From a virus: 64,000 bases of DNA. The stretch is taken from the IMG/VR virus record IMGVR_UViG_3300042923_000241, positions 13,757 to 77,756 of that record. One strand, given 5' to 3'. The notes beneath the pieces are model-generated. The model searched no databases, was not told the origin of the DNA, and worked only from the letters and a program-made list of their open reading frames with translations. Below, in pieces: positions 1 through 64,000 of the stretch. The translations under genes were made by a program, and so were the position numbers. Every line of letters starts with the position of its first letter. Position 1 is the first letter of the stretch.

Positions 1-48
1 AACAATTCAAGCGAGAAATTCAATCCACTTGCGGAATCCCTACTTATA

Positions 49-336
49 TTGCGGGAGAGTGAAAAAATGGACGAACAGACATTAAAATATCTGAAAGAGA
101 AAGCGGATAAAGGACAAAGGTTACAGTCACAAATCAAGCAACTAACCGACTTTGTTGTCAGAACACCTACATGTTCTTGTGCGAAAGTTTTAATTAGAAT
201 GAACGGAACTTGCAACTGGCATTGCTTGGATAATATTTTTGGTGAAGAAGAGACTTATCGTATTGTCGTTGAATCGCTAACAGAATCAACTAACAAGAAA
301 CTCGAAGAACTCAAAGCGGAATTTGAAAGATTGTAG
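49..336 (+). CDS. hypothetical phage protein
   Basis: ORF in the rightward gene train; probable start at 67 after a GGGAG RBS. Confidence 0.6.
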
Positions 337-347
337 GAGGAAATATC

Positions 348-518
348 ATGCCCATTATTGACCAAAGCCGTAGGTGTTCGTTTTGTAAGAAATGGCAAGG
401 ACAAATCAAACAACTTATTGCTGGCCCTGATTGCTTTATTTGCGATGAATGTGTTGATTTGTGCGGCGAAATTCTTAAAGATGCCAAGAAAGATGCGGAG
501 GAAAGCAACAATGCCTAA
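348..518 (+). CDS. stand-alone ClpX-type C4 zinc-finger protein (56 aa; below the ORF-track cutoff)
   Basis: AGGAGG RBS; hand translation [56 protein letters not shown] matches the ClpX N-domain pattern CSFC...LIAGP...ICDECVDLC. Confidence 0.85.
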
Positions 519-747
519 CCTATCCGACTTCACAACAGACGAGTTGATTGCAGAAATCAACGAACGCGAAGAAATGCATAAAGTCCTTGACAGCGTTGGT
601 GTCGATTCGCTGATTGAAGCGATTGACGAGAAGACCGGACTACAAGAATATAGCGTCAGACAAGGTTACAAATATGCTGTCTGCACCGAACACGGCGATG
701 TTATCACCGATACCGACAAAGCACGAATTCTGATTATCGAGGATTAG
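511..747 (+). CDS. hypothetical phage protein
   Basis: GGAGG RBS before ATG 511 (MPNLSDFTT...); the 5' extension in the track overlaps the 348-518 gene. Confidence 0.65.
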
Positions 748-880
748 CCTAGAATCGTTTTACAACTTCCCCGCTTGTCATTCTACCTAAACTGCTATTA
801 AAAGTGCTTGTGGCTCAACGTAGAGCGTCAGGCGGGGATTGTTGCGACCTAAAAGGTGTCTGAAAGAAGCAAAAGGAGAG

Positions 881-1276
881 ATGAAAATGAATGAAACGAT
901 TAACGGTGTCAAAGAAGCAGTAACAGGTTTAATGCCTTATCTTGAAAAGGCAGCAGAAAAGTTAGGCACAACGGCACAATATTTGTGGGCATTACAATTA
1001 AAACAAGCGTATGTATTGTTTTGGACAAACATTGTGTATATCATTCTGACTTGTTTTGGATGGTTTATTTTCTACAAGGGAGCAAAAAAACTCACCAAAA
1101 CGCAAGACAAAGATTTAGTGATGGGTCTTTTCATATTTCTAGTTTCACTAGGTATAGCATTAACGGCTTCAACTCTTGTACACCTGTCAAGCATTAACGA
1201 ATATATGACAATGCTATTTAATCCCGAATATTGGGCATTAAGCGAAGTCGTAAAACTGCTTAGAGGTGGCAAATGA
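881..1276 (+). CDS. membrane protein (2 TM segments)
   Basis: AGGAG RBS; two hydrophobic stretches. Confidence 0.65.
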   Translation: MKMNETINGVKEAVTGLMPYLEKAAEKLGTTAQYLWALQLKQAYVLFWTNIVYIILTCFGWFIFYKGAKKLTKTQDKDLVMGLFIFLVSLGIALTASTLVHLSSINEYMTMLFNPEYWALSEVVKLLRGGK

Positions 1277-1415
1277 TTCACCCCTACTACCTAAAATCGA
1301 ATTATTATGCAATCTTATCGGCTATTTTCAATCCAAAACTAACAGTCAATTCTGCGATTGATGAGTTTTTCGACAGGCGGTATAAGACGGAAAAGGAAAC
1401 TCAGGGAGGTACAAA

Positions 1416-1928
1416 ATGAACATCGCCGACATTCTGCCAAAACTTAAACCTGCAAAGCGCGGGGAAAGCGATAAGTACAGTTGGAATCTGTGGCGGTATC
1501 TTAACGAACACAGAAACGTCCGAATTTGTTGGTATAGCAAATCGATAATTGACGGAACTCCAAGTCCGTTCGACCCTACAAAATCATTGCACTCGATGCA
1601 GACTTACGTCTTAATCGGCGATAACGGTACAATTGGAAACAGAACCTACAACATTATAAGCAAAGGCGAGTACGGACTTTTTGAAAATTACAGCTTTTCT
1701 CAGTGGGATATAGATAAATTCATTGACATTACCGAATGGTTTTTCAAAGAATACCTACGAATCGGACGTTGCATTTTTGACAGAAATCATTGTGGTTGGT
1801 GGCAAGGTGCAGACGGAAGATTTACGCAGATTAACCGTAATTCTCGCAAGTGCAATTGGTGCGGTCAACATCAGCGAAGACGGATTGAGAAGGTTGTTAA
1901 GGTGGAAAGACGGGTTCGGTGGGAGTGA
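1416..1928 (+). CDS. hypothetical protein with C-terminal CxxC
   Basis: GGGAGG RBS; 170 aa ORF. Confidence 0.65.
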   Translation: MNIADILPKLKPAKRGESDKYSWNLWRYLNEHRNVRICWYSKSIIDGTPSPFDPTKSLHSMQTYVLIGDNGTIGNRTYNIISKGEYGLFENYSFSQWDIDKFIDITEWFFKEYLRIGRCIFDRNHCGWWQGADGRFTQINRNSRKCNWCGQHQRRRIEKVVKVERRVRWE

Positions 1929-1939
1929 GTAAATTATAA

Positions 1940-2728
1940 ATGGAAATTGACTACATCAAACAAGGCAACTGTCTGGATTTAATGACGGAGTTGCCCGAAA
2001 AATCGATTGACATGATTCTTTGTGATTTACCATATGGAACGACGGTTAATAAATGGGACACCGTAATACCTCTCGATAAATTATGGGCGCAGTATGATCG
2101 GGTTATAAAAATTAACGGCGCAATAGTGTTAACGGCGGCACAACCATTCACATCGACACTCATTGCAAGCAACCTTGAAATGTTTAGATATTCTTGGGTG
2201 TGGTTAAAAGAAAACGGAACAGGATTTATAAATGCACACCATCAACCGTTAAAAATATGCGAAGACATATGTGTATTTTCAAAAAGCAAATCTGTTCCGA
2301 GCGCAATACAGATAGTCACCTATAATCCGCAAGGGCTAGAAAGGTTGGGTAAAATAGTTAGACGAGGTAGCGCAGGAGAAAATTACAATAAAAAAACTGT
2401 TAAAAACGAGAACTTCCAAGAGTTTACTAATTACCCGACAAATTTATTGTACTTCCCTAGAGACAAACAAAAACTTCATCCAACTCAAAAACCGGTATCG
2501 TTGTTTGAATATCTTATCAGGACATACACTAATCAAAACGATTTGATACTTGATAATTGTATTGGCAGTGGCACAACTGCAGTTGCGGCAATTAACACGG
2601 AAAGGCATTATATCGGATTTGAGCTTGACCAATATTATTTTAATAATGCTAAAAACAGGGTACAAGAACATTTGTTTAACCGAACGATTAATTGTGAGAT
2701 TAATCAGGAACAGAACGGATTGTTTTAG
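1940..2728 (+). CDS. orphan DNA N6-A/N4-C methyltransferase (beta class)
   Basis: catalytic DLPYG precedes HPTQKP and the SAM-binding DNCIGSGTT motif. Confidence 0.92.
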   Translation: MEIDYIKQGNCLDLMTELPEKSIDMILCDLPYGTTVNKWDTVIPLDKLWAQYDRVIKINGAIVLTAAQPFTSTLIASNLEMFRYSWVWLKENGTGFINAHHQPLKICEDICVFSKSKSVPSAIQIVTYNPQGLERLGKIVRRGSAGENYNKKTVKNENFQEFTNYPTNLLYFPRDKQKLHPTQKPVSLFEYLIRTYTNQNDLILDNCIGSGTTAVAAINTERHYIGFELDQYYFNNAKNRVQEHLFNRTINCEINQEQNGLF

Positions 2729-2741
2729 GGAAGGTGGTTAA

Positions 2742-3536
2742 GTGCCTAACAGATTTATCAAAGAGTCAATTTGCACAAGCGAAAACCTAGACAGGTTAAC
2801 AGCCGAAGAAGAAGTGTTTTGCTATCGCTTAATTGTAAATTGTGATGACTTTGGACGATTTCATGCAGACCCAATATTGCTAAGATCGAGATTATTTCCA
2901 CGAAGAACAGAAAAAATCAAACCACAAGACATCGTGAAATGGTTATTTGCCTTATCAGAAACAGCAAAAATGATTGGTCTGTATAAAAACGGTGACAAAA
3001 TTTACCTGCAATTCATCAAATGGAGCGAACATCAACAAAAAAGAGCCAATACCAGTAAATTCCCTGCGCCAGACGACACAGAAAGTCAATTGATATCAAT
3101 TGATATCAACGGTAATCATTCGATAACAAATGTTTCCGTATTCGTATTCGATAACGATAAACGTATTCGTAATCGTAAAACGAATAACGAGTCCGAATAC
3201 AGTTGTGAGTTTGAAGAATTTTGGAAAGAGTACCCTAGGCAAGAAGCAAAGGCGACAACATACAAGCAATGGAATTTGAGAATCAAAAGTGGTGAATTAG
3301 TTATCGACATGATTAACGGCGCAAAATGCTATGCCGTTGACTGCAAAGGACGCGAACGCAAATTCATAAAATTACCTTCTACGTTCATTGGGCCGGACAA
3401 ACATTATAAAGATTATGTAAGAGGAGTGCCGAATGGAACCAATCAGCAACAGCCTGGACAGACTCAAAACAAAACTAAATATCAAGACGATGAGTACGCA
3501 GGATTCTTTGGAAGAAATGATCCGACTGATTCCTGA
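2742..3536 (+). CDS. phage replication initiator / replisome organiser
   Basis: N-terminal LIVNCDDFGRF, C-terminal FEEFWKEYPR...IKLPSTF; directly upstream of a DnaC-like ATPase. Confidence 0.8.
   Translation: MPNRFIKESICTSENLDRLTAEEEVFCYRLIVNCDDFGRFHADPILLRSRLFPRRTEKIKPQDIVKWLFALSETAKMIGLYKNGDKIYLQFIKWSEHQQKRANTSKFPAPDDTESQLISIDINGNHSITNVSVFVFDNDKRIRNRKTNNESEYSCEFEEFWKEYPRQEAKATTYKQWNLRIKSGELVIDMINGAKCYAVDCKGRERKFIKLPSTFIGPDKHYKDYVRGVPNGTNQQQPGQTQNKTKYQDDEYAGFFGRNDPTDS
3086..3190. repeat. putative replication origin (iteron-like repeats inside the initiator gene)
   Basis: tandem CAATTGATAT x2 followed by CGTATT/CGATAA/CGTAAT hexamers; lambda-like intragenic position. Confidence 0.5.
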
Positions 3537-4323
3537 AATTTCCAAGATGCCAACACATGCCTTTGATGATGACTACCTGCGGATTTGGCAAGTATACGAA
3601 CGGCGTAAAGAATGTCTCAATTGTAAAAAGCAAGGCGATGAGTTAGAAAACTGTGTCAGTTTTCAAGTTGATTATGACGAGCAAAAACAATCACTCGCCA
3701 TATCCTGCAAGCGATGTGAAAAGCAAGAAACGCACTTTGCGAGTAAATACGTTGAAAAGATGCTCGGTCAGTCAATGTTAAGCAAACGATTCTTTGACCG
3801 GACATTTGAAACATTCAAAGTGGACAAGCAGAATCAAGTTGCTTATAAAAAATGCCTTGCGTATGCTGAAACTTTCAAGAATCACTTAAAAGGTGAAGGT
3901 TTAATTTTGATTGGCGGTTACGGTACAGGCAAAACTCACTTAGCAATTGCCGTACTGCACAGAGTCCTAGAAAGTGGCATTGTTGGCGTTTTCTCTACTG
4001 TGCCTGAGTTGTTAGCTGAGATCAGAAAAAACTTCAACGAAGGCGCAACGGATAACGAGTTAATCAAGTTAATCAAGACAACGCCGTTCCTGATTTTCGA
4101 CGACATGGGAACAGAGAAGACAACTGATTGGGTACAGGAACAGCTTTTTATCATCGTTAATGCGAGATATGAAAATATGTTACCGACAGTCATTACGTCA
4201 AACTGCACAATTCAAGAACTCGAAACAAAGATTGGCGCACGAACAGTCAGCAGAATTATCGAAATGTGTGACGGAATTTTGCTTGACGGTGACGATTATC
4301 GAAAAAATAAGTTGAAAAAATGA
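3433..4323 (+). CDS. DnaC/IstB-like AAA+ helicase loader
   Basis: Walker A GGYGTGKT, Walker B LIFDDMG, ARYENMLPTVITSN, DYR; N-terminal CxxC motifs. Confidence 0.92.
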   Translation: MEPISNSLDRLKTKLNIKTMSTQDSLEEMIRLIPEISKMPTHAFDDDYLRIWQVYERRKECLNCKKQGDELENCVSFQVDYDEQKQSLAISCKRCEKQETHFASKYVEKMLGQSMLSKRFFDRTFETFKVDKQNQVAYKKCLAYAETFKNHLKGEGLILIGGYGTGKTHLAIAVLHRVLESGIVGVFSTVPELLAEIRKNFNEGATDNELIKLIKTTPFLIFDDMGTEKTTDWVQEQLFIIVNARYENMLPTVITSNCTIQELETKIGARTVSRIIEMCDGILLDGDDYRKNKLKK

Positions 4324-4336
4324 AGGAAAAACCAAC

Positions 4337-4960
4337 ATGCAAGACAGATTAAATCAATTAATAGCGCAAGCAGCAGGCGGCGACGAAGATGCACTCAAAG
4401 AAGTCATTAACCATTATCGCGGTGCGGCAATTAAAAAATATCAACGCAATAATTGGACTTTTGACATGGACGACTATCTGAGTGCAGCCGCAGAAGGTGT
4501 TTGGGAAGGCGTTAAGACGCTAGACGCAAAGCGAATGGTTAACATCAACGCAAGAATTTGGTTGCATATCGTCGTTAGGGCAACAATCGGCAATTACATC
4601 AGAACAATGTCAACCATTAAGGCAAGAATAAATAGTTCGGCAATGAGATTAGATGCACCAACACTGCTAACAAAGTACGGCAGAAAAATTGACCAAAAAA
4701 TAACGGTTCTTGACACGTTATACGACAAACAAAATGCAGAAAATGCCATTATAGACGGCATGAACATTCAAGAAGTGTTAAGCGATTTTACTGCCAAGCT
4801 GAGTCGGTTTGAACGAGAAGTCCTATGTCTGCAAGATTTAGGATATGGACAAAAAGACACATCAGAAGTGTTGGGTGTAAATCCGAAAAAGATTGACAAC
4901 GCATTGACCAGAATCAGAAGAAAAGCCAATAAATTGCAGATTCGTGAACTGTTAGCGTAA
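4337..4960 (+). CDS. RNA polymerase sigma factor, SigH(Spo0H)-like
   Basis: region 2-like N-terminus (AAGGDEDAL...AEGVWEGV); region 4 LSRFEREVL...KKIDNALTRIRRK resembles SigH KSIDNALQRVKRK. Confidence 0.8.
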   Translation: MQDRLNQLIAQAAGGDEDALKEVINHYRGAAIKKYQRNNWTFDMDDYLSAAAEGVWEGVKTLDAKRMVNINARIWLHIVVRATIGNYIRTMSTIKARINSSAMRLDAPTLLTKYGRKIDQKITVLDTLYDKQNAENAIIDGMNIQEVLSDFTAKLSRFEREVLCLQDLGYGQKDTSEVLGVNPKKIDNALTRIRRKANKLQIRELLA

Positions 4961-4975
4961 TAAGGAGGTGCTAAT

Positions 4976-5428
4976 TTGGGCGGTTATTTTGGAATTGGGA
5001 TAGAGAACACGAAGGATTATCAAAACATCGGAACGCTTTACCGAAGTGCTTTTATTATGGGAGCATCGTTTATCTTCACCATAGGCAAGAGGTATCAAAA
5101 ACAGTGTTCAGACACAGTAAAGGCATGGAGAAATATTCCGCTTTACGCATACGAAACATTTGACGAGTTTTACAATGCAATGCCGTATGATTGCCGACTG
5201 ATTGGCGTTGAGTTGGACGAGCGTTCAAAGCCTATCGCAAAGTTTTCTCATCCGAAACGGTGCATATACCTGTTGGGTGCAGAAGATGTTGGCTTGTCTA
5301 AAGAAGCACTGAGTAAGTGCCACGAATTAGTGCAACTTCCTGGTGACTATTGTCTGAATGTGTCAGTTGCAGGAAGTATCGTTATGTATGACAGGCAAGC
5401 AAAACAAGCCAGCAAAATAGCGATATAA
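4976..5428 (+). CDS. SpoU/TrmH-family (SPOUT) RNA methyltransferase
   Basis: NIGTLYRSA, LLGAEDVGL and LNVSVAGSIVMYD motifs. Confidence 0.9.
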   Translation: MGGYFGIGIENTKDYQNIGTLYRSAFIMGASFIFTIGKRYQKQCSDTVKAWRNIPLYAYETFDEFYNAMPYDCRLIGVELDERSKPIAKFSHPKRCIYLLGAEDVGLSKEALSKCHELVQLPGDYCLNVSVAGSIVMYDRQAKQASKIAI

Positions 5429-5581
5429 GAATTTCGTCCAAAATTGCTACTAGATTCGTTTTTAATCTTTTCACAACAAACCTACCAAGAATCAGATTGA
5501 AACGCATGGCGGTATGGTTTTAGAAGAATCAGCATGGTTTAGAATGCTACTTTCAGTTATCAAATGGTGAGAAGGTGAGAA

Positions 5582-6382
5582 ATGTTAGTTGAAAATACGC
5601 TGTTTGGAGTTAGGGATAAAGTGCAGATTGCTATTGACCGAATAAAGCAGTTTGAGCCAGAAGACGGATATTATGTGGCGTTCTCAGGTGGCAAAGATTC
5701 CTGCGTAGTGCTAGACATAGTTAAAAGGGCAGGAGTAAAATTCGATGCTCACTATAATCTGACTACAGTTGACCCCCCCGAATTGATTTATTTTATTAGA
5801 GAAAATCATTCAGAAGTTGAAAAACACTTACCAAAATTAACAATGTGGCAATTGATACCGAAAAAGAAGATTCCTCCAACAAGAATAATGCGTTATTGCT
5901 GTGCTGTTCTTAAAGAGGGCGGGGGACATGGAAGGTTTGTCATTACAGGCGTAAGGTGGGCAGAAAGCGCAAAACGAGCGAAACGCAGAATGACAGAAAC
6001 TTGCATGACGGACAATTCTAAAAGGTTCTTACATCCCATTATTGATTGGTCAGATGAAGAAGTTTGGCAGTATATCAGAGAAAACAAACTGCCTTACTGT
6101 TCGTTATATGACGAAGGTCAAAAAAGAATAGGTTGCGTTATGTGCCCGATGGGCAACACAAAGGGAATGGAAGAAGACGCAAGGCGTTGGCCTAAAATCG
6201 CCGCAATGTACAAATGGGCGTGTAATAAAACATATGAACGGTTAGTTGAAGAAAATCCAGACAAAGAGCGCACGTGGAAATCAGGCGACGATATGTACAG
6301 TTGGTGGATAACCAATAAGGCAAGCGAGAAAGACAATGGCATGGTTGATATATTTGAAGATGGTCGAGTGGACTATGAATAA
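5582..6382 (+). CDS. PAPS-reductase-family (PP-loop) protein
   Basis: FSGGKDS, YCC..LKE, GVRWAES, PIIDWS, RIGCVMCP. Confidence 0.9.
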   Translation: MLVENTLFGVRDKVQIAIDRIKQFEPEDGYYVAFSGGKDSCVVLDIVKRAGVKFDAHYNLTTVDPPELIYFIRENHSEVEKHLPKLTMWQLIPKKKIPPTRIMRYCCAVLKEGGGHGRFVITGVRWAESAKRAKRRMTETCMTDNSKRFLHPIIDWSDEEVWQYIRENKLPYCSLYDEGQKRIGCVMCPMGNTKGMEEDARRWPKIAAMYKWACNKTYERLVEENPDKERTWKSGDDMYSWWITNKASEKDNGMVDIFEDGRVDYE

Positions 6383-6542
6383 CAAAAATAGTAGAGAAAC
6401 GCAAAACAAAAACACGGCATTGCCTAAATGCTCCTTTTGTTGGAAGTCGCCAAAAGATTCTTTAATAGCAAACAAAACGATGGAAGTTTTTATTTGCGCT
6501 GAGTGTATAGATGCTTGCAATCAGATTATTTCAAAAAAATGA
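6375..6542 (+). CDS. second stand-alone ClpX-type C4 zinc-finger protein
   Basis: CSFCWKSPKDSLIA...FICAECIDACNQII. Confidence 0.78.
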   Translation: MNNKNSRETQNKNTALPKCSFCWKSPKDSLIANKTMEVFICAECIDACNQIISKK

Positions 6543-6559
6543 AAGTGGAGGAATGAAAT

Positions 6560-6985
6560 ATGAATCAATGTCAATTCGTCGGAAGACTAACCGCAGACCC
6601 AGAAGTCCGATACACGAAGACAGGCAAAGCGGTCGCATCGTTTACCCTAGCTGTCAATCGTAATGCATATTCTTCACAGAGAGAGCCGAACGAAAAGGAA
6701 CCTGCCGACTTCGTCCCTATTGTGGCGTGGGAGAAGCTTGCTGAAATGACAGGTAACAACCTAGCAAAAGGCAGCCGTGTCTTTGTACAGGGCAGATTAC
6801 AGATTCGCTCATATGAGACTCAGGACGGACAGAAACGTCGAGTTAGCGAGATTGTGGCAGATATTATTGCGCCGAATTTTGAGATAGCTAAAGACAATAA
6901 CAGGCAACAACCGCCACAAGCTGATGCAAAAGCAGCGTTCGGCGGCAGAGAAGTGTTTCCGCCAGAAGAAGAAATCCCATTTTGA
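6560..6985 (+). CDS. ssb: single-stranded DNA-binding protein
   Basis: VGRLTADPEVRYT, GSRVFVQGRLQIRSY, acidic EEEIPF tail. Confidence 0.96.
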   Translation: MNQCQFVGRLTADPEVRYTKTGKAVASFTLAVNRNAYSSQREPNEKEPADFVPIVAWEKLAEMTGNNLAKGSRVFVQGRLQIRSYETQDGQKRRVSEIVADIIAPNFEIAKDNNRQQPPQADAKAAFGGREVFPPEEEIPF

Positions 6986-6996
6986 GGTGACAAAAC

Positions 6997-7599
6997 ATGG
7001 ACAACTTCACACAATCACCAGGCAACCAATTTTCCAGACTGAATCTGCTGCAACAGTTCATGGCAAATCACAAAGGCTTCATTGCCGGAGGTTGTTTCAA
7101 AAATCTATTCAGCAACGAAAGAATCAAAGACGTTGACATCTTTTTTGAAAACGAAATTGACTTTTTCAACGCAGTAAGATATTTCGACAACGATTCAGAT
7201 TATGTTAAACGCTACGAAAACAAAAAGGTTGTTGCCTACAAGAACACCAAAAACAACATCGTCATTGAGTTGATTCGTAGCGTGTTCGGAAGTCCTAAAG
7301 AGATAATTGACAAATTCGACTTCTCAATAACTAAGTTTGCCTATTACAAACAAGAGAATGGCGAATCAGTCAGTTATGAAGCTGTGTATCACGAAAAATT
7401 CTTTGAACATCTGCACTTAAAGCGGTTGGTGCTGAATAAACAAATATACTTTCCTGTATCAACTTTTGAGCGGTCTTTGCGATACACAAAATACGGATAC
7501 GGACTATGCAGAGAGAGTAAAGAAAATCTCATCAGTGCGATAAGAGAAACGCAGATTTTAGACGGAATCAGTAACAGTCTTTATGATGGAGTTGATTAG
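6997..7599 (+). CDS. phage nucleotidyltransferase-like protein (polyA polymerase/CCA head-like)
   Basis: FIAGG...KDVDIFF (GG + DxD), FDFSITK, KYGY. Confidence 0.6.
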   Translation: MDNFTQSPGNQFSRLNLLQQFMANHKGFIAGGCFKNLFSNERIKDVDIFFENEIDFFNAVRYFDNDSDYVKRYENKKVVAYKNTKNNIVIELIRSVFGSPKEIIDKFDFSITKFAYYKQENGESVSYEAVYHEKFFEHLHLKRLVLNKQIYFPVSTFERSLRYTKYGYGLCRESKENLISAIRETQILDGISNSLYDGVD

Positions 7600-8211
7600 C
7601 AATGAGTTGGCGTGAACACTCAAAATCAGTAATTCGTCAAGCCGTAACCGAACTGTCGCCGACAATTCCAGATGCTAACGAATTGTTTAAGCACATCAGC
7701 CTAAAATACTATCCTTTCGGCGAACGTGACTATCATCCGTACAAGCAATGGCTGAAAGTGCTTGCTGATGAGAAAAAGATTTATGTCTGGAAGAACAAGC
7801 CTAAAACTGAAACAGAAAATGTGAACGTGGGGATGTTTGAATAATTATGCAAGAAACAACTGCGACTTATAAACGATACTACTGCCCCGTATGCGGACAA
7901 GCGATTGTTGTAGTTCCTGATAATGCCAATGCAAGCGGAAACGCCTTCATCAGATGCGTCTGCATGACGGTACTTAGAATCGGACTAAAGCGCAAGAATG
8001 GCGAGGTTGTGTTTACGGTGTTGGGGAGGAAGTAACATGAACGACATAGACAAATGGAAACTTCGCGCACACCAAATAGCGGAGCAGCAAGGCAAACCAA
8101 TGCGGGTAGTTAGACATCCGAGAGGTGAATTTCAAATATCGGCAGACACGGGGAAACATCCTGTACCAGACTACCTTAATTATGTACAGGTATACTCCAC
8201 GAGGGAACAAG

Positions 8212-8844
8212 ATGCCAAAATTTAAAGACTTAACAAATATGAAGTTTGGAAAGTTAACCGTTTTGCGTCGAGCAGAAAACAAAAGTAAACTCACTAGGTG
8301 GGAGTGTATGTGCGATTGTGGAAACAAAACGACCGTTTATGCTATCGCGCTAATGAGGGGAGCAACAAAGGGTTGCGGTTGCCTTAGACACGAAACTAAG
8401 GCGCGGTATAGGCACGGCAAGACGTGCGACAAAATTCATGGTGTTTGGAATACGATGCTTCAAAGATGTTTTAATCCAAATATTGAAAAATATAAAAATT
8501 ATGGTGGTCGCGGCATTACGGTATGTGAAAGATGGTTGGATTTTGAAAACTTTTTATCAGATATGGGCGAACCGCCAAAAGGTTATTCTTTAGATAGAAT
8601 TGACAATTTTGGCAACTATGAACCAGATAATTGCAAGTGGTCAACACAAGAACAACAACAGAATAATAAGCGTAATAACATTATTATTGAATATAACGGC
8701 GAGGTTCATACATTAGCAGAATGGTCTACGAAACTTAATGTTAGATATGGCTCTCTTTGGAATCGCTATAAAAGAAAATGGAGCACAAAAGAAATGTTTG
8801 AAACACCACTTAAAACTTATTACAAGGGAGGATTGGCAAGGTGA
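8212..8844 (+). CDS. HNH homing endonuclease
   Basis: DLTNMKFGKL...CMCDCG, YGGRGITVCERW, SLDRIDNFGNYEPDNCKW. Confidence 0.88.
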   Translation: MPKFKDLTNMKFGKLTVLRRAENKSKLTRWECMCDCGNKTTVYAIALMRGATKGCGCLRHETKARYRHGKTCDKIHGVWNTMLQRCFNPNIEKYKNYGGRGITVCERWLDFENFLSDMGEPPKGYSLDRIDNFGNYEPDNCKWSTQEQQQNNKRNNIIIEYNGEVHTLAEWSTKLNVRYGSLWNRYKRKWSTKEMFETPLKTYYKGGLAR

Positions 8845-9102
8845 CTAATTGGGACAAAGCCTTAGAAGCGATTGACTTAGAATCGCAACTAGCAAAATGC
8901 GAAAATTGTCCTTGTTCGCAAGTTGCGGGTTGCATCAGTTGCGGTCATTATCACCACGATTGCGCCGACTCTGATTGTAGTACAAGCCATATTATACCGC
9001 CAGGAAAACTCAGATTATGTTCGGCAGATGACTGCGTTATGACAATGATTAAATTGCAACGAGAGAATGAGCAAATGAAAGCGGAATTGGGAGGGCTTAA
9101 CA

Positions 9103-9387
9103 ATGACAAAACTTTACGGCGCATCAGATGATTTAATTGAATTACATGGCGACTTATACGAAGAATTTGACCGCTACGACAGCGAAGGCGACTATCTGGC
9201 TTTCTCTGACGGAACAGTCGTTTTTATGTACTACGACGATAACGGAATTTGGAGAATCAGAGTTGACTTCAAAGGCGGTTTGTTTGATCGAAAAGAGGAA
9301 GGCGACATTGAAAGTGACACAAACGATGTTGTTTACTTCAAAGACGGTTTGAAGTGGTGTGTGATTGGGAAGGAGCTGGCAAAATGA
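9103..9387 (+). CDS. conserved phage hypothetical protein
   Basis: GGAGG RBS; YGASDDLIE motif. Confidence 0.6.
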   Translation: MTKLYGASDDLIELHGDLYEEFDRYDSEGDYLAFSDGTVVFMYYDDNGIWRIRVDFKGGLFDRKEEGDIESDTNDVVYFKDGLKWCVIGKELAK

Positions 9388-9725
9388 ATCTTGATTTAGC
9401 GAAGATTAGAGCGACGGCTGAAAATGCGACTCCGGGGCCGTGGATAGCCTTTTCAGATGAAATATGCATTGCGACGGAGCAAGAGGTCGGACTACGGTAT
9501 CCGACAATTGCATCGAATATTGATAGTCGAAAAAAATGGTTTAATTATGCTGATTCTCAATTTATCGCAACCGTCAATCCTCAAACAGTCATTGCTCTGC
9601 TTGATTTGGTGGAATCACTAAAATGTTGCGGGAATTGTAAGCACTTCGGCGATTGGGAACCTGATAATATTTGCGCCACTCAATGCGATGTTGAAAAGTT
9701 TAGCCTGTGGGAAATGTCAAAATGA
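9384..9725 (+). CDS. Ead/Ea22-like protein
   Basis: AENATPGPW ... FIATVNPQTVIALLD. Confidence 0.7.
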   Translation: MNLDLAKIRATAENATPGPWIAFSDEICIATEQEVGLRYPTIASNIDSRKKWFNYADSQFIATVNPQTVIALLDLVESLKCCGNCKHFGDWEPDNICATQCDVEKFSLWEMSK

Positions 9726-10090
9726 AACTAATCATTCCCGGTAAGCTCCCCGGTCTAAACGAATACGTAAAAGCCTGTCGCGCTAACAGATATGCCGGGG
9801 CGCAGATGAAGCAAAAAGCTGAAGATGGAATAAAAGTTGAGATTGGCAGACAACTTGGCGACAAAAAGTTTGAGTCAGTAAGACTTGCCTTTCATTGGTT
9901 TGAACAGAACAAACGCAGGGATTTTGACAACATAGCCTTTGCCAAAAAGTTTCTATTGGACGCATTGCAAGCGACAGGGACATTAAAAAATGACGGTTGG
10001 AATCAGATTGCCGGATTCAGCGATACGTTTTCAGTGGACAAGAAGTGTCCTAGAATTGAAGTCGAAATTCAGGAGGTTGTTTCACCATGA
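9722..10090 (+). CDS. rusA: RusA-like Holliday junction resolvase
   Basis: PGLNEY, RRDFDNI..AKKFLLDAL..G...ND, PRIEVEI. Confidence 0.85.
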   Translation: MKLIIPGKLPGLNEYVKACRANRYAGAQMKQKAEDGIKVEIGRQLGDKKFESVRLAFHWFEQNKRRDFDNIAFAKKFLLDALQATGTLKNDGWNQIAGFSDTFSVDKKCPRIEVEIQEVVSP

Positions 10091-10325
10091 AACCAATTCG
10101 TTGCATCTACTGTGGCGCAATAGAAGGTGAACCAATTGAAGAATTAGTGCCTGTGCCTAGTATGCGTTGGGAAGGCGATTGGCAACATGTAGACTTTCAT
10201 CGTGAAGTCGTCAGAGAAGTGTCGTTTAATTCAATTGAAAATCGAGATGGCGAAACAGAGTATGTCTGTTCGGAATGTCGGCAGAGGTTTACTTTTAGGG
10301 AAATAAAAGAGTCGGAGGTAAACAA

Positions 10326-10958
10326 ATGAGCAGTAGCAGTTTATGGGTAATGGATAAAAACTTCAACGGTGAATGTCTGAAAGAATTCAGTAATTCTTGG
10401 TGGTTTGCACCTATGGCGTGGGATATTTTGCTCAACAAATATATTCCAGGGAAACCGTGGGAAGAAAAACGGCACTTTATCAGTTCTGTGATGTTCGATG
10501 ATACATTGAACGGTAGACTAAACGAAAAAATTAATAATTCGTCAGTTCAAGAAGATCGCGTATTATGGGAACTTGGCAATCAACAGATTTTCTTCACGAA
10601 GGACAACCATTTTGTTGCTGATGCGATAAATAAATTTCTGACAACAAACAGCCGTTGGGCGACAGAACTTGGCGCACACATTTTTACTAGGTTTGCCGAG
10701 GTCGCTGGCGAAATCAGGTCGCTTGACGAAAACCAGTATCCGTATTTCATATTAAAAAACACAAGCTGTGATGACAATGTTGAATGGTGGTTTGAAAAGT
10801 ATGACGAGGAAACGGACGAATACGAATCGGTTTCTCTGGATAAAGTGGACAAGTTTGCGGCAGAGTTTGTGATCGTAGAAGACAACAAGATAGCAGAGTT
10901 TATCAGCAATGTTGATTATTTCAAGGAGAAAACCCAATGTTTGACGGACGTAAAGTAG
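10326..10958 (+). CDS. hypothetical phage protein
   Basis: 210 aa ORF with GGAGG RBS. Confidence 0.65.
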   Translation: MSSSSLWVMDKNFNGECLKEFSNSWWFAPMAWDILLNKYIPGKPWEEKRHFISSVMFDDTLNGRLNEKINNSSVQEDRVLWELGNQQIFFTKDNHFVADAINKFLTTNSRWATELGAHIFTRFAEVAGEIRSLDENQYPYFILKNTSCDDNVEWWFEKYDEETDEYESVSLDKVDKFAAEFVIVEDNKIAEFISNVDYFKEKTQCLTDVK

Positions 10959-11740
10959 CCTTCAAAGCCTTATTCGGCAGTCACAACTACAATTTGAATA
11001 CGCCAGAATCAGACCGTGACTATAAATATTTTATCATTCCGACATTTGAGGACTTGTATCGAGGAAAATTCTTCTCCACCTCCAAAGTTGGACAGGGCGA
11101 AGATTATGACGTTCACGATATTAGGCAATTGCCTAGTTTGTGGTGGAAAAGTAACATCAACTTCTTGGAAGTGCTGTTTAGTGAAGAAGTTGAGGTTCCG
11201 CATACAGATAACATTGTGAATGTTATGGGTGGAGATAGCGAACTTCCCGTATATCAATATACAGAAAGCACAACGCTTGATTATCCGCAGTTGACTCAAA
11301 TATTCTCAATGCGTGACAAAATCGTCCGAATGAATCTGCCATATCTGTTCAATGCCTGTATCGGTATGCACTATAACAAAATGAAGCTACTTGAAAAAGG
11401 AACAGCAGGGACGCAACATTTGGTTGACAAGTTTGGGTGGGATTGCAAGCAAGGACTTCATGCACTAAGGGTATTAGATTTTCTGATTCGTTTTCACGCA
11501 AGAGACTTTGCAGATTTTAAGGGTGCAATTACTTACGACGAAAGCGAAAGGGTAGCAATGCTGATGCTAAAAAGAGGTCTGATTTCCCTTGAAGGATTTC
11601 GAGGGATTGCTAGTGCGATGCTTGCTGATATTCAATACAAATTAACTGACGCCTACCAATCTCAGAAACCGGACGAGCAGACCCGCGAAGAAGTTGACAA
11701 TCTGATTATGGAATTGGTCAAGTCAGAAATTGGGAGGTAA
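10937..11740 (+). CDS. Pol-beta-superfamily nucleotidyltransferase
   Basis: LFGSHNYNLNTPESDRDY (GS...SDxD), NINFLEVLF, K..LHALR. Confidence 0.8.
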   Translation: MFDGRKVAFKALFGSHNYNLNTPESDRDYKYFIIPTFEDLYRGKFFSTSKVGQGEDYDVHDIRQLPSLWWKSNINFLEVLFSEEVEVPHTDNIVNVMGGDSELPVYQYTESTTLDYPQLTQIFSMRDKIVRMNLPYLFNACIGMHYNKMKLLEKGTAGTQHLVDKFGWDCKQGLHALRVLDFLIRFHARDFADFKGAITYDESERVAMLMLKRGLISLEGFRGIASAMLADIQYKLTDAYQSQKPDEQTREEVDNLIMELVKSEIGR

Positions 11741-11742
11741 AT

Positions 11743-12117
11743 TTGCGAAAATGCGTATTAGCAACATTAATCCTATTCGCGCTGTTTACTCAACCTGCGT
11801 CTTGTATGGCGCAGGAAGGCATAGCAAGGCAAACAATGGTGTATTCCGTCGAAGCAACTGCCTACACGCTATTTGACGAGGACTGTACAGGAATAGCGTT
11901 TGACGGCAATCCTGCTGTACCTTTCGAGACGATTGCGGTTGACCCTGATGTTATACCGCTAGGTAGTAGGGTTTTCGTGCCTAGTATGGGTTGGTTTACT
12001 GCACATGATACGGGTGGTGCGATACAGGAAATGAAGATCGATGTTTGCGTTGATTCAACAGAAACAGCTTTTTCATGGGGCCGTCAGCAAATTAACATAA
12101 TTGTCATAACGCCATAA
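11743..12117 (+). CDS. secreted 3D-domain protein (YocH/Sps-like cell-wall enzyme)
   Basis: signal peptide; EATAY, IAVDPDVIPLGS, AHDTGGAI...IDV...WGR. Confidence 0.9.
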   Translation: MRKCVLATLILFALFTQPASCMAQEGIARQTMVYSVEATAYTLFDEDCTGIAFDGNPAVPFETIAVDPDVIPLGSRVFVPSMGWFTAHDTGGAIQEMKIDVCVDSTETAFSWGRQQINIIVITP

Positions 12118-12196
12118 AAAAATGCCCACTCCAACACGACTATCGGAGTAGGCGAGAATTTCAGCTAATAAAGTCTATGTGAGAGGAAGAGAGTTT

Positions 12197-12577
12197 ATGC
12201 GAGAAAACATTGCGTCAATTAGTGAATTGACCGAAAGAATATATAAAAATGCCATTTCCAAAGGATGGTATGAAGAAGAAAGGTCATTCGGCGACATTAT
12301 ATCCCTGTGTCATGCGGAACTATCCGAAGCGTTAGAGGAATATCGCAACGGACACAAACCAAACGATATTTACTACTCTGTTTCTGAAAAGTCCGTAACG
12401 AATGGCAAGTTTGAAAACGACTTGAAGCCGGAAGGAATTCCGATTGAGTTGGCAGATGTGGTCATTAGAATAATGGATTATTGCGGTCATGTTGGCATTG
12501 ACCTGCAATCTGCTATCGAAATAAAAATGGCGTATAACGAGTCAAGAAGTTATAAACACGGGGGAAAGGTAATTTAA
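12197..12577 (+). CDS. MazG-like NTP pyrophosphohydrolase
   Basis: HAELSEALEEYR, IELADVVIRIMD, KMAYNESR. Confidence 0.85.
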   Translation: MRENIASISELTERIYKNAISKGWYEEERSFGDIISLCHAELSEALEEYRNGHKPNDIYYSVSEKSVTNGKFENDLKPEGIPIELADVVIRIMDYCGHVGIDLQSAIEIKMAYNESRSYKHGGKVI

Positions 12578-12593
12578 GAATGGAGGTTTCTTA

Positions 12594-13253
12594 ATGACCA
12601 ACTTAACAGACCGCCTACAAAAAGGCGTAACTAAAGTTGACAATAACGTCTATGCGATTGCTTGCGATAAAGAGGATTTGGACAGGTTGATTAAGGCTGT
12701 TGGGGAGAATGCCGAATTAAGGCGGCAGGTTGATGAATTGACCACACAAAACAGCGGCTTGCTTCAAGATTATTTTGCCAAAGACAGAGAGGTTACAAAA
12801 TATCTTTGTTTGTCGGTTGAAATTCAAGACAAGTTGGATAAAAGTCAGTTAAAGATCATAGATCAACAATTAAAATTACAAACTCGTGACCTTGAACTAG
12901 ATGGATTAAAAGATACGCTACAAATTGCTATCAACAACGGTGATAACTGGCAGGAATCGTGGCGTAAAGCTAAAGATAAATTCGCCGCCCGTGAAGCGGA
13001 ACTATCCTTGGTAAAATTCAAACTGGATAGTCTCGCAGATATGTATAAAGATATTAGGCACAATAATGAATTGCTAAAAATGGCACTAAAAGCGGCTAAC
13101 TCCAAATCTCTAGAAGATTATTCTCCATATTATGCCTACGACCCCGACCAGGACGTTGAACAGTTAAAATCACTTTGTAACGGAGTAATCGTTCATATCC
13201 CGGTTGATTGGTTAACTGAATTACTGGCAGACAGGGACAAGTCTAATGCGTAA
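12594..13253 (+). CDS. coiled-coil hypothetical protein
   Basis: GGAGG RBS; heptad-rich. Confidence 0.6.
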   Translation: MTNLTDRLQKGVTKVDNNVYAIACDKEDLDRLIKAVGENAELRRQVDELTTQNSGLLQDYFAKDREVTKYLCLSVEIQDKLDKSQLKIIDQQLKLQTRDLELDGLKDTLQIAINNGDNWQESWRKAKDKFAAREAELSLVKFKLDSLADMYKDIRHNNELLKMALKAANSKSLEDYSPYYAYDPDQDVEQLKSLCNGVIVHIPVDWLTELLADRDKSNA

Positions 13254-13549
13254 CTGTTGCATCATCAAAGGCAATCGAAGCGAGAGCAGAACTGTCAACT
13301 GGCAGATAAGACAATTGAAGAAGCGGGAGGGGAAGAAATGAAAGTATATAAAGTGACACAGGATGGCGAATGGTGTGCATATGCAAAGCTTGATGATGCT
13401 TTTCAGCATCTAGTCGACGAATTGGAATCAACGATATGTGACCTTGTTGTAGGTCAAAGAACCCCTGATATTCATATCGAGGTTGACGAAATGACCGAAG
13501 AAGAATATGCAAGTTTGCCAGAATTTGACGGGTTTTAGGAGGTAGCGCA

Positions 13550-14041
13550 ATGTATAAACTTAAATGCTTTGAAGGAACAGAACCGAGAATTGGCGTGACC
13601 GACGAATTTATAAATCGAAACAAATTATCAATTAACCAAGAAGCAGCAAAGAAGCTTCTTGAGGATACAGGAGATATGTTCGGGTTTTCTAAAGAAGTCG
13701 CCATTGAATTTGTTGATTATGATACAGCAAAACCAAATCTTAATAACACTTACATTACAAAGGTTGAATCAGGCGAAGTCGAGTTTAGTTTTATTGCTGA
13801 TGTTAAAGAAGCAACGCAAGACTTTCTTGACTATATGGTGTTTGCATGGGACAAGGCTATGGGAGAAAGAGGAATATCGGCGGGAAGAAGCATTGAAAAG
13901 CTGTCTGCTTGGATGAAAATTCTAAACAGGCCAGATATTGCCGATGTATTACAGAGCGGCTCGCTTTACTCTCCATATGGCAGACCCGCGCTTCGCAAGG
14001 CTTGCGAAATGCTAGAGATCAAATGCCCAAATTATCTTTAA
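13550..14041 (+). CDS. hypothetical phage protein
   Basis: AGGAGG RBS; 163 aa. Confidence 0.6.
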   Translation: MYKLKCFEGTEPRIGVTDEFINRNKLSINQEAAKKLLEDTGDMFGFSKEVAIEFVDYDTAKPNLNNTYITKVESGEVEFSFIADVKEATQDFLDYMVFAWDKAMGERGISAGRSIEKLSAWMKILNRPDIADVLQSGSLYSPYGRPALRKACEMLEIKCPNYL

Positions 14042-14306
14042 AGATGGAGGTAGCAAATGTCAACAATTAAACATCAGCCGAACTGCCAGAAATGTGGCAG
14101 AAACGGTCAAATATATGAACCACGCGACTGCAAGAAAAAACTGCCGTTGGAATGTCCTGTCTGCACGGTTGAGAATAAAGCACATCGGTTGTCGCCTGTG
14201 AGATGGCAGTCGCTGGCTGGCATTTGCCCTGAGTGTACTGGTTATAATGGTTATCCTGGTGATGGGCTGTGTAAGAGTTGCTATGAGAATAAGTACGGTG
14301 CTGATA

Positions 14307-14768
14307 ATGAGTAGGGCGAATCCGTTAAGGTGGAAGATTGGGAAAGAAAGAGAAAAGTGGAATGACCCTGTTGTCGAACCGTTGCTGTGGTCTATTCCTG
14401 CAAGAATCGCTAAGATGCAGTTGCAAACAATGCCGACTTGTATTCCCAACTATCAAAGCCTAGACATGCCAAGAGGAACCGATATAACCGACAGTACCGG
14501 CAAGTATGGCATAAAGAGGGCTACAAGCGATACGCTTTCCGTATTTGGCATAGACGCAATAGTTTGTGTTGATGACCCCGATTTAATAACTTGCAAGAAT
14601 GTCGAATTGATATTCAACATGTTACAAGATGACCTTCAAGACATCTGTGAAATGTACTATTTTCAGAAGATGAAGCCTGCGGCGATTATTGAAGTTCTAG
14701 GCATTAGCGAGAGGACTTTCTACTATAAATTGCAAGAAATGAGAGAGTTTTTCAAAAGTATTGCATAA
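14307..14768 (+). CDS. ArpU/RinA-like late transcriptional activator
   Basis: C-terminal sigma4-like HTH (LGISERTFYY); last gene of the replication module. Confidence 0.7.
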   Translation: MSRANPLRWKIGKEREKWNDPVVEPLLWSIPARIAKMQLQTMPTCIPNYQSLDMPRGTDITDSTGKYGIKRATSDTLSVFGIDAIVCVDDPDLITCKNVELIFNMLQDDLQDICEMYYFQKMKPAAIIEVLGISERTFYYKLQEMREFFKSIA

Positions 14769-14826
14769 TTGCAGAAAGTTTGCAGTATTAATGTATGGAA
14801 CATTGCAGTAAGCGTGGGTTATACTA
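14761..14826 (+). promoter_or_regulatory. putative activator-dependent late promoter
   Basis: four TTGCA(G) direct repeats upstream of a TATACT -10, right after the activator gene; hairpin and U-tract at about 14855-14880. Confidence 0.5.
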
Positions 14827-15151
14827 ATACTATGAAATAGTATATAAAAATCAATGCCACTCAGAAATGAGTGGTTTTTTCTTTATGTATTCGTAATAAT
14901 CGGAGATGATAAGATGACATGAAAACCGACACTTTATTGCCAATTTGCCTAGACTGCCTTTGGCTAACCAACAATATTTGCAAACATCCTCATCCTGCAA
15001 AACCGGATGAGATTCATATATGCTATGATGGCAAGGGAATTGTCCCTGATTTGATGTATCATAGTGGGACAGACTTGTACAAGCGTAACGGGAAATGGGT
15101 TCAGCGAAAGACCGTTGAAACTGTTGCTAAGAAAAAGAAATAGGTTAGAGT

Positions 15152-15955
15152 ATGAGAGAGGGAATGTGCGTGGGTGTTGAATATACGGTATATATGCACA
15201 TTAACAAAACAAACAATAAGAAATATGTCGGCATAACCCGTGTTGATCCTGTAAAAAGGTGGAGTAACGGTAACGGTTATACAAAAAATAATCATTTCCA
15301 CAAAGCTATTGAGAAGTATGGGTGGGATGGTTTTGAACATGAAATACTATTTGAAAAATTAACAAAAAACGATGCTCGCAAAAAAGAAGCAGAATTGATA
15401 CTTGAACACCAATCATTTAATAGAAACTATGGATACAATTTAACATATGGCGGTGAGTGTGGCGATGCCACTACGGAAGAAACGCGGGAAAAAATGAGGA
15501 AAGCAAACACCGGAAAACACCACTCAGAAGAAACACGACAAAAAATAGGTAAAGCTAGTGCCGGTAGGCGGCATACAGAAGAAGCGCGACAAAAAATGAG
15601 TAAAGTGTGGTCTGGTGTGCGCCGTTCTAAAGAAACACGACAAAAAATGAGCGAAGCTAGAAAAGGACAACAAGGCACCATGTTAGGGAAAACGCATTCG
15701 CTTGAAGCACGTCAAAAAATAAGCAATGCCATGTCGGGGGAAAACAATCCTATGTTTGGCAAGACGCTTTCGCTTGAAACAAAACAAAAAATTAGAGAAG
15801 CTAGAATTGGTAAGAAACAATCAGAATCTACGCGACAAAAAATAAGGGAAGCCAATAGTGGCAAGCGAATTTCCGAAGCTACACGACAAAAAATGTCAAA
15901 TGCACAATTAGCTTGGCGCAATAACAAGAGTGTTGGCGAATTGGTGGCTCCCTAA
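15152..15955 (+). CDS. GIY-YIG homing endonuclease with NUMOD3 repeats
   Basis: VYMHINKTNNKKYVGIT, GYNLTYGGE, repeated HSEETRQKIS-type units. Confidence 0.92.
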   Translation: MREGMCVGVEYTVYMHINKTNNKKYVGITRVDPVKRWSNGNGYTKNNHFHKAIEKYGWDGFEHEILFEKLTKNDARKKEAELILEHQSFNRNYGYNLTYGGECGDATTEETREKMRKANTGKHHSEETRQKIGKASAGRRHTEEARQKMSKVWSGVRRSKETRQKMSEARKGQQGTMLGKTHSLEARQKISNAMSGENNPMFGKTLSLETKQKIREARIGKKQSESTRQKIREANSGKRISEATRQKMSNAQLAWRNNKSVGELVAP

Positions 15956-16021
15956 CCATGCCGAAATGCTAAAGTTCACAGACGTTTTGCCGAGCGGAAG
16001 TAAGGGAGAAAATCGGTAATA

Positions 16022-16127
16022 AGCGCATTGAGGAAGAACTGGCAACTTTCGCCCTCTGTCCAATCAAGCTGATGCTTATGTTTTGGGCAGAGTAGGAGAT
16101 GCAGGACTGTCACCCTGCCAATGCGCT
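16022..16127 (+). ncRNA. tRNA-like RNA with an extended anticodon arm
   Basis: closing stem AGCGCATTG/CAATGCGCT; D-like arm GAAG-AACTGGCAA-CTTT; long stem CTCTGTCCAA/TTGGGCAGAG; T-like arm GCAGG-8 nt-CCTGC. Confidence 0.55.
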
Positions 16128-16919
16128 AAAAACACTACTGCAAAAGCAGTCCTAACAATACCGTTCCATACGGTTCTAAGATTGGCACAAAGGGCGTTAT
16201 GCTGATTGGAGCAGGGTTCCGATTACCGGGACGACAGCATAGCAAGCGCAGGTAGGGTGGGTACTGCGCTAAAAAAGAGCCGTTAAATCGGTAAACAACT
16301 AGAAAGCAACTGGCGGAGTGTACACCTTCAACAAATGCAATTGCTACTGTTGAATGCCGTTAGTTGCGCTGAACAAAATTTGGTTCGGATTTTTACATAG
16401 GGGAGTGTTAGCACTTCGCTTTTGGTTTTTGCCGAACCGATTACATCTGGCATTGCCAGCCGGTTAGTCGGAAACCGAGACTGAATTTCGACAATTGGAA
16501 TTGGAATGTAGTCGGAGTCATGACCGACGAGGGCTTGCCGGAAGGCATAGCAAGCGGGATGCGTGGATGGGGCTACCCTGCACTTTATATTCGCCATTTA
16601 CTCACAGTTTGTGGCTTGCAAAGGTTTTGGCTGTTGTACCCCTAAACAATGGCCTTTTAATTTTGTTTTTGAGGTGAGCTTTTTGAAATTGGTTGAGTTT
16701 AGGACTAAATGTCGTTGCGGATGTGACGAAACACATTTTTGTTTTAAGATTTTAGGGTGTGGATTTGGTACTTTACTGACTGCGGGGAATGGTGGATTAA
16801 GCTGTATTGGTTTAACAACTGTTTGTCGTATTCGCCGTGTCAAGGCTTTATGATAAACGGTAAAGAAATATAAGTGACTAGCAATTTTAAGGGGTATTCA
16901 ATGATGTTTTTGACAAAAG

Positions 16920-16946
16920 AAAAAGACCGCCTTATTTGACGGTCTG
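16920..16946. terminator. terminator between convergent transcription units
   Basis: AGACCG/CGGTCT stem with an A-tract on the left, giving a U-tail on the minus strand. Confidence 0.5.
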
Positions 16947-17631
16947 GTTGAGTTGTTCTTTGAAGAAGTTCGCCATGTGCCTTGCAACCTGAGTGGCAAA
17001 TTCTTCATCTTGCAAAGGTGTTTTTCTGCCAACGTGATCTAGGATGTTAATGAGCAGTTTATAATCTTCATCGCCAAGTACAATGACTTTTGAGTTGTTA
17101 TATGCTGTTACTACTTGCAATTTTTAAGACTCCTTCCATGAAGATTATTCGCTTGCCTGTTCTGCCTTGGACTGGACGGTTTGCATTAGACTCCATATAA
17201 CATATGCTTCTTCGTCTGACAAGTCATTTGTTTCCTCGTCGTGATAAAGTTCTAGGAGTTCAGCCAAGTCTTCGAGTTGGTATTTTTTCATCATAATTCC
17301 TCCAATCTGATTTTCTCCAGAGCTTACAGACTACCCTTCCATGTGATTTTCGCCAGTTCTTGCTAGGCTCCTGCCATGAAGATTTTACCATTGACCTGTA
17401 GAAAAATATCTCTTCCATGCCATGCGTTTTCTGTCTGCTCTTTGTTTGCGGTCAAGATAGGCTGCTAGGGTGGATAGAATTTTCATGGGGATACCTCCTG
17501 TTCTTCAGTAACTCCATCACAAAGTCTGCCTTGGTGGTTTTCGCAATTCGTTTTGGTGATTAATCCGCAATAACAGGTTTTACCGAGATAGCAAGACTTA
17601 CATGGGCAGAGCAAACATTCTTCTTTTGTTT

Positions 17632-17826
17632 TCATGGTGTTACCTCCAATTCTTTTTTGTAAAAATACATAATATCGTTTGTGTATATCCTTGGGATGTT
17701 GGTGGGGAAAACGTCATGCAAAACGCCGTACTGATACCACGGGTTAGATTGCGTTCCATATGGGCCTTCTATGGCAACGATTGTTCCTGCGCCAAACTTT
17801 GTTATAACTCTTTGTTTTAGTTTCAT
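17632..17826 (-). CDS. small hypothetical protein (leftward operon)
   Basis: CAGGAGG RBS; ATGA-coupled. Confidence 0.6.
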   Translation of the reverse strand: MKLKQRVITKFGAGTIVAIEGPYGTQSNPWYQYGVLHDVFPTNIPRIYTNDIMYFYKKELEVTP

Positions 17827-18032
17827 GGTGTTACCTCCTGATGTCCAATTAGCCTAAAATTATTTATGCGTGCATCGTGACTATAATTGACGAAACCACC
17901 ACGGACAAAATATTGCCAATATCTTACCTGCATTGTTTCGCCGTCATCGTTAAGCTTTACCACTAATGCCTTGTCTGTTGGCTTGTCTCCCCATTTACTC
18001 ATAACAATGTCGCCACGCTTAAACATTTTCAC
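17823..18032 (-). CDS. small SH3-like hypothetical protein
   Basis: MFKRGDIV start; RBS present. Confidence 0.55.
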   Translation of the reverse strand: MKMFKRGDIVMSKWGDKPTDKALVVKLNDDGETMQVRYWQYFVRGGFVNYSHDARINNFRLIGHQEVTP

Positions 18033-18126
18033 CGCCCCTTTTGATTTGTACTCCTTGAAATGTGCCAGAAAGTAACTGTTCTGACACGCTTCAAGCGGTA
18101 CAAAGACCGCTTTTATTTACAGCGTC

Positions 18127-18336
18127 CTAGAAAACCAATTCTTTGTTGCCGATACTCTTTTGGTAGCGATACCAATTAACCATCATTGTTAAATCGCCAG
18201 GACTTATTTCTTCTTCGTAATCAACTAATCCGGACTTAGCGTTAAATGTAGTGAGTAATATTTTGCCGTCATATTGTTGCTGGGTTAATTGCATTGTTCT
18301 GCCGTTGTTAATTTCGGTTTCAATTTTGTTTATCAT
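18127..18336 (-). CDS. small hypothetical protein
   Basis: GGAGG RBS; ATGA overlap with the upstream gene. Confidence 0.6.
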   Translation of the reverse strand: MINKIETEINNGRTMQLTQQQYDGKILLTTFNAKSGLVDYEEEISPGDLTMMVNWYRYQKSIGNKELVF

Positions 18337-18497
18337 TTTAATTCCTCCACCTTTACGCATTTAACCATTCGATCTTCAACACAGCCGAGATTAAACCATT
18401 TGCCTAGGTAGTATTCTACTGCATCCTGATAGGATAGGTTGATGCCAGTTACAAAGGAATCGCCGTCTGAGAAATGGACTTTTGCTGTGGTTTGCAT
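18333..18497 (-). CDS. small hypothetical protein (not in track)
   Basis: AGGAGG RBS; MQTTAKVHFSDGDSFVTGINLSYQDAVEYYLGKWFNLG... Confidence 0.6.
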   Translation of the reverse strand: MQTTAKVHFSDGDSFVTGINLSYQDAVEYYLGKWFNLGCVEDRMVKCVKVEELK

Positions 18498-18515
18498 TTT
18501 CATTCCTCCTTTTGA

Positions 18516-18752
18516 TTATGCGTAAAACGAGACTGTTTCGCCGGTTACTGAGTCGTGATGGGTTATAATTGTGTAACCGTATTTGTTTAGGCCTTGCACA
18601 TGAGATTCAATTCTCGCCTTTACATATTCTTGTCCGCGCCCAGAGTGGCGTTGATGTTTTGTGTATTTTTGCAAAAATTCTTCGATGCTTCTAACATCGT
18701 TAACCTGATATTGTCTAAACTTATCTTTCATATCGGTTCGTGCTACTTGCAT
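18516..18752 (-). CDS. small hypothetical protein
   Basis: GGGAGG RBS; in operon. Confidence 0.6.
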   Translation of the reverse strand: MQVARTDMKDKFRQYQVNDVRSIEEFLQKYTKHQRHSGRGQEYVKARIESHVQGLNKYGYTIITHHDSVTGETVSFYA

Positions 18753-18753
18753 T

Positions 18754-18966
18754 TTACAAATTCCTCCCAACAATATTTTGATGGCCTTCCATGCATGATT
18801 TACAAGTACATTTCATTCCGTTTTGACGTTTTGCTATTCCACGATTAAATGATTCTTGCGCTGCTTGATAACTAATTCTGTTTTCAATATATAACCTTGT
18901 CATCGTTTTTGTGTCGTTGTGATAACCTGCATACTCAATACTGGCTAGTGCTGTTTTTCGATTCAT
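18754..18966 (-). CDS. small hypothetical protein with C-terminal CxCxxC
   Basis: RBS; in operon. Confidence 0.6.
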   Translation of the reverse strand: MNRKTALASIEYAGYHNDTKTMTRLYIENRISYQAAQESFNRGIAKRQNGMKCTCKSCMEGHQNIVGRNL

Positions 18967-19059
18967 TTCATTACCTACCTTTCATTTTTACCATTTGTCA
19001 AGTGCCTACAAAAAACGTCTGTCTGTAGACCTTTGACAAGAGGTAAAAACCTCTTGAAA

Positions 19060-19272
19060 CTAACGCCGTTTATTAATGAGACAAGATTGGTGACCAAAAT
19101 AACTGTTGCAATTGTGTTGAGTCCAACCGCCGAGCGTTTGGCCGTTATGCTCATAATTAAAACTTTCTTCCTCATATTGTGAGTAAACTTCCGAAACCGG
19201 CTTTCCACAAACCTCACAGTTACCATATTTGCTGGACGATGCGCTTTGATTTATTAATCTGTAGCGGTACAT
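19060..19272 (-). CDS. small zinc-binding hypothetical protein
   Basis: YGNCEVCGK...FGHQSCL. Confidence 0.6.
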   Translation of the reverse strand: MYRYRLINQSASSSKYGNCEVCGKPVSEVYSQYEEESFNYEHNGQTLGGWTQHNCNSYFGHQSCLINKRR

Positions 19273-19348
19273 TTTTATACCCCCAGTTATCATTTATTTC
19301 ATTTTATGCTACTTTGGGACACGTTGCAAGGTAAAAAATATTTGCTTG

Positions 19349-20122
19349 TCAGATAGTCAATGATTTCAGCTTTTCAATTACAGATTTTGCAGCGTATCTG
19401 CCGTTGCCGTTTAACATTCTGACCCATGCCATACGGCTAGGCGACCATTTGAAACCCCATGATTTCAGCAGTGATCTGATTTCGTCAGACGGTTTGCCGT
19501 CAAAGATAAACTGACAGCGATTGTCTTCCTCTTGATAGGTAAAGCCTTCATGCTTGACGGAAACTGGTTGACGTTCAACTTTTGCTTGCAGTTCTTCCAT
19601 GCGTTTTTTCGTTGCTCTGATAGTTGCGCCGTTGTTGGTGATTGTGTAACTTGCATAACCATATTGGCAACAATGGCTAGGTTTTTTCAATTCGGCAATT
19701 TGCGAATCAGTATAGCCGAGAGTGCGTAGCCCGTCAATGTCATTCTTTTTAAGCAGTTTATTCGCTTGTTTCATGCGCTCCTGTAGTGCTTCTAACTTTT
19801 CAAGTTTCGCTTGCAGTTTACTGATTGCGTCCTCATCGTCAGAGGATATGCCACCTTTGCCGACAGAAGCGGCTTTGTCTTCATAATGCTTGGCTTTATC
19901 GGAAGCTTCAAATGCCTTGCCGAACGTGTTGTGTATTTTGTTTCTAAAATTTCTGTCTCTGCTTTCGGAGTGATGACCCACTAAGATTGGTTGACCGAAA
20001 GGAATACATTCTGCCATTTTGTGTGCTTTTTGATAGAGTTGATTGGAGTCCTTGTTGGCTGATTCTGCTCTGCCTAAATACCTTTGGCGACGATCTTCTA
20101 GTTTTTGCTCGTATGCGTTCAT
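19349..20122 (-). CDS. DUF3560 domain protein
   Basis: IPFGQPILVGHHSE, ISSDDEDAI, FDGKP...GFKWSPSRMAWVR. Confidence 0.88.
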   Translation of the reverse strand: MNAYEQKLEDRRQRYLGRAESANKDSNQLYQKAHKMAECIPFGQPILVGHHSESRDRNFRNKIHNTFGKAFEASDKAKHYEDKAASVGKGGISSDDEDAISKLQAKLEKLEALQERMKQANKLLKKNDIDGLRTLGYTDSQIAELKKPSHCCQYGYASYTITNNGATIRATKKRMEELQAKVERQPVSVKHEGFTYQEEDNRCQFIFDGKPSDEIRSLLKSWGFKWSPSRMAWVRMLNGNGRYAAKSVIEKLKSLTI

Positions 20123-20245
20123 TTGTTTTTCCTCCTTACATTCTATGCTTCTTTCAGTAACCTTTTGGAGTAATTTTTTTGCCTCCTACTAAATGCCTAT
20201 ACAACTTCAATATAGACACTTAGCAAGCGGCAAAAACCGCTGCTT

Positions 20246-20623
20246 TTAAGCTGCTTTTCTGTATGTGTCGAGATAAAATTCTAAGTCTGCCGGAGATATG
20301 TCGTTATTAATTGCCTTGTCAATAACTACAGTGTAAGGCGTGCGTTTGTCGTTTATCGGCAGATAGTCCTGCATAATTAGCTTAGATTCATCATCGGCTA
20401 ACCAATTGAGAGAAACGCCGAGTATTTTCGCTAACTTAATAAGTGTTTCTAAACTGGGTTTCTTTCTGTCTGTTTCGAGGTGGTTCACGAATGAACGACT
20501 AAGCCTGAGTGCCTTGCCGAGTTCTTCCTGTGTAAGGTCTAGTTGCTTTCTAGCAAGATGGATTCTTTCGCCGAGTGACATATAGTCGATTGATGTGTTA
20601 ATTCCTCTTTGACATAGCTTCAT
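20246..20623 (-). CDS. XRE-family HTH regulator (repressor-like)
   Basis: LGERIHLARKQLDLTQEELG...ETDRKKPSLETLIKLAKILGVSLNWL. Confidence 0.9.
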   Translation of the reverse strand: MKLCQRGINTSIDYMSLGERIHLARKQLDLTQEELGKALRLSRSFVNHLETDRKKPSLETLIKLAKILGVSLNWLADDESKLIMQDYLPINDKRTPYTVVIDKAINNDISPADLEFYLDTYRKAA

Positions 20624-20900
20624 TGTTCAATACCTCCATTGATATATTTTAATTTGTCATATTGTTATTTAAGGTGTGTTTTGTGTCAACTAGCAAAAAC
20701 CTGCTTTTCCTACGCGAGTAGTATTCAGTCCTGGAATCTGCTAGTGGACACGTTGCGGCTTTGCAGTTAGTCGCCAACTATAAGGGTTCCTGCTATCGCC
20801 TTTACTCGCGGACTTTAGACCGCCGTTGGTAGGGTTACAGGGAGCCGAGTTAATCGGCTTGATGCCAGAGAGATACAGGCGGTTAGCCATGTACTCTGCG

Positions 20901-21131
20901 TTAGTAAATCGAGTTTATCAACTCTTGTATGTGGCTATTGTATTCTTTACTCTTTTGCTCTACAAAAGCATCTTCTAAGCTGTCATCGTTCCACAGTGCA
21001 GAGTCCATTTTCTGTAGTTCTGCGATTTCTGTTTTTACTTTTTGCTCAGTCTTTTTATCTACACTAATTTTTGCTCTGTTTGCTAATTGACGTTGCCAGT
21101 GTATCCTCATAAATGTTTCGCCAGTTGCCAT
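20901..21131 (-). CDS. small hypothetical protein
   Basis: AAGGAG RBS just 3' of the ribozyme; ATG at 21131. Confidence 0.6.
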   Translation of the reverse strand: MATGETFMRIHWQRQLANRAKISVDKKTEQKVKTEIAELQKMDSALWNDDSLEDAFVEQKSKEYNSHIQELINSIY

Positions 21132-21148
21132 AGACTTAACTCCTTTCG

Positions 21149-21203
21149 GCAGGACTTGTGACCTGCTCCTGTGCATTACCGGCCCGAAGGCCGTCACTCT
21201 GCG
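21149..21203 (-). ncRNA. twister self-cleaving ribozyme (circularly permuted, P5-type)
   Basis: minus strand CGCAGAGUGAC-GGCC-UUCG-GGCC-GGUAAUGC-ACAGGA-GCAGGUCACAAGUCCUGC has the twister cores UAAUGC, GGUCNCAAGNCC and GCAGAG, with a UCAC/GUGA pseudoknot. Confidence 0.7.
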
Positions 21204-21409
21204 ATTAGCTCAAAGTGTGGAATGTCATAGTCTGAATAGCAAAACTGCTGAATTTTACCTATTTCCATTGCGGCCTTTAACTCAGGGTCTTCATTAGCCA
21301 GAGCTTTAAGCCACTTGCTAATAGTAACCGCCATCGGATCAAATGCTGAGTTTCTGCATCTCTGGAAAACAATATTGTTTATGTTATTAACTTTTTCTTG
21401 CAATGTCAT
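21194..21409 (-). CDS. first gene of the leftward operon, hypothetical
   Basis: GGAGG RBS; immediately downstream of a strong promoter. Confidence 0.6.
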   Translation of the reverse strand: MTLQEKVNNINNIVFQRCRNSAFDPMAVTISKWLKALANEDPELKAAMEIGKIQQFCYSDYDIPHFELIAE

Positions 21410-21455
21410 CCTTACCGCCTCCGTTTGCTTCTTTCGTTCTCTTTATCTTGATATA

Positions 21456-21484
21456 AGTATAGCATAAGTGCTAGCACAATGCAA
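21456..21484 (-). promoter_or_regulatory. sigma-A promoter of the leftward operon with a palindromic operator
   Basis: TTGCAT-17-TATACT with an extended TG; GTGCTAGCAC palindrome in the spacer. Confidence 0.7.
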
Positions 21485-21518
21485 GCATAATTTAAGATAA
21501 AAAAATAGGAACTTTATC

Positions 21519-21698
21519 CTATTTCAATAAATTTTCAATCTCAGAAATGTATTTTTCTATAGCTGCCTTGGCGAAACTATTCTCACTGTAGTTAGCACCT
21601 GGACGGGACTTATTCAGTAGATCAGTCGCCTTCTGGATTCGATCTTTAATGTCTGAGTCTGCCGGGAATCTGGCATATATGACTGTGTACTTTGCCAT
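21519..21698 (-). CDS. ribbon-helix-helix-like regulator (59 aa; not in track)
   Basis: GAGGTG RBS; MAKYTVIYARFPADSDIKDRIQKATDLLN...SENSFAKAAIEKYI (strand-helix-helix pattern). Confidence 0.6.
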   Translation of the reverse strand: MAKYTVIYARFPADSDIKDRIQKATDLLNKSRPGANYSENSFAKAAIEKYISEIENLLK

Positions 21699-21827
21699 GC
21701 TGTCACCTCATACAGATTAGAGTATTAGCTCAATGATAGCACTTTGTTAGCATGTTGGCAAGAGGTTGCTAGTAATGGTATTTTGGTGGCTGGCAGCATA
21801 TAAGAATAGAGAGGGAGATAAGGCAAT

Positions 21828-22001
21828 ATGATTGATCGTAACAAATATCCTATATTGGGTTATGCGCCTGGGGATTATTTCTGTATATGCTGTATCTGTA
21901 ACCAACAGTTTATAGGCGATAAGAGAGCAGTACACTGTGAGCCTTGTGCTGTTAAGGGGCAACAGAGACTGATAGAGAATAGTATGGGGGCAGGGATATA
22001 A
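21828..22001 (+). CDS. small zinc-finger protein (not in track)
   Basis: GYAPGDYFCICCICNQQFIGDKRAVHCEPCA. Confidence 0.6.
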   Translation: MIDRNKYPILGYAPGDYFCICCICNQQFIGDKRAVHCEPCAVKGQQRLIENSMGAGI

Positions 22002-22490
22002 TGATCGACCACATAACGAATAACATAATGAATAACATTACAACAATAAATGATGGGTTTAATAAATACCCACTACTATACGCATTGATTATTTTGCTCT
22101 TTATTTCTCCAATCATTGGAGATGACGACTTCGATTAAATTGTTTGCGGATTAGACACAATTTAGATGTGGTTGAGAAATGTTAAAACGGATAGTTTAAA
22201 TGAGTGTTTAAAAACAAATGCTATTCATCGCGTTTCCTACCATGTGTATTGTCAAGTAAAACTACTTGACACCTATATATTTTATATTGTCAAGTAAAAG
22301 CGGTTTACGGACACAGCCTAGCATCAAACTAAAGTGGCATATCGCACACTTGACGCTCGGTTAATCAGATCAAAGTCACACTAAGCAGCAGTATTTGTAG
22401 TGTCAGCCGTGGACATTGCCTGATTTTACTTGTTATTGTTAACACATAATCATAGTAAACCCTGCAAGCCTTGATATTGCTGGATTCGTC

Positions 22491-22518
22491 TGTTTACACA
22501 ATCAATATTATCGGACGC
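22491..22518 (-). other. dif-like XerC/XerD recombination site
   Basis: minus strand GCGTCCGATAA-TATTGA-TTGTGTAAACA, 11-6-11 layout; right arm matches 9/11 to the Firmicute dif arm TTATGTAAACT as recalled. Confidence 0.6.
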
Positions 22519-22737
22519 AAACAGTTGTTCTGATTAATGCAATGCCAGCCGGGGCGGTGAGATTCGCCATTCCAAACGCCGGTACTTTGCTGGCAGCGGG
22601 GCGGGTATTGCGCTGGCGTGATATGCGTGTTAAAAATCCGTTATAAATAAAACTCAATAGAAAATTCAACCAATCCATATAAAACGTGGGTTGGTTTTCT
22701 TTTTGCCCATATGTTAAACAACAGAGAGGTGAACCCA

Positions 22738-23382
22738 ATGCCATCGATGCCGCCTGTTCCTGGCAAAGACGTACACAACCCCTTACAAGGTATGCAGCAA
22801 TCAAAAATAGACTTCTATGGATTAGGTGAAATAGTCAAGAAATATCGCTTTGCCAATATGGGCTACGTTGATATTGCTAACCGGCTTAATATGGATCACC
22901 TTGCAGACGGCTGTCCGACAATCTCAACAATGGCTGTTCAACGTTGGTGTAAGAAGAATATCCGTGATGAAGACAACCCTGATTGCAGGGAGAATCAAGA
23001 ACAGGCTATTAACATCTACGGTGAGAAACGCGATGTTCTTAATTCGATTCAAGATCAAATTGATACTATCAATCTTTACATGGATCAACTGAATAAGATG
23101 GTCAAAGAAAAAGGCGATGTTATCAAATTATCTGGACTGATTAAAGATCAGTCTTTTTTAATGCTCAAATGGCTGGCTCAGAAACAGATGATGCTAAAAG
23201 ATGTCGAAACAACTCAGGACAAGATTTACAACTTCAACAATTTTAATAAGGCTTTGACTATCATCACTGATATGATTAAGGCGAAGGATGTTGCGTTGTA
23301 TGCCGACATACTGTCTGAGTTGAGTAAAGACCAACAAGTAGTTGAGATGTTGAGGTCGATTGAACCTGAGAAGAAAAAATAG
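22738..23382 (+). CDS. putative terminase small subunit
   Basis: N-terminal HTH (YVDIANRLN...ISTMAVQRW) plus helical C-terminus; first gene of the late rightward block. Confidence 0.45.
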   Translation: MPSMPPVPGKDVHNPLQGMQQSKIDFYGLGEIVKKYRFANMGYVDIANRLNMDHLADGCPTISTMAVQRWCKKNIRDEDNPDCRENQEQAINIYGEKRDVLNSIQDQIDTINLYMDQLNKMVKEKGDVIKLSGLIKDQSFLMLKWLAQKQMMLKDVETTQDKIYNFNNFNKALTIITDMIKAKDVALYADILSELSKDQQVVEMLRSIEPEKKK

Positions 23383-23536
23383 CTTGTTGGCGAATTGTTG
23401 GCAGTAGGTATATTTAAACGATTTACATGCCGAAAAACCTACAAGCCTTGTGGTTGTTGGCGTGAAGGCTATTTTTCTTACATTGAGTTTTGCACCTAAG
23501 ACTTTGCTCGTTGGATGGGGTGATAGAGGGGATTGA

Positions 23537-24046
23537 ATGGATGAATCCTTATTGGAATTTATCAATAGGAATGTCAACGCCACTAATGCCAATGTTGCAA
23601 TATCGCGTGAATTTGCAGGAAACGGTAGAGAGCATATCTATATTAGTGTTGATGGCAAGCCTTGGTATAACTTTTGGCATGACCCGAACAAGAGCAAGAG
23701 TAGAGATTCACCCAAGCATTCTGGTGGCAAGAAACCTTATGTTATGGTGATGACAGAAAAGATAGACGAGTTAAAGAAAAACGGCATAAAGAACGTCGAA
23801 GAAATGATTGGTTTTTTGGTCTGTCTTGGAAAGTATATTGAATGGAATACCGGCAGGCTGATTAACGTTAGAAGCAAAAAATCGTTGCTGTACGCTGACA
23901 TACAAAAGATTTACGGTTGCAGCAATAACAAGCTAAATCGAATACTTGCTGAACTAAAAGAGCATGACCTTCTGTTAAATGCGGCAGAGGGTTATTTTGT
24001 TTCACGTTCTTTGATTAAAAAAGGGAAAAGCAAAAATAAGGAATAG
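23537..24046 (+). CDS. winged-HTH DNA-binding protein (Rep-like)
   Basis: C-terminal DIQKIYGCSNNKLNRILAELKEHDLL...YFVS...KKG. Confidence 0.45.
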   Translation: MDESLLEFINRNVNATNANVAISREFAGNGREHIYISVDGKPWYNFWHDPNKSKSRDSPKHSGGKKPYVMVMTEKIDELKKNGIKNVEEMIGFLVCLGKYIEWNTGRLINVRSKKSLLYADIQKIYGCSNNKLNRILAELKEHDLLLNAAEGYFVSRSLIKKGKSKNKE

Positions 24047-24283
24047 AATCAGCAGGAGGAAAGCAATGAAAGTTTACATTTGTTCACTAATATGGGACTA
24101 CAACGTAGTTTATGGCGGCAACGGAGAAAAAGAAAACGTTCCCAATGGGACAAGAATCGAAGCCGAAATAACGTATCCTGCAACAGAAAAAACGGCAAGC
24201 GTAACTTTTAGAGGAACGGTCAAACACAAAGATAGAATCTGCGATATGAACGAAGCGAAGAAAATCGTGGAGGGTATTATAAA

Positions 24284-24649
24284 ATGAGTAGTCCAATGTG
24301 GGATTGGTTCGGCTTAACTCGCGCTTCTTATCTAGTCTTACCGCGAACATTACTTTGCGGTATGCCCGAAGAATGGCAAGAGAAATTCGCTAATATGCTT
24401 GATGAAATGCGAGAAGTCTACGACTGTAGTCAAATTCAAGATAATTACACAGTTCAACTTCGCGGTGAAAATAATCGCTTTATTAGTGACCCATTGCGAA
24501 ATTACAGGCATCCTCCTGAGTTGCCATATAGGAAACGAGAAGGCAATAATTGCCCGTTTCCTGATGGTTGCAACGAACGTAAAACCTGCACTAAAACAGA
24601 ATGTAATGCCGATGTGTGTTCTAACGGATACGCATACAGGATGAGTTAA
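24284..24649 (+). CDS. conserved phage hypothetical protein
   Basis: WFGLTRASYLVLPR...MPEEWQ motif. Confidence 0.6.
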   Translation: MSSPMWDWFGLTRASYLVLPRTLLCGMPEEWQEKFANMLDEMREVYDCSQIQDNYTVQLRGENNRFISDPLRNYRHPPELPYRKREGNNCPFPDGCNERKTCTKTECNADVCSNGYAYRMS

Positions 24650-25047
24650 CTTAAAGGAGAATAACAATGAAAATCTGTTGTTGTTCACTAGCAGGAACGT
24701 CTGCTTGTGATAAATGCCAAACAAATGACAAGCCAAACAAATACGAGCAAGCCTTCATTGACTTGCCTGACCACTTGATGAAAGAGATTAGCGACTTAAT
24801 TGGTAAAGGAGAATCAGAATGATTAACGGCGTTGCTCATCTAACATCACCTCTAGGGAGCGAGGGAGAATTTCACAAAAACGTGCTTGAAGCAATTCGCA
24901 AACATCAAGAAGTTGGGTTGGAAGTTGAAATTCATTATCAACATACGGCAAATGGATATTCGGCATTGATTATAGGAAGAACAAAGTCCTAACCGCCAAA
25001 AGCGGTATTTTTTATGACTAAAATTCTAATCAAAGGAGGTACAAAAC

Positions 25048-26253
25048 GTGACATTATTGCCTGAATACAATCAGCAACACGGAGAAAAACTCCTTGATTG
25101 GAAATATCGGCTTATATTCGGCAAGGCAAAGAAAGATGTCAAACTGAGTTGGGACGAAATCAGCGAATTGCTTGGCATTGGCTGTAGTGGCGAGTATCTT
25201 AGAAAAATCGCATACGGCGTACTTGAATACGCTGAACATCAAAAGTCGAAATACAAAGATACTGATAAAACCCCTATTGAACAAATGAAGATCGACGACA
25301 TGGAATCTAAACGGCTTACTATGGAACGCGAGAAAATGCGTATGCAAGACCAAAAGCGCGAATTAAATAACCTGCTACGCGAATACGCTAGAGCCGAGCA
25401 CATTAAAGAAGAAATAAAAACGGCTGTGGCAGAGTTGGCGAACTCCAAACCGTTAACCGTCAATATCAAGGTGACTAAAAGCGGAACAAGAGAAGCTGTT
25501 TTATTGTTGTCGGATTGGCATAAAGGTCAAAACATAGCAAATCATTGGAATCTGTTTAATGACGTTGAATTTAAGCGACGCATAGAAACATTGGTCAGTA
25601 AAGCGATTGCCTACTGCCACGAAAACAACGTGCGTCGAATCAACGTATTTGCGCTTGGTGACATGATTAACGGTTTAATTCGTGCTACTGCGAGGATCAA
25701 CAATACCGAGGATAGTATCAGACAGGTAATGGCGGTATCGGAAACACTTGCCGGAATACTAATCGCATTGGCAGAAGAATTCGACGAAGTGAGACTGTTC
25801 TGTTCAAGGGGAAACCACGACAGAGTAACGCCGAATATAAAAGAAAGCATCTCGAAAGAATCCTTCTTTGACATTATCCCTTGGTTCTTGCAAGCGAGAC
25901 TAGGACACATCAAGGCGATTCAAATAGTGCCGAACGAGTACGATGACGAAATCATTGTAACTGAGATATGCGGACAAACCGTATTTGGCGTACACGGAAA
26001 TCGTGATAAAGTCGGAAACGTAGTTCAAAATCTTGCGCTGATGATTAAAAAGTTTCCTGATGTGGTCGTGTCGGCGCATCTTCACCACAACATTGAGGAT
26101 GAAATTCACGGTTGCGATGTAGTGGTTAATTCTTGTCTATGTGGTACGGACAACTACGCAAAAGAGATTCGCGCAACAGCAAAGGCGGCACAGAAGTTGC
26201 TTATTTTTGATAGCAACGAAGGTAGGCTCTGTACTTACAATATTAAACTTTAG
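25048..26253 (+). CDS. calcineurin-like metallophosphoesterase with N-terminal HTH/coiled coil
   Basis: SDWH, GDMING, GNHD, HG, AHLHH motifs. Confidence 0.88.
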   Translation: MTLLPEYNQQHGEKLLDWKYRLIFGKAKKDVKLSWDEISELLGIGCSGEYLRKIAYGVLEYAEHQKSKYKDTDKTPIEQMKIDDMESKRLTMEREKMRMQDQKRELNNLLREYARAEHIKEEIKTAVAELANSKPLTVNIKVTKSGTREAVLLLSDWHKGQNIANHWNLFNDVEFKRRIETLVSKAIAYCHENNVRRINVFALGDMINGLIRATARINNTEDSIRQVMAVSETLAGILIALAEEFDEVRLFCSRGNHDRVTPNIKESISKESFFDIIPWFLQARLGHIKAIQIVPNEYDDEIIVTEICGQTVFGVHGNRDKVGNVVQNLALMIKKFPDVVVSAHLHHNIEDEIHGCDVVVNSCLCGTDNYAKEIRATAKAAQKLLIFDSNEGRLCTYNIKL

Positions 26254-26262
26254 AGGTGAATA

Positions 26263-26643
26263 ATGAAATACCGAGTTATCGCGGTTGACTTCGACAAGAC
26301 AATTGCCGAAAGCAATTACCCCCATTGCGGAACGGTCATTCCGAAAGCCGGAGAAGTCCTGCGAAAATATCACAGCGCAGGCGGTCAGATTATCATATGG
26401 ACTTGCAGAACGAGCGGCGATTTAGACAACGCTGTTCGTTTTTTAATTGACAACAACGTGCCATTTGACGCCGTAAACGAACACCTTCCTTGGCAGATTG
26501 AAGAGTTTCACAAATTATTCCCGCACGTTAACCCTGACGGGCGCAAACTATCTGCCGATTTGTACATCGACGACAAAGACCCGTATTCGCAACTTCTAGG
26601 TTATGTTAATTGGTCACTCGTTGAAAAACTGTTGGAGGTATAG
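26263..26643 (+). CDS. HAD-superfamily phosphatase
   Basis: DFDKTI, WTCR, K..ADLYIDDK. Confidence 0.85.
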   Translation: MKYRVIAVDFDKTIAESNYPHCGTVIPKAGEVLRKYHSAGGQIIIWTCRTSGDLDNAVRFLIDNNVPFDAVNEHLPWQIEEFHKLFPHVNPDGRKLSADLYIDDKDPYSQLLGYVNWSLVEKLLEV

Positions 26644-26645
26644 CA

Positions 26646-27206
26646 ATGTTAGTTTTGTTACTTTCTGGCAAAGCACAATCAGGCAAGGATACCTTGGCTG
26701 AGTTTGTCAAAGAATACGCTGAACTTGTCGGCAAGAAAGCACAGCGTATCGCCTACGCTGACGCAGTAAAGGAACTCGCCTATCAGTTCGGCTGGGATGG
26801 TCAAAAAGATGAAAAAGGTCGCAGACTCCTGCAACTCATCGGGACAGAAGTCGGCAGAGGATACAACCCTAACATTTGGATTGACAAAGGGGTTGAAAAG
26901 CTAAAAACAGCACAACTCAACGGCGTTGATATTGTCTGTATCACTGATTGCCGGTATCCGAACGAAATTGAAGCTATCAAGTCGCTTGAATGGGTGCTAG
27001 GCAAGGTTGTCACTGTCAGAATAGAGCGTCATGGTGCGGGTGCTGGCGAAAATGCGAATCATGTCAGCGAGACTTCACTTGATGATTGGCAATTTGACCA
27101 TACAGTAGAAAACGACACTTCATTATGGTGTTATCGAGAAAACACATTTTGGTTGTTGTCCGATTTAATGGAGGAACAAAATGAATCAGTCAAAGCGACT
27201 AGCTGA
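26646..27206 (+). CDS. deoxynucleoside monophosphate kinase-like P-loop kinase
   Basis: SGKAQSGKDT, RRLLQLIGTE, TDCRYPNE, HVSE. Confidence 0.85.
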   Translation: MLVLLLSGKAQSGKDTLAEFVKEYAELVGKKAQRIAYADAVKELAYQFGWDGQKDEKGRRLLQLIGTEVGRGYNPNIWIDKGVEKLKTAQLNGVDIVCITDCRYPNEIEAIKSLEWVLGKVVTVRIERHGAGAGENANHVSETSLDDWQFDHTVENDTSLWCYRENTFWLLSDLMEEQNESVKATS

Positions 27207-27889
27207 CTTTGCAAAATCAAAAACATTCTTTGATGGCATAAAGCAAGCTACGCAAAGTGAACCTTTAGTCATAAACGGCATTGAATATGAAATTCTTGGT
27301 GTTTCGAATAACTTTGACGATGCAACTTGTATTACAGCTAGGCGAGTTGAAATACCGTTTGCGGAGGATTGAAAGATGAACTTTAATTATGGCGAATTAA
27401 CCTTGATTTGGGACGCTCTTGAAAGACTTCCTAGGTCCTACAGGATATCATACAGGGATGGCAAGGTGAAGTTTGACCCTGTTAGTGTGGACGATGTTAA
27501 GAAGAAGGTCATGGCGTTAGCGAAAGAAATTGAAGAACAGGGAGAGACAAAACAATGAACATAGAAACCTTAAAAGCCAAAACCGCTAATATTGTTGGCG
27601 AAGATAAAATTCATATGCAGATTCGCGTTCCAAAAGTAACTGACGAGAATCGCAAAGACTATGAAAAATGGCTAAAACAGACTGAAAAACTAGGCATTGG
27701 ATTTGGCAAATATGATGAACTGTTTCAAGGGAAACGAGAATAACACGCAACAAAAACACTTCTTACAGGAGATAATCACAATGACACTAGCAGAAATCAA
27801 GCCAAAACCAGTAAAAAAGCCGTTAAATCGGAAGAAAATGCTGAAAGAATCGCTCGAATATAGCGAAAAGATGGAGGAATACGAGGACA

Positions 27890-28168
27890 ATGGACACTCT
27901 GAAGATCAGCAAGATTAAAAAAGCAATTGAAGATACGAGAGGCAACGGAAACACAATGTTTCTAACCCATGCCGTTCAATTCAGCGTTGCAGATATGGTA
28001 GTTATGTCGGAAACGGAAAAGCGATTTTATAATAAACACGGATTTCAGAACCTTGTAAGGCTTGATGAAATTGCCACTGACAGACCGTTCGTTCTTGATA
28101 ACGGCGTTGTTTTTGAAGCAATAAACGAAGCGTTAGAATTAATCGAAAGACTGCGAGGTGATGCCTAA
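27890..28168 (+). CDS. hypothetical protein (paralog of 28169-28492)
   Basis: shares AI...RGNG and DN.V.F.AI.EAL..IE.L. Confidence 0.6.
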   Translation: MDTLKISKIKKAIEDTRGNGNTMFLTHAVQFSVADMVVMSETEKRFYNKHGFQNLVRLDEIATDRPFVLDNGVVFEAINEALELIERLRGDA

Positions 28169-28492
28169 ATGCAAAAGCTGATTCAGATTCAGAACGCGAT
28201 TAAAGCCGCTAGAGGTAATGGCAAATATAAAGTAGACAACGATGTTCTGTTTGCGGCGATTGACGAAGCGTTGGACAGAATTGAGGAATTGGAAGAACAT
28301 ATTGACTGTTTAGAAACGTGTTCTGACGAGTGTAGTGTTTGTCGGTATGACGAGAACAATAACATTTGCGATGATGATAAGGAAGAAAATGACGGTAGCA
28401 AGTTTATTTATGAAAATGACACCGTTTTCAAATATGATGCCGAGTGCGATTGCGATAGGTGCAAGGCGATTAGGGAGAAACAGGCTGAATAG
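28169..28492 (+). CDS. hypothetical protein with Cys-rich tail
   Basis: GAGGTG RBS; paralogous N-terminus. Confidence 0.6.
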   Translation: MQKLIQIQNAIKAARGNGKYKVDNDVLFAAIDEALDRIEELEEHIDCLETCSDECSVCRYDENNNICDDDKEENDGSKFIYENDTVFKYDAECDCDRCKAIREKQAE

Positions 28493-28528
28493 CAACCGAG
28501 AGGTTGTTTTTTTATTGGTGGTGATACC

Positions 28529-30175
28529 TTGAACCTAATGGATGAAATTATACAGAGCGAAGGGAAGAGTAGGGACGGCCCTGCTGAATCGCAGAATTGG
28601 AAAGAACGATGCGCTAAGTCGCTTGAATTGTTTTGCCAGCATTACTTTCCTGATGTGTTTACATCTGAATTTTGTGAGTTTCATCGTGACGTATTTCGCA
28701 AAATAGAAGGGTACATTTTAAGTGGAGATCACGGTGGGCTGAAAAAGTATATGGCGAGAGCTGCACCGCGTGGACATGGCAAGTCGCAGATTATCTCAAT
28801 GGGATTACCGCTATGGTGTGCTTGCTATGGCTACCGATTTAACATTTTAATCGTGTCCGATACGGCAGAACAAGCGGCGCAGTTTATCAACGACATTAAG
28901 GGCGAACTTGAAGAAAACGAAGCGTTGATTGCTGACTTTGGCAATCTTGTTGGTAAGAAAACTTGGAAAACAGATAAGATTGTCACCGCAAACGGCGTTC
29001 ACTGTTGCGCTAAGGGCGCAGGACAGAAACTTCGCGGGATTAAGTACCGTAATAAAAGACCGGATTTGGTCATTGTTGACGACCTCGAAAACGATGAATC
29101 AGTTGAAACCGAAGGACAGCGCAAAAAGCTGTTCAATTGGTTTATGAAAGCACTCTTGAAATGTGGATTCACTGATACAATTTTTATTTACATTGGGACA
29201 ATCCTGCACTATGAAGCCTTGCTTTACAAAGTCCTTCACGGCAAAGAATTCGGCATGTGGGACAGGAAAATATACAAAGCGGTATACGAGTTTTCACCTA
29301 GTCCGTTATGGGATGAATGGGAAAAGATTATTATGGGTGCGGCGATTATCGGCGACGAAGAAAAACGCGACGAGATAGCTTTAACGGCTTATCGGTTTTA
29401 TCTTGACCATAAAGCAGAAATGCTTCAAGGCGTAAAGTGCCTTTGGACTGAGAAGGAAGACGATTATTACTACAATCTGATGATTGAAAAGGTCATGGAT
29501 GAAGAATCGTTCAATAGCGAGGAACAAAACGACCCATTGACCGAAGAGTCCCGTGAAATTAAAGAAGCGTGGTTAGAAGCTAATACCTACGAAACCTTGC
29601 CGGAAATTACAGAGATATACGGCGCAGTTGACCCTAGTCTTGGCAAAACGAAAAAGTCTGATACGTCGGCAATCGTTATTGTTGGGCGCGGAGTTGATAA
29701 CTTCTTGTATGTCATGGAAGGTGATGTTTGTCGCAGAAAACCAAATGCAATAATTGACGATATGACAGGATATGTCTTGAAGCATTATGCAATTATGCAA
29801 GCAAACGGTGGATTTGTGGTCGAAGAAGATGTTTGGCAAGAATACTTCTCCAACACTATCAAAGACAAATTCGTTGAGCGTGGCATGTACGTCAATTGGA
29901 TTCCGGTTAAAGACCAAGGAAATAAAGAACTGCGCATTAAATCGCTTGCAAGGCTTATTCAACAAGGATACGTCAAGTTTAATAAAAATCATACTACACT
30001 GTGGAATCAATTAAAAAATTGGCCTAAAGGACACGACGACGGTCCGGACGCACTTCAAATGGCGGTTAGTAAATTTGGAGCAAAAGCCGCTATCTGTTTC
30101 GACAAAATGCACGTTGGCAGAAATCGAGAACAGCGTTTACCGAATGTCTTCTCAATGATGGGCAGAAGGAGGTGA
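28529..30175 (+). CDS. terL: terminase large subunit
   Basis: Walker A APRGHGKS, Walker B LVIVDDLE, nuclease VDPS...D and HDDGPDAL. Confidence 0.93.
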   Translation: MNLMDEIIQSEGKSRDGPAESQNWKERCAKSLELFCQHYFPDVFTSEFCEFHRDVFRKIEGYILSGDHGGLKKYMARAAPRGHGKSQIISMGLPLWCACYGYRFNILIVSDTAEQAAQFINDIKGELEENEALIADFGNLVGKKTWKTDKIVTANGVHCCAKGAGQKLRGIKYRNKRPDLVIVDDLENDESVETEGQRKKLFNWFMKALLKCGFTDTIFIYIGTILHYEALLYKVLHGKEFGMWDRKIYKAVYEFSPSPLWDEWEKIIMGAAIIGDEEKRDEIALTAYRFYLDHKAEMLQGVKCLWTEKEDDYYYNLMIEKVMDEESFNSEEQNDPLTEESREIKEAWLEANTYETLPEITEIYGAVDPSLGKTKKSDTSAIVIVGRGVDNFLYVMEGDVCRRKPNAIIDDMTGYVLKHYAIMQANGGFVVEEDVWQEYFSNTIKDKFVERGMYVNWIPVKDQGNKELRIKSLARLIQQGYVKFNKNHTTLWNQLKNWPKGHDDGPDALQMAVSKFGAKAAICFDKMHVGRNREQRLPNVFSMMGRRR

Positions 30176-30182
30176 GAATTTA

Positions 30183-31514
30183 TTGTTTGAAAGTGTAAAA
30201 AAATTCTTTTCAGCAAGGCCGAAGAACATTCCCGCCCCGACTGCCGAGCAAACTAATTCGGATTGGTTTAGCAGAATTGGCAATCGTGTTTCGCGCCGAT
30301 TCCGAACATACGGACTCAATACGGCAAAACAGAAGCAGCTTCGCCAACTATCTCGCAACGGGATTGTCCGGCGTGGCATTGAGCGTATCAAGAAAGGCGT
30401 ACTTAATCTTGACTATCGCATCGACGCAAAAGGTAAGGTCAACGCCAAACAATTAGAACAGATCAAGCTAGTCATTAACAACATCTTAGAGAATCCAAAC
30501 ATACGACACGACTACCGTTCGTTTTGGGATATGGTTCTTGAAGACTTAATTGTTCTTGACGCAGGAGTATTCAATAAAGTAAAAGGCGGCAACCCTATGC
30601 GGCCTTTATTTTTATACCCTGTTGACGGTACAACGATGGAGATTTTAGAGCCATATGACTTCGTTAACCCTGACGGTGATGTGTATGCTCAAAACGCTTC
30701 TTGGTTAGGGCAGGAAAAACGATTTAGCACTCACGAAATCGCCTATCTGCAAATGAACCATTTTACCGATACGCCTTATGGTTTATCGCCGATAGAAAAA
30801 CTGTGGCGGTATCTGAATTACTTTTTGGATGCACTCGACAATGCGGCAGACACGGCGAGTAATGACACGCCAAAATTTATGATTTCCTTTGAAGGCGTAG
30901 ACATAAACAATACTACCCTAAAGGCATATCGAGAGTACATGGTCAACGAGATCGAAGGCACAAGTCACATTCCAATTGTCGGCGGCAAAGTAAACGCCGT
31001 GCAGATTGGCGCGATTAACAGCGATAGCCTTTTCCTTGAATGGCAAAAGTTTCTACTGACGTTGGTTGCCAAGTGCTTTGATTTACCGGAGTCTTTTTTC
31101 ATCACTAGCGATGTCAATGACAGAAACACACTTGACCAACAACAACAGCAGGTAACGCAAGAAGCAGTTAAGCCATACGCGGATTTGATTGAAAAGGCGA
31201 TTAACGAACACATTCTCAAAGAATTGGGATATTACAACGTGACAGTCCAATTCGTCTACGAGGAAACCGCCACACAGAAGAAAGAGAAGTCAGACCGTAT
31301 AGGCAAGGAATACACGCTCGGTATTATAACTCAGCGTCAAGCCTTAACTGAACTTGGATATGCCATTGTTGAAAACAAGTACATTGACATGACTTCCAAG
31401 GAAGCGACTGCCGCGATGAACGTTGATTACCCTGCAAATAATGGCGGTTTTAAGGGACAAGGAGATTCCGCTAACGGTTGGGCAAACAAACCGACAACTA
31501 ACAAGACTGACTAG
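30183..31514 (+). CDS. portal protein
   Basis: follows TerL; LYPVDG, YGLSPIE, AKCFDLP, KPYADLIEKAINEHI. Confidence 0.9.
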   Translation: MFESVKKFFSARPKNIPAPTAEQTNSDWFSRIGNRVSRRFRTYGLNTAKQKQLRQLSRNGIVRRGIERIKKGVLNLDYRIDAKGKVNAKQLEQIKLVINNILENPNIRHDYRSFWDMVLEDLIVLDAGVFNKVKGGNPMRPLFLYPVDGTTMEILEPYDFVNPDGDVYAQNASWLGQEKRFSTHEIAYLQMNHFTDTPYGLSPIEKLWRYLNYFLDALDNAADTASNDTPKFMISFEGVDINNTTLKAYREYMVNEIEGTSHIPIVGGKVNAVQIGAINSDSLFLEWQKFLLTLVAKCFDLPESFFITSDVNDRNTLDQQQQQVTQEAVKPYADLIEKAINEHILKELGYYNVTVQFVYEETATQKKEKSDRIGKEYTLGIITQRQALTELGYAIVENKYIDMTSKEATAAMNVDYPANNGGFKGQGDSANGWANKPTTNKTD

Positions 31515-31528
31515 CGAAGGGAGGTGAT

Positions 31529-32479
31529 ATGTTGGACAAAATTAAACTTGAACTGACAAACCTACAATTTACAACTACGCCAAATCGAATCAATGAAATG
31601 AAATGGGAAGGCGCAGTAACGAAAATTGGACAGGTTAGCGATGGTATTCCTGGCGGTGCTATGTATCCCGTAATTTGGGAACGAAGCGCAATCGAAGCGG
31701 CAATGGATACACTTATCGGCATGCCGTTAAATTGTCGTTGGCCCGAAGAGTGGTTCTCTAATCCTGCGTACGCCTTTACCGGACATGAAGAGCGTTTTGT
31801 CATTGGCATGGTGCAGAAGGTCTGGATTGACGGTGACTATTTAATGTGTTCAGGAATAATCTGGAAAGACAATTTCCCCGACGTCGCTTTTATGATTACA
31901 AATGCCAAAGAAAGTCTAGGCTTTTCGGTAGAATGTTACGGGAAAAACAAAACTGTTCAGGATGAGATCGAACACGTTTACGAAATGGAATTTACAGGTT
32001 TAACAATGGCGTGGAGTAACATCTGTGCCTTTGAAGACACTTTCATCACGCAATTAGTCGCGTGTAGAAAAAATAAGAATAAAAGTGAGGATGATGTTGA
32101 TATGACACCAGAAGAAATGAAAGCTATGTTGGAAACCTTTACCCAGGGAATTACCGCTACGATTGCAGAGGTAAAAACTGGCGTAGAAGCCAAAATGACT
32201 GCAATGGAAGGTAAAATTGAAGCCGCCAAAGTTGCTATTGTTGACCCAAATGCTGAAGAATTAGCAAAGATTCAAGCGACTGTCGATGCTTTGAAAGCAG
32301 AAAACGAGCAACTGAAAGCCGCTAAACCTGCTATTCCTGCGCCGACTGCTGCTCAGACCGCTGCAAGTAAGGGCGATATTGACTTTGACAGCGAACGAGA
32401 CAAGATTAACAAAATGACTTGTTCTAACGAAGAACGCATGAACGAACGCTTTAAGCTGTCCTATAAAGCAGCACAGTAA
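31529..32479 (+). CDS. prohead protease/scaffold fusion
   Basis: H..RFVIG, GFSVE protease-like motif; Ala/Lys-rich coiled-coil C-terminus; between portal and capsid. Confidence 0.75.
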   Translation: MLDKIKLELTNLQFTTTPNRINEMKWEGAVTKIGQVSDGIPGGAMYPVIWERSAIEAAMDTLIGMPLNCRWPEEWFSNPAYAFTGHEERFVIGMVQKVWIDGDYLMCSGIIWKDNFPDVAFMITNAKESLGFSVECYGKNKTVQDEIEHVYEMEFTGLTMAWSNICAFEDTFITQLVACRKNKNKSEDDVDMTPEEMKAMLETFTQGITATIAEVKTGVEAKMTAMEGKIEAAKVAIVDPNAEELAKIQATVDALKAENEQLKAAKPAIPAPTAAQTAASKGDIDFDSERDKINKMTCSNEERMNERFKLSYKAAQ

Positions 32480-32560
32480 CCCCACAACGAAATACATATG
32501 CGAAACTGACTGTCAAAGACGGTCTTTTTTTATGCTCAAAAATGAAAGGATGATGACATA

Positions 32561-33616
32561 ATGCAAAACAAACAAGCAATGTTCCAACTTGATAGCTCTG
32601 AGGTATATAACAAGTACCTAAATGCCGCACAAGAGCGCAAAATGACTGCCGCGACCACTCCTACACTTAACAGTGGTCATAATATTCACTTAGCTTTATT
32701 TGAAGACACGATTTATGACTACATGCGCCGCGATGTAAGTATCTACAATTGGGTTCCGTCTGTTGAAGCAACTGGACAACCTACGATGTGGTTTGAACAG
32801 ACTAAAAACCCTGCCAATGAGCAATTTAGTTCTCCGACCACGCTGACCTATAAGGCTGTTGACGACGATTATGGGCGTGTTCCTAAATCGGCAATGATTA
32901 AGTGTATCACTAGCAAATTCTCCTTCCCATTCTTCAATACTCTTGTAGCGCGGCAGCAGGGCGTTCTTCCCGACTTCGTGCAGAAAGACATTGCTGATTG
33001 GGCTTGGAGCTTCAAGCGGTTCGTCAATAAGAAAATGTACTACGGAACTGATACTGACCTTGCAACTCCGACCACTAACGAGTACATGGGCATTATGACG
33101 CAAATCACCAATGCTGTTGCTCGTCTGAAAACCGAAACAACCACTACTATTCTTGACGTTGTTGAGGACGCTATCGCTAACATGGAAAGCGATGTCGTTA
33201 ACGTGACCGGTACTGCGGCTGACCTTGTTGTGTTTATGAATCCTAAGACTCGCAACAAAATGGTCAAGGAAGAACGCGCAAGAAACAGCAACTTCCGTAT
33301 GGAAAAAGCCGAGTTGATTCCTGGTTTTAACATTCCTGGTATCGACACCGCCAAAGGTATCATTCCGATTGTTGCCGACCCGTTTATTGACGTTATCGAC
33401 AACACCGCCAACGTCAGTTACGATCACCCGATCATGATTCTAAACAAGCGTCTGATTGAACGTCGTTACATTGGCGCGAAAGACCCAATGGTATTCGATT
33501 GGAACATGGGCAACGACCAACTGTCGGGTGACAAATTAGCTGTCCTGTTTGACAACATCATCGTTCGCGGTGCATCTTTCGGACACGTTAAAATTAACTA
33601 TCAGTTAGCGAAGTAA
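32561..33616 (+). CDS. major capsid protein
   Basis: 351 aa after the scaffold; YGTD...EYMGI; biased codons; followed by a terminator. Confidence 0.85.
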   Translation: MQNKQAMFQLDSSEVYNKYLNAAQERKMTAATTPTLNSGHNIHLALFEDTIYDYMRRDVSIYNWVPSVEATGQPTMWFEQTKNPANEQFSSPTTLTYKAVDDDYGRVPKSAMIKCITSKFSFPFFNTLVARQQGVLPDFVQKDIADWAWSFKRFVNKKMYYGTDTDLATPTTNEYMGIMTQITNAVARLKTETTTTILDVVEDAIANMESDVVNVTGTAADLVVFMNPKTRNKMVKEERARNSNFRMEKAELIPGFNIPGIDTAKGIIPIVADPFIDVIDNTANVSYDHPIMILNKRLIERRYIGAKDPMVFDWNMGNDQLSGDKLAVLFDNIIVRGASFGHVKINYQLAK

Positions 33617-33626
33617 GTTAAAGATT

Positions 33627-33655
33627 TTGGAGGGGTTAATTCCCCTCCAACTTTA
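33627..33655 (+). terminator. intrinsic terminator after capsid gene
   Basis: TTGGAGGGG-TTAATT-CCCCTCCAA then CTTT. Confidence 0.65.
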
Positions 33656-33676
33656 TTACCGATAGGAGGCTAGAAA

Positions 33677-34033
33677 ATGGCTTTTACCAAAGAACAACGA
33701 GAAGCAAAGAAACTTGCGCAGTTAGTTGAGAATCAGGGTGAAAAATCAGAAGTTGTCGGCGAATCTGGTGGAGCAGAGCAAGAAACTACGGAAACAAAAG
33801 ATGTAGAAACGGAACAACCACCAGAACAGGGAACAGAGCAAGAAACTGCGGAAGAAAAACCGGAATACGTTACGATAAAACTCAACAAGGTAACGGCGTT
33901 AAAACTGCTTGGATGCGTGCCTAATTCGCTATATGTACAGGGGAAAAACGTAATGTTTGACAACCTGCAGGCAACTGTTCACGTTGATGTACAGGCGTAT
34001 TTAGCCGAGCAAGGACTAATTGAGGTGGACTAA
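33677..34033 (+). CDS. acidic head-associated hypothetical protein
   Basis: GGAGG RBS; position in head module. Confidence 0.6.
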   Translation: MAFTKEQREAKKLAQLVENQGEKSEVVGESGGAEQETTETKDVETEQPPEQGTEQETAEEKPEYVTIKLNKVTALKLLGCVPNSLYVQGKNVMFDNLQATVHVDVQAYLAEQGLIEVD

Positions 34034-34572
34034 TGGCTGAGTTAGACAACTACGGTTACGCGCTGAAACTAATTGAATCCTATATTGGCAAGCCGTTAAC
34101 GGTGCAGACCGTTGTCGAACCAATGGTCAAAACAAACAAGAAGGGTATTGGAACGCTAAAAAACTTGCCTATTGTCGCAGTAACGGAAGTCAAAGGTATT
34201 CAACGCAGACAACAGACGCAATTCGGTTTCACCGCTAACAATGTGACCGAAACGACTATAGACCCGACAAGTCTGTACTTTGTTGATGAGTACGGTCATT
34301 TCATTGTCAATCTTGATACCGCCATTCTGACTCAGATATGGGGAGAACCAGACTTTTACAAAGTAAAATACACCTACGGGTTCGCCGCAATCCCTGACGA
34401 AATTGAAACTGTTGCGCGAATCATCGAATCCAACATCTTAAAGAAAGAAGAAATGGGCGGTCTAAACGGAGTCAAGCAGATTTCAACTCTTGACTTTAAT
34501 GTGGCTCTGTTTGACGACAAACTCATTTCCAGCAACGAACTCAGCGTCTTGAATAAGTACAAGGGAGTGTAA
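34033..34572 (+). CDS. head-tail adaptor
   Basis: KLIESYIG, VKYTYGF..IPDEI, LNKYK. Confidence 0.75.
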   Translation: MAELDNYGYALKLIESYIGKPLTVQTVVEPMVKTNKKGIGTLKNLPIVAVTEVKGIQRRQQTQFGFTANNVTETTIDPTSLYFVDEYGHFIVNLDTAILTQIWGEPDFYKVKYTYGFAAIPDEIETVARIIESNILKKEEMGGLNGVKQISTLDFNVALFDDKLISSNELSVLNKYKGV

Positions 34573-34575
34573 ACA

Positions 34576-35133
34576 ATGGCATTAGGCGGTTTTTTCCCGC
34601 AAGAAATCATTCAGATTCGCGGTAAACCGGATGAAAAAGCTGTTCCGTCAAGAGTGGCGAGAAGTTCAACAATCAGTACGATTAACAACAAAATGAATCT
34701 GCTTCTACAAAAAGGCACGTTAGTTGCCAATGGCGATGAGATAACCTTCCGCGACGCTTTGTGGTACGCCACAGCACACTCTAAGACGTTCGTAGGGGAA
34801 AGTACGCAGATATATAAATGCAACGCCACTATGACGGTTGTGCGACTTGTACCGAAGTACGTTGGAACGAATAAGGTTGGCGATCAAGAGTCAATTATAT
34901 TGTCCAATGTGCCGATTAACCAATGGGACATTACTGGCAATGTCAAACAATTTGATTTGGGCTTGTTGCCCAGTACAGTAAAGAAACTCATGGTTGGCAA
35001 GGTTGACATTCGGATGAAAGATAGGTTGAAGTTTGATGGCAAAAACTTTCAAGTTGACAACATCGACGACGGTAAGCTGGAAGGACTTTACGAAATCCAG
35101 ATAAGCCAAGACAACCGTCCTACGGTGCTATAA
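34576..35133 (+). CDS. head closure / head-tail protein
   Basis: synteny; DRLKFDGKNFQVDNID. Confidence 0.6.
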   Translation: MALGGFFPQEIIQIRGKPDEKAVPSRVARSSTISTINNKMNLLLQKGTLVANGDEITFRDALWYATAHSKTFVGESTQIYKCNATMTVVRLVPKYVGTNKVGDQESIILSNVPINQWDITGNVKQFDLGLLPSTVKKLMVGKVDIRMKDRLKFDGKNFQVDNIDDGKLEGLYEIQISQDNRPTVL

Positions 35134-35741
35134 TGTCAAGCCCTAATGTAGTTATGGTCATTGACAAGTGGACACGCATTATCTGCGCTAGAGTTGAAGC
35201 GAAGTGGGCAAGCCACAGTCAGATTAAAGGGCAGAAAGAGATTGACCAGTTTACTGCTGTTGTTGGCAATACGATTGTTGGCACGATTCGCGCTTCGGGA
35301 ATGGCGGCATGGATTGAAGAATTCGGGAGTGGTCATTTGCTTGACCGTGACAATCCCTATCTCGAAGCCTACAAGCGTTCTCCGATGTGGAATAAAGAGC
35401 GTGAGTATGAGGGCAATGAGTGGGTTGGCAGAGAAGCAGGGGCAACTGTTTATCGTCCCGATGGCAGTACCGACACTTCGTCCGGCAAGGCGCACGTTCA
35501 AGTTAACCGGATGAACAATGCCAGTTATCGCGAAGATGGCGCAAGCGGTCAATACGGTTTGCACATGGAACATGACTTGAACCGTTCTGGCAATAATCCT
35601 GGCTATAAAGCAATTGAGCCGATGCACGTTATAAAATTTGAGGTTGAAGCGGCAATGCCTGATATGTTAGAAGACATTGGCAATGCGGTTGCACAAGACA
35701 TATTGGAGTTGATTCCGCTTAAAATTGACATTTACGTTTAG
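35133..35741 (+). CDS. neck / tail-completion protein
   Basis: AWIEEFGSG motif; synteny. Confidence 0.6.
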   Translation: MSSPNVVMVIDKWTRIICARVEAKWASHSQIKGQKEIDQFTAVVGNTIVGTIRASGMAAWIEEFGSGHLLDRDNPYLEAYKRSPMWNKEREYEGNEWVGREAGATVYRPDGSTDTSSGKAHVQVNRMNNASYREDGASGQYGLHMEHDLNRSGNNPGYKAIEPMHVIKFEVEAAMPDMLEDIGNAVAQDILELIPLKIDIYV

Positions 35742-35759
35742 CGAGGTGGTGGTTTTTGA

Positions 35760-36173
35760 TTGAAAGACACGATTGATTTTCAAGATGAACTGTTCGACTT
35801 GTTCCGCTTCGACACAGAATTGTGTTCGCTGTTGCCGGTTCTTGATTCCGCAAATATTGAGGAATGTGACACAAAGATAAAGCGCATCATTCAAGACCCG
35901 ACAATTATAACGGCAGACGGATTGCCGTTTTTTGATTTCACCTTCACTGATGCGATAGCAACAGGAAATTACAAAGTCAATAAGGGATATTTGGAGTTTA
36001 ATATCTACGCAGGTTCGAGGTATATTGCTGCGAATCAAATCGCCAAGGCAATTGACAGAATCATAAAGGCCAATTACGAAGGATTGCAAAAGTTTGGCCC
36101 GATTCAGGTTGGTTGCCCTGTCAAAGATATATTGCAGTTTCGGGTAATTTATAAACCACTTGTCGCCAGTTAG
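35760..36173 (+). CDS. tail terminator
   Basis: synteny; LPFFDF...EFNIY. Confidence 0.55.
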   Translation: MKDTIDFQDELFDLFRFDTELCSLLPVLDSANIEECDTKIKRIIQDPTIITADGLPFFDFTFTDAIATGNYKVNKGYLEFNIYAGSRYIAANQIAKAIDRIIKANYEGLQKFGPIQVGCPVKDILQFRVIYKPLVAS

Positions 36174-36212
36174 GGCGGCTTTTTTATTTTAGTTTGAAAG
36201 GATGATGTTTGA

Positions 36213-36977
36213 ATGGATTTGATTTTTCACGGTGTAGGCGAAAGCGTACTAAAGTTTAATGACGGCTCTTTTGTTGTTATTGACTCAGCGCAAGACCTGT
36301 CTATCGCTTCTAGTGCGACGACTGTTGAGGTTGAGGGTGGTGACAGTCTTTACGCTCTAGCAGATTTTGTTAGTAAGAAATCGGACAAATTAACGATTAC
36401 AAATGCCGTTCTAAATTTGGAAACCATTAAAGCGCAAACCGGCGCAGAAATTACTGCTGGCTCGGAAGTGCTATTTAACGACAAAAAGACGATTGCGACA
36501 GGCGCGTGTACGCTTAGTCAAACGACAGGAGTTATTGTTGATAGCGTTGCAGCACAAGTTGTCAATGCTAACGGAACTAAAACGCCATTGGTTAATCTTG
36601 GTGCAACCGGAACGCCTACTGCTACACAATTTACCGTTACTGCGGCAGGCGTAGTTGCGGTAGACACAACTCTTAACGACAAAGTAGTTGAGTTTTCCGG
36701 TTATTACACCGATGCAAACGGACAAGTTGCCAAGTTGCTTGAAACCACACTACCGAAGGTTTGTGAATTCCGTCATACCCTTTTGTCTGAGGAAAGCAAT
36801 GAAGATGGCAAACAATATCGCATTGACGTTCGCGCCTTCAAGTGCAAACCTAGCGGTGCATTTACCTATGACGCAAAGAAAGGCACAGCATATGCGCCTA
36901 AATTGGAGTTCTCGATTCTGAATCCGAAACGGACTGACAAGCGAGTTTTGGACTACAACGTGACTGTTGTTGAGTAA
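36213..36977 (+). CDS. major tail (tube) protein
   Basis: Thr/Val/Ala-rich, 254 aa; flanked by terminators; upstream of chaperone and tape measure. Confidence 0.8.
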   Translation: MDLIFHGVGESVLKFNDGSFVVIDSAQDLSIASSATTVEVEGGDSLYALADFVSKKSDKLTITNAVLNLETIKAQTGAEITAGSEVLFNDKKTIATGACTLSQTTGVIVDSVAAQVVNANGTKTPLVNLGATGTPTATQFTVTAAGVVAVDTTLNDKVVEFSGYYTDANGQVAKLLETTLPKVCEFRHTLLSEESNEDGKQYRIDVRAFKCKPSGAFTYDAKKGTAYAPKLEFSILNPKRTDKRVLDYNVTVVE

Positions 36978-37035
36978 TTAACTGAATGGCCCTGCTCTTA
37001 ATTGGGCAGGGCATTATTTTTAGGGAGGTTAAATA

Positions 37036-37404
37036 ATGTCAGACCCCTACATGATTACAGACAATGAAATTCTTGGCAGAGACGAGAAGATGCACGAAGT
37101 CAAGCCGATGCTACTGAAATATACCGATAAGGTTATTTCGTTGTCAAAGAGACTTGTTCGTGACGACGTGATGTTTGCTAATATCATGCCGCCAAAGTAT
37201 GAAAACGGCTTGCCTGTTATTGACGGAAAGGGTGATATTGTCACAGACAAAGAGCCGTATAAGGCGATGATTGGTCTGCTTGAAATCGCCACTAACGAGA
37301 GGAAAACACAAATTGAAGAATGGTGCGATTTGGCGATAGCACAGGAAATTCTTGATCGGTTTTATTGTATTAGTAACCTAAAAAAAAACATGAAGGAAAA
37401 GTAG
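37036..37404 (+). CDS. tail assembly chaperone (gpG-like)
   Basis: between tail tube and tape measure; slippery A-AAA-AAA-AAC at 37380-37389. Confidence 0.75.
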   Translation: MSDPYMITDNEILGRDEKMHEVKPMLLKYTDKVISLSKRLVRDDVMFANIMPPKYENGLPVIDGKGDIVTDKEPYKAMIGLLEIATNERKTQIEEWCDLAIAQEILDRFYCISNLKKNMKEK

Positions 37405-37607
37405 AACCGCCAGACCTGTCTAAGATAAGGGCGTGGTTCGCAGAAAATACAAGCATTGACCCTAAAAGACTGATGAATGAATATACCGTGGCAGAAGTTG
37501 AGGACTTAATGAAAGGTTTTGAGTCAAACAACAAGCAGTCCAATTCTTCCGGCAAAGCGTTAGATGGTAAAGATGCCATTAATGTCTTAATAAACAAGAA
37601 ACTCTAG
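37389..37607 (+). CDS. -1 frameshift extension (gpT-like part of gpGT)
   Basis: the -1 frame is open from the A-run to TAG 37605-37607 (HEGKVEPPDLSKIRAWFAENT...). Confidence 0.75.
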   Translation, partial: HEGKVEPPDLSKIRAWFAENTSIDPKRLMNEYTVAEVEDLMKGFESNNKQSNSSGKALDGKDAINVLINKKL

Positions 37608-37652
37608 GCGGTATACCGCCTTTTTACTTTGTAAATAACGGGCGGTGATTAA

Positions 37653-40600
37653 GTGTCCGATGAAAACAAGAATATACAGATAAACCTAGCACTCAACAAT
37701 GGAGAAAAAATACCGACTCTGTTAAGACAATTGCAACAGGTCAAGCAATTAGCAGATACGGCGTTTCAAAAAGCATCACAAGGCAACGTCGAATCCGCAA
37801 AAAGTTTAGAACGGTTAAACGGAATTTATGACAAGCTAGTCAGTAAAATCCAACAGTACAACAGCGCATTGACCGCAGGTACAGGTAATGACAAATGGCT
37901 TAACAGTCAGTTGAAGGCAATGGAAACGCAAGAACGACTGTTAGAACGCCAAAAGAAATTAGCCGAAAGTTGGAAATACGATAGCACACCAAAGGGCGAC
38001 CAATTAGAGTTTGGTGGCCCTGTTAAGCAAAAAGGTTATGCCAATCCTGAGTTTGTCGCGCAGATGAAAGAGCAATTTGCGGCACGACAGGCTATACAAG
38101 AAGCACAAGAGAGAACGGCAATTGATTCAAACAGACGGATAGCACAAGCTGAAGCAAACAGGATAAAAGAAACGACAAGTCTATTGCGAAAACAGATGGA
38201 AGAATCGGCAACGGCGAATCTATTCCGGTCTTATTCGTCGCAATTATCCGGTATACGAAGTGAAGCGCAGAAGTATTTCCAGCTTATTCAATCCGGTACA
38301 GGCGATGTTGAAGCACATAAACGCAAATACGCCGAACTGAAGACAAGTGCAGAAGGCGTATTTAGCACTATGAACAGGTTCAATAGAGACTTTGGACAAC
38401 TCGACAGAAGAATATTCAGCATGTCGGAGAGTTTGAATTACTATTTTGCGAAAGCACGCAGTCACCTTTCTTGGATTGCATCAGGCGCAATAATCGCAGG
38501 ACTAATCGCCGTTCCTGTTCAAATCAGTCACATCACCAAAGAAACAGAAACTTTAGGGTTGAAAATCAAGCAAAACCTTGAATTGATGGACAAATACAAG
38601 GACAGTCACGGCGCATTAGAATCAGACGTAAAGCATCTGTCTGACGTTGCTGGCGTGTTTGCTGTCGGTTATCAGACAAACGTTACTGATGTCATGGAAA
38701 TGATGCAGATTCTTTCTAGACGTTTTAAATCGCCGGAAGAATTAACATACTATACGAACATGGCATTGATTATGCACAAATTAGACTTCGTTGCGCCTAA
38801 AAAAGCAGCAGAGGACTTGGAAGCAGTCATTTTGTCTATGGGGCTCGACTTCAAGCAAGCAAGGCTTTTTATCGACCAGTTTAGCGTAGCTGTTCACTCT
38901 GCTCGTATTACAGGAACCGACCTTTTGTCTGGTTTGCAACGTTCTGGCGCGACAATGAAGAACATGAATCTCAATACCGCAGAAGCTATTGCGATGATTT
39001 CTACATTGTCAACCGTTACTGCTAAAGCGGGGCCGAACATCGGCGCGGCATTAAACTCCGTATTGGTAAACATCGACTTCAAGAAAGCGGCGCAAGCATT
39101 AAAGGCGTACAGCATTGAGGTCTACGACGCAAACGGAAACATGAACAAAGGCGTTGAAATCTGGCGCGAAATAGCAAGAGTCTTTAATGGACTTCCTGAT
39201 AATAAAGCCAATGAGTTTGCGAACGCAATGAGTGGTGGTAAGTTCAGGGCAAACGACATGAGGGCGTTGCTGGATAATTGGAATGAGTTTGAAAAAATAC
39301 TCACGAATATTAACGAAAAAGCGTCGCCGGAATTAACATCAAAACTCTTGCAGACAGCAATGGAATCTTACCAAAACGCATTAAACAAAGCGTCTGCATC
39401 GCTTCAAATACTTGGAATGACACTCGGTAACGAAGCGTTGCCCGCATTGAAAGAAATGACCAACGGCTTAACGGAAGGCGTACAGTGGCTAACCAAGCAC
39501 AGAGAAGAAGTATCGAAGGCAATGGAAGCTATTTGGCTAATCAGTAAAGCATTAGTTGCTTACAAGACATATCAGTTCCTAGCGAACACGCAAGCCGGTA
39601 ACTTTGCTGGCAGAATGATGGGCATTGTTAGCACATCGGCAACGTTTACTGGCGCAGTAACGTCAATTGGCAGGTCGTTCCTTGGCATTCTGCCTGCGAT
39701 TGCATTAGCAAGTGCTAAACTGGCTATTTTCTTAGCGTTGGCAGAAGCAGCAAGCAAAATCGGCAGCAAACTGTCACAGAACAATCAAGAAAAAGAGTTT
39801 CTTGAAAGCGTCCAGGGCGCAGGTTCACGCGATGCTGGTGGTGGCAGAGAGTTAACGGCAGAAGAAAAAGAAGTTATCGAAGCTATTGACGCTAGAAACG
39901 CATTTACTAATAATGTTGACTTTACTCCTTCTTGGGAAGACAAGGGAAAAACATTTGAAAGATTAGACAAGAAGGTTGCAGAGAAACTTCAAAAAGTGCA
40001 GATGAGCAGAAGTCTTGACGGTGTAAATGCGCTGGTAGAAGCGGCTGCGAAGAAAATGTCTGACAAGCCTGTTGATATTCAAAAGCTAACCGACCAAGTG
40101 ACAGGACAAGACATCGGCGGCGGCGGCGGCAAAGGCCCTGCCAATCCTCCTGACCCCGCTGTTATGACTCGTAAGCGTGACCAATTTGCACTTCAACAGC
40201 AGTACAACGAACTACAAAATCAGTCCAAAATATCGAACCTGCAATATACAGATTCGCTTGAACGGTTATCGATGGTTGAAGACATCTACGGCAAGACCGT
40301 TGCAACCAACACAGCAAGAATTGACTTGCGGAATTACCGCGTAGGTCAACTAGGCACACAATACCGTAATGCAGAAGATATGTTGAAATCGTTTGAGGAA
40401 CAGCTTGATACGGCAATAGCTAAGGACAAAGACTTATCGGCTCAGATGAAGCAAGTCTATGTTGATTGGGACAATATGTCTAAGGCGCAGAAGTATGAAG
40501 CCGTCAAAGACAATAACGACCTAAAAGGCAATTATACGCTGATGAAGTGGCTAATTGACAAAGTTGGCGAATTAAAAGTCAAACTAGCCGAGTTAAAGGG

Positions 40601-41669
40601 TGAAACAAATAAGGTTGCTAACGAGAATATCAAATTGGCGACCTCTGGCTATTTTAGCAGAGAACAGACATACAACCGCAATCTTGAAGCATCCAACCGA
40701 AACACAAGCCACGCAACAGCAATGGCGACTAACGAGTACGATCCATATAACGACAAACAGTTGCTTGCGATACGGATACAAGGCGCAAAGGCGAATCAAA
40801 AGCTATACGATGCTGAGTTGTTGGGGCTAAAGGCTGAATTTGAAGCGGCTAAGAAGGCTTACGACGACGAGGGCGATTTTAAGGTTAAACAGTCTCTATT
40901 GTTTCAAGTCGAGCAAACACAGCTTGCTTACGATAAACAGAGACAAATAGTTGAACGCACGACCAAGGAGATTGCCGATTTAGAACAATCGAAAAACGAC
41001 AAGATCAATAGCGGAATGGCTGGCATTGTTAGTGATTTGGCTATTCAAGGTAATTCACTGAAAGATATTTGGAAAAACTTGTGGTCAGGACTTGCTCAAG
41101 AAGCTATTAATCAACTTTTTAGAATTAAAGGCGCACAGTCTAGTGTTCTTGGTAATTTGCTCGGCTTTGGTGGTGAAAGTTCTGCCACAAAAGGTCTTTC
41201 CGACTACGTTGCTATGCCAACTTTTGGCAGTAGTATCCCTCAATTTGCTACAGGTGGTAGAAATAGCAAAGAAACCATTGCGCATATTAGCGAAGGAGAT
41301 AAAGCAGAATGGATTATCCCAACAGCCGACAAACAGCGCGGGCGACAACTCTGGCTACAGGCTGGCGACGAACTGGGCATGACTACAGAAAGAGTTCCTT
41401 ACTTGAAAGACCCTGACTTGGCTCAAAAATTCTCATCTGGCGGTGAAGGGTTGTCAAGTACCGCACATCTGGCTAAACTTGACACGCAAAACGCCTTAAT
41501 GCTACAGCAAAATCAGATGCTGGCGGCAATCGCAAATAACAGTCAAGGCGGCGGTAATGTCGCCGTTTTGCAAGTACAAGCAAGCGACGAACAGATTTTA
41601 GCCGCAATCAAGCGTAATCCGCAAGTACTAGCAGGACTAATGCGGCAGGCACAGTCTGGCAGAATGTAA
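37653..41669 (+). CDS. tail tape measure protein
   Basis: 1338 aa, Ala-rich helical; TP901-like core; C-terminal FATGG...EGDKAEWIIP. Confidence 0.93.
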   Translation: MSDENKNIQINLALNNGEKIPTLLRQLQQVKQLADTAFQKASQGNVESAKSLERLNGIYDKLVSKIQQYNSALTAGTGNDKWLNSQLKAMETQERLLERQKKLAESWKYDSTPKGDQLEFGGPVKQKGYANPEFVAQMKEQFAARQAIQEAQERTAIDSNRRIAQAEANRIKETTSLLRKQMEESATANLFRSYSSQLSGIRSEAQKYFQLIQSGTGDVEAHKRKYAELKTSAEGVFSTMNRFNRDFGQLDRRIFSMSESLNYYFAKARSHLSWIASGAIIAGLIAVPVQISHITKETETLGLKIKQNLELMDKYKDSHGALESDVKHLSDVAGVFAVGYQTNVTDVMEMMQILSRRFKSPEELTYYTNMALIMHKLDFVAPKKAAEDLEAVILSMGLDFKQARLFIDQFSVAVHSARITGTDLLSGLQRSGATMKNMNLNTAEAIAMISTLSTVTAKAGPNIGAALNSVLVNIDFKKAAQALKAYSIEVYDANGNMNKGVEIWREIARVFNGLPDNKANEFANAMSGGKFRANDMRALLDNWNEFEKILTNINEKASPELTSKLLQTAMESYQNALNKASASLQILGMTLGNEALPALKEMTNGLTEGVQWLTKHREEVSKAMEAIWLISKALVAYKTYQFLANTQAGNFAGRMMGIVSTSATFTGAVTSIGRSFLGILPAIALASAKLAIFLALAEAASKIGSKLSQNNQEKEFLESVQGAGSRDAGGGRELTAEEKEVIEAIDARNAFTNNVDFTPSWEDKGKTFERLDKKVAEKLQKVQMSRSLDGVNALVEAAAKKMSDKPVDIQKLTDQVTGQDIGGGGGKGPANPPDPAVMTRKRDQFALQQQYNELQNQSKISNLQYTDSLERLSMVEDIYGKTVATNTARIDLRNYRVGQLGTQYRNAEDMLKSFEEQLDTAIAKDKDLSAQMKQVYVDWDNMSKAQKYEAVKDNNDLKGNYTLMKWLIDKVGELKVKLAELKGETNKVANENIKLATSGYFSREQTYNRNLEASNRNTSHATAMATNEYDPYNDKQLLAIRIQGAKANQKLYDAELLGLKAEFEAAKKAYDDEGDFKVKQSLLFQVEQTQLAYDKQRQIVERTTKEIADLEQSKNDKINSGMAGIVSDLAIQGNSLKDIWKNLWSGLAQEAINQLFRIKGAQSSVLGNLLGFGGESSATKGLSDYVAMPTFGSSIPQFATGGRNSKETIAHISEGDKAEWIIPTADKQRGRQLWLQAGDELGMTTERVPYLKDPDLAQKFSSGGEGLSSTAHLAKLDTQNALMLQQNQMLAAIANNSQGGGNVAVLQVQASDEQILAAIKRNPQVLAGLMRQAQSGRM

Positions 41670-41680
41670 AAAAGGAAGGC

Positions 41681-42118
41681 TTATTTGCCTTCCTTTTGTT
41701 GTACCAACTCTAAAATCTTGTCAACATACGAGTTGTTATCATATCCAATGAAGTTCGACGTTATTAGCGGATTGTTGAAGACTGTTTTATTTCCGTTTGC
41801 GTCAATCGATTCGTAGTATGTCATACAATAGTTTTTGGAGTCTTTATCAATATACCAAACAATTTTCTTGTATGGATTGCCATTCTTTTCGGTGATTATT
41901 GTTCCTTTAGCCATATCCCAATGCTTTACCTGTATAGACCTAACCGTGTTTGTATCTATATATGTGACGAGTCCTTTATTATCGGTGTCAACGACAACTT
42001 TTTCTGCAAACGCCACATTCCCAATCAGCAACATGACTGCCAAAACCAACAAAATCTTTCTCAAAGCGTCCACCGTCCTTTCGCCTACAGTATAACCAAA
42101 ATTATACAAGCTATGCAA
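41681..42118 (-). CDS. exported moron protein
   Basis: signal peptide (RKILLVLAVMLLIGNVAFA); antisense within the tail operon; YIDTNTV motif. Confidence 0.65.
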   Translation of the reverse strand: MHSLYNFGYTVGERTVDALRKILLVLAVMLLIGNVAFAEKVVVDTDNKGLVTYIDTNTVRSIQVKHWDMAKGTIITEKNGNPYKKIVWYIDKDSKNYCMTYYESIDANGNKTVFNNPLITSNFIGYDNNSYVDKILELVQQKEGK

Positions 42119-42198
42119 GCAATATTTTACTTTTCTGATTAATTATATGTTTTTTAACTGAATATGGCGATTGTCCTCTTGTTTTTGTTGGTAACCTA

Positions 42199-42244
42199 TT
42201 GACATGATTAGCTATGATGAGTTATAATTAATCATAGCTAATCA
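42199..42244 (+). promoter_or_regulatory. sigma-A promoter overlapped by a 14-bp inverted-repeat operator
   Basis: TTGACA-18-TATAAT; TGATTAGCTATGAT...ATCATAGCTAATCA. Confidence 0.75.
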
Positions 42245-42257
42245 AAGGAGGTAGGTT

Positions 42258-42425
42258 ATGGATGAACTGTTAACCAAAAAAGACCTTTGCCAATGGCTTA
42301 AAATCAGTATTCCTACTGTTGATAGGTGGAGAGCTGAAGGTTTGCCGTTTAAGAAGGTTGGGCGGCAAGTTCGTTTTGAAAAGTCAGAAGTTGAATACTG
42401 GCTTGCAAAACAAAACAAAAAGTAA
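42258..42425 (+). CDS. excisionase/MerR-like HTH protein (55 aa; not in track)
   Basis: AGGAGG RBS; MDELLTKKDLCQWLKISIPTVDRWRAEGLPFKKVGRQVRFEKSEVEYWL. Confidence 0.85.
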   Translation: MDELLTKKDLCQWLKISIPTVDRWRAEGLPFKKVGRQVRFEKSEVEYWLAKQNKK

Positions 42426-42564
42426 GAGGACTTTCGCAACCCCTCCAAGAGTACCGAAAGTCCTCAACCAAAACCCTTCCGACAAGAGCTTGCTGCAGAA
42501 GGTGTTTCCTTAATTGTAGCAGATTGCTCTCCTGTCGGCAAGAGGACAGAAGGAGAGGGAAATA

Positions 42565-43341
42565 TTGAGTAATTTAACATTGGTAAAATCAGAAAGTTTT
42601 GGTAATGTGCAATGTGATTTTTATAAGGACAGTAAAGATGTTTGGATGACGCGGCGGCAAATTGGTGACTCGCTTGAATATGAAGACGGCAACCAGGCAG
42701 TCAAGAACATTCACTTGCGCCACAAAGATCGACTTGATAAGTTTTCAAGGGTGGTTCAGATTGAGACCCCCTTCGGAAAACAATCAACTACGGTTTATTC
42801 AATGAAAGGCGTATACGAAATATGCCGTTGGAGTCAACAAGCGAAAGCCGATGCGTTTTATGATTGGGTTTATGAAACGCTAGAATCATTACGAAATGGC
42901 GAATCAAAAATAGTCAACATTGCCGAATACCGAAGAATGGAACTCGAAGCTAAACACAACAACTCATTGGCAAGAAGGGCAAATGCTCTTTTGAAGATCG
43001 AATCTAGATATAGTGACTTATTGTCGCCACAATCTAGGCAACTTATTGTAGGTGAAGCGGTAACTGTTTTAACAGGGAAAGAGTTAATCGGTAAACCGCA
43101 GATTCCGATTACATACACGGCAACGGAGATTGGCAATATTGCTGGCGTATCTGCTAACATGATTGGTAGACTTTCGGAAACCCATAAGATAAAAACTGAC
43201 GAATACGGCATATGGGTTCTTGATAAGTCGAAACACTCGTCAAAACAGATTAGAAACTTCCTGTACAACGAAGCAGGTAAGAATAAGATTCTGAGTCTGG
43301 TCGGCAAGCGCAACAACCAATTGGCAGGAGGATTGCAATAA
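42565..43341 (+). CDS. BRO-N family antirepressor
   Basis: MTRRQIGDSLEY, YSMKGVYEICRWS...KADAFYDWV; C-terminal YTATEIG. Confidence 0.85.
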   Translation: MSNLTLVKSESFGNVQCDFYKDSKDVWMTRRQIGDSLEYEDGNQAVKNIHLRHKDRLDKFSRVVQIETPFGKQSTTVYSMKGVYEICRWSQQAKADAFYDWVYETLESLRNGESKIVNIAEYRRMELEAKHNNSLARRANALLKIESRYSDLLSPQSRQLIVGEAVTVLTGKELIGKPQIPITYTATEIGNIAGVSANMIGRLSETHKIKTDEYGIWVLDKSKHSSKQIRNFLYNEAGKNKILSLVGKRNNQLAGGLQ

Positions 43342-43620
43342 TGCGAGAAGCAATTAAGCAATACATAACAGACTTTTCAGCAGCTATACGGAATGACGAC
43401 ACTGCCGTTGATGAGTTTCGTCCCTGTGTCGACTTAGACTACAATAAAGAGCAATGCGAAGGTTGCAAACTTTATGAAATTTGTGGACTGATAGCAGAAG
43501 ACAACAACGGTTAGCTTATTTTTTTTAGCATATTTGCTACTGAGGAAGCAAATTAAAAATCACAGTTTTAAGGATTCGGTTCAGCCGAGTCCTTTTTTCA
43601 TGCCAGAAAGGAGGTATCAG

Positions 43621-44028
43621 ATGAAAGAAAACTTCGATCAGTTTATCGGAATACCGTGGAAGTTTAATGGCAGGGATAAGGAAGGATTGGATTGTGTAGG
43701 GATGTGCGCCTATATCTACGATTATTTCGGTTGGAAGCAGACTTGGACTGATGGAAAGCCAATTGAGGAAGGTTGGTACAAAACTCAGCCGTTGAGAATG
43801 TTACTTTGGCTCAGAAGAAACTTTATACCGACTAAAGACAGAAACCTTCTCAAAACTGGCGACATTCTTCTTTTCAAAATCTCTGGCGAACATCATCTAG
43901 GGGTATACGAAAAATATGGTCAGTTTATCACAATCATGCCGCCTTCTCATCGCGAGTTTGGCGGTACTTCTTTTCGCGCTAGGCTGAATCAGTACGAATC
44001 AGCAGTAGTCAGCTACTACAGGAGGTGA
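43621..44028 (+). CDS. NlpC/P60 tail-associated peptidase (gpK-like)
   Basis: IGIPWKFNGR...GLDCVG, GDILLF, HLGVY. Confidence 0.88.
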   Translation: MKENFDQFIGIPWKFNGRDKEGLDCVGMCAYIYDYFGWKQTWTDGKPIEEGWYKTQPLRMLLWLRRNFIPTKDRNLLKTGDILLFKISGEHHLGVYEKYGQFITIMPPSHREFGGTSFRARLNQYESAVVSYYRR

Positions 44029-44032
44029 CTTG

Positions 44033-44401
44033 ATGGACACATTCACTTTCAAGCACTATCAGGAAGTCGATATGGACGATCAGGCAAACAACTTTCGTGT
44101 TGAGTTTGGAACAGGCAATGAACAGATTCAACGCAAAACGGTAAACGGCATATTAAAATGGACATTGCCATTCCGTGGAGATAAAACAGACTTTGATGAG
44201 TTATATGCGTTTTGGAACAGTCACAAACATGGTGAACAATTTTATTGGATAGACCCCGTAACAGGAACACAACATGTTTGTACGTTTTCCAACGACAATT
44301 TTCAAGTTAAAGAGAAATATGGTCACGATGAAACAGGGTATGGCATGAAGGCGTTTGATTCGGTTGAACTGATACTCCGCAAGGTTTGGGGTGTTGCGTA
44401 A
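44033..44401 (+). CDS. distal tail protein (gpM-like)
   Basis: FGTGNEQ, FWNSHKHGEQFYWIDP. Confidence 0.7.
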   Translation: MDTFTFKHYQEVDMDDQANNFRVEFGTGNEQIQRKTVNGILKWTLPFRGDKTDFDELYAFWNSHKHGEQFYWIDPVTGTQHVCTFSNDNFQVKEKYGHDETGYGMKAFDSVELILRKVWGVA

Positions 44402-45222
44402 TGCTTTTGCTCCCAACCAAGATGGCACTCGCCAAAGAAAAGTCGAGTGTCTTTTTTATTACCCTTTACGCTTTTCACCTCATCAACGAAACGCTTTATT
44501 TTGCCGCTTGCGATGAAGACATTCCTTGGTATCTCCCACGAACGGAAACGCCAATTGTCTACAAAGCAATGCCAATTCAGATTGAGACAGTAAAATCGTC
44601 TGTCGATTCCAAGGTTGACAACGTTTCCCTGTCGGTCAGTAATATTGACGATGCGTTTACTGGCGCATTGTTTCAAGGGTATGAATTCAGAGGTAGGTTA
44701 GTTGAAGTTTTTCAAATATCTTACCCTGAGTCGTTAAACGAGCCGACAGAATTTAGACCGATGTTCTGCGGTCAGTTAGACGACCCCGAACTCGACGAAA
44801 AAGAAAAAACGTTCAAAGTCACACTAAAAAGCAACTTTCCCAACACTCAACCCGGACGGACGTTTATGCTGAGTTGTAACGCAATTGATTTTGGCGACAT
44901 GGAAACCTGCGGTGCAAGCAAAGTCACTCTTGCAGGAATTGTACAACCAGGTTCTAACCAAAACAACATTTACATTCAACAGACAATGGCAAACGACTAT
45001 TGGCAACACGGCATGCTTACTATTGCTTTTGAAACACGGAAAATCATCTCCAACACAGGCAATTACATTGAAGTTGAGTATCCGTTTAGTTTTGCGCCGA
45101 CAGGTAGTTATACCATTGAAACCGGTTGCTGCAAGAGTGAACAAAACTGTATTAAGTGGAACAACTTAATTAATCGAAGTGGTTTTCCGGCAATACCGTT
45201 CGAAATGAAAATTATTAGCTAA
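44401..45222 (+). CDS. minor tail protein (gpL/DUF2163-like)
   Basis: SCN...CG, GCCKS..C..WNN..N..GFPAIP. Confidence 0.75.
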   Translation: MLLLPTKMALAKEKSSVFFITLYAFHLINETLYFAACDEDIPWYLPRTETPIVYKAMPIQIETVKSSVDSKVDNVSLSVSNIDDAFTGALFQGYEFRGRLVEVFQISYPESLNEPTEFRPMFCGQLDDPELDEKEKTFKVTLKSNFPNTQPGRTFMLSCNAIDFGDMETCGASKVTLAGIVQPGSNQNNIYIQQTMANDYWQHGMLTIAFETRKIISNTGNYIEVEYPFSFAPTGSYTIETGCCKSEQNCIKWNNLINRSGFPAIPFEMKIIS

Positions 45223-45246
45223 TCTTCTTGTAAGGGAGGTGATTTA

Positions 45247-48200
45247 GTGGGAAAAAAGAAAGGGAAAATATTTGCGTCCATATTTGGATTTGCGTTGGGC
45301 TTTGCTAATCCTGCATTTTTTGGTGCTGGAACTGCCTCTTTTACTGCCGGTATGTACGGCGCATCTTTAGCGTCTAACCTATGGTCGATGTCGCATAAAC
45401 CGAAAGTCACGCAAGACTACGGAAGATTCGATAGCCTTATGAACACCATCAGCAGCGAAGCGATGATTCCAATTATATATGGAAGGCGCAAGTGGGCAGG
45501 GAATCAAACCTATCACAAGCCGTCTGCCGACAAGAAAAAACTCGTAAAAGACGTTGTTCTCTGTGAAGGCGAGATTGAATGGATAGAATATGTAGCCGCA
45601 AACGATATGCCGATTTACGATACGCCTATTGTCAAGATAAAATATACAGGCGCGGCAGAAAAGGCAACCTATTCCGTTAAAAACAGCATTTTTTCCTTGA
45701 ATTTTTATCACTTAGTTGATATGGACGGCAGTATGGAATGGACAGAATATGGTTCAGGCCTTTTCGGAGGAAGCAACCCATATCCTCCGTTGACATTTGA
45801 CATGATCGACAAACAGCCAATTGATTTATATAATTGGCTAAACCAACAAGTGGGATTTCAAGCGATAGAATTGGTTTCGTATTTTGCATTGTCAACAATT
45901 CCTGACAAGGCTAAGTCCGCAAGCAATACAGACTTCAAAAACGTATTCGGTTCATTAATCATCCCTGGACTTCCAGGATGCTCATATGAATTTCACAATG
46001 GTTCTCCCGCTCAACAGCCGCCAAGCAACTATGCCGATGTTGGCAGTTATAAGAATATGGCATGGTTGCGTGTTACATTGACATTATCAGAAAAACTACA
46101 GGGCAGTAACCCGACAATTACATGTGTTGTTTATGGCAAAAAGGTTAATGTGTATCGCAACGGTGCGTGGTATTATGAATATTCGGACAACCCTGTTTGG
46201 TGCGTTCGTGATTACTGCCTATCTCGCCGTTATGGTCTTGGAAGATGGTTTACGGCAAGCGACTTTGACAACGATGCTAACCTTGAATCTGCCGATTACT
46301 GTAATGCGGCAGTTAGTTACAAAGACGAAAATGGGGTTATCCGGCAGGAGAAGCGATATAGTCTCAATATAATTCTTGACCAAAAACGTGATGCCGTTGA
46401 CCAGTTAAGTGATATGCTCTGCAATTTTGCAGGGTATTTTTCTTTCAGTCCGTATAGTGTAGCGATTCGGATTGAAAAAGAAACCAGCAAATCATATGAC
46501 TTTACCGACGCAACGATTATTACAGATAGTGTTAAATTTGGTCAAAAGCCTAGTGACGAAAATTTTAACCGATATACGGTAGGTTACTTTGACCCGAATA
46601 ACAATTGGACACAAGTCAAGGTGCTGTTAGAGGATTTCCCTGGACAAAAGCAATCCGGCAAGGTTGTCAATTCCGACGTAACATTTCCCGGAACTCTCAG
46701 CCAATCACAGGCTTTGCGATTAACCAGACTGCTGAAAGATGTGACAAAACTCTGCTCAATCAACATGAGCTTTCAGACGGCAACGATGGCGATGCACCTG
46801 CAATGTGGCGACGTTGTGCATGTGACGTACAAAAATTATTTTACCGCTATGCCGTTCAGAATACAGGCAATTGATGAGAATAATGGCATTTGGACACTAA
46901 CGTGTCGGCAATATAATGGTTCGATTTATAACGATCAGTTGGGCGCAGAGATTCAAGTTAAAAATTACAACTTTATCGCAAGTCCGCTTGTTGGTGTTAT
47001 TCCGGAAGTTTCCGGTCTAACCCTGTCGCAGACGTACTACAGACAAGGCGATGGAACAATTATTTCCGATATCGGTATTAGTTTTAACACGGCTAGTTAT
47101 CAGTTTTTGCGGCAGTATATCGTTGATTACAGTATTGACAACGGCGTAAATTGGACGAATTACGTTAACACTTTGGACAACCAAGTCGTATTGCACAATG
47201 CGATTGTCAAAAAAACTTACTTGATTCGCGTCCGTGTGCAAAATACCGCAGGCAGAGTGTCGGGCGGATTAGTCTCTGATTCGTTATTCGTAACCGGCAA
47301 AGACAATCCTCCTTCAGACGTAACAAGGTTGTCTGTTAGTCAAATTGACGACAAATTGCACGTTGCGATAATTCCCAATACAGACCCAGACCTGCGCCAT
47401 TACGAATTACGGTTAGGCGTAACTTGGGAAGAGTCCGAGAAAGTAACGATTTTTTACGATCAACTAATTACAATTGATGCGCCACGCGAAGGAACGTTGA
47501 CGTATTTAGTTAAGGCGGTTGACAACTCAGGAAACCAGTCGACGAATGCAACAAAGTCTGTAGTTAACGTCTTTAACTTGCCTATAAAAAACGTTATCGC
47601 ACAACGCGAAGAAATATTGTCGTCGTGGTCTAACACAGACGATAAATGTTTCTTAGACGGCACGCAACAATGGCAATTAAATAGCAAAAAAACACTTGGA
47701 GAGTTTGCATTATTTGCCGATTTCTTTAATTCTCAGTTCGAGAAGAACGATAACGCCGAGTTGATTTTGCCGGTTGTTGATCTAGGGCAGAACATTATCG
47801 AAGAAGGCTTTTTCTTTGTCGACGGACTAGGCAATGTTCAAATTAACTCAATTGAAATACTCGGTTCGTTTGTGCTTTTTAGCGAGTGGTTTAATGCCGC
47901 TCTTACTCCACAACCGGTTAAGTATGTTACTCAGACGTTTATTAAGTTTGATGTAATATACTCGAAAAGCATAAATACAGAATTGACTATTGAGTACCGA
48001 ACCAGTATTGATGGTCAACATTTCGGTTCGTGGACACCGATTTCTATTCGTCAGTTTTTCGGTAGATATGTGCAAATTCGCATATTGCCTAAAACGCTAA
48101 ACGGAATAACGCAAATAGTTATTTCGTCGGCAACTCAGGCAATTGATGTGCCGGATGTTGAAAATATCGTTGTCAATAAAGACATTCCTGCACAAAAAAC

Positions 48201-48390
48201 GCGAATTGTTTTTAATCGAAAATTCTACGCAACGCCAAAAAGTCTTGCAGTTTACACACAAGACACTACCGGAAAATGGGCAAGTAACAGAACAACAAAT
48301 ATAACAAATGATGGTTTTGATTTAGAAATATTAGACGGCGACACGCTAGTCGCAGGGAAAATGCAAGAAGCGAGAGCGAGGGGATATTAA
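45247..48390 (+). CDS. central tail fibre / host-specificity protein (gpJ-like)
   Basis: IPIIYG, SDNPVWCVRDY, FnIII-like segments; 1047 aa. Confidence 0.88.
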   Translation: MGKKKGKIFASIFGFALGFANPAFFGAGTASFTAGMYGASLASNLWSMSHKPKVTQDYGRFDSLMNTISSEAMIPIIYGRRKWAGNQTYHKPSADKKKLVKDVVLCEGEIEWIEYVAANDMPIYDTPIVKIKYTGAAEKATYSVKNSIFSLNFYHLVDMDGSMEWTEYGSGLFGGSNPYPPLTFDMIDKQPIDLYNWLNQQVGFQAIELVSYFALSTIPDKAKSASNTDFKNVFGSLIIPGLPGCSYEFHNGSPAQQPPSNYADVGSYKNMAWLRVTLTLSEKLQGSNPTITCVVYGKKVNVYRNGAWYYEYSDNPVWCVRDYCLSRRYGLGRWFTASDFDNDANLESADYCNAAVSYKDENGVIRQEKRYSLNIILDQKRDAVDQLSDMLCNFAGYFSFSPYSVAIRIEKETSKSYDFTDATIITDSVKFGQKPSDENFNRYTVGYFDPNNNWTQVKVLLEDFPGQKQSGKVVNSDVTFPGTLSQSQALRLTRLLKDVTKLCSINMSFQTATMAMHLQCGDVVHVTYKNYFTAMPFRIQAIDENNGIWTLTCRQYNGSIYNDQLGAEIQVKNYNFIASPLVGVIPEVSGLTLSQTYYRQGDGTIISDIGISFNTASYQFLRQYIVDYSIDNGVNWTNYVNTLDNQVVLHNAIVKKTYLIRVRVQNTAGRVSGGLVSDSLFVTGKDNPPSDVTRLSVSQIDDKLHVAIIPNTDPDLRHYELRLGVTWEESEKVTIFYDQLITIDAPREGTLTYLVKAVDNSGNQSTNATKSVVNVFNLPIKNVIAQREEILSSWSNTDDKCFLDGTQQWQLNSKKTLGEFALFADFFNSQFEKNDNAELILPVVDLGQNIIEEGFFFVDGLGNVQINSIEILGSFVLFSEWFNAALTPQPVKYVTQTFIKFDVIYSKSINTELTIEYRTSIDGQHFGSWTPISIRQFFGRYVQIRILPKTLNGITQIVISSATQAIDVPDVENIVVNKDIPAQKTRIVFNRKFYATPKSLAVYTQDTTGKWASNRTTNITNDGFDLEILDGDTLVAGKMQEARARGY

Positions 48391-49110
48391 TTGCCATTAT
48401 TTGAAGAAGGAATGGGTGGGACGCAGGGATTCAGTAAGCTAAACGGACTATTTGACCCTGCAAGTGCAGACTCACATGACCATAGCGGAATAGACGGCAA
48501 GGGGGAGAAAATACCCGCTGCAAACATCATAAACGACGCCACCGGCAACCTCCCAGCCGGAACCGTGGCGAGTCAGTTGGCGGCATTGGACGGTAGAGGT
48601 CTTGCGTGGTTTAAGGCTGAAACATACGCAGTCGGTGACATAGTTTACAGTCCTAACCTTCCGAGTTACGCCTACGCCGAGTGTATCCAAGCAGGTTCAA
48701 CAGCAGCGACAGAGCCGACATGGCCTGCGGTTGGCAGCACGGTGGTAGATGGTACTGTGACATGGATTGTACGAAGCATCACGAAAGTTGCAGTAGCTAA
48801 TGGAGGTACTGGCGCAAGTGACGCGGCAACATCCAGGGCCAATTTAGGAGCTATGGTCGCTCCAGTTGGCGGCACAGGATCGAATTTGCCAGGAGAGGTA
48901 AGAGTAACGCTTTTTGGCTCTGGCGTACAACCGGTTGTTCCGGCAGGCGGTACATGGCTTTGGTTCACTACTTTAGTATTCAGTTCTTCCGCGCTTACAG
49001 TAGTAGGGGATCAATCCTATTACGGGGCAGGTGTTGCAGCAGGAGGTGCTAACATTAGTACACCAGCCGTAGGTTATGTAAGAACATTTATGTTTTGGAG
49101 GATTGCGTAA
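48391..49110 (+). CDS. tail fibre / receptor-binding protein
   Basis: W...Y.VGD...EPTWP...VVDGTVTW module; GGTGASDAATSRANLG fibre motif. Confidence 0.7.
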   Translation: MPLFEEGMGGTQGFSKLNGLFDPASADSHDHSGIDGKGEKIPAANIINDATGNLPAGTVASQLAALDGRGLAWFKAETYAVGDIVYSPNLPSYAYAECIQAGSTAATEPTWPAVGSTVVDGTVTWIVRSITKVAVANGGTGASDAATSRANLGAMVAPVGGTGSNLPGEVRVTLFGSGVQPVVPAGGTWLWFTTLVFSSSALTVVGDQSYYGAGVAAGGANISTPAVGYVRTFMFWRIA

Positions 49111-49643
49111 TGATAAAAAAACGCCATGACGGAACCTATGAGATTTTGAATAACGGACTGCCTTATCATGTTTTGCAGACTGACCCGATATTTGCTGAAG
49201 TCGATAGCTATGCGCAGGCTCATCCTGATGAGGTTGAGATCGTGCCTGCGCCGCCAGGGCCGACGCTGGAAGAATCAAAAGAGACCCTCCGCGCAGCAAT
49301 TAACACCGAACGAAACCGGCGAGAAATGGGCGGCTTTACCTATCTTGACAAAACTTTTGACAGCGACCAAACTAGCGTGACCCGTATCAATGCTGCAGTC
49401 AACACAGCGGTTGCGGCTATCCTGACTATCTCGGTTTTTTCTGTGGAGTGGACATGCAAAGACAACTCGACAATCGCTCTGGATGCTCAGCAGTTCCTTG
49501 GCCTTGCATCAGCACTGGCGCAACACTCAAACGCCCAGCACGTGCGAGGTAGGGGGTTAAAAGATCAGACTGAAGCAGCGCAATCAGAAGCGGATTTGGT
49601 AGTAGTTGAAAACCTATTAAACGAATGGAAGGCAGAGGCGTAG
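49110..49643 (+). CDS. DUF4376-like tail fibre assembly protein
   Basis: INTERNRREMGGF...FDSD...WTCKDNS. Confidence 0.75.
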   Translation: MIKKRHDGTYEILNNGLPYHVLQTDPIFAEVDSYAQAHPDEVEIVPAPPGPTLEESKETLRAAINTERNRREMGGFTYLDKTFDSDQTSVTRINAAVNTAVAAILTISVFSVEWTCKDNSTIALDAQQFLGLASALAQHSNAQHVRGRGLKDQTEAAQSEADLVVVENLLNEWKAEA

Positions 49644-49723
49644 GCCTCTATTTTTATTAGGGGGTGGGAGCGTTCCTGCCAATACAACGGGTAGCAAAAT
49701 GGGGAGAGTGGAGTTGATGTAGA

Positions 49724-49966
49724 TTGTCAGAAAAAGACTTTCAGCAACAAGTGTTAGAGCGACTATCGGCGATTGAAACAAACGGGCAGTATTTCAGCGA
49801 AGGGTTAAAAATCATTCGCGAACACGGCGAGAGAATCACGGCGGCAGAAGCAAGTTCAAGTTCGGCACATAAACGGATTGACGGGATTTATCTGACTGCT
49901 GGCATGTTTGGCGCAGTCGCCGGATGGGTTGCTGATTTTGTCGGGAAGTGGTCAAGAGGTCACTAA
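49724..49966 (+). CDS. XhlA-like holin / lysis membrane protein
   Basis: ERLSAIET...SAHKRID plus a C-terminal TM. Confidence 0.7.
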   Translation: MSEKDFQQQVLERLSAIETNGQYFSEGLKIIREHGERITAAEASSSSAHKRIDGIYLTAGMFGAVAGWVADFVGKWSRGH

Positions 49967-49967
49967 C

Positions 49968-50288
49968 ATGAAATTTATTTCCAGTCTGATGTATGAAAAC
50001 GGCGAGGTGTCCGCAGTGCGGTGCTTCGCTGTTTATCTTATCATCATGGCGATGCACGCTTACTATGAAGCAATGTACTCCGGCAAGACATTTAGTCCCG
50101 AACAATGGGTAATTCTGCAAGACACTATCCGTGGTGGCGGTGCTGGCGGTGTAGGTGCGTTGCTAGTGAACAAGGCGTACAACTCTATTTTTAATACGCC
50201 ACGAAATGAGTATATGAGAAAGTCTTTGATCGGCGTAAGCGAGCAAGCCAGCAAAACAGGCGCAAACGGACAACAACTAAAGCTATGA
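49968..50288 (+). CDS. putative holin
   Basis: LMYENGEVSAVR plus hydrophobic helices; just before the endolysin. Confidence 0.55.
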   Translation: MKFISSLMYENGEVSAVRCFAVYLIIMAMHAYYEAMYSGKTFSPEQWVILQDTIRGGGAGGVGALLVNKAYNSIFNTPRNEYMRKSLIGVSEQASKTGANGQQLKL

Positions 50289-50297
50289 GGTGATTAA

Positions 50298-50912
50298 GTG
50301 TTAGGAGATTTGTCAAGCAAATACGAATCAAACGGCGACCCTGCAACTGTTTCTAGCGGTTGGGGTGATGCTGGCGGTGTGAGTTATGGATGTTATCAGT
50401 TAGCTTCAAATACAGGTAGCGCAGACAGTTTTGTCCGTTGGTTACGAAATAACAATCACCCTGCCGGAAATATTCTCGGTCAACATACTCCTGGTAGCAG
50501 GGAATTTTCAGCAGCTTGGGTTTATTGCGCTAAGAACATAGCAGACTTTGGTTACGCTCAACACAACTATATCGCCTATGCTTACTTTGAACCTGCTGTT
50601 GAATTATTGGCAGAGGCAGGGTTTCACATTGAAAATCATCAACCTATAATGGCAGACGTTGTTTGGAGCCGAGCGGTACAATACGGAACAGGTTATATTG
50701 TGGAAATGTTTGAAGATGCAGTTCATTCGCTAGGATACGAAAATCTGTCATATGTTGATGCGCCGAGATTCGATGCAGACATGATAAAAGCTGTGTATCT
50801 CAACGTCTGCATGACTGAGGAATGGACTAATGGAAGTCCCGCTCTACGAGAAGGGCTTTATAATCGGTTTCAAAATGAATGCGACGATGCGCTGATAATG
50901 TTGGAGGGATAA
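50298..50912 (+). CDS. endolysin (lysozyme-like fold)
   Basis: LGDLSSKYES, D.GGVSYGCYQL, VWSRAVQYG, NRF..E. Confidence 0.8.
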   Translation: MLGDLSSKYESNGDPATVSSGWGDAGGVSYGCYQLASNTGSADSFVRWLRNNNHPAGNILGQHTPGSREFSAAWVYCAKNIADFGYAQHNYIAYAYFEPAVELLAEAGFHIENHQPIMADVVWSRAVQYGTGYIVEMFEDAVHSLGYENLSYVDAPRFDADMIKAVYLNVCMTEEWTNGSPALREGLYNRFQNECDDALIMLEG

Positions 50913-50913
50913 C

Positions 50914-51192
50914 ATGATAATTGACGACGTAACAGTCGAAGCAGATGTGAGCATACCGCAAGAAGTTCTTGTTCAAGAAGTTGCCAATGAACGGATTATT
51001 TGGTTGGCGAAAAATAAAGTATTGGGCAGAATGGTTTTTACTATTGAAGGTGACGAAATTCTAATCGAAGCGTTTGAATTGTCAAAAATTAGGAGAACCG
51101 CCAGAATTACAGGCTATCTCAGTAATGTTGACAACTTTAATCTTTCAAAAAAGAAAGAGCTCGAAGCAAGAAAACCGCATATAACATTTTAA
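50914..51192 (+). CDS. stand-alone class III RNR (NrdD) glycyl-radical loop protein
   Basis: C-terminus RRTARITGYL...FN..KKKE...RKPH is the NrdD Gly-radical signature; only 92 aa. Confidence 0.8.
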   Translation: MIIDDVTVEADVSIPQEVLVQEVANERIIWLAKNKVLGRMVFTIEGDEILIEAFELSKIRRTARITGYLSNVDNFNLSKKKELEARKPHITF

Positions 51193-51312
51193 CGCTCAAA
51201 ATTGCTTCTTTAAGGCACGTTAGTTGTTTTACTGGTATTTGTACCCAAAAACGGTTAGCGTGCCTTGTGGCTTAATCTGGCTAGAAATAATAACATTGTG
51301 GAGGTAATATTT

Positions 51313-51582
51313 ATGTCTGACGAAAAGAAATTAGATGCTGCTGAGCAAAATGTTGTCCAACAGATAAAAGAACTTCTTGAATCTGCCAATCTAACTAAAA
51401 AGGAATTGGAAGATGTGAAACAAGCGATTGACCTGTACCTAAAAGCAATTTTCAAAGAAGCGTTTTTAGGAATCATTACTAGAATTAAATCACTTGTCAA
51501 AATCCTTGAATCGTATCTTGGCAGACCGTTTCTATATGTTTCTGTTGCCTATCTGTTGCTAAAACAGATAGGGGTGATTTAA
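51313..51582 (+). CDS. membrane-anchored hypothetical protein
   Basis: GGAGG RBS; C-terminal TM. Confidence 0.55.
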   Translation: MSDEKKLDAAEQNVVQQIKELLESANLTKKELEDVKQAIDLYLKAIFKEAFLGIITRIKSLVKILESYLGRPFLYVSVAYLLLKQIGVI

Positions 51583-52127
51583 TGTTTACCGCTTGGCAGA
51601 ACAAAGGCACGATATTTCTGTGTATAATCTTCCTTGTTGTCGGTGTCTTTATAGGGAAGACATTCTATTCAAAGACTGAGGTTCAGATTGTTGAAAAGCC
51701 TGTCAAGATAACGGAAACCGTCAAAGTTAAAGGCGATACAACCGTTGAATACGTTGAAAAAGAAGTCGTCAAATACCTAAAAGAAGATGGCTCTGTTGGT
51801 GAAAAGAAAGAACAGACTGATGTTCAAGCCGACATTGGACAACCAAAAGTATCAGTCAAAGTCAACAATCAGCCTTATCAGTTCTCGCTTTTGCAAGGAG
51901 AAACGCAGAAGTTTGAACAAGGGAAGATTGTCCTCTCTCAGAATAGCGAAATCAGTCTTAACTTAGATGTTCAACCACAGATTATTGACCGAACAAAATC
52001 AGGCGGTTTATGGTTTGGCGCAGGAAGTCGCGGTGCTAACGTGGCGTTAGAAGAATCTCGCATCTTAGCGCAAAAGTGGATAGGTAAAAAGGATTGGAAC
52101 GCTAGTTGGCAAGCTGTTCAATGGTAA
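51582..52127 (+). CDS. membrane-anchored lysis accessory protein (spanin-like)
   Basis: N-terminal TM, VEYVEKEV stretch, aromatic beta-rich C-terminus; end of the lysis cassette. Confidence 0.45.
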   Translation: MFTAWQNKGTIFLCIIFLVVGVFIGKTFYSKTEVQIVEKPVKITETVKVKGDTTVEYVEKEVVKYLKEDGSVGEKKEQTDVQADIGQPKVSVKVNNQPYQFSLLQGETQKFEQGKIVLSQNSEISLNLDVQPQIIDRTKSGGLWFGAGSRGANVALEESRILAQKWIGKKDWNASWQAVQW

Positions 52128-52203
52128 TTAAGATTTATCGCTAATAATTTTAATAAGACTAGCAATTTTATGTTGTTGTTAAAATGTGTTTGCATTATTT
52201 CAC

Positions 52204-52235
52204 GCCCTGCCGAAAGGTGGGGCTTTTTTATTTTG
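52204..52235 (+). terminator. terminator ending the late operon
   Basis: GCCCTGCC-GAAA-GGTGGGGC plus U-tract. Confidence 0.75.
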
Positions 52236-52257
52236 TCTACATTCAGTAACATTTGTG

Positions 52258-52286
52258 TTGACTAAAAGTAGCAATTGTGGTAATAT
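52258..52286 (+). promoter_or_regulatory. sigma-A promoter of the accessory operon
   Basis: TTGACT-17-TAATAT with an extended TG. Confidence 0.65.
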
Positions 52287-52305
52287 ATTCCCAAGAGGTG
52301 AAATT

Positions 52306-52629
52306 ATGAAAAAACTATTGTTTTCCGTCACGAAGAAGGACTTTGAACTACAATTCTTCTGTGCTGGCGGTAAGGGTGGCCAAAATCAAAATAAAGTAGC
52401 TACTGCTTGCAGAATCATTCATGCCGCTTCTGGTGCTGTGGGCGAGAGCAGAACACATAGGACTCAACTCCAAAACAAGAAAGAAGCGTTTTCGCGGTTG
52501 CTGTCTTCAAAAGAATTTAAGTTATGGCATAAAATCCAATGTTCTCGCAGTCTTGGACTTTCACGTTTGCCGGAAGAAATCGTTGAAGAACAGATGCAAG
52601 ATAAGTTTTTGAAAATCGAATATATATAA
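52306..52629 (+). CDS. GGQ peptide-release-factor-domain protein (ArfB/PrfH-like)
   Basis: FFCAGGKGGQNQNKVATACRIIH..SG...SRTHRTQLQNKKEA. Confidence 0.88.
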   Translation: MKKLLFSVTKKDFELQFFCAGGKGGQNQNKVATACRIIHAASGAVGESRTHRTQLQNKKEAFSRLLSSKEFKLWHKIQCSRSLGLSRLPEEIVEEQMQDKFLKIEYI

Positions 52630-52641
52630 GGGGTGACATGT

Positions 52642-52791
52642 TTGGCAAACCAAGAGAAGCATTTGAACATTCGGATTGACGAAGATTTGAAGCAAAAGTT
52701 TATTGAAAAGTGCGAAAGTAGTTCGATTAGTTACAGTAAGTGGATGCGCAACAAGGTTAAGGAATTTGTGAAGGAGGAAGAAAATGGGTAA
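52642..52791 (+). CDS. ribbon-helix-helix protein (not in track)
   Basis: TTG start; ANQEKHLNIRIDEDLKQKFIEKCESSSISYSKWMRNKVKEFV. Confidence 0.7.
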   Translation: MANQEKHLNIRIDEDLKQKFIEKCESSSISYSKWMRNKVKEFVKEEENG

Positions 52792-53495
52792 GCCATATCG
52801 CGATTTAACATATCCGCAAGTATGTCATATGGCATCACTAATGGAAGAAGAAAATCAAAAACTAAAACAAGAAATTGTTGAATTAAAAAAGGAAGTCAAC
52901 TATCTAACCTGTTATAAAGATGCGGCCTTGCATTGGCAAAAGATGAAACACCGCGAATGTCTGAGTATGGCAGAAAAGAGAAGGGTAGAACATTCTGCTG
53001 ATGCAAGACTAACTTCTGCTTTGCAAATATTGGTTGTTGGGGAATCGAAAGACTAAAGCCACTCGCCACAAACTCAGCATAGGGCGGTATTTGACTAAAT
53101 TGTGTAGGGAGGAAGAGGGATGAAAGTGTTTATTGTGTTAGATGATGATGGTGGATTGGTTGACCTTTTTCAAACACTTGCAAGTGCTGAAAAGTGCAAA
53201 TCAGAATATGTCTACGACTTTGGAGACAAGTTTTACATAGACGAGCGAACAGTAAATGAATAGACTAGTCGAATCGGCGAAAAGATGGGAGGAACGCAAA
53301 TGCCAGACGCAACAAAAAGTAGGTTTAACCTGTTAACTCCTAACGGTAAAATACCTGCAAACACAATGTGTCCATTTTTTGCAAAATGCGCACGAAAAGA
53401 CGAAAGGTGCTTTACTGTAAAACGTGTTGATTTCTCTTGTGCATTAGCGAGGGGATTCGATATGTTTCCAAACGAAGAGATGGGAGGATAGCAAA

Positions 53496-53864
53496 TTGTT
53501 CAAAGTAATTGTTGCAGGTTCTCGCGGATTCAATGACTACGATTTATTAAAGGCAAAACTCGATATCATATTAAGTTCAATACAAGAGGATGAAATAGAA
53601 ATTGTATCAGGTACGGCTTATGGTGCCGACCAACTAGGGGAATGTTACGCTGTTGAGAAGGGATTAAAGGTTAAGCGATTCCCTGCCGATTGGGATAAAC
53701 ACGGCAAACGAGCAGGATATTTGCGAAATGAAGAAATGGCTAAATATGCTGATGCTTTAGTTGCTTTTTGGGACGAACGCTCATCTGGGACAAAACACAT
53801 GATCGACTTGGCGAGAAAACACAATCTGTTGGTAAGAGTAATTAAGTATGGGGAGGACAAATAA
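53496..53864 (+). CDS. SLOG-family (YspA-like) protein
   Basis: IVAGSR, VSGTAYGAD, PADW..HGKRAG..RN..M, GTKHMI. Confidence 0.85.
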   Translation: MFKVIVAGSRGFNDYDLLKAKLDIILSSIQEDEIEIVSGTAYGADQLGECYAVEKGLKVKRFPADWDKHGKRAGYLRNEEMAKYADALVAFWDERSSGTKHMIDLARKHNLLVRVIKYGEDK

Positions 53865-54283
53865 GTGCAAAATAATTTGCCGCGAAAAGTTAAAGCAAAA
53901 ATTACTCGCGTTGTCGAAGAAGTTGCGTTGGTTGAGTTAGAGCGTGATGGTACTGTCAGGGAATTTATCGAAACTCACAGCGAATTAGGCACGGTTGACG
54001 TTCTTGAAGTCATTGACATAATTGACGTTATCACTGTTTGGGATTAAAAAAATACGGGGAGGAATAAAAAATGGTAATGGAATTAGTTAGAAATTATGAT
54101 GAGGACGTAACGGAAGGCATAGCGATTCAAAAAGGCTATGGAGAAAACGCCGAATATGAGTTCCCCTGTCCGATATGCGGTGAAGAAGTAGACGTTGACG
54201 ATTTTGGCCCTGCGTATCGTTGCTATACTTGCAAAAATGCGATTAGGTTTAGAGAAGAAAACATTAAAGTTGGTGAATAGGCA

Positions 54284-54781
54284 ATGCCTAAACAGTATGC
54301 GCCCGCAAACAACTACGAGCAGAAGTTAAGTCGTGTCATGGAACGACTAGCGATTGAAAAATACAACTACAATTGGGACAGGTTTGGCGGTTGGGTTGAG
54401 TTTTACTACAACGGCGAAATGTACCGCTTTGAACACAGCATTGAGAAAGCTAAAGCAAGAGGAATCAAGTTATCATACGGCTCAGATGCATTTGCACAGG
54501 TTGTCTTGTCGTTAGAGGACTTAGCTAGAATGGTAGAGCGCGGAATTTACGAATTGTCAACGTGGGTATCTGGCATGAAGTATCTACCTCCTGCGATTGA
54601 AGTCCCTTCATTCTTTAAGTATTTGGGGTATCAAGAAATACCACATAGCGTTGACGATGTAAAAGAACGGTATCGGTCACTAGCAAAACAGATGCACCCT
54701 GACGTTGGCGGTAATCAAGAGGATTTTCAGAAGTTAAAAGAATCTGCTGAACAAGCATTTAGTTATCTTAGTAGGACTTGA
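54284..54781 (+). CDS. protein with a C-terminal DnaJ (J) domain
   Basis: VKERYRSLAKQMHPDVGG...F. Confidence 0.8.
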   Translation: MPKQYAPANNYEQKLSRVMERLAIEKYNYNWDRFGGWVEFYYNGEMYRFEHSIEKAKARGIKLSYGSDAFAQVVLSLEDLARMVERGIYELSTWVSGMKYLPPAIEVPSFFKYLGYQEIPHSVDDVKERYRSLAKQMHPDVGGNQEDFQKLKESAEQAFSYLSRT

Positions 54782-56610
54782 TAGGAGGATAAAATGTCTG
54801 ATAAAAAAAGCGTGATGACGATTGAAGAAGTCAGAAACATTCTCAGCAAGCTTCCGTGGGGTTTGTCCGAACTCATCATAGCAGAGCGAAGAGGTTGCGA
54901 CGAGGAATGCGAAGGTTACGGCGTTAAGTGCCATAATTGTTCTGGCGAAGAAAATCAATACATCGAAGACTAACGGGGAGGAAAACCAATGAAACAATTC
55001 ATCGACCAATGTGTTTATTGCCATCACATGAGAAAATATGTTGCCGTTGAAACCTGTTTAGCCTGTCCTAGTTTCAAAGAAATGTCTTTTGGCATGGTTG
55101 ATTGCGGTTATGGGGAGGAAACAAACAGATGTACGGTAAATGGGTAACTATATTTGGCGACGTTATGGTATTTGTCTTTTGCAATCCCGAAACAACTGAA
55201 CAAGAACTTCAAGAATTAGCGATAAACAAATTAAGGAGATTGCTGAAATGCTAACCAAACAACAAGCCTACGAAGAAATGTTAAATGGCAACAAAGTGTC
55301 ACATAAATATTTTGATGATTCGGAGTACATACATATCGTAAGCGGTAAAATGCTCACAGAAGACGGTTGCCGGTTTGAACAGGGTTGGGAAGATCGGAAA
55401 GAAGATTATTGGTTAAGCGGTTGGAGGATATTTAGGGAGTAGGAGGATATTTAAAATGCTAGACATTCGTCATGTTAAGTTTGAGAACTGTAAATTTGGT
55501 GGCGTTTATAAGAGACTACCTCGCCATTACAACGAATATCTGATTCAGATTCGCGTCAAACAAAAAGACAGCATCTTTAGCGACACACACGAAATTTATA
55601 TTGACAGCAGCAACATTTACGACAAATTTATCGATATAAAAATTGGCAGAAAGGAAAGAAGTTATTTTGCACATGGCATGACCGATATTGACGTATACAA
55701 ACAAGGGGGAAAATATATCATCAACTACAGTCCTACCGATTCAATGCACGCCTATTACATACTCAATCAAAAGAACTTTGACGAACTGATTGGCGCATTA
55801 GAGGATACTGTCGCCAAGGAGGAATAACTCAATGTCTGACCGCAAAGATGAAATAAACTGCGTTCTCAACCTGATTAACTCAATGTGTGAAACGGCAAAT
55901 ATTTCCCTAATACCGAAAGCGTGGAAGGGTACATGGATTGTCGCCGTTAAGGATGAAACTGATGGCAAGGAATATGCGATTGCGAGAAGTAAATAAGGGA
56001 GAGATAGATAGCATGAAATCAGTCTGCAATATCTGCCAATGTTCAAAATGCGCTAGGCGATTTTATATGTTATCCGAATGTAACCCCTGTGAAGACTGTG
56101 AAAATCATTTACACCCCGAACAGATGAATATTTGTACGGCGTTTACTACGGAAGAAGAGCCGTTTATTAATAAGGATAAGGAGGAATCATGAAAACAGAC
56201 GTTTTCGGCAGACAATATGTTTGGATTGTTACAACAACAAATGAGTTTATGTCTATGGAGATAGATGTATACAATAGTTGCCACGAAACTCAATGGGAAG
56301 CAGAAGAACATGCGCTAAAGAATCTGTCTGACCGCAAATACAAAATTAGAAGAGATGTTGTGAGATAGGAGGAACCCCCATGAACTTAGCCGACAACCTT
56401 TATATCAGCCTAGTAGAACCGCAAAAATGGGACGATGGAACCAATAACTACATTCCCAAAAAGCAATATTGTTTCGCTTGTGCCGTTAAGAAAATCGTGA
56501 GTGGCGTTGCGATTGAGCCAGAGATTAGAGAAAAACCGGATAGGTACGAATATCGCACTAATAGACAGTGTTGCGAGTGCAATGCGTATATTTATTAGGG
56601 AGGATAGAGA

Positions 56611-57480
56611 ATGAACAAAGGCATTTACTTTAACTGTTATCGCGAATATATGTCTTTAAACCTTATCAATGACTCAGACGAAAAGCACGATAGATTTGGA
56701 GCCGATTGGAACAATTGGAGTCACTATAAAATGTTGGACGAATTAATACGTTTTATGAGAAAAAGAAAATTCTCTATAAAGCACGACGCATCGGTACATA
56801 AGTGTATCAGAAAAGACCATTGGGTAGGCGTAAAAGGCGAATTGAGATTTGTTTTACACCGATACCCCAGAGGATTTAGTTTTAAATTTTATCAAGAAGT
56901 TGTAACAGTAAATCGGCATGGCGGTAGATATGACTTCGATAAATTCAAAAAGGCACCATATCTGATAAGACTTTCGTGGATTAACGAAACTAATAAGATG
57001 TCAGCGTTTTTGGAATCCCTAGGTATTGAGAACTGTACCGGCAAAACATATAGTTTGGCAGAAGATAAAATAAAAGCACATTTTGTTGATAGTTGGCATC
57101 ATCCACAAAAAGATATGAACTTTGCATTGAAAGACCTAAATGGTACTACATGCGAAGGAACTTATAACAATACCGACAGAGACAAGAAGACTATTTACAA
57201 CGGCGAAGTAAAGTATTTCAGAGATTATCGTGGTAGGTTGTGCCGAGGAATCGTTTATCACAATATTAATAATATGTGGTGGGTGATTCTTAATAAATTC
57301 AACTACACCAACGAAGCAGATTTTAGTTTGTTCGACCCTGCCGATGACGACTTTAAGATCAGGCGTAAGGTTCGCGATAAAAAACCTAAAGAATACATCG
57401 AAAAGGTTGAAAGTTTATCTAAGTTGAGCAATAAAGAATTATTGAGAGAACTAAAAAAAAGGAATAAACTAGCAATATGA
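56611..57480 (+). CDS. hypothetical phage protein
   Basis: 289 aa; GGGAGG RBS. Confidence 0.65.
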   Translation: MNKGIYFNCYREYMSLNLINDSDEKHDRFGADWNNWSHYKMLDELIRFMRKRKFSIKHDASVHKCIRKDHWVGVKGELRFVLHRYPRGFSFKFYQEVVTVNRHGGRYDFDKFKKAPYLIRLSWINETNKMSAFLESLGIENCTGKTYSLAEDKIKAHFVDSWHHPQKDMNFALKDLNGTTCEGTYNNTDRDKKTIYNGEVKYFRDYRGRLCRGIVYHNINNMWWVILNKFNYTNEADFSLFDPADDDFKIRRKVRDKKPKEYIEKVESLSKLSNKELLRELKKRNKLAI

Positions 57481-57761
57481 CCGAAGAATTGTCTTGTCAG
57501 AATGGACTCATGGCGAAATGGTTGTTGCTCCATTTTGGAATTGGAGGAAAGTAGAATGAAAAGTCCAATATACAGCATCCCGCTACAACCGTTTATTGTC
57601 AAAAAACAAGTCGATAAAGAATGTGTATTTGGCTACGAGTGCGAAATAATTCCTAATGCGCCGTGTTGTTATAAGTGCGAAAGATTGCAGGTTTGCAAAG
57701 GCGAGAACCTAGATATTTGCGACGACGAATTTATGTGTCCTGTTTGGGAGGAACACAACAA

Positions 57762-58181
57762 ATGACTGAAATAAAATTCCGCTACGTCTTTCGTCACAAG
57801 AAAGATGGCGATGTGCAGACTGAGGTTTATACGTTAGACCAGATCGAGCAAGACACGTTCGGTCACAAATTGCATTATTGGCGACTTGACGGGTATAAAC
57901 TGATTGCTAGGGACAGATGCGTTGATGTCAACGACTCAGCAAACAAGCCGATTTTTGAAAACGATATTCTTGATTCTCCTAGTTGGTGGTGGGGAACTCG
58001 TTTTGTTTATCGTCATCAAGGCAAAGCGGGGCCGTGCCAAGGTGATAGCGTTATTCAATTTATTCTTGCTTCGAACATAGACAATCCGCTTAAAGACGCA
58101 ACGTATAATCTGTGGGATGGCAAAGACGTAAGTGTTATCGGAAATATTCATCAACACCCACACTTATTAGCAAAGGAGTAA
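57762..58181 (+). CDS. YopX-family protein
   Basis: IKFR, D...KPIFENDIL, VIGNIHQHPHLL. Confidence 0.8.
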   Translation: MTEIKFRYVFRHKKDGDVQTEVYTLDQIEQDTFGHKLHYWRLDGYKLIARDRCVDVNDSANKPIFENDILDSPSWWWGTRFVYRHQGKAGPCQGDSVIQFILASNIDNPLKDATYNLWDGKDVSVIGNIHQHPHLLAKE

Positions 58182-58185
58182 TCAA

Positions 58186-58536
58186 ATGCAAATAGGTCAA
58201 ACCGTTTATCTTAGACCAACAGGAAATACCTTGAGAAGTAGGGGTAGCGAAATCGAGGAACAAATAATAAAAACTGTCGGCAGAAAATACATTACGACTT
58301 GGGACGGTTATAACGAATATACAGAAAGGCAATTTCATATTGACACACTACGAGAGAAAACCGAGTATTGCGTTAATTGGGTTCTGTTTTTTAGCAAACA
58401 AGATATTCTCGACGAAGACGAAACTAACGCTTTACATGGCGAAATCAGACAGGCATTTAACGGTTATGGCAAGTCAATATTTTCTCTTGACCAACTCAGA
58501 AGAATTGCCGAGATTATTAGGGAGGACTCCAAATGA
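58186..58536 (+). CDS. hypothetical phage protein (beta-barrel-like)
   Basis: MQIGQTVY, KTVGRKYIT. Confidence 0.55.
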   Translation: MQIGQTVYLRPTGNTLRSRGSEIEEQIIKTVGRKYITTWDGYNEYTERQFHIDTLREKTEYCVNWVLFFSKQDILDEDETNALHGEIRQAFNGYGKSIFSLDQLRRIAEIIREDSK

Positions 58537-60264
58537 AATGGGAAGATATTGAGCGTCAATATTTCACAGAGGAAGAAATCAAAGAATCTCACAGAATTGT
58601 TGATTTGGTAGTTTCTGAAATCAGAAAACCTAAAGGCAGAAAGCGACTAGCACAACGGTTGCTGATGGAATCTTGTCGGTATGGTGTTGGCGATGAGTAG
58701 AATAGTTTGGCAAGAAGTAATTTATCGGTGTGATGGAGAGTTTTGCAACGACAGCGATAATGTTTATTGTCACATGGAAGAAAGAAATATTCAAAAAAAG
58801 CCGAGAATAGCAGATCGGCAAATTAAATTAGAAGGTTGGTTAATCAAACGTGACGGTACTTGCTATTGTCCTGATTGTGCTAAAAAACTAAGGAGTGCAA
58901 AAAGCAATGCCTAAAATAGCAGGAAAAATTGTTTGCCCTGGTTGTGCTGGTGCTAATGTAAAAGATTTAGGCGGGGTTCATTATGTAAAAACAGGCGAAG
59001 GGTTTGGGCATGAAAAAGTTCAAACAGGGCATCAATGTAAAGATTGCGGAAGAGTTTGGAATGAATAAGTCGGAACGAAATGAGGTTAATCCGCTATGTT
59101 AACCCAACAAGACAAAGAACTAATTGACAACTTCTTTGGCAATCTGACAATTGAGGAATTAAAAGACAAATTGCGTTTAGTAGGGGTTGATTTCGTTAAA
59201 GAGAAAACCAGTAAACAAGACAAAGAACAACTTGATAATTCATTCAAAGAACGTACCTACGAACAGTTAAGACAAGGCTTGACTGATAACGGAACATTGC
59301 TAGACGACATTTTGCCGTTTGGCGAACCTGTGAGGGTGGTTAGAGCGGAAGGCAATGTTGCTTCGCTTTCTACATATAGTCCGTCTGACAAAATCCACAT
59401 ATGTTCTGCGTGTAGACTAACCCAAGATACCTGCGGTCATGTTCCAGATAACACATATCTTTGTAAATATGGTCAAGTAGTGTTAAGAGGTGGAGAATAA
59501 TGTTATCCTTGCAAGAAAAAGCATTAACAATTGAGCAATTCAGCGAGTTAATGAACTATGTCATTAAACATCACAGATTTGGCGTTCCGCGTGGCAAGTT
59601 TATTAAATACGTTAGACCGCATTTTGACTTACGAGATCAAAGAGTGTTTAGTATTACGTTTGACAATATGGGTAAGACTTTTGATTCCAGGGACAACGAC
59701 AAGTCGATGTATGACAACATTATGAAGTGGTTAAAAGAGGGAGAGAAATGAGAAAAGGTTCAAACATACATGTGCGCCGATTGCTACAATTACTTGACTT
59801 GCTAGAAACTAGAAAAGACACAACAAAGAACGGGTTTAACAAAGAGAGTAATAGCCGTTGGCGAATGGGGATTAAGGCGTTTAGGATGGGGAAGAGTCTT
59901 ATCAGTGATGGGGGTAAATAAAAATGTTAACAAGGGCTTCACTAATTCACGCATTGCAACTACATAGTTGCCCAATATTATACACAGTATGTATTCCGCA
60001 AAAAGTTCCTTATTCTACCGCTAATTTTACGGACGATATAACATTGGCAAATCCTCTTGTAAAAATTGAAACAATCGACGTTAGAGATGCAATTATATAC
60101 GCCCTCAAAGACATAGACAACCAAATCGATGAAGCACAACGAATGGTAAGGAAGGCTCAGGACGAGTTAACTGAGTATAAAAAGGCACATGCTGAATTTG
60201 AATCGTTTAAAAGATTCCAAGCGGAACAAGGACACGCCCGGACTTATGGGAGGTAGAGAGAATA

Positions 60265-61053
60265 ATGGCCAACAACTTTAGCAATGATAGAACAGGCACA
60301 GGCACACGCGAATGGTCTGAATACTCAATGAATATAGGATTAGGTTGTAGAAACAAATGCCGTTATTGCTATGCAACGATTCATGCCTTACGGTACAAAC
60401 GCATTGCCAATAGGGACGAATGGGAGAATGAAACAGTAAGGGATAATGCTTTTCCTAATGGCATGGGTAAGCGAGTTGGCGTTATCATGTTCCCGACAAT
60501 TCACGACATTACGCCAACATATCTTGAAAAGTCTATTGACGTACTTGTAAAAACATTGAAAAATGCCAACAATGTGCTAATCGTTTCAAAACCGAGAATC
60601 GATTGCATTGCACCGTTGCTAATTGCTCTCGAACCGTTCAAAGAACAAGTGCTGTTTAGGTTTACAATTGGAACATTAGACAACGAACTGTCTAAGTTTT
60701 GGGAACCCGGCGCACCGTTGCCAAACGAACGCATTGAATGTTTGAAGTTGACCTATGAGTCTGGATTCAAAACATCTGTCAGTATGGAACCAATGTTGTC
60801 CGGCAAAGAAGATGCTATTAAGACCTTTGAGGCAGTTGAGCCTTATGTTACAGACAAGATATGGCTAGGCAAAATGAATAAGATTAATCAACGTGTCTTG
60901 ATGGACGACGAATCGGTTGCCGTTGCAGTACAAAAGATCAAAGACTTGCAATCGGACAGCGAAGTCGCAACCTTATACAATGCGTTGAAGGATAATCCTA
61001 AAGCAGAATGGAAGGACTCAGTTAAACAGGTTGTTGGTATTGTTCCGGCTTAA
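60265..61053 (+). CDS. radical SAM protein (SPL/DUF5131-like)
   Basis: GCRNKCRYCYA (CxxxCxxC), WEPGAP...RI, TSVSMEPML. Confidence 0.8.
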   Translation: MANNFSNDRTGTGTREWSEYSMNIGLGCRNKCRYCYATIHALRYKRIANRDEWENETVRDNAFPNGMGKRVGVIMFPTIHDITPTYLEKSIDVLVKTLKNANNVLIVSKPRIDCIAPLLIALEPFKEQVLFRFTIGTLDNELSKFWEPGAPLPNERIECLKLTYESGFKTSVSMEPMLSGKEDAIKTFEAVEPYVTDKIWLGKMNKINQRVLMDDESVAVAVQKIKDLQSDSEVATLYNALKDNPKAEWKDSVKQVVGIVPA

Positions 61054-61101
61054 CAGCCGGACTTTTTTTGTTTCTACCTAAAACTCCCTGTTTCAAAGCA
61101 G

Positions 61102-61149
61102 TTTACAATAATCACTTTTTGCGATACACTAAACACAAACATATGTTCT
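61102..61149 (+). promoter_or_regulatory. sigma-A promoter with a Firmicute LexA (Cheo) box
   Basis: TTTACA-17-TACACT followed by AAAC-ATAT-GTTC (one mismatch to GAAC-N4-GTTC). Confidence 0.65.
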
Positions 61150-61161
61150 TCGGAGGGTGTA

Positions 61162-61398
61162 ATGAGAAAGGTATTTGTGAAGGTAATTGCGGAGCATGAA
61201 CCTGATGGACGTTGCAAACCGCTATCAATCGAATGGGAAGATGGACGTATTTTTGAGATTGACCGTGTTCTTGATGTTCGACAAGCGGCCTCGTTGAAGG
61301 CTGGCGGTCTAGGCATACGGTACAAATGTCGAATCTTAGGCAAGGAAACGTTTATTTGGGACGAAGAAGGACGTTGGTTTGTAGAAGGGAAGTATTAA
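61162..61398 (+). CDS. small SOS-associated protein (family often seen beside Y-family polymerases)
   Basis: P...WEDGR.FEIDRVLD...AASLKAGG.GIRY.C.I.G...WFVE; LexA box upstream. Confidence 0.6.
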   Translation: MRKVFVKVIAEHEPDGRCKPLSIEWEDGRIFEIDRVLDVRQAASLKAGGLGIRYKCRILGKETFIWDEEGRWFVEGKY

Positions 61399-61472
61399 AT
61401 TTATCTTGATGTTTTGCGTTCGTTTAGCAGGAATTGGCTGGAAATAATAGTATATTATCGTTGGGTGATAAT

Positions 61473-61667
61473 ATGCTGAAAAATAAATTAAAATCATGGC
61501 GACATAGGCTGGAAATGAATCAGACTGAGTTCGCCCAACACCTTGGCTACACAATCGGGCAGTACAATCTGTGGGAAAATCAAAAACGCCAGCCTGACCT
61601 AGAAAACGCTTGGCAGATAGCCAGAAAATTAAACTGCACTATCAATGACCTGTTTGAAGAAGTTTGA
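61473..61667 (+). CDS. XRE HTH regulator
   Basis: KNKLKSWR...NQTEFAQ...WEN..RQP.LE.A..IA. Confidence 0.85.
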   Translation: MLKNKLKSWRHRLEMNQTEFAQHLGYTIGQYNLWENQKRQPDLENAWQIARKLNCTINDLFEEV

Positions 61668-61797
61668 ACAGGTCATTTTTTTATTCCGCAAATAATTTCA
61701 TCGCGGACTAGCAACTTTTTGACGGTGACGCATATAAATAAAATAAAAACAACAGTGGGGTGAATATGGCATCCCATATAGCAAAGGAGGGCTTGAA

Positions 61798-62076
61798 GTG
61801 TTAGAGATTCCTGTTGCGGCGAAGATTATTCCGTTGGCTCTAGCTGGCATGATTGCTTTATCGCCATTGCCAAAACCTGATGCATTATTAGAAATGGCTA
61901 AAACCACAAAGATTTACAAAGAGCATGTGACAACTGATAACGGCTATACAGAAACTATCACTATTACCGAGCGTGATTCTAACGAGAAGAAGGGTATAGT
62001 GTCAAAAGCGGGTTCTGAAATATGGCAAGTAGGCAAGGGTGTTTGCAAGAAAGTCTACTGGTGGATTAAAAAGTAA
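61798..62076 (+). CDS. membrane/exported hypothetical protein
   Basis: AGGAGG RBS; hydrophobic N-terminus. Confidence 0.55.
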   Translation: MLEIPVAAKIIPLALAGMIALSPLPKPDALLEMAKTTKIYKEHVTTDNGYTETITITERDSNEKKGIVSKAGSEIWQVGKGVCKKVYWWIKK

Positions 62077-63164
62077 TGGGCATGTTGGCGAAGTGGTTAG
62101 CCAAGCGAAGAGGAACAGAATTGCCTTTCGTTGTTGCCGATACGGTAAAAATACTGTGGCCTGATGAAACGCCGACACTAATCAGGCAGAGCAAGACAGA
62201 CACGGGTTATGAGTTTGTATATGTCATGCCACGGAATCTGAGTTTTGATGATTTCATGCGCAAAGAGGGAAATTTCAGAGCGGCGACAGGTTGTAAAATT
62301 GCCTTTGATATTAACGGCAAGGCGTTAACAATGCAAGTGTTTGAATCCGAATTGCCTAAAGAAATAGACTACAAATGGAATCCATCTGACTATCAAAAGA
62401 TGCACCTTCCTATACCGCTTGGAATCAGCTTAGACGGTGTGTATGTAGTTGATTTGGCAGAACTACCCCATATGTTTTTATCCGGCCCTACAGGAACAGG
62501 AAAGTCAATGATAACTAGAAGCATAGCAACTAGCCTGCAACTTGGAAGTTCTGAAAAAATGTTTATGGTTGTCGTTGACTATGGAGAGGTTGACTATCTT
62601 TGGCTGGAAAATCACGCTTTGCTTGTGACTGACCAAGAAAAGGCTTTGCAGGTATTTCAGCTATTGAACAAGGAGATGGACAGACGAAAGAAGCTGCTCG
62701 TTAAATATCGAGTAGAAAAGGTCACTAAGCTGCCGGAGCCTATACCGTTTATTGTTGTGCTGATCGATGAATTTGTGGAGATAAAAGACGATGAGAAAAG
62801 CATTAAGCTAGTTGACCGGCTATGCAGGGTTGGCAGAAAAACAGGCATACATATTGTAGCTGCTACACAGAGATTGTCGCATACGGCTGTCAAGGGCGCA
62901 GGCGATATTAAACACAACTTCCCTGCTAGACTGTCCTTTCGCTGTGATGCGGTCAATTCCAGGATGATTTTAGGTGATGATTGCGACATGGCTAGTAAAC
63001 TGCCGAACGTCAAAGGAAGGGCAATATTCCGCAATGGTGAACCGATTGAGTTGCAGACATTCCGAATCGACCCTCAACTAGCCGGTAAATTGGTCAATCA
63101 ACTTCCTTATCAGCAGGAGGTTTTCAACGTTGAACAATCACCAATTATGTTACCGCCGAGATAG
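62076..63164 (+). CDS. FtsK/SpoIIIE-family ATPase
   Basis: PHMFLSGPTGTGKS, VVLIDE, GIHIVAATQR, S.MILG, KGRAI. Confidence 0.92.
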   Translation: MGMLAKWLAKRRGTELPFVVADTVKILWPDETPTLIRQSKTDTGYEFVYVMPRNLSFDDFMRKEGNFRAATGCKIAFDINGKALTMQVFESELPKEIDYKWNPSDYQKMHLPIPLGISLDGVYVVDLAELPHMFLSGPTGTGKSMITRSIATSLQLGSSEKMFMVVVDYGEVDYLWLENHALLVTDQEKALQVFQLLNKEMDRRKKLLVKYRVEKVTKLPEPIPFIVVLIDEFVEIKDDEKSIKLVDRLCRVGRKTGIHIVAATQRLSHTAVKGAGDIKHNFPARLSFRCDAVNSRMILGDDCDMASKLPNVKGRAIFRNGEPIELQTFRIDPQLAGKLVNQLPYQQEVFNVEQSPIMLPPR

Positions 63165-63756
63165 TGATGTAATTTTGTCGCTTAAAGAAATGGGAGCATT
63201 AGACCTTTATCAGATCAAACATCTGTATTTCCCAAGCATCAGAACGGCGCGAAGACGCATGGAGATTTTGGCTAAAAAGAAAGGTGTTAATCGTGTTCGT
63301 CCGTCTATTGACTTGCCTTATCATTATTGGGTAGGCCGAAAGCCTGGACAGTTAGAGCATAGAATAGGCACTAATTACGCCAGACTGTATTTAGATGAAG
63401 GTCTAAAATCGTGGGAAACAAAGCATTCTTGGGAATACGAACCACAATATTATGACATTCTCAGGCCGGACGGATTCATGGCAATTAAGAATACCACTAC
63501 AAATAAGCTGAAATGCCTGTTTGTTGAGTTTGACCGATGCTTTGATCCTTTTGATAAGGTGCAGAAATACAACGAACTGTACGCCAATGGTGGCTTTGTT
63601 GGCGCATGGTGGGCTAAACTGGTTGACAGATTTCCTGCTATATTGGTCGTTAGTGAAGATGTTGGCAGAGCGCAGAAGCAATTAAAAAACAACAAACACA
63701 ACCTAGAATTCAGATTCGTTGATTATCGACAAATAAGGGGGCAATTCTCTTGTTAG
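63130..63756 (+). CDS. replication-relaxation (Replic_Relax) family protein
   Basis: RD..VIL, QLEH, LRPDG, FVEFDR, KVQKY; coupled to the FtsK gene. Confidence 0.82.
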   Translation: MNNHQLCYRRDSDVILSLKEMGALDLYQIKHLYFPSIRTARRRMEILAKKKGVNRVRPSIDLPYHYWVGRKPGQLEHRIGTNYARLYLDEGLKSWETKHSWEYEPQYYDILRPDGFMAIKNTTTNKLKCLFVEFDRCFDPFDKVQKYNELYANGGFVGAWWAKLVDRFPAILVVSEDVGRAQKQLKNNKHNLEFRFVDYRQIRGQFSC

Positions 63757-63980
63757 GCAAAATGCTGTGGGAAGTGTTCGGCCCCGGTGGTCAAGGGTTC
63801 GCGATCACAATAGTTGTCGTGCTGAACTTTGGCGTATGGATATACTCAGAGATCATCATGGCAAGCGGTGGCGAAACAAGAAGCATTGAGAAGCTAAAGA
63901 AATTCTCAGTAGTGAGCATCGTTCTGACAAGCGCAATGTACATAGTCAACGGGATTTTTAGCAAAATGGCAGGGGGATAG
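63750..63980 (+). CDS. small 2-TM membrane protein
   Basis: two hydrophobic helices; overlaps the relaxase stop. Confidence 0.55.
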   Translation: MLGKMLWEVFGPGGQGFAITIVVVLNFGVWIYSEIIMASGGETRSIEKLKKFSVVSIVLTSAMYIVNGIFSKMAGG

Positions 63981-64000
63981 TATCAGTGTTGCCACTTCCC

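Follow-up and report, generated by a model that had tools for sequence, protein, structure and literature searches.

In the early mRNA of phage T7, the hairpins processed by RNase III lie between the stop codon of one gene and the ribosome-binding site (RBS) of the next. Clustered ribozymes have also been proposed to process polycistronic phage RNAs, both for the hammerheads of prophages in 2011 (PMC3088659) and for twisters (PMC6765202). In the prophage hammerhead clusters (Perreault et al. 2011, PMC3088659), as at the locus described here, small phage genes that differ in identity have ribozymes between them on the coding strand, and long transcripts are therefore expected to be cut into gene-length mRNAs. 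The twister family is characterized by three essential stems, two pseudoknots, approximately ten conserved nucleotides, a U-A scissile step, and three permutations (PMC5408937, PMC6154101); the essential stems in the family definition are P1, P2, and P4, of which P1 is also described as dispensable (PMC5408937), and catalysis involves a guanine and an adenine (PMC6154101). The biological role of twisters is still called speculative (PMC5408937, PMC6765202).

A type-P5 twister in a leftward phage operon

The window, i.e. the whole 64,000-nucleotide stretch of DNA that was analyzed, comprises bases 13757-77756 of an IMG/VR record of a complete virus (77,756 bp, with direct terminal repeats). The phage has a GC content of ~41%, and a search of sequencing runs located it in DNA from soil metagenomes and in no RNA run. 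Near and distant DNA searches of cultured phage records with the region 20000-22500 gave no match. The large terminase is <40% identical to Mu-like terminases from many hosts, and the relatives of the endolysin-like protein are mostly from Bacillota, the best being from a soil Bacillota metagenome-assembled genome (46%); from the latter, we would guess that the host is a Bacillota species. At the Rfam gathering thresholds, the window contains two RNAs only, a Twister-P5 and a skipping-rope RNA.

An earlier note on this DNA had proposed a permuted twister core and suggested a search with the Rfam covariance models (CMs), the lack of a hit to count against the proposal. The search was run with cmscan, and the Twister-P5 model (RF02684) matched at 52.2 bits, above its gathering cut-off of 37.6 (E = 5.7e-8), over model positions 1-58 of 58. 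The predicted cut falls at the U^A step given in the note, and when we counted the coordinates of the twister by hand along the minus-strand sequence, all of those in the note proved to be correct. As can be seen from this alignment, the order of the elements is that of the type P5 permutation; the conserved L1/L4 nucleotides GCAGAG, UAAUGC, and GGUCNCAAG are all found; and the upper-case CM consensus is fully matched, apart from the T2 G-C pair, which is A-U in the window copy. The minimum-energy fold of the isolated 55-mer consists of exactly P2, P1, and P4. In our own mapping, G21199 corresponds to the catalytic G45 of the Oryza sativa (O. sativa) twister.

The element thus shares with RF02684 (clan CL00120) the succession of the P2 3' strand, the G-A dinucleotide, T1, the P1 hairpin, U^AA, the P2 5' strand, T2, and a P4 hairpin with the GUCNCAAGNC loop, as well as the strongly conserved nucleotides, two formable pseudoknots, and a CM score above the cut-off. 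It differs from the model in that P2 has 3 bp, because model position 36 is absent; in that T2 consists of A-U/C-G and not G-C/C-G; and in that it lacks a contiguous P5 helix and has coding sequence at its 5' end. These three differences (P2, T2, and P5/coding end) are all common among the viral copies in the matches listed. Further, our own pseudoknot-aware descriptor, which needs UAA, GA, and the GU..AA loop together with pairing in P1, P2, P4, T1, and T2, recovers the twister at 21203..21150. With one P2 mismatch allowed, it gave 11 type-P5 and 4 type-P1 hits per 1000 dinucleotide shuffles of the window; over 353 kb of unrelated viral loci, the descriptor gave zero hits. The copy at 21203..21150 is the only twister above the Rfam threshold in the 77.8-kb genome, and scans of the remaining genome and, at relaxed thresholds, of the window turned up no ribozymes beyond it and a second candidate. 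We conclude that the element is a bona fide type-P5 twister, in which every family feature that can be tested from sequence is present.

Table 1. Positions of the twister, its parts, and neighboring features in the window
Feature	Position	Strand	Basis and detail
Type-P5 twister (RF02684)	21149..21203; CM match 21203..21150	-	Rfam cmscan, minimum-energy fold, and covariation
P2 of P5 twister	G21202-C-A21200 with U21175-G-C21173	-	3 bp
Catalytic-position G, then A	G21199, A21198	-	Hand count
T1 strand	G21197-U-G-A21194	-	GUG(A) pairs with (U)CAC at 21161..21158
P1 of P5 twister	C21193..C21189 with G21184..G21180	-	5 bp, UUCG loop
Predicted cut site	U21178^A21177	-	Hand count
T2 strand	A21172-C21171	-	AC pairs with GU at 21155..21154
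P4 of P5 twister	G21166..G21162 with C21153..C21149	-	5 bp, encloses GUCACAAGUC
Upstream 71-aa ORF	21409..21194	-	ORF list; ends GCA GAG TGA
Shine-Dalgarno sequence AAGGAG of downstream ORF	21145..21140	-	Starts 3 nt past P4, ends 8 nt before ATG
Downstream 76-aa ORF	21131..20901	-	ORF list; ATG at 21131
Candidate extended -10 promoter TTGCAT-N17-TGcTATACT	21484..21456	-	By eye; ~40 nt upstream of 71-aa ORF
Perfect 10-bp palindrome GTGCTAGCAC in promoter spacer	21477..21468	-	Located by search
Two hairpins just after 76-aa ORF stop (TAA)	~20842..20903	-	Fold z -4.1, 0/200 shuffles as stable
Second twister candidate, compact type P1 without P3	20841..20789	-	Descriptor hit; sub-threshold in Rfam
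Short hairpin plus ~18-bp long hairpin, three elements	18045-18130, 18985-19065, 20176-20250	-	Fold z -4.5 to -6.3
Skipping-rope RNA (RF02924)	16023-16126	+	Rfam 45.7 bits (cut-off 36.7); 33-nt insertion in one hairpin

The twister lies between two small ORFs (Table 1). The last two sense codons of the 71-aa ORF make up P2 and the catalytic G, and its UGA stop (21196..21194) provides positions 2-4 of the T1 strand; both the sequence and the ORF list thus agree with the claim of the earlier note that the GUGA pseudoknot strand doubles as the stop codon of this ORF. The note was also right that P4 ends just before the AAGGAG of the next gene, the gap being 3 nt. The 71-aa ORF belongs to no Pfam or PHROG family, and its predicted fold is weakly winged-helix-like (from structure look-alikes in the Atlas, which are leads only); a lone viral "relative" was rejected as a chance match inside a longer protein. 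The 76-aa ORF is predicted to be helical, with a helical hairpin as its Atlas look-alike (again a lead only). A pattern scan found no relatives of this ORF, and a search of 5.8 billion proteins returned the ORF itself alone; one homolog, reached indirectly, is present on L171, a contig of a ~74-kb phage.

The promoter candidate upstream of the 71-aa ORF is missing from a consensus promoter scan because its -35 hexamer matches at 3/6 positions. If this promoter is real, the 71-aa ORF would be the first cistron. The palindrome in its spacer, which did not recur beyond chance elsewhere in the window, may be an operator for a nearby small DNA-binding protein. An AU-rich hairpin and a U-run follow a 59-aa ORF upstream of the promoter candidate; the consensus scan lists neither the promoter nor this hairpin with its U-run. 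3' of the 76-aa ORF are genes for an HTH_3 protein and a DUF3560 protein, and the leftward operon is one of small regulatory-type genes. None of the 47 viral loci that contain a homolog of the DUF3560 gene has a twister, and there is therefore no conserved pairing between this gene and the ribozyme. Three hairpin elements that contain no ribozyme punctuate the same operon, each extending from a few nucleotides after a stop codon to the next RBS, and look like RNase III-type processing or stabilizing sites.

The best explanation for the locus as a whole, and one that we consider likely, is that a P5 twister in a leftward operon separates two cistrons: most likely, the twister is predicted to cut the message shared by the 71-aa and 76-aa ORFs in two. 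Once fully transcribed and free of ribosomes, the 55-nt element would fold P1, P2, P4, T1, and T2, and the folded ribozyme would cut itself between U21178 and A21177. The upstream product would contain the whole 71-codon ORF with its UGA and would end 16 nt past the stop with a GGCC-UUCG-GGCC hairpin and a 2',3'-cyclic phosphate. The downstream product, which would encode the 76-aa ORF and whatever follows, would begin with a 5'-OH and have a 46-nt leader with the P4 hairpin and an exposed AAGGAG. The fate of RNA with a 5'-OH depends on the host, as this end is stabilizing where RNase E dominates and, for the Bacillus glmS product, destabilizing via RNase J1. The cistrons would be physically uncoupled, each with a defined hairpin-bearing end, and the other punctuation elements of the operon (the second twister candidate and the three long hairpins) would likewise give hairpin-bearing ends. 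The stop would come to lie inside the ribozyme because twister cassettes pack flush against the preceding stop and because T1, in its common U-A variant, reads UGA; wherever this UGA is in frame, it would become the stop. With family membership, geometry, covariation, and generality of the layout demonstrated, we infer that the RNA is cut in vivo, what becomes of either product, and how expression is affected.

Covariation, layout, and translation

Viral type-P5 twisters were collected from IMG/VR by searching for exact matches to the conserved blocks, which yielded at least 120 stretches with at least 146 copies, at least 135 of them distinct. Among the 146 copies in the matches listed, the middle pair of T1 is U-A in 90, G-C in 39, and A-U in 10, with 7 non-pairs. 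T2 in the same copies is mostly GC/GC, and AC with GU occurs in ~45, AC and GU always appearing together; 38 of the ~45 also share the 3-bp P2 of the window. The commonest continuation after UAAUGC in the matches listed is GGC with a loop ending in ..AAGCC (69 copies), and ACA with ..AAGUC is seen in 29, in addition to more AC/GU variants. The earlier note had seen GU in the loop and suggested that the AC after UAAUGC may compensate for it; AC/GU turns out to be a frequent natural covariant (~45 of the 146 copies in the matches listed). The contiguous P5 is 0-2 bp in most viral copies among the matches listed; the 3-bp P2 of the window copy and its lack of a P5 helix are both frequent in the viral sample.

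The triplet after GCAGAG is most commonly UGA (69/146 copies among the matches listed). We note that an A at position 10 is found in 69 of the 92 copies with U at position 8 and in 8 of the 39 with G (matches listed; Fisher p = 5e-7), and the UGA reading is therefore over-represented. The excess may stem from structure (an A10-U47 pair lengthening a weaker T1), from common ancestry, or from selection for a back-up stop. As a separate observation, arrays of type-P5 twisters at gene-length spacing are present on other viral contigs, namely L107 (12 copies), L021 (5 copies), L046/L079 (7 copies on one contig), L015, and L075.

The earlier note had drawn attention to the overlap with the stop codon and the abutment on the RBS. 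We surveyed the layout around the other viral type-P5 twisters, counting copies near which an ORF of 45 aa or more ends on the same strand. Among the matches listed, the upstream stop lies at most 6 nt from the first G of the ribozyme in 80 of 136 (~60%), compared with ~4.5% of decoy positions (1-8 per ~100). In 67 of these 80, the first base of the stop is 6 to 2 nt ahead of the initial G of GCAGAG, and in the other 13 copies it is at +6 (matches listed), i.e. an in-ribozyme UGA serves as the stop in 13 copies among the matches listed, as it does in the window. On the other side of the ribozyme, 103 of 138 copies (matches listed) have the start codon of the following ORF (45 aa or more) 10-34 nt past P4, and the leader of the 3' product, which is 46 nt in the window, has a median of 50 nt in the matches listed. 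The distance from the first base of the stop to the cut is 18 nt in the window, the shortest in the sample (matches listed). Hence, what had been singled out is the normal layout of phage type-P5 twisters and of the hairpins in the same operon. Because the hairpin elements without a ribozyme adjoin stops and RBSs as well, the geometry reflects compact packing of cassettes; this compact organization explains the positions of the stop and the RBS, and the geometry by itself does not argue for coupling to translation. From the earlier interpretation, we retain the permuted twister, its cut, the stop overlap, the RBS, and the T2 compensation, and we give up the special status of a layout that is the usual one; separation of the first cistron by self-cleavage, which the note had also put forward, is plausible.

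It is conceivable, and in our judgment unlikely, that ribosomes terminating on the 71-codon ORF cover the strands of P2, the catalytic G, T1, and P1 and that cutting takes place only when translation pauses or stops, such that cleavage, or the release of base-paired products, would be coupled to translation. The geometry is compatible with this: the stop is inside T1 and the cut is 18 nt away, so a ribosome at the stop covers the 5' half of the ribozyme and must sterically block its folding. In phage twisters, stops are also sharply clustered at the 5' edge (matches listed), which points the same way. After cleavage, the products would stay paired via P2, T1, and T2 until separated, and it seems quite unlikely to us that termination at the UGA in T1 controls the ribozyme in that the ribosome unfolds the 5' half or strips the cleaved products apart. 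If this were true, the yield of separated mRNA would track translation of the first cistron, and the clustering of stops would be selected rather than mere packing. However, the three reading frames relative to the ribozyme are evenly used among the 80 adjacent stops (27, 27, and 26; matches listed), as expected for flush packing rather than for a tuned overlap; in ~40% of the viral copies in the matches listed, no ORF of 45 aa or more ends nearby; and the hairpins of the same operon adjoin stops and RBSs alike without containing a ribozyme. Further, cleavage is predicted to occur at ~1000 per minute under physiological conditions (PMC6154101), and short ribosome-free intervals should thus suffice.

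RNA structures that might couple the two processes were also considered. A P5-like pairing between the upstream coding sequence and the downstream RBS was rejected as a general feature, as, across 143 loci, the real pairs were no better than permuted ones (p = 0.29), which argues against a conserved helix between these segments. The best such duplex of the window has -20.1 kcal/mol (top 6-8%), and pairing of this kind may, with low probability, occur locally in the window. In the minimum-energy fold of a longer transcript, GCAGAGUG / GCAGAGNG is sequestered by an upstream strand; this was likewise set aside, since such a strand is not enriched compared with control windows and the window ranks at the 23rd percentile, and no enriched upstream strand that would sequester GCAGAG was found. 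These tests, of a P5-like helix and of a sequestering strand, together with one of end pairing that was not significant, gave no structure by which cleavage would become dependent on translation, and we would place little trust in a regulatory gating of the ribozyme by translation.

Twister-like pieces and a second candidate

The contig with the homolog of the 76-aa ORF (L171; IMGVR_UViG_3300042922_000250) is part of a 73.8-kb phage. On this contig, the homolog is followed, at the orthologous spot, by a sub-threshold P5 twister (23.6 bits; 1044-1091). A well-preserved 5' half of a P5 twister lies flush with a TAA at 413-447, and no matching P4 loop follows it; a loop-like piece, GGUCACAAGC, is found at 757-790, ~300 nt downstream of the half-twister and past a 100-aa ORF. 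The two pieces represent either a decayed or a split twister. Elsewhere, the L171 genome contains one intact twister copy. In the window, the first of the two hairpins after the stop of the 76-aa ORF begins with CGCAGAGUAC, like the 5' end of a P5 twister, and this segment now makes up the 5' side of a stable hairpin. Judging from these sequences, twisters appear and vanish here on a short evolutionary scale.

These pieces bear on the view that the element in the window is an inactive relic, or a selfish or mobile sequence without a role in expression, that persists by being short and harmless or by serving as a recombination joint between phage gene cassettes. Twister-like fossils do lie nearby (the CGCAGAGUAC segment after the next stop and, on L171, the 413-447 half and the 1044-1091 copy), the 5' half of the window twister matches many unrelated metagenome contigs, and the flanking genes are not conserved together with the twister. 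However, unlike a decaying copy, the window element has kept all conserved positions and, through compensated changes, both pseudoknots, and we regard this view as very improbable. In an observation apart from the twisters, a tRNA-like match was noted at L123:1042-1108 (+), with 28.7 bits compared with the Rfam cut-off of 29.

The second twister candidate (Table 1) scored 24.1 bits with the Rfam twister-P1 model (RF03160) at 20841..20789 and did not reach the gathering score of 67.2 bits; this model expects a P3 stem and cannot credit compensated pseudoknots. The candidate has a P1 of CCUG/CAGG, with the UAA, GA, and GU...AA loop in place and a predicted cut at U20837^A20836. Both of its pseudoknots are compensated, with T1 as UAG/CUA for GGG/CCC and T2 as AC/GU, as in its P5 neighbor, and its P2 has one C-C mismatch that adjoins the active site. 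It is found by our descriptor, for which the chance rate is 4 type-P1 hits per 1000 shuffled windows, and its P3-less compact architecture also occurs in L050, L062, and L084. The P5 twister and the second candidate bracket the 76-aa ORF, and two cuts, if both ribozymes do cut, would release a 341-nt one-gene RNA (21177..20837). That two twisters excise this RNA and that an RtcB-type ligase of the host then closes it into a circular mRNA is extremely improbable: two active ribozymes would leave the right end chemistry (5'-OH and 2',3'-cyclic phosphate), and when the excised RNA is folded at minimum energy, its terminal 5 nt are paired with nt 6-10, but the end-to-end duplex of -12.1 kcal/mol is equalled by 9-14% of shuffled or random controls, the second candidate is sub-threshold with a mismatch beside its active site, and clustered phage hammerheads gave no circular or spliced products (Perreault et al., PMC3088659).

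Place among described systems

Separation of the two cistrons by the P5 twister thus remains the reading that we prefer. What speaks against it is that P2 has 3 bp and that there is no P5 helix, though both features are common in the viral sample (matches listed), and that the flanking ORFs are orphans and the related L171 has decayed twister-like pieces around the homologous ORF. Like the RNase III hairpins of T7, the element occupies the slot between stop and RBS and would give hairpin-ended products and separated cistrons; it differs from them in being predicted to be autocatalytic, with a 5'-OH and a 2',3'-cyclic phosphate as ends in place of a 5'-phosphate and a 3'-OH. The locus differs from the prophage hammerhead clusters in that predicted twisters (one P5 and one candidate P1), known from sequence, are mixed with long hairpins.

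Overall, we conclude that the window element is a clean further copy of a known ribozyme class and no new kind of biology, and that the phage layout of polycistronic processing by ribozymes has already been proposed in the literature since 2011. The survey quantifies this layout, in which, among the matches listed, the stop is flush in ~60%, the leader is ~50 nt, a P5 helix is lacking, and the two pseudoknots both covary. The locus itself offers a small system for experiments, in which a likely promoter and two small ORFs accompany one intact ribozyme, the catalytic strand of which shares sequence with a stop codon.

Follow-up and report, generated by a model that had tools for sequence, protein, structure and literature searches.

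The temperate phage studied here carries, in its lysis region, a gene for a 92-aa stand-alone protein with the C-terminal tail of an anaerobic (class III) ribonucleotide reductase, NrdD, including the loop with the predicted radical glycine. Judged from sequence, 19 of the 101 Negativicutes genomes sampled and two other phages have no carrier of the glycyl-radical loop except a member of the family to which this protein belongs. We consider it likely that the phage protein would act in trans, as a glycyl-radical subunit or spare part for the NrdD of the host, activated by the host NrdG. Anaerobic ribonucleotide reductase is the supplier of DNA precursors in strict anaerobes, and oxygen destroys glycyl radical enzymes at the radical glycine. 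The window, which is the whole stretch of 64,000 nucleotides that was analysed, belongs to a complete virus genome (77,756 bp, G+C content 41.4%) that ends in direct terminal repeats of 127 bp. The features discussed below are collected in Table 1.

Table 1. Features of the small gene and of the surrounding lysis region (positions in the window)
Feature	Position	Strand	Basis
Endolysin, VgrG3-like C-terminal lysozyme domain	50298..50912	+	PF21277, E 1.4e-37
Promoter-like site TTCACA-16-TATAAT (11/12) within the endolysin ORF; might drive the small gene separately	50623..50650	+	Consensus match only
Shine-Dalgarno GGAGGG, 5 nt 5' of the ATG, within the end of the endolysin gene	50903..50908	+	Read from the sequence
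Small gene, encoding the stand-alone NrdD-type glycyl-radical protein of 92 aa	50914..51192, stop included	+	ORF, 288-cluster family, AF2 pLDDT 92.1
N-terminal domain, residues 1-54	50914..51075	+	AF2 secondary structure; hhalign restricted to residues 55-92
Glycyl-radical loop and tail, residues 55-92	51076..51189	+	hhalign, alignment A2, AF2, structure alignments
GGC codon of Gly67, predicted radical site	51112..51114	+	Alignments to T4 and P. copri NrdD
Long hairpin directly past the stop codon, no U-tract	51208..51268	+	dG -27.9 kcal/mol, z -4.2, 0/200 shuffles as stable
Intrinsic-terminator-like site closing the lysis-region operon 49724-52127	52204..52233	+	Paired with a terminator-like site at 49634-49659

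A preliminary description of this DNA had proposed an autonomous NrdD glycyl-radical domain starting 1 nt after the endolysin stop, with neither the catalytic barrel nor a Zn-binding CxxC. The open reading frame is real and has a ribosome-binding site, and the spacing is as described: the TAA of the endolysin occupies 50910-50912, and the small gene begins with its ATG at 50914. No sequence differences were found inside the ORF among the contigs covering it (X3 only). The protein contains no cysteine and therefore no Zn ribbon, and its match to NrdD is restricted to the tail, which reads IRRTARITGYLSNVDNFNLSKKKELEARKPHITF.

Residues 58-89 aligned with the last ~31 positions of NrdD models, namely PF13597 (E 5.4e-5, model positions 532-562, 22.5 bits against a cut-off of 26.2), TIGR02487 (E 4.7e-6, model positions 550-581, 25.4 bits against a cut-off of 326) and phrog_487 (E 1.1e-3). 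Scores under the cut-offs set for whole NrdD proteins are expected, since the tail alone is present. When the family was compared with 23 NrdD C-termini by hhalign, the match had a probability of 99.6% and an E-value of 4.7e-24 over 39 columns with 62% consensus identity, which by these profile statistics is far beyond chance and confirms the assignment of the tail to the class III glycyl-radical loop. The characteristic loop signature of NrdD (RxxGY, then FN..K..E...R..H) is present, with RITGY at residues 64-68 followed by N76, K79, E82, R86 and H89. Two further hallmarks of NrdD are absent: the ten-stranded alpha/beta barrel with its catalytic Cys finger loop, and the Cys4 Zn ribbon (no cysteine, and the hhalign alignment stops at residue 55). 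As this alignment is confined to residues 55-92, the N-terminal domain is not a degenerate Zn ribbon.

In the alignments, the predicted radical residue G67 falls on the glycine of RITGY in Prevotella copri NrdD, numbered Gly711 in PMC11226230, and on residue 580 of the T4 enzyme, which the crystal entries have as G580A. Residues Y68, N76, K79, E82, R86 and H89 are the counterparts of P. copri Tyr712 and of the tail residues, through which the substrate flap and the radical loop are connected and which rest on the barrel (PMC11226230). The same counterparts are the invariant residues of the small-protein family. One difference concerns the S-type small proteins (see below), where 'DNFN' replaces the 'DRFN' of full-length NrdD, the Arg of which touches the substrate flap in the P. 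copri enzyme (PMC11226230); the docked geometry may therefore differ. No match to PF01228 or to a GrcA model, that is, to pyruvate formate-lyase (PFL)-type proteins, was obtained in Pfam or NCBIfam at E<=0.1, and for lack of such homology the phage protein falls outside the GrcA/Y06I family.

The idea of a bare radical domain had to be abandoned, since the first 54 residues form a family-specific N-terminal domain. AlphaFold2 (AF2) on the family alignment predicted the 92-aa protein with a pLDDT of 92.1. In this model the N-domain has a beta-alpha-beta-beta arrangement (strand 6-9, helix 16-32, strands 37-45 and 48-55), followed by a beta-hairpin (62-65/68-71) with G67 at its tip and by a helix (77-85). 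The pLDDT of the Gly hairpin, about 89-92, is as high as that of the N-domain. If the hairpin is packed on the N-domain, the tail would need to swing out to enter a barrel. Foldseek found no match in the PDB at E<=0.001, and a wide search with VIA-align, in which the tail was barely tested, gave generic beta-alpha-beta-beta matches to residues 1-60 only, the best being the ToxR periplasmic domain with a Z of 6.0; these matches are uninformative. The N-domain may be a docking handle, or a handle for NrdG.

The 92-aa protein is, by profile membership, part of a large family and no fragment. While a word-based search returned two close relatives only (P0002, 73% identity, and P0003, 63%), a profile of these three sequences searched against 1.84 billion representatives gave 288 representative clusters at E<=1e-3, almost all of them 85-115 aa long. 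An invariant tail, RRITGYLS..NFNDAK.AEL.DR..H, is common to them; measured from the N-terminus it lies at 60-70 residues, and from the C-terminus at 27-30. In an alignment of 99 family sequences (A2), R64, G67, Y68, K79, E82 and R86 are invariant, and all six are found in the phage protein; R61, R63, I65, T66, N76 and H89 are conserved in more than 90%. The phage protein matches family members over its full length and resembles them in size, in its beta-alpha-beta-beta N-domain and in the position of its RRITGY-type loop (residue 64 of 92), and the only conserved residue that is replaced is the Arg at position 63, which is Ala. The ESM Atlas groups such ~88-aa proteins into clusters with 302, 496 and 115 members, mostly from Bacillota and with automatic names only.

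Two subtypes can be distinguished by their tails, 'GYLS..NFN' (S) and 'GYLVGT..RFN' (V), and both tail types are also found on two types of full-length NrdD. The N-domains of the two subtypes remain homologous when the tail is left out (97.5%, E 5e-12), and the family therefore has a single origin. A tree of family members, poorly resolved on its 96 columns, separates S from V and shows phage and chromosomal copies interleaved; in the same tree, the phage protein and two metagenomic relatives group inside the S-type clade, composed mostly of Sporomusaceae.

The best full-length relatives in species-representative genomes, at 36-49% identity, are all from Negativicutes: the genera Sporomusa, Pelosinus, Lucifera, Anaerospora, Propionispora and Dendrosporobacter, as well as Veillonellaceae MAGs. 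These copies are not located in prophages related to the studied phage. They lie in conserved neighbourhoods of the chromosome, outside prophages, with genes for an HD-domain protein, a large regulator and TrmB-, MutY- and FtsW-like proteins (the last three assigned by eye). Sporomusa ovata, S. malonica, Lucifera butyrica, Anaerospora hongkongensis and Propionispora each carry a full-length NrdD together with 1-2 distant small genes.

In an even sample of 101 Negativicutes genomes, NrdD was present in all 101 and the small gene in at least 64. In 19 of these genomes the Pfam match of the sole NrdD stops at model position 527-540 of 562, and every one of the 19 has a small gene, adjacent to the core in 3 and remote in the others. 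Five of these Gly-less cores were read by sequence and end directly past the Zn ribbon, for example '...CPSCGTSSIRRVRKIIE*'. Three bacterial cores (L149-L151) and one phage core (L053, see below) reach 996-1071 bits on the NrdD equivalog NF005497, for which the cut-off is 764. Cores and small proteins also agree in subtype: long cores (~760 aa) pair with 'GYLVGT..RFN' and short ones (~650 aa) with 'GYLS..NFN' small proteins in all five cases read by sequence, and the score classes agree in 19/19. The 'DNFN' form itself is present in chromosomal S-type copies of genomes with a Gly-less core. NrdD and NrdG partners were present in every bacterial genome examined, and the phage is without both genes. 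Since family members are the sole carriers of the Gly loop in the 19 genomes and in two phages with a core of their own, the ancestral function was a productive one.

Two further observations connect the family with NrdD and NrdG. The NrdR box was reportedly described by Rodionov and Gelfand in 2005 as a tandem arrangement with the consensus acaCwAtATaTwGtgt. Tandem NrdR-box-like sites 31-32 bp apart were found upstream of 7 of 60 chromosomal small genes, compared to 0 of 1800 shuffles; three of these seven are remote genes in genomes with a Gly-less core, and similar boxes occur upstream of nrdD in the same group of genomes. A bona fide NrdG of Desulfofundulus (139 bits on TIGR02491, cut-off 126) carries the small domain as an N-terminal fusion. 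Upstream of the phage gene itself no NrdR box was found within 4 mismatches, except one poor site at -226, and no box with 2 or fewer mismatches was found in the whole window. The missing upstream box, Ala63 and 'DNFN' instead of 'DRFN' are observations that speak against the subunit reading.

The preliminary description had noted that neither an nrdD core nor nrdG was present in the window, and had named a split nrdD with its other half elsewhere in the genome as the case that would overturn the proposal. The first statement extends to the complete 77.8-kb genome, in which the only NrdD match is the tail of the small protein and in which NrdG has no match even at E<=1; the second case is thereby excluded. 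A radical-SAM protein is encoded ~9 kb downstream, at 60265-61053, with a CxxxCxxC at residues 28-35. It scored weakly as SPL, as 'radical SAM mobile pair B' and as Rv2578c-like, and was rejected as a glycyl-radical activase, no activase model being matched.

GenBank phages gave neither a protein nor a DNA match, and a viral scan with the three-sequence alignment found nothing. For the genome scan we used alignment A3, A2 being too diverse. A scan of IMG/VR gave 56 loci: 8, all in large phages, are ordinary full-length NrdD genes that include a Zn ribbon, and the others are small stand-alone ORFs. Among 43 viral records with a small ORF that were searched, 41 had no NrdD core and 42 no NrdG; at a completeness of at least 90%, 11 of 12 had neither. 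Two phages do carry a core beside the small gene. In one (L053), a 724-aa NrdD ends past the Zn ribbon ('...CPCCHRKETEIRHTTIKRIEE*') without a Gly loop, and a 93-aa family member begins 8 nt after it. In the other, a 504-kb phage (L030), nrdD is split by an HNH ORF, its C-terminal piece ends past the Zn ribbon, a family member of 98 aa comes next, and NrdG is encoded elsewhere in the genome. As to whether homologues are intact, a check that had been suggested beforehand, the full tail motif is kept in 36 of 37 distinct true family tails from phages, and the radical Gly and the tail invariants are as strictly kept in phage copies as in chromosomal ones.

The small gene had also been described as embedded in the lysis cassette, and this was borne out. 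A second terminator-like site, at 49634-49659, lies ahead of the lysis-region operon, and the block bracketed by the two sites contains six ORFs: the endolysin and the small gene, a pair of small proteins in which hydrophobic stretches were seen by eye, a 105-aa protein that matches a holin weakly, and a 181-aa protein (phrog_37316) with a hydrophobic N-terminal stretch (by eye). The small gene is therefore part of the lysis region and probably co-transcribed late. This late position, between the endolysin and two small membrane proteins, is an observation against the subunit reading; nucleotide-metabolism genes are usually found in the replication module of phages. The hairpin past the stop codon might be an RNA end or a stability element, and together with the promoter-like site inside the endolysin gene it would leave room for moron-like expression from a prophage. 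The small gene is found beside lysis-region genes in three otherwise distant phages (the studied phage, G003 and the provirus G008). At other loci, adjacency to the endolysin as judged by homology is not conserved, and most phage copies are not beside lysis genes.

The phage is temperate, as judged by a tyrosine integrase of 429 aa, and the stretch was found in three soil metagenome DNA studies, one of which is perhaps its own source, and in no RNA data set among those listed. Provirus G008 has the same micro-synteny, a small gene followed by a 181-aa membrane protein, and shares a few other genes. Its small protein is identical to WP_004096044.1 of Acetonema longum, and a genome carrying that identical ORF (G100) encodes an NrdD core of 659 aa that is Gly-less and, on the chromosome, a second small gene. 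The terminase has prophage relatives at 39-40% identity in 2 of 201 Negativicutes genomes, which is compatible with this host class but not decisive. Taken together, the nearest relatives, the A. longum-type copy in G008, the S-type clade and the terminase relatives suggest that the host is probably a Negativicute.

The family being often the sole carrier of the NrdD tail, it is most likely that the phage protein docks into the enzyme of the host as an external part. In the mechanism that we propose, the host NrdG, a radical SAM activase, would abstract a hydrogen from Gly67. The tail (residues 55-92) would then enter the barrel of the host NrdD as a hairpin finger, taking the place of the enzyme's own C-terminal loop, with the tail helix lying over the top of the barrel, and the radical would be handed to the catalytic cysteine so that ribonucleotides are reduced. 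What the protein would add depends on the host. With a Gly-less NrdD core it would add one more copy of a radical subunit that is obligate there; with a full-length NrdD it would be GrcA-like and replace a loop that was cleaved by oxygen or never activated. The benefit could be dNTP supply for the temperate phage, or an advantage for the lysogen, in soil with fluctuating oxygen, at the cost of a cheap consumable part of 92 aa compared to an enzyme of 650-800 aa. We infer radical formation at Gly67, docking to NrdD and a benefit to the phage from the comparisons above.

For the family as a whole, the most economical reading of the sequence data is that it supplies the NrdD radical in trans, as an obligate part for loop-less cores and as a spare or alternative for complete ones. 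The trans-acting repair subunit of the preliminary description thus stands in part. A stand-alone module acting on the host NrdD agrees with the 19/101 genomes, the two split phages, the co-variation of subtypes, the NrdR-box-like sites and the NrdG fusion. The specific role in oxygen repair is not sustained, as the phage protein may instead be an extra copy of an obligate subunit.

Other explanations were weighed against this one. The phage protein could be a decoy or a plug, titrating the host NrdG or filling the NrdD barrels so that host dNTP synthesis is shut down or retuned. It has an activase-recognition motif without a catalytic core, in a phage without its own NrdD or NrdG; Ala63 stands for the usual Arg and 'DNFN' for the full-length 'DRFN'; the late-operon position is ill-suited to a supply role, and much the same residues would be conserved in a plug or decoy. 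We nevertheless regard this as unlikely: the family is the only source of the Gly loop in the 19 Negativicutes genomes and in the two phages with their own core, the radical Gly and the tail invariants are equally strict in phage and chromosomal copies, 'DNFN' occurs in chromosomal copies that accompany Gly-less cores, and blocked dNTP synthesis would harm a phage without its own ribonucleotide reductase.

Alternatively, NrdD could be the evolutionary source only, and the protein could serve another partner or role, for example as a radical or oxygen sensor for lysis timing or as a cofactor of another barrel enzyme. The lysis-region neighbours in three distant phages, an N-domain without assignable function and the divergent radical-SAM protein 9 kb downstream would fit such a role, which we judge quite unlikely: the perfect co-occurrence with Gly-less cores, the matching of subtypes, the NrdR-box-like sites and the NrdG fusion all point to NrdD and NrdG, while the downstream radical-SAM protein matches no glycyl-radical activase model and most phage copies are, by homology, not neighbours of lysis genes. 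Very improbable is a split nrdD with its core elsewhere in the phage, or a decaying nrdD remnant. Although two other phages do have a neighbouring core and small gene, the complete genome with its terminal repeats holds the tail as the sole NrdD match, and 41 of 43 viral records, including 11 of 12 at a completeness of at least 90%, are without a core. As to the gene itself, its ribosome-binding site is strong and its frame intact, the N-domain is folded with confidence, and all conserved residues but that at position 63 are kept. A complete genome and an intact, conserved gene thus exclude this case.

The closest known systems belong to PFL. Like the phage protein, GrcA/YfiD of Escherichia coli is a small stand-alone protein the C-terminus of which copies the Gly-radical loop of a large enzyme, and it is encoded apart from the full-length enzyme, a PflB-plus-GrcA layout that is also seen with NrdD in Sporomusa and relatives. 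GrcA is thought to be activated by the activase of its parent enzyme and to replace the damaged loop (PMC13450708, PMC8683613). A GrcA-like arrangement is found for the chromosomal members in the five Negativicutes named above, whereas the phage copy would have to rely on the host for its parent enzyme. GrcA differs in being a homologue of PFL and not of NrdD and in having a disordered N-terminus instead of a folded beta-alpha-beta-beta domain; moreover, GrcA is never the sole carrier of the loop, in contrast to the NrdD-type family in many genomes. Y06I of T4 (Wagner et al. 2001, as summarised in PMC13450708) is likewise a phage-encoded autonomous glycyl-radical protein that uses the host enzyme and the host activase. 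It is PFL-type, however, and rescues PFL, and T4 has its own complete NrdD and NrdG whereas the studied phage has neither.

The C-terminal domain of NrdD itself (T4 Gly580, PDB 1H7A family; P. copri Gly711, PDB 8P23) has the same loop, short helix and tail, with the Gly, Tyr+1, Asn, Lys, Glu, Arg and His kept. There, a Cys4 Zn ribbon precedes the loop, which is covalently held on the barrel, whereas here an unrelated N-domain precedes it in a separate polypeptide. Among ribonucleotide reductases, NrdJa/NrdJb of Pseudomonas aeruginosa (PMC4520616) also has a C-terminal functional module as a separate polypeptide, but this enzyme is of class II and NrdJb carries no radical site. A survey of extensions of ribonucleotide reductases described split domains as distinctive of class II and reported no split class III enzyme (PMC9669993). 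According to a 2026 review, no glycyl radical enzymes but the formate lyases are known to have spare parts, and whether others have them is an open question (PMC13450708). Among open-access papers and bioRxiv preprints we found none that describes an NrdD radical protein standing alone or a class III enzyme in split form, in agreement with the earlier remark, consistent with that review (PMC13450708), that no characterised example is known.

The spare-part question can now be addressed directly for NrdD, with natural pairs of core and small protein (the Acetonema longum-like genome and the two phages), with organisms that have a full-length enzyme and a spare copy, and with the orphan copies of phages. 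Genes of the family are at present annotated as 'hypothetical' or mislabelled as full NrdD or NrdG, and their annotation would be corrected. If the proposed function is true, the phage protein would be, outside PFL, the first small subunit or spare part to bear the radical for any glycyl radical enzyme, and its gene would be a phage auxiliary metabolic gene of a new kind. More broadly, we think on balance that class III ribonucleotide reductase may be a two-component enzyme in many anaerobes and phages, made of a core and a detachable, separately regulated and replaceable radical subunit of ~90 aa, with the orphan copies of temperate phages plugging into host cores. Confirmation would change the textbook picture of NrdD as one polypeptide, would show how soil and gut anaerobes can tolerate oxygen pulses cheaply, and would reveal a new route by which phages take over the nucleotide supply of their hosts.

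In five Negativicutes genomes, the class III ribonucleotide reductase NrdD is a core lacking the glycyl-radical loop, and small proteins bearing that loop are encoded separately. Each of these genomes encodes a single NrdD, terminating directly past the Zn ribbon. A separate protein of ~90 aa carries the Gly loop, and its gene either adjoins that of the core or is located megabases away. Judged by gene content, core and separate loop protein would together form a natural two-component class III RNR, an arrangement present in 19 of the 101 sampled Negativicutes genomes.

The same small domain is also found fused to its putative partner type. In the Desulfofundulus protein WP_424660474.1, residues 1–95 correspond to the small glycyl-radical domain and residues 115–258 to a bona fide NrdG activase, so that substrate and activase are carried on one chain. 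In alignments A2 and A4, the stand-alone S-type proteins (the type that pairs with short NrdD cores) show DNFN at the position occupied by DRFN in same-type full-length NrdD. The Arg of DRFN is the counterpart of Arg719 of P. copri NrdD, which touches the substrate flap. The nrdD of phage record L030, in three pieces as genes, is likewise without a Gly loop; the next ORF (9950–10246) supplies it.

Features of the phage and of the compared loci (L, loci outside the window; G, genomes; P, proteins)
Feature	Location	Strand	Details
Gly-less NrdD cores with separate small proteins	L149–L153 with L154–L160		Negativicutes G135, G132, G100, G063, G082
Small glycyl-radical domain–NrdG fusion	P0100 / P0154		Desulfofundulus sp., WP_424660474.1, 287 aa
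Interrupted nrdD	L030:6403–10246		504-kb phage record; HNH endonuclease ORF inside, 7175–7795
Hairpin	window 51208–51268		directly past the small gene's stop; 20-bp stem, dG -27.9, z -4.2
RF-1/GGQ-domain ORF	window 52186–52629	+	PF00472, E 4e-16
YspA/SLOG protein	window 53496–53864		PF10686
DnaJ-domain protein	window 54284–54781
Radical-SAM protein	window 60265–61053	+	CxxxCxxC at residues 28–35; phrog_13321
FtsK/SpoIIIE ATPase with Replic_Relax protein	window 62076–63756
Tyrosine integrase	L161:1147–2436

The phage's sole radical-SAM enzyme is SPL / 'radical SAM mobile pair B' / Rv2578c-like, and none of the glycyl-radical activase models matches it. The hairpin following the small gene has no U-tract. 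In a variant contig from a different soil metagenome, the segment including it (51199–51325) differs by 15 changes and 3 indels. Directly past the lysis-operon terminator, the RF-1/GGQ-domain ORF resembles (by PF00472) the ArfB/ICT1 peptidyl-tRNA hydrolases, which act in ribosome rescue; translation probably begins at an ATG inside this ORF, near 52306. Finally, the accessory genes (YspA/SLOG, DnaJ-domain, FtsK/SpoIIIE with Replic_Relax, and tyrosine integrase) mark the phage, at the level of annotation, as temperate and as carrying a conjugative-element-like module.
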